Source: Octopus sinensis (Eukaryota). Taken from it: a stretch of DNA of 13,835 nucleotides. Position numbers and translations under genes: made by a program. A model generated the notes under the pieces. That model worked only from the letters and a program-made list of their open reading frames with translations. It was not told where the DNA came from and did no database searches. The DNA lies in the NCBI RefSeq assembly GCF_006345805.1, contig NW_021826002.1:1-13835 (forward strand), written 5' to 3'. Below are positions 1 to 13,835 of the stretch, one piece after another. Numbering within the stretch: the first letter of the stretch is position 1; each line of letters begins with the position of its first letter.

Positions 1-579
1 TTTACGTATAAGTATGTGTATATATGTATATATAATATAGTAGAACGAAATATATGTATATAATATTATAAAAGGATGTGTACATTCTTACATACATGCA
101 ATGATAAGTATATACTGTACGTGTATATAAGTATATATATTGTACGTGTATACAATTGTCTCGTGTTGCGTCGCTTTATTGAGCAGTGATAAAATATTCT
201 TTTTAGAACGACATATCAGTAAAATAGCAAATTCACATTATCTATCTCCTTGAAGCTACTGCACTCGCATTATTCGATGAATACTAACAACAGAAGAGAA
301 GACTATCGAAACAGCCAATCATTTTTGGTCCGAAATAGTTTAAAAGATGCCATTTTATTAACATAGATTTAGGGGAGACAATCAAAGGATGAAACCATAG
401 AAAAGCCACTATTACTTCTGCTATGCAATTTAGCTTCAATGTTTAATGATGGACAATATACTTTATGTTTGCTGTCAGGCAAACACGGAACTTTACAATT
501 TATTGTTCGACTACAAACACAGCAGCAGACTGCTTTAACTACTTAGCAATAATTCTCTGACCACCTGCCTTTATGTGTG

Positions 580-666
580 ATATAAATATAAATATAATTA
601 TATATATGTAATATATATATATATATATATATTATTTATATATATATATTATATAATATTAATATA

Positions 667-714
<48 letters not shown>

Positions 715-861
715 ATAGTATATATATATTATATAATATATATAATTAATATATATCTATCTATATATATATATAATATATATATATATATGTACATAGA
801 TATACATGTAAGTAGAAATACATATAAATATACCTATATATATATATATATTTATATATAT

Positions 862-923
<62 letters not shown>

Positions 924-960
924 GCATATACAAATAGATACGTACATAATACAGTTATAA
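580..960. repeat. (AT)n-rich microsatellite / low-complexity tract
   Basis: Long runs of TA dinucleotides with scattered interruptions. Explains the Y/I-rich ORF 709-960. Confidence 0.95.
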
Positions 961-1899
961 ATAAATGTATGTATGCATGTATTTGTAATGTATATGTCTA
1001 TAAGTCTGACTCTCAGATATGAAAATATTTTAACGACAGGTGAAAGGCAGATATATTCAATTTGCAACATTCTAACTATTTCAAGAATGTCTTGGAGGAA
1101 ATTAAGCAGAGACGTCTGCAGCATGAATCTTCAGACGAAAAAGTCTACTGTTATACTTAAAATCTATGCAGCCAAAAGATGTTTAATAATGAGAACATCC
1201 TCTTCATGATCATCAGAATAAGCAATTAAAAGACCAATTCCGACCATGTAAGATTTTCTTACCATATTTTATTAGGTGCAATGGGATCTTGAATAAAACG
1301 TTATTTACAATTGTTTCTCGTTGATCAGTTGGTAATTTATTTATTAACGATTTCTGATATAGGCAAAATGCCAGCAGTTATATGGGAAGTAGTTTTAATG
1401 GTTACACAGGAATTAAACTGGTCCTATATTTTATCGAGGTAACACCTCAACAGACTTCATCGCCCTGGAATTTATTTAATCATCTTTAAATTATTAGAGA
1501 TTTTGTTATTTATATATTCCTTAATAAGTAATGTGGTACAAAATGAATTTGTATTGAAGCGGTTGTAACAGAGGATTCAGCGTAGCATACACTGAATCCT
1601 CAGCTTTTTCCTCTTTTAGAATTTACTCTAAGAAATTTAAAAATTTAAGAAATTAGTCTAAGAAATCCTCAAGCAGCAATTACACTAGTTGCAGGAACAT
1701 GGATTTCCTGCAAGAGATGCCATGCTTAATTTCATTGCACCCTTAAAATGCAAATATCCATAATTTCGTATTCAGTACAATTTAATATATAGACTTCTAA
1801 CTTCATATGAAGGTAAACAGCACAAGAGTTTACAATGTGGGAACAAGTTAGAAGATTCTTCAAATCGAGTAGCCCGTACCGCTCATGTATGTTTGTACC

Positions 1900-1960
1900 T
1901 ATGTATGTATGTATGTATGTATGTATGTATGTATGTATGTATGTATGTATGTATGTATGT
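1900..1960. repeat. (TATG)n tetranucleotide microsatellite
   Basis: About 15 perfect TATG units. Confidence 0.95.
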
Positions 1961-2538
1961 GTATGCATGCATGCATGTACAAAGTCTTAGCCGTCACTCG
2001 ATAGCGATTATATGACATGTTCATCTGTACTACATTTTTGCTAATAGTTTGAGATGTCTATATAATAGCGACCTGATTCTCAGCTTTTTTTGTTTGTTTA
2101 TTTCACACCAAAGTAAACATTAAATATGAAAGATAAAGGAGAGGTGAGTTGTCTGTTGGTGATACTTCTTTCGGTCGAGTAGGCAATATCAGAGTGAAAA
2201 GGTATGCATTCATGGCACCACCTTTTCGAGGAAGGGAAACCAAGACTGCATACCCGACTCTCTATTAGCTAAGGTACATGCCTTCACATATGCACACACG
2301 TGGATAGGCATACATATGTTTTTATATGTTTCTGTAGATATATATCTATATCTATCTATCGATATATCTATGTATGCATACACACACATACACACACATG
2401 CATATATATTTGTATGTAAGTATGTATGTATATACGTATGACTATTATTTAATAAACGCGGTATATATTTTTATGAGCTACTAAAAGTTTCATGAGATAA
2501 AAACAACTCAAACCACATTTTATAACAGGTCTGGTGCC

Positions 2539-2764
2539 ACAGTTCTATATTTAAGAGGTGAGGAATTATATACATTATTTACATTATTTACATTATATAC
2601 ATTTGACGGATATTTGTCATCTTGAAAACCCAGTTTCGAAATTCTCCTAGGACACCTGATTAATGCTGAAGGGTATATCAGCCGAAACGTTGTGTTAACA
2701 ACAAACAAGATGAGGACAAATATCCGTCAAATGTAAATAATGTAAACAATGACAATAATGTACA
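2539..2764 (+). mobile_element. Short non-autonomous Penelope-like (PLE-derived) element with inverted arms and a 9-bp target-site duplication
   Basis: TCTGGTGCC occurs at 2530-2538 and 2765-2773. Inverted arms at 2571-2624 and 2706-2762 include a perfect 21-bp core (TACATTTGACGGATATTTGTC 2598-2618; reverse complement at 2715-2735) and end in (TACATTATT)-type short repeats. A hammerhead-like motif lies between the arms. The PLE assignment is inferred from the known association of PLEs with inverted pLTR copies and minimal hammerheads. Confidence 0.7.
2651..2696 (+). ncRNA. Degenerate minimal type I hammerhead ribozyme (probably inactive copy)
   Basis: GACAC-CTGATTA-A-TGCTG-AAGGGTATAT-CAGCC-GAAA-CGTT-GTGTT. 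Helix I is GACAC/GTGTT, helix II is GCTG/CAGC, GAAA is intact, helix III is the palindrome AACGTT and the cleavage triplet is GUU. The core reads CUGAUUA instead of CUGAUGA. Confidence 0.65.
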
Positions 2765-3075
2765 TCTGGTGCCTTTACACTCTACTCAGGTTCTACAGAC
2801 ATGGCACAGCAAGCCAAAGGAGGGCGCTAGAATAAGAGAAAATACGAGAAAATGCGAGAAGCATGTAGATGTAACAGGTGGAAGGTTGAAAACACCGGAA
2901 AACGAAAAAGAAAAAAAAGAGAAACCGAAAAGAGACGGAGAATTAGATTTATGTTTCCTTTGACCGTAAAGTCATAAGGATGAATGGTTAGGAGCCTAGA
3001 ATATGTGGTGCAGCTGTTCGATCTTGAAAGGGTGGTATTGTCCAATTTGCCAAAAGGGCCTCATCCATACGTTTA

Positions 3076-3494
3076 CTTATTTCTTTATTGCCCACAAGGG
3101 GCTAAACATAGAAGGGAAAAATAAGGACATACAAAAGGATTAAGTCGATTACATCAACCCTAGAGCATAACTGGTACTTTATTTATCGACCCCGAAAGGG
3201 TGAAAGGCAAAGTCGACCTCGGCGGAATTTGAACTCACAACGTAAAAGCAGACGAAATACCTATTTCTTTACTACCCACAAGGGGCTAAACACAAAGAGG
3301 ACAAACAAGGACAGACAAACGGATTTAGTCGATTATATTGACCCCAATGCGTAACTGGTACTTATTTAATCGACCCCGAAAGGATGAAAGGCAAAGTCGA
3401 CCTCGGCAGAATTTGAACTCAGAACGTAACGGCAGACGAAATACTGCAAAGCATTTCGCCCGGCGTGCTAACGCTTCTGCCAGCTCACCGTCTT
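3076..3494 (-). mobile_element. Dimeric tRNA-derived SINE (family A): full monomer 3494-3262 plus 5'-truncated monomer 3261-3076
   Basis: The minus strand has an A-box-like TGGCAGAAGCGTTAG and a B-box GAGTTCAAATTC. The body (GGTCGACTTTGCCTTTCA..CTTTCGGGGTCGAT) and tail (CCCCTTGTGGG..AAAGAAATA) are repeated in both monomers. A 13-bp TSD, ATCCATACGTTTA, lies at 3063-3075 and 3495-3507. Confidence 0.92.
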
Positions 3495-3571
3495 ATCCAT
3501 ACGTTTATATTGGCTGAAAATTCCAGATCTAGGTTTCAGTAAGGCGGTGGAGTTTTCGGATCTGAAAACGA

Positions 3572-3960
3572 TGTGAAAAGGTGCTTTGTTTCCCTAGCAC
3601 ATGCTTCCGGATTCAGTCCCACTGCGTTGCACCTTGGGCTATTGCCTTTTACCACAGACTCGAGTAGATGGAAACTGAAAGAATCCCGTCGTATACATAG
3701 GGTAAAGAGTAAAGAGTATATACATATATATGTATGTGTGCGTGTATGTGTGTTTATCCCCCACTACCGCTTTACAACCAGTGATGTTGTGTTTAAGTCG
3801 CCGTAACCTAGCGCATTGGCAAAAGGGGTCGATATAATAAGTGCTTGACTTAAAATAAAACGCCTGGGGTTGATTCAGTCTACTAAAATTTCTTCAAGGC
3901 GGCTCCCCCTGCATGGCCGCTGTATAATGACTGACACAAAATAAAGATAAAAGATTAAAG
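3572..3960 (+). mobile_element. Diverged tRNA-derived SINE (family B) with internal microsatellite
   Basis: Aligns by eye to the reverse complement of 7094-7510 (TTCAGTCCCACTGCG, CACCTTGGGC, GGAAACTGAAAG, CGTAAC..AGCG..GGCAAAAG, CATGGCCGC, AATGACTGA, TAAA(A)GA tail). It is more diverged and lacks part of the middle. Confidence 0.8.
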
Positions 3961-4131
3961 ATGTATATTCAGAAGCAGTAGCAGTAGCAGCAGGATCTTA
4001 GTCTTTCATTTCTTAAGAAAATATTCTATCTTTTGTTTCTCTAATCTATAGACAGTAATATATTTATTATTTAAAACATCTAACTTTTTCTCACACCGGA
4101 TGTTCCATGTAAATCTTTTATTCTTTATACT

Positions 4132-4154
4132 ACACACACACACACACACACACA
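4132..4154. repeat. (CA)n microsatellite
   Basis: Perfect AC run of about 11 units. Confidence 0.9.
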
Positions 4155-4389
4155 TGCTGAAAGAAATACACCCCACCCATCTCCCACACCTGCTCCTTCT
4201 GTCCTTTCCCGTATCACATCGTGATTTAACTGTAAACGGTTATGCACCCTTGTCATAATACATAGACAAGAACGTGCTTACATACATTCAAGCCTATACA
4301 CCCGTACACGCTCTCTCAAAGAAGATACATTATACTTGCAAGCATCAGTGACTTAGCACAGCCATTACCGCGGGAAGTTCGATTATTAA

Positions 4390-4671
4390 ACCAATGAATC
4401 AGAAAAGAAATATACAGGAAATATCCTATTCAATGTCTTATATGAGATCATGATATACCAAACTGTCTTTGACAGTGTTTGGGAACAAAATACAATAACA
4501 TCGACACGATATTCTGTTATTAAGAGAACAAAGAGTCGGGAGACGTCATTACATGATGGTGATATCGCGAAAAAAGAAAGAAAGAAGTCTGCTACTGTCT
4601 TCATGATGGTGGATGTCTTTTATCAACTTTGTTGGCTAAAATTCAAAGAAATTCTTTATTCACATAGTTAG
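4390..4671 (+). pseudogene. Possible decayed class A GPCR TM5-TM6 fragment (weak)
   Basis: The open frame reads ..EKKYTGNILFNVLYEIMIYQTVFDSVW..KKERKKSATVFMMVDVFYQLCWLKF. It has a basic patch, a hydrophobic run and CWL, as at the ICL3/TM6 junction, but the CWxP proline is missing and no NPxxY follows. Confidence 0.2.
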
Positions 4672-5229
4672 GAACTATTCTCTCTATGGTTGTTCAGTCC
4701 CCGGCCCGACCAGATCAGAATGACTTAGGGGTGAATGCCGTGATGATATCGTGTTTTATTCCCAGCAACGTACCTCCAGAGATATTATTAAAATTCTCCT
4801 TCTTCTTCCAAAGGGCTATGATCGTATTCGAGATAATTTATTCTTTTATTCTTTTATTTGTTTCAGTCATTTGAATGCAGCCATGCTGGAGCAACACCTT
4901 GAGGAGATTACTTATTTAAGCCTACTACATATTCCATCGCTGTTTCTTGCCGAATCGCTACGTTACGGGGACGTAAACAAACCAAAACCAGTTGTGAAGC
5001 AGTGATGCTGGAGAGTGGGGGACAAACACAGAAACAAACAAGCACATAAACACGCATATACATACAAACATACACGTTTATATATGCGAAGGGCTTCTTT
5101 CAGTTTCCGTCTACCAAATCCATTCACAAAGGCTTCAGTCTCCCCGAGGCTATAGAAGAAGATACTTACCCGAGGTGTCACGCATTGGAACTGAACCCAG
5201 AACCCTGTGGTAGGGAAGCAAACTTCTTA

Positions 5230-5435
5230 TTTCTTTACTACCCACAAGGGGCTAGATTCAGAAGGGACAAACAAGGACAGACAAACGGATTAAGTCGATT
5301 ATATCGACCCCAGTGCGTAACTGGATTAAAGCAAAGTCAACCTCAGGCGGAATATGAACTGAGAACGTAGCAGCAGACGAAATATCACTAAGTATTTCGC
5401 CCGGTGTGCTAACGCTTCTACCAGCTCAAAGCCTT
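5230..5435 (-). mobile_element. Family A SINE monomer, 3' part of the rRNA-SINE chimera
   Basis: Highly similar to 3262-3494 from head (GAGCTGG.AGAAGCGTTAGCAC) to tail (CCCCTTGTGGGTAGTAAAGAAA). It carries an internal deletion of roughly 25-30 bp near 5325 and a B-box variant GTTCATATTCC. Confidence 0.92.
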
Positions 5436-5584
5436 CGACTGGACGGGGGGCCCCGGGACGATGGCATCTCGGGGCCTCAATGTGCGTTTGAGGTGTCGAT
5501 GTTCACGGAGTCCTGCAATTCGCATCAGTTCACGCAGATAGCTGCGCTCTTCGTCGACGGACGAGCCGAGTGATCCCTCGTCCC
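5436..5584 (-). rRNA. 5.8S rRNA: 5.8S rRNA-derived sequence, near full length; dispersed retrocopy (pseudogene), not an rDNA unit
   Basis: The minus strand reads GGATCACTCGGCTCG..CGACGAAGAGCGCAGC..CTGCGTGAACTGATGCGAATTGCAGGAC..GAACATCGACACCTCAAACGCACATTG, then a GC-rich hairpin GGCCCCG..CGGGGCC. These are the metazoan 5.8S motifs in the correct order and spacing, over 149 bp. No ITS, 18S or 28S sequence flanks it. Confidence 0.93.
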
Positions 5585-5709
5585 AAGCAAGCTTCTTACC
5601 ACACAGCCACGTCTGTGCCTATATTTGGTTAATATTTCCAACCAGTTACTCAGTCTCATAAATGGAGGTTTGTTGCCTCACTGCTGTATAATGTATTTAG
5701 CACTGGGAT

Positions 5710-5862
5710 GATGGTAAGTTAACACAAATCGTTAAGCGCGCCGGGCAAAATGCTTTTCGGGCGTTTCGTCAATCTTTGCGTCACCAGTTCAAATTCAACC
5801 GAGGTAGACTTTTGTTCTTCATCGTTTCCGGGTCGGTAAACTAACTACTAGTTCTGCACTGG
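5710..5862 (+). mobile_element. Old, 3'-incomplete family A SINE
   Basis: AATCGTTAAGCGCGCCGGGCAAAATGCTT, B-box AGTTCAAATTC, CCGAGGTAGACTTT, TTCATCGTTTCCGGGTCGGTAAA and GCACTGG align to the reverse complement of the family A monomer with many substitutions. Confidence 0.8.
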
Positions 5863-5949
5863 AACATGGGTAGTAGGCTTACGACCACCTCCGAAGATGC
5901 TAGCATTGTGATAGAATTTAAAATCAGTATATTTAGTATTAAAGATTGT

Positions 5950-6850
5950 AGAAGAAGAAGAAGAAGAAGAAGAAGAAGAAGAAGAAGAAGAAGAAGAAGA
6001 GGTGAAGGAGGAGGGGGAAGAGAAGAAGTAGACGAAAGAGGGGGAGAAGGGGGATGGGGAGGTGGCGGTTTGGTGGTGGCGGTGGTGGTGGTAGTGGTGC
6101 AGGCGGGGGAGAGGGGGAGTAGACGAAGAAAAAAAGGAGCTGGAGGAGAAGAAGAAGAAAAAGAAGAAGGAGGAGGAGAAGAAGCAGAAGGGGAAGAAAA
6201 AGGAGAAGAAGAAGGTGGAGGAGGAGGAGTAAGAAAAGGAGGAAAAAACGCTGGAGGAAGAGAAAAAAGGAGAAGGAGGAGAAGAAGGTGCAGGTGGGAG
6301 AGGGGTGACAAGAAGAAGAAGAAGAAGGAGAAGAAGAAGAAGAAGAAGAAGAAGAAGAAGAAGAAGAAGAAGAAGAAGAAGAAAAAGAAGAAGTGGCCGA
6401 TGAAAAGGACGAGGTAGTCGACAGAATAAGGCTGAAGTGGTGGTGGTGCAGGCGGGAGAGGGATGAGAAGAAGAAGAAGAAGAAGAAGAAGAAGAAGAAG
6501 AAAAGAAGAAGAAGAAGAAGAAGAAGAAGAAGAAGAGGCCGATGAAAAGGACGAGGTAGTCGACAGAATAAGGCTGAAGTGGTGGTGGTGCAGGCGGGAG
6601 GGGGATGAGAAGAAGAAGAAGAAGAAGGAGAAGAGGAAGAAGGAGAAGAAGAAGAAGAAGAAGAAGAGGCCGATGAAAAGGACGAGGTAGTCGACAGAAT
6701 AAGGCTGAAGTGGTGGTGGTGCAGGCGGGAGGGGGATGAGAAGAAGAAGAAGAAGAAGAAGAAGAAGAAGAAAAGAAGAAGAAGAAGAAGAAGAAGAAGA
6801 AGAAAAGAAAAGGAAGAGGAGAAAAAGAACAAAGAGAAAAGTGGTTGAGA
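5950..6850 (+). repeat. Complex (GAA)n/(GGA)n/(GGT)n purine-rich tract
   Basis: Long GAA runs interleaved with GGA and GGT blocks and with the 71-bp units listed separately. Confidence 0.95.
6395..6738 (+). repeat. Three near-identical 71-bp units separated by variable GAA spacers
   Basis: GGCCGATGAAAAGGACGAGGTAGTCGACAGAATAAGGCTGAAGTGGTGGTGGTGCAGGCGGGAG(A/G)GGGATG at 6395-6465, 6537-6607 and 6668-6738. Confidence 0.95.
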
Positions 6851-7093
6851 GGAAAAGTGCTTTGGTGTTGGTGAAGGCGATAATGATGATCCATATACCA
6901 GAGAGTTGTCAGTTTAATTGAATGATATTTAAAAAAAAAAATCTAATCTACGAAAACTAAACAGCAATATGTACACTTGCGCACAAACATGCATTCACAC
7001 ACACTCGCCAACATACATATATGTACATACATATGTGTGTGGCTGTGTGAGTGTGCGTGTGTGTGTATGTGCATGTAGGTATATATATATATA

Positions 7094-7311
7094 TTTACTC
7101 TTTTACTCTTTTACTTGTTTCAGTCATTTGACTGCGGCCATGCTGGAGCACCGCCTTTAGTCGAGCAAATGGATCCCCGGGACTTATTCTTTGTAAGCCC
7201 AGTACTTATTCTATCGGTCTCTTTTGCCGAACCGCTAAGTAACGGGGACGTAAACACACCAGCATCGGTTGTCAAGCAATGCTAGGGGGACAAACACACA
7301 GACACACAAAC

Positions 7312-7348
<37 letters not shown>

Positions 7349-7510
7349 CATATATACGACAGGCTTCTATCAGTTTCTGTCTACCAAATCCACTCACAAG
7401 GCATTGGTCGGCCCGGGGCTATAGCAGAAGACACTTGCCCAAGATGCCACGCAGTGGGACTGAACCCGGAACCATGTGGTTGGTTAGCAAGCTACTTACC
7501 ACACAGCCAC
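7094..7510 (-). mobile_element. Family B tRNA-derived SINE, well preserved
   Basis: The minus strand has a tRNA-like head (GTGGCTGTGTGGTAAG A-box; GGTTCAGTCCC B-box), a CTTGGGCAAG motif reminiscent of the CORE domain, an internal AT/GT microsatellite and a (AGTAAAAG)n tail. Confidence 0.93.
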
Positions 7511-9304
7511 CATAAATACATGGTCACAAACATGCATAAAGATGGAGATGGACGAAATAGAAAGAACTCCATTTGCACTTTAAGTATGTCTGAGATAGCA
7601 TGCCCGTTTCTCGTGTCACTCAGGCTCATGATAAGATTTCCTATGCATGATATTTTCATTACCACGCTATGTCATATTTTTCTCATTCTCTTTTCCTTCA
7701 TTTCTTTATTTCACTTTATTTTCCTTGAAACTTCCTTCAGCACGCCGACGAAAGGTGTGTTTCTCAATAATCAAGTAATTTCAACAAGTGTGATAGCAAT
7801 TTCCGCTCAACTATCATTCTGTTTTCCTATTCCAGCCCCCCCCCCCCACCACCACCACCACCACCTTTTCTTCCGCTATGTTATACAGATGCTAAATTAC
7901 CGTAATGTAAACATATACTTAAAAGAATCCATCTTATGGTCTGCCACATCTTGACTTCATAAAACACCCACTTATTTGCGGTGATCGACCATATGTAATG
8001 TACACCTTTGACCTTCTTTAGTCAGTCAGTGTCGCTCCTGTGACAACATCACTGCATTATAACCTTATTAAAGCTGCCCTCTGCCGTTCGCCGTCTTTTG
8101 TTACCACTTCCTGTAGCGATATAAATATGCAGAACAGAAGAAACAACAAAGGCAGTAACAGTAATGTCGTCCTGTATAGTAAATTTGAAATTTATTAATT
8201 GCTTCACTTAATTAAGTTTTATTAATTGCTATGTCACATCTAAAAGTACAGCATAACCGTTAGCCATAAATCCAGCAACATAAGCACCAGTAGTCCGAAC
8301 AAAAATATAACTTGGTTACCGAGCTATAAATATCAGTTATGTGTTTTTCCCAATTGATATTTGAAGGAAGATAAACTGTAAAATGTAGCCAACTCATGAA
8401 ATATATATTAGACAGCGGTCACGGCTAAAATCCGCTTTTCTTGATCCGGTATCCTATGAGCCTATCAAAAGCGTAGTATATATAACCTTGCGCAGTTCAA
8501 AGTTAACAATAATAATAAGTGAAGATAGACATAAACGGATTGAGTCGAGTGAATTCTGATTAATTATTAAATATTCAATGAACGTTGACATTTGATCTTC
8601 TCAGTAATCAGCCAAAAGGACAGTTAAGCTAAATTTCACAGTGAAACCAAATATGTATAAATAGATAAGATTCGCATCTATATACCCGTAGTCTCCTGAA
8701 CAGATTTTATTAATGCTACAGATGCAGACAGCGCTGAAATATTTATTCCTTAACATACAATTGTTATGAAGGTTCCTTGAAGATTGTGGGTCGTGAACCT
8801 TAAGTTCCATAATTGATCCGAGCAGTATATATGTGTACATTTAGTTATTCATAACCACACTGCATTGCTAGTTCAATAATTATTGTACTGTCATCGATTA
8901 CCTTGTAAATATATATGTAAATGGGCAGTGGTAGTGAAAATGTTGAATTATGTTTAAATTAGTGATAAAAACTTAATAGTTTGGGGAAGGAGAAGAGTTG
9001 ACTCTGGTAAATTATTAATAAACCAGGGAACTACTCACAGCAATAGTCATTGTGATTGTTATCATGTGTTATGTTTTTGTTTATACTGCCTTGAAAAATT
9101 CAAATCCTTCATTCTTACTGGACCCCACCCCCAGAGCAAGTGCAAGGAAAGGAATTAGCTACCATTTGAACGTAAATAACGCCCGAATCGATACAAGACG
9201 AGGAAATCTGTTTGTGTCTCTGGACGATTGATTAAATTTACCAGGTAGAAATTCAGTAGCGGAGGCGCTATACATAGATTTATAACGTTATATATATATA
9301 TATA

Positions 9305-9682
9305 CACTTGCGTCAGAAATTAATTAGCACTTCTCAAATTTCTACATTAAATAGGTTAAATCAATTAACCTATGAGCTGTTCAAAAACGTCTTACGCGAT
9401 GAGAAAACTTAGTATGGTGTGATTTCGGTCCTTGCGAGGCGCTACCTATATCTATTAAACACAGGAAGATTTGTCTGCATCCGCACTCCAAGTTGTTGCA
9501 CTGCTATGTCAACATCATAAGGCTGTAGACTCTCAAACTGCTCTGCAAACAAAGTTACGTCATCGTTCTGCGCAACAGTGAACTCGCAACAAAGCAATAG
9601 TTCGAGATATGGCCACTAGGTGACAGCATATACCTTGAGTGAAGAGCAAATCAAGGGTGCTAATTAATTTCTCACGGTAGTG
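9305..9682. mobile_element. Tc1/mariner-type MITE, 378 bp
   Basis: 26-bp TIRs: CACTTGCGTCAGAAATTAATTAGCAC at 9305-9330 versus the reverse complement of 9657-9682 (CACTACCGTGAGAAATTAATTAGCAC), 23/26 identical. TA flanks both sides (9303-9304, 9683-9684). No transposase ORF. Confidence 0.85.
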
Positions 9683-10014
9683 TATATAGGCACATCATTA
9701 TAAAACCATAGGATTGCATTTATGCATACATAGATTCGTATATGCGTATATCATGTGTGCGAACTGTATGTATAGTGTGCGTACGTACCTACATAGTAGA
9801 GTAGTCTCCCAGAGGAGGCACGATATGGAGGAGAGATTTCTATGTCCGTTCACCTGATGTATTGATAATGTAATGTAAATCTTCGCTTCTTGTTTGTGCA
9901 GTGCATAGCAATGCGGAATGGTGGTATTAGAGTTATTCGCTGGACGAAAGCCTATGACACGCAGAAAGAATCCTCGCATCAGACACCTAGTGGGATTTCA
10001 GCAGTTAAAGATTG

Positions 10015-10049
10015 AGAAGAAGTGGGGGAAGTAGAAGACGAAGAAGAAG

Positions 10050-10081
<32 letters not shown>

Positions 10082-10161
10082 GGAGGAGGAGGAGAAGGAG
10101 GAGGAGGAGAAGAAGAAGAAGAAGAGGAAGTAGAAATAGAAGAAGAAAAAAGAAGAAGAAA

Positions 10162-10192
<31 letters not shown>

Positions 10193-10224
10193 AGAGGAGG
10201 AAGTAGAAATAGAAGAAGAAGAAA

Positions 10225-10256
<32 letters not shown>

Positions 10257-10886
10257 GAAAAAGAAGAGCAGGAGGAGGAAGAAAAGAAACAAGAAGAAGA
10301 AGGAGAAAAAGAAGAAGAAGAAGAAAAGAGAGCAGGAGGAGAAGAAAAAGAAACAAGAGAAGAAGAGAAAAAAAGAGAAGAAAAGAAGAGCAGGAGGATG
10401 AAGAAAAGAAACAAGAAGAAGAAAAGAAGAAGAAGAAGAAGAAGAAGAAGAAGAAGAAGAAGAAGAAAAAGAAGAGCAGGAGGAGGAAGAAAAGAAACAA
10501 GAAGAAGAAGAAGAAGAAGAAGAAGAAGAAGAAGAAGAAGAAGAAGAAGAAGAAGAAGAGCAGGAGGAGGAAGAAAAGAAACAAGAAGAAGAAGTAGAAG
10601 AAGAAGAAGAAAAGAAGAAAAAGAAGAGCAGGAGGAGGAAGAAAAGAAACAAGAAGAAAAAGAAGAAGAAGAAGAAGAAGGAGAAGAAGAAGAAGAAGGA
10701 GAAGAAGAAGAAGGAGAAGAAGAAGAAAGAGAAGAAGAAGAAGAAGAAGGAGAAGAAGAAGAAGGAGAAGGAGAAGAAGAAGAAGAAGAAGAAAAAGAAG
10801 AGCAGGAGGAGGAAGAAAAGAAACAAGAAGAAGAAGAAGGAGAAGAAGAAGAAGAAGAAGAAGAAAAGAAGAAGAAGAAGAAGAAG

Positions 10887-10916
<30 letters not shown>
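10015..10916 (+). repeat. Complex (GAA)n tract with a higher-order unit repeated 7 times
   Basis: Almost purely purine on the + strand. The unit GAGCAGGAGGAGGAAGAAAAGAAACAAG (or close variant) starts at 10266, 10330, 10388, 10474, 10558, 10626 and 10800. Confidence 0.95.
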
Positions 10917-10917
<1 letters not shown>

Positions 10918-11292
10918 CAAAGTGAATAAGAGAGAGAGAGAGAGACGGGTAAGTGTGGCATATGTTCCATTGTGTGCAAAACCTGAGGGTGTGTATTTGT
11001 GTTGGGATGTGTAATGAATTGTTCATCTGCTTAAAAATGCCGAATCTAAATATTATGCATCTATTCCATCTATTAAACGGGGTGTATTTGAATCGTGTTA
11101 ACCAATTGAGCAATAAGGATCCATATTTCAGGCGCCACATTATCCAAAAAGCGCTATAATTAAATATTGATATAAATGGTATACATAAAGCTGAGTGCAT
11201 AATTACAACAATTGCACACGCATCAGTTTTGTGTCCTAATTCTTGGTTCACTTTTATTGCTTCGAAACACACACACACAACACACACACACA

Positions 11293-11381
11293 CACGTCTC
11301 TCTATATCGTCATTCTATTTCGCTTGTTCTTTCCTTTCTATCCACTCAAATTCCATCCGTTTCTACAACTGTACGTATCTT
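11293..11381 (+). repeat. Left arm of an 89-bp inverted repeat (partner 12817-12905)
   Basis: Ungapped alignment to the reverse complement of 12817-12905 with 9 mismatches by manual count (about 90% identity). Confidence 0.9.
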
Positions 11382-11398
11382 GTACGTGTATGTGACTA

Positions 11399-11470
11399 TT
11401 GCGCCTGAAATATAAAGGTTTTTATAAAACGTTCTACAGTGTTAGAAGCTTTCTATTTCCTCTTTCTTAC
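11399..11470 (+). repeat. ~70-bp direct repeat, copy 1 (partner 11973-12042)
   Basis: The first 29 bp (TTGCGCCTGAAATATAAAGGTTTTTATAA) are identical between copies. The rest differs by about 4 substitutions and a 2-bp indel. Confidence 0.9.
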
Positions 11471-11496
11471 ACTATATATATATATATTATATATAT

Positions 11497-11527
<31 letters not shown>

Positions 11528-11838
11528 AATAATAAATATTAGGGATAAATCCAAATTTACAGGGAAAAAATCAGATTTAGGATTAAATCAATTTGTAAAA
11601 TATTATAAATATTATTAGAGACAAAACCACTATTTTGCCCAAAACAAACAAGGAAAGACTTAATCAATACATAAAATTTTTAATAAATAGTCATATATAT
11701 GTATATACATATATATATATATGCGCATATATATATGTATATCTATGTAAATATATATATATGTAGGTCCCGGGTTGATTCGGGGTTAACCACAGTAAAT
11801 AAGGTAACATATAAATGCCAATACAATTCTTGTTAACT

Positions 11839-11889
11839 AGCTTCCTGAAGATTTCTCTTGAATGAAACAGTTCTAGTCCTGTAGAAGCT
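11839..11889 (+). ncRNA. Type I hammerhead ribozyme
   Basis: AGCTTC-CTGAAGA-T-TTC-TCTT-GAA-T-GAAA-CAG-TTCTAGTC-CTG-TA-GAAGCT. Helix I is 6 bp (AGCTTC/GAAGCT), the CUGANGA and GAAA cores are intact, helix III is 4 bp (ACAG/CTGT), the cleavage triplet is GUA, and helix II is 3 bp with a U-U mismatch at its base. Confidence 0.8.
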
Positions 11890-11972
11890 CCTTCTATATA
11901 ATAAATAAATATATATATATATATATGAATATGTATGATTAATGTGTATATATATGTGTGTGCGTGTGTGTG

Positions 11973-12041
11973 TTGCGCCTGAAATATAAAGGTTTTTATA
12001 AGACGTTTTAGTGTTAGAAGCTTTCTATTTCTTTTTTCTTA

Positions 12042-12042
<1 letters not shown>
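11973..12042 (+). repeat. ~70-bp direct repeat, copy 2
   Basis: See 11399-11470. Confidence 0.9.
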
Positions 12043-12043
<1 letters not shown>

Positions 12044-12085
<42 letters not shown>

Positions 12086-12094
12086 GTATATATG

Positions 12095-12127
<33 letters not shown>

Positions 12128-12750
12128 GTGCGTGTTTGTGTTTGAGAGAGAGTGTGTGTGTTATGTGTGAGTATATATATGTATCTGAGTGTGTGTGCGT
12201 GAGTATATGACATGTTAGGGAAAAGCAATAACAGTAATGTTTAATTAAAGCTACAACACTACAATCTTCGCTAATGCTTCTCGCAAACGAGATTGTTCTC
12301 TGAACGAGTTGCAGAGGCTTAACTGTCAATATAATATAATGAGTAGCTTTAATTTTAGTGTAACGGACATAGTTTTCTGCTGTTTGCTCACAGTTACATG
12401 AATGCATACATACACACACAGAGGCTCACATGTATACATAGATGCTCTCGCTCTCTCTCGCTCATGCACCACACACACATAAATGCATACATACATACAT
12501 ACATACATACATTCATACGTACATAATACATACACAAACATGTATATATATATATATATATTACACACATACATACATATACATATATGTATATATATAT
12601 ATATATATACAATATATATATATATCTATATATATATATATAATATATATATATGTGTGTGTGTGTGTGTGCATAATATGTGTGGTGTGTGTATATATAT
12701 ATATATATTATAATATATAATATATTATATATATATTATATATATATATT
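12044..12750. repeat. Compound (AT)n/(CA)n/(TG)n/(TACA)n microsatellite region with a ~200-bp unique spacer (about 12205-12405)
   Basis: Directly visible dinucleotide and tetranucleotide runs. Explains the Y/I/C/V/H/T-rich ORFs. Confidence 0.9.
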
Positions 12751-12816
12751 CACGCGCTGATTAAAACATATATTCATTGTAGTGCATACAAACAATTCCA
12801 AAAAGTTATTGAATAA

Positions 12817-12905
12817 AAGATATGAACAGTTGTAGAATCGGATGGAATTCGAGTGGATAGAAAGTGGAGAACAAGCGAAATAGAATGGCGATATAGACAG
12901 ACGTG
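12817..12905 (-). repeat. Right arm of the 89-bp inverted repeat
   Basis: Reverse complement matches 11293-11381. Confidence 0.9.
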
Positions 12906-13835
12906 GATACCTCTAAAGTATTTTGAACAAAATATATAATAAAAACATACGCGTTTTAGAGAATACATATACAAGAGAATATGAACGCAGGAAACGACAG
13001 AAGTACCAAACTAGATTGGAACGACTAAATTAAATGTTGCGTAAATTATTAAAGAACGGAAAACGATAAAAAGTTTTTTCGACAAGGTCACGCAGAGCGG
13101 CTGTAGGAAAATAACCATTAGATGCTAAAGCTCAGCTCGGTTTTTAGAAACACTGCAGTGTAAACAGATTGTGAATGGCTCATCGTCAATAGTCAGGTAT
13201 TTATTATAAGTGATTTGAACACGTACAGACCGTAACCACCAAATGCTTATCGGTGTTCAGTTGCTAAGAGGAGATTATTAGAGAACAAATATAATGGAAG
13301 ACAAACAAAAGGCTTACATCTAAACATAAATACAATACCATTGTATTTATGCCTAGTTGGTAAGGTTTACTTGTTATATAGGTGACATTCTTAGGTATCT
13401 TTGGATTCACTTCCTCACATAAAGAGTGTATATCAATTTAATTTCTTTTCTTTTTCTTTCCTAGATTACCTCGTATCTATCGTCTTTAGTTTAGGAGAAT
13501 TTGTTCACAATGCAATTTACTTAGGTCTCCATTGTTTTACTAATACTCCCATAAATTCCATGGAATAAACAATGATATCATAAACCTCAGATTTATAATT
13601 ACCATTTTTTTTTACAGCAATTTTAGGCTTCAATTCCAGTAGTATTGCTAACAAAAAATATATACAATTACATTTATTATAACTAGTAATACTTCCCTAT
13701 TGAGAGTCATTTAAAATGCTGGTCTTGAGGCTTCTAATATATAGTTATAGTACTCAGTCGCTGCTTTGTGTTTGTGTTAGTCAAACAAAAGAATAAATTA
13801 TTAAATTGTCTGCATTCAATAATCAGTACAAGATC

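What the first reader, a model, noticed from the sequence alone, without database searches (positions are those of the whole stretch)
5216..5598. 5.8S rRNA-SINE chimeric retro-insertion bounded by a single target-site duplication
Seen: on the minus strand a near full-length 5.8S rRNA (5584-5436) is joined with no spacer and in the same orientation to the 5' end of a nearly complete family A SINE (5435-5230). The 355-bp unit is flanked by AAGCAAACTTCTTA (5216-5229) and AAGCAAGCTTCTTA (5585-5598), a 14-bp TSD with one mismatch, and the host family B SINE resumes exactly after it. This indicates one integration event that copied both RNAs. Established: LINE machinery makes such chimeras (U6-L1 in mammals) by template switching or prior RNA ligation, and SINE heads derived from 5S and 28S rRNA exist. 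Inference: this is either a one-off rRNA/SINE chimera or a member of a 5.8S-headed composite SINE subfamily; I do not know of one described in cephalopods. The terminal 7 nt (TCGTCCC, 5578-5584) do not resemble a typical 5.8S 5' end and are the inverted copy of GGGACGA at 5455-5461, which could be a fold-back scar or chance.
Basis: partly seen in the sequence, partly recalled or inferred. Interest (0 to 1): 0.8.

Follow-up and report, generated by a model that had tools for sequence, protein, structure and literature searches.

The report
5.8S rRNA–SINE chimeric retrocopy
A dead copy of 5.8S ribosomal RNA fused head-to-tail to a short mobile element (SINE) was pasted in one event into another SINE; this is a clean but ordinary example of a reverse transcriptase jumping between RNA templates.

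Summary
On the minus strand, a near full-length 5.8S rRNA copy (5584-5431; Rfam RF00002, 81 bits, E 3e-19) joins a family A SINE (about 5427-5230) in the same orientation. The 355-bp unit is flanked by TAAGAAGCTTGCTT / TAAGAAGTTTGCTT, a 13/14 match reached by 0 of 1000 shuffles. Removing it restores a colinear family B SINE. Neither half has its own duplication, and there is no ITS or other rDNA, so one integration copied two RNAs.

- The "odd" 5' heptamer GGGACGA is genuine 5.8S. Real rDNA units with the closest 5.8S read ...AACCCTGGACGGGGGATCAC, so no fold-back scar is needed. The copy only lacks the first 5-6 nt.
- 5.8S homology runs 5 nt further, to 5431. Then come 2-3 T's, then a SINE lacking its first 5-7 nt and carrying a 26-bp internal deletion.
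- Both halves carry similar private decay (about 6-8%).

A second single-duplication bipartite product, a SINE A dimer, lies at 3491-3076.

I could not test one-off versus family, because no searchable collection held host-lineage DNA. 5.8S has no known pol III promoter, so I favour a one-off. This is a new member of the known class of bipartite chimeric retrogenes, and interest is low to moderate.

The parts
5585..5598 (-). 5' copy of the target-site duplication (minus strand TAAGAAGCTTGCTT). It is part of the head of the host SINE B.
   Evidence: 13/14 match to 5229-5216, exactly abutting the insert, reached by 0 of 1000 shuffles.
5431..5584 (-). Retro-copied 5.8S rRNA pseudogene, covering about nt 6/7-156 of a roughly 158-nt mature RNA. 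The first G (5584) is a mismatch or an untemplated base.
   Evidence: RF00002, 81.4 bits, E 2.7e-19; 87.7% identity to real rDNA 5.8S over 5583-5431, with no ITS on either side; 34 derived positions shared with those real genes.
5428..5430 (-). TTT at the junction. Possible origins: non-templated addition at the template jump, a 3' U-tail or CUU-type end of the 5.8S, or (last T only) the first retained SINE base. The assignment is ambiguous.
   Evidence: these bases match neither the real 5.8S/ITS2 sequence (GGCGGAAAA) nor the SINE A 5' end (GACGGTGAGCTGG), except that the last T fits the SINE.
5230..5427 (-). Family A SINE. It lacks about 5-7 nt at its 5' end and has a 26-bp internal deletion. 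Its canonical tail ...AAAGAAATAAG overlaps the first 4 nt of the 3' TSD copy.
   Evidence: alignment with copies at 3491-3261 and 3260-3076; 12 private changes in 160 shared columns.
5216..5229 (-). 3' copy of the target-site duplication (TAAGAAGTTTGCTT).
5599..5622 (-). Host family B SINE, 5' portion upstream of the TSD (GGCACAGACGTGGCTGTGTGG...).
   Evidence: colinear alignment of the reconstructed empty site with the SINE B copy at 7130-7530.
4836..5215 (-). Host family B SINE, remainder downstream of the insertion, through the (AAAAGAATA)-type tail.

Best explanation
This is a bipartite chimeric retrocopy made in one round of target-primed reverse transcription.

Proposed steps:
1. A LINE-encoded endonuclease/reverse transcriptase nicked a resident family B SINE at ...GG|TAAGAAGCTTGCTT|CCC....
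2. The nicked end primed on the 3' tail of a family A SINE RNA. The target TAAG matches the SINE tail ...AUAAG, a microhomology.
3. The enzyme copied the SINE RNA to within about 5-7 nt of its 5' end.
4. It then jumped to the 3' end of a mature 5.8S rRNA, possibly after adding 2-3 untemplated bases, which now read TT(T).
5. It copied the 5.8S to within 5-6 nt of its 5' end.
6. The cDNA was joined to the other side of the staggered break, which created the 10-14-bp duplication.

The product is a dead, decaying insertion with no function. It most likely did not amplify, because transcription from the SINE's internal promoter would start downstream of the 5.8S part.

Shown here: the anatomy, the single TSD, the origin of the 5.8S part from RNA rather than rDNA, and the equal decay of the two halves.

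Inferred: the template jump itself (as opposed to RNA ligation), the LINE partner, and the one-off status.
For: - The 5.8S identity is significant and covers the full model.
- Homology to real rDNA stops at the mature-RNA borders. Nothing else in the 13.8-kb window matches 8 rDNA loci of up to 17.6 kb.
- The TSD matches at 13/14, abuts the unit exactly, and is reached by 0 of 1000 shuffles. The best candidate repeats around the 5.8S alone or SINE A alone are reached by 7-100% of shuffles.
- The empty-site reconstruction is colinear with an intact SINE B.
- Private substitutions are 7.5% in the SINE A part and 5.5-8% in the 5.8S part, which fits simultaneous insertion.
- The same window holds a second bipartite product with one TSD, a SINE A dimer at 3491-3076. 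Template switching therefore seems frequent for this SINE's reverse transcriptase.
- The structure meets the published features of LINE-made bipartite chimeras, which list ribosomal RNAs among the 5' partners and include a non-coding RNA-SINE chimera in a fungus (PMC2104539).
Against: - No second copy, empty orthologous site or junction-spanning read could be examined. The single-event reading rests on one locus.
- The 5.8S is not quite full-length at its 5' end, and the exact junction is ambiguous by about 8 nt. Partial similarity between the 5.8S 3' end (GAGAGGC) and the SINE 5' end (GACGG) contributes to this.
- Template switching cannot be told apart from prior RNA-RNA ligation, or from retrotransposition of a read-through transcript of an older chimeric locus.
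- The host's own 5.8S gene was not available. The comparison genes come from unidentified marine eukaryotes.
- The partner LINE was not identified.
Confidence: 0.75

Rival explanations
1. The two RNAs were already one molecule before reverse transcription. Either the 5.8S 3' end was ligated to the SINE RNA 5' end by an RNA ligase, or an older genomic 5.8S-SINE locus was read through and transcribed. That single RNA was then retrotransposed normally. There was still only one integration, but no template jump at this locus.
For: This gives the same anatomy: a single TSD, the same orientation, and near-terminal joining of both RNAs. The TT(T) at the junction could be a U-tail on the 5.8S 3' end.
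Against: Both RNAs are trimmed by a few nucleotides at the junction, and the SINE lacks 5-7 nt. That is more typical of a polymerase leaving its template early than of end-to-end ligation. The neighbouring SINE A dimer joins a tail to an internal position, about nt 52, which ligation of intact RNAs does not explain. So template switching does operate in this genome.
Confidence: 0.12
2. The unit is one member of an amplifying composite SINE subfamily with a 5.8S-derived head. It would be comparable to 5S-, 28S- or snRNA-headed SINEs.
For: The element is compact, at 355 bp. It keeps the SINE's 3' tail, which the partner LINE needs. Its 26-bp internal deletion could be a subfamily marker. SINE heads derived from rRNA exist (5S and 28S, cited in 10.1101/2025.02.02.635956). 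No available search could exclude other copies.
Against: The two other SINE A copies in the window lack any 5.8S. 5.8S rRNA is cut from a pol I precursor and has no known internal pol III promoter (established knowledge). The SINE's own promoter lies downstream of the 5.8S part, so transcripts would lose that part. The 5.8S part is a plain near full-length copy with no sign of remodelling. No such family came up in the literature searches.
Confidence: 0.07
3. There were two independent insertions. A 5.8S retropseudogene and a SINE A landed next to each other, one exactly at the end of the other.
For: SINE density is very high here, with nested insertions and at least five SINE copies or fragments in 14 kb. 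A weak resemblance exists between GAAGCTT in the TSD and GAAGGCTT / GAAGCGT near the junction.
Against: No TSD better than chance flanks either part alone. The best matches are 5-7 nt and are reached by 7-100% of shuffles. The outer TSD brackets the whole unit and restores the host SINE. A tail-less 5.8S RNA is a poor stand-alone substrate for a tail-specific LINE (inference). The equal decay of both halves also argues against it.
Confidence: 0.04
4. It is an assembly or sequencing artefact joining rDNA reads to a SINE.
For: rDNA and SINEs are both high-copy sequences and are prone to mis-joins.
Against: The 5.8S part is a decayed pseudogene, with 81 bits against 117 bits for real genes. It has mature-RNA borders, no ITS, and a TSD that restores the host element. 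A mis-join would not produce these features.
Confidence: 0.01

Closest known systems
Bipartite chimeric retrogenes made by LINE template switching (Buzdin, Gogvadze and co-workers; mammals and Magnaporthe grisea, including WEIRD-Mg-SINE chimeras; PMC2104539)
   Same: The 5' part is a (near) full-length abundant non-coding cellular RNA. The 3' part is a 5'-truncated retroelement RNA. The two are joined directly in the same orientation, and one short direct repeat (14 bp here, as in their tripartite example) flanks the whole. Ribosomal RNAs are listed among known 5' partners.
   Different: The partner here is 5.8S rRNA, which I did not find named in the papers searched. The 3' part is a SINE with a specific non-poly(A) tail rather than L1 or MGL. 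The host is apparently a cephalopod mollusc. The 5' part lacks 5-6 nt.
U6 snRNA-L1 chimeras of mammals and the wider set of L1 chimeras (U3, U5, 5S, tRNA, 28S, 7SL, Y, 7SK; 10.1101/2025.02.02.635956; PMC4476161)
   Same: A small abundant nuclear or nucleolar RNA is fused upstream of a retroelement 3' part, with one TSD. The mechanism is template switching or RNA ligation during TPRT.
   Different: Those are recurrent classes with many independent loci, made by L1. Here only one locus is known, the reverse transcriptase is unidentified, and the 3' partner is an almost complete SINE rather than a truncated LINE.
SINEs with rRNA- or snRNA-derived heads (SINE3/5S, SINE28, SINEU)
   Same: A ribosomal or small nuclear RNA sequence sits at the 5' end of a LINE-dependent short element. 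Such families probably began as chimeras of this type.
   Different: Those heads carry or acquired a working promoter, and the elements amplified to many copies. Here nothing shows amplification, and 5.8S has no known pol III promoter.
Octopus tRNA-derived SINEs OK, OR1 and OR2 (Ohshima and Okada 1994, as cited in PMC4824008 and PMC4758252)
   Same: Families A and B look like the abundant short retroposons with specific tails that I recall from octopus genomes. Family B carries a CORE-like CCTTGGGCAAGT segment. Both points come from memory.
   Different: I could not assign A or B to a named family.

Membership tests
Bipartite chimeric retrogene (features i-v of PMC2104539) | (i) The 5' part is a full-length copy of a cellular RNA | tested here: met
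   Rfam aligns model positions 1-154. Against real 5.8S, the copy covers about nt 6/7-156 of 158. It is near full-length, with 5-6 nt missing at the 5' end.
Bipartite chimeric retrogene (features i-v of PMC2104539) | (ii) The 3' part is a 5'-truncated copy of a retroelement or other RNA | tested here: met
   SINE A starts at (T)GAGCTGG, whereas the full copy at 3491 starts (G)ACGGTGAGCTGG. The truncation is minimal, about 5-7 nt.
Bipartite chimeric retrogene (features i-v of PMC2104539) | (iii) Truncation or switch sites are scattered among independent chimeras | not testable with these tools
   Only one 5.8S chimera is available. The neighbouring SINE A dimer switches at a different position, about nt 52.
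Bipartite chimeric retrogene (features i-v of PMC2104539) | (iv) The parts are joined directly in the same transcriptional orientation | tested here: met
   Both parts are on the minus strand, with at most 2-3 unassigned T's between them.
Bipartite chimeric retrogene (features i-v of PMC2104539) | (v) The whole chimera is flanked by short direct repeats | tested here: met
   A 14-bp TSD matching at 13/14, reached by 0 of 1000 shuffles. None is found around either part alone.
Functional 5.8S rRNA gene / rDNA fragment | Embedded between ITS1 and ITS2 with 18S and 28S nearby, and with an intact structure | tested here: not met
   No SSU or LSU hit in the window. Only 5431-5583 matches rDNA loci that carry ITS, 18S and 28S. 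The score is 81 bits against 117 for real genes, with 5 broken pairs.
Composite SINE family with a 5.8S head | Many copies share the same 5.8S/SINE junction but have different flanks and TSDs | not testable with these tools
   No host-lineage DNA could be reached. The metagenome junction scan gave only chance hits. The protein-route searches gave rDNA only, or nothing. Window ORFs are not on record. Within the window, 0 of 2 other SINE A copies carry 5.8S.
Composite SINE family with a 5.8S head | The head supplies, or lies downstream of, a promoter, so that it is transcribed with the body | not tested
   From established knowledge, 5.8S is processed from a pol I precursor and has no internal pol III promoter. 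The SINE's box-like motifs (TGAGCTGGTAGAA, GTTCATATTCC) lie 3' of the 5.8S part.
tRNA-derived SINE (families A and B) | The head is recognisably tRNA-like | tested here: inconclusive
   ARAGORN finds no tRNA in the window. There is no Rfam tRNA match at E<=5 in 3000-7600. Only box A/B-like motifs are visible by eye.

The most novel reading that the evidence does not exclude
5.8S rRNA could be a recurrent template-switch partner of this lineage's SINE/LINE machinery. That would be a cephalopod counterpart of U6-L1, with many independent 5.8S-SINE loci. More radically, this composite could have been re-transcribed and amplified as the first 5.8S-headed SINE subfamily. Nothing I could run excludes either reading, because no host genome sequence beyond the window could be searched.
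Probability: 0.15. Interest if true: 0.5.

Novelty: new member of a known kind. Interest (0 to 1): 0.25.

Why it matters
It is a tidy natural record of a reverse transcriptase jumping from a SINE RNA to a ribosomal RNA in a mollusc. It has a non-repetitive duplication that proves a single integration. Together with the SINE dimer 2 kb away, it suggests that template switching is common for the enzyme that drives the large SINE expansion in this genome. Template switching is how new composite SINEs arise. It would also add 5.8S to the list of RNAs captured in chimeric retrocopies. Beyond that it has no functional implication. It also warns annotators that rRNA hits inside SINE-rich DNA may be retro-chimeras rather than rDNA.

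Tried and rejected
**Fold-back scar for the terminal heptamer: rejected.**
- The 7 nt align to real 5.8S nt 7-13.
- A terminal 7-mer inverted repeat arises in 1.45% of shuffles, and the real genes lack it.

**Separate TSDs for each half: rejected**.

**rDNA fragment or DNA-level origin: rejected.** There is no ITS, 18S or 28S.

**Searches for further junction copies or an empty site**
- A degenerate junction pattern scanned against metagenome contigs gave 24 hits. All were chance matches confined to the pattern itself.
- The antisense junction ORF searched against 5.8 billion proteins found only ORFs on real rDNA. This was useful, because it supplied the comparison genes.
- The sense junction ORF searched against 1.84 billion representatives gave 0 hits.
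- A SINE B antisense ORF gave no candidates.
- Exact look-ups of three window ORFs found none on record.
- Conclusion: the collections hold no ORF-called DNA of the host lineage.

**Identifying the organism behind the comparison rDNA loci: failed.** I tried assembly and run accessions in the literature, cluster member names and SINE content of the contigs.

**Finding the SINE consensus in papers by sequence strings: failed**.

**Compensatory pair as a lineage marker: downgraded.** The pair is CGCA..TGCG in the window against CGCG..CGCG in the real genes. I first read it as proof of a different source gene. Both changes are CpG transitions, so they may simply be decay.

**tRNA detection in the SINE heads: failed**.

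Full report
**What is in the sequence**

All features below are read on the minus strand.

- The window runs ...GGCACAGACGTGGCTGTGTGG-TAAGAAGCTTGCTT (5598-5585). It is followed by GGGACGAGGGATCACTCGGCTCG..., a 5.8S-like segment, and then by ...GGCTTTGAGCTGGTAGAAGCGTTAGCAC....
- That last stretch is a SINE that ends ...GTAGTAAAGAAA. After it comes TAAGAAGTTTGCTT (5229-5216), and then CCCTACCACAGGGTTCTGGGTTCAG....
- Rfam's 5.8S model (RF00002) matches 5589..5436 over its full length. The score is 81.4 bits against a gathering score of 42, with E 2.7e-19. It is the only family above threshold in the whole window, with no 18S or 28S.
- The SINE part matches two other copies in the window, at 3487-3264 and 3259-3080. 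The flanking element matches a second copy at 7483-7194.

**Is it one insertion?**

- The two 14-mers abut the unit exactly and match at 13 of 14 positions. No shuffle out of 1000 produced an equally good flanking repeat.
- I applied the same test to the 5.8S part alone, using three possible 3' borders. The best matches were only 6-7 nt and were reached by 7-42% of shuffles.
- The same test on SINE A alone, using three possible 5' borders, gave 0-5 nt matches reached by more than 50% of shuffles.
- Deleting the unit plus one repeat copy gives a sequence that aligns colinearly with the intact family B copy at 7130-7530. The alignment runs straight through the insertion point: GGTAAGAAGCTTGCTTCCCTACCACAGGG against GGTAAGTAGCTTGCTAACCAACCACATGG.
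- So the host SINE B (about 5622-4836) was hit once.
- The SINE's canonical tail, seen in the copy ending at 3076, is ...AAAGAAATAAG. The first four bases of the repeat (TAAG) could therefore be SINE tail. This is a microhomology between target and RNA 3' end, as expected for target-primed reverse transcription. The duplication is 10-14 bp.

**The 5.8S part compared with real genes**

- No eukaryotic genome database was available. I therefore translated the antisense frame across the junction and searched the protein collection.
- It returned six short ORFs. Their contigs are genuine rDNA units, with 18S upstream and 28S downstream of a 117-bit 5.8S.
- The organisms are unidentified. The sources are two NCBI assemblies, Tara Oceans and other marine metagenomes, and two sequencing-run assemblies.
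- Their 5.8S sequences are identical to one another and 87.7% identical to the window copy over 154 nt, covering 5583-5431.
- In a three-way comparison with the Rfam consensus, the window copy shares 34 derived positions with these genes. It shares 6 positions with the consensus only and has 8 private changes, plus 4 sites where all three differ. They are therefore close relatives of the source gene.

Three points follow from this comparison.

- **The 5' end is genuine 5.8S.** The real genes begin AACCCTGGACGGGGGATCAC. The window's GGGACGAGGGATCAC is ordinary 5.8S of this lineage from nt 6/7 onward. The inverted heptamer at 5461-5455 is not present in the real genes, and such a match occurs in 1.45% of shuffles.
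- **It is a copy of the mature RNA.** Nothing resembling ITS1 (…AAACAAAAC…) or ITS2 (GAAAATGGC…) is present, and no other part of the window matches up to 17.6 kb of rDNA.
- **The 3' boundary moves.** Homology continues to 5431: GTCCAGTCGA-AGGC against GTCCGGTCGAGAGGC.

**The junction**

- After ...AAGGC come TTT (5430-5428) and then GAGCTGGTAGAAGCG.
- The full-length SINE A at 3491 starts (G)ACGGTGAGCTGGCAGAAGCG.
- The SINE in the chimera therefore lacks its first 5-7 nt. Two or three T's are unassigned.
- Those T's could be bases added without a template at the jump, which would read as A's on the cDNA. They could be a U-tail or a CUU-type natural 3' end of the host's 5.8S. The last T could be the SINE's own.
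- I cannot choose between these without the host's rDNA.
- The SINE also has a 26-bp internal deletion relative to both other copies.

**Age**

- In 160 columns shared by the three SINE A copies, the chimera's copy has 12 private changes (7.5%). The other two copies have 10 and 14.
- The 5.8S part has 8-12 private changes in 146 columns, or 5.5-8%.
- The two halves have decayed to the same extent, as expected if they arrived together. The insertion is old.

**Mechanism**

- The anatomy meets four of the five published features of LINE-made bipartite chimeric retrogenes. These are a (near) full-length cellular RNA at the 5' side, a 5'-truncated retroelement at the 3' side, direct joining in the same orientation, and a single pair of short direct repeats.
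- The fifth feature, scatter of switch sites, needs more loci (PMC2104539).
- That paper lists ribosomal RNAs among known 5' partners and describes a non-coding RNA-SINE chimera in a fungus.
- A 2025 survey of L1 chimeras names U6, U3, U5, 5S, tRNA, 28S, 7SL, Y and 7SK, but not 5.8S. My searches found no paper linking 5.8S to chimeric retrocopies or SINE heads.
- I therefore read the element as the product of one template jump: SINE RNA first, then 5.8S rRNA.
- The rival of prior RNA ligation, or of read-through of an older chimeric locus, gives the same DNA and cannot be excluded.
- Template switching does operate nearby. At 3491-3076, a full SINE A is followed directly by a second SINE A that starts at about nt 52. 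The pair is flanked by one duplication: TAAACGTATGGATAAG (3507-3492) and TAAACGTATGGATGAG (3075-3060).

**One-off or family?**

- This could not be tested, because every route to more host DNA failed.
- Two arguments are indirect. Neither of the two other SINE A copies in the window carries 5.8S. And 5.8S is cut from a pol I precursor and has no internal pol III promoter (established knowledge).
- The SINE's box-like motifs lie downstream of the 5.8S part, so a transcript from them would not include it.
- I put an amplifying family at about 7%. I put the broader novel reading, recurrent independent 5.8S chimeras or a family, at about 15%.

**Host**

- The SINEs look to me like the abundant octopus SINEs. 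This is from memory and is not verifiable here.
- OK, OR1 and OR2 are the described octopus families (Ohshima and Okada 1994, cited in PMC4824008 and PMC4758252).
- Neither ARAGORN nor Rfam recognises the heads as tRNA.

**Verdict**

The heptamer remark is refuted and the borders shift by a few bases. This is a well-documented example of a known phenomenon with a new RNA partner and a new host group. It is worth a line in a repeat annotation or a genome-wide survey, but it is not a new kind of element on present evidence.

Noticed in passing
window 3060-3507 (minus strand): A full family A SINE (3491-3261) is followed head-to-tail by a 5'-truncated family A SINE (3260-3076, starting at about nt 52). 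The pair is flanked by a single 16-bp duplication, TAAACGTATGGATAAG / TAAACGTATGGATGAG. This is a second bipartite, template-switch-like product in the same 14 kb. TRF reports it as a 184-bp period with 2 copies.
   Followed up: partly
L001-L012 and L037-L044 (rDNA loci from two NCBI assemblies, marine metagenomes and two sequencing-run assemblies): These are real rDNA units, with a repeat of about 11.8 kb in L037. Their 5.8S has an unusual 5' region (AACCCTGGACGGGGG) and many derived positions shared with the window's pseudogene. The organism could not be identified with the tools. The loci contain no SINE A or B.
   Followed up: partly
window 5950-6829 and 10028-10916: There are very long, imperfect (AGA/GAA)n purine-rich triplet tracts of about 0.7-0.9 kb each. 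They create long spurious low-complexity ORFs on both strands.
   Followed up: no
window 6967-7113, 7302-7382, 3716-3757: Sub-threshold Rfam matches to miRNA families (mir-3149, mir-297, mir-1277) fall on TG/TA microsatellites, some inside SINE B copies. All score far below gathering thresholds and are best read as repeat artefacts.
   Followed up: partly
window 3664-3822 (plus strand): A family B SINE fragment lies in the opposite orientation, at 69% identity, immediately next to the SINE A dimer. At least five SINE copies or fragments lie within 14 kb.
   Followed up: no
window 5300-5330 compared with 3340-3400: The SINE A in the chimera lacks 26 bp (TCATCCTTTCGGGGTCGATTAAATAA-like) that both other copies have. 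The deleted segment ends near one copy of an internal GGGGTCGAT direct repeat. It may be a slippage deletion or a subfamily marker.
   Followed up: no
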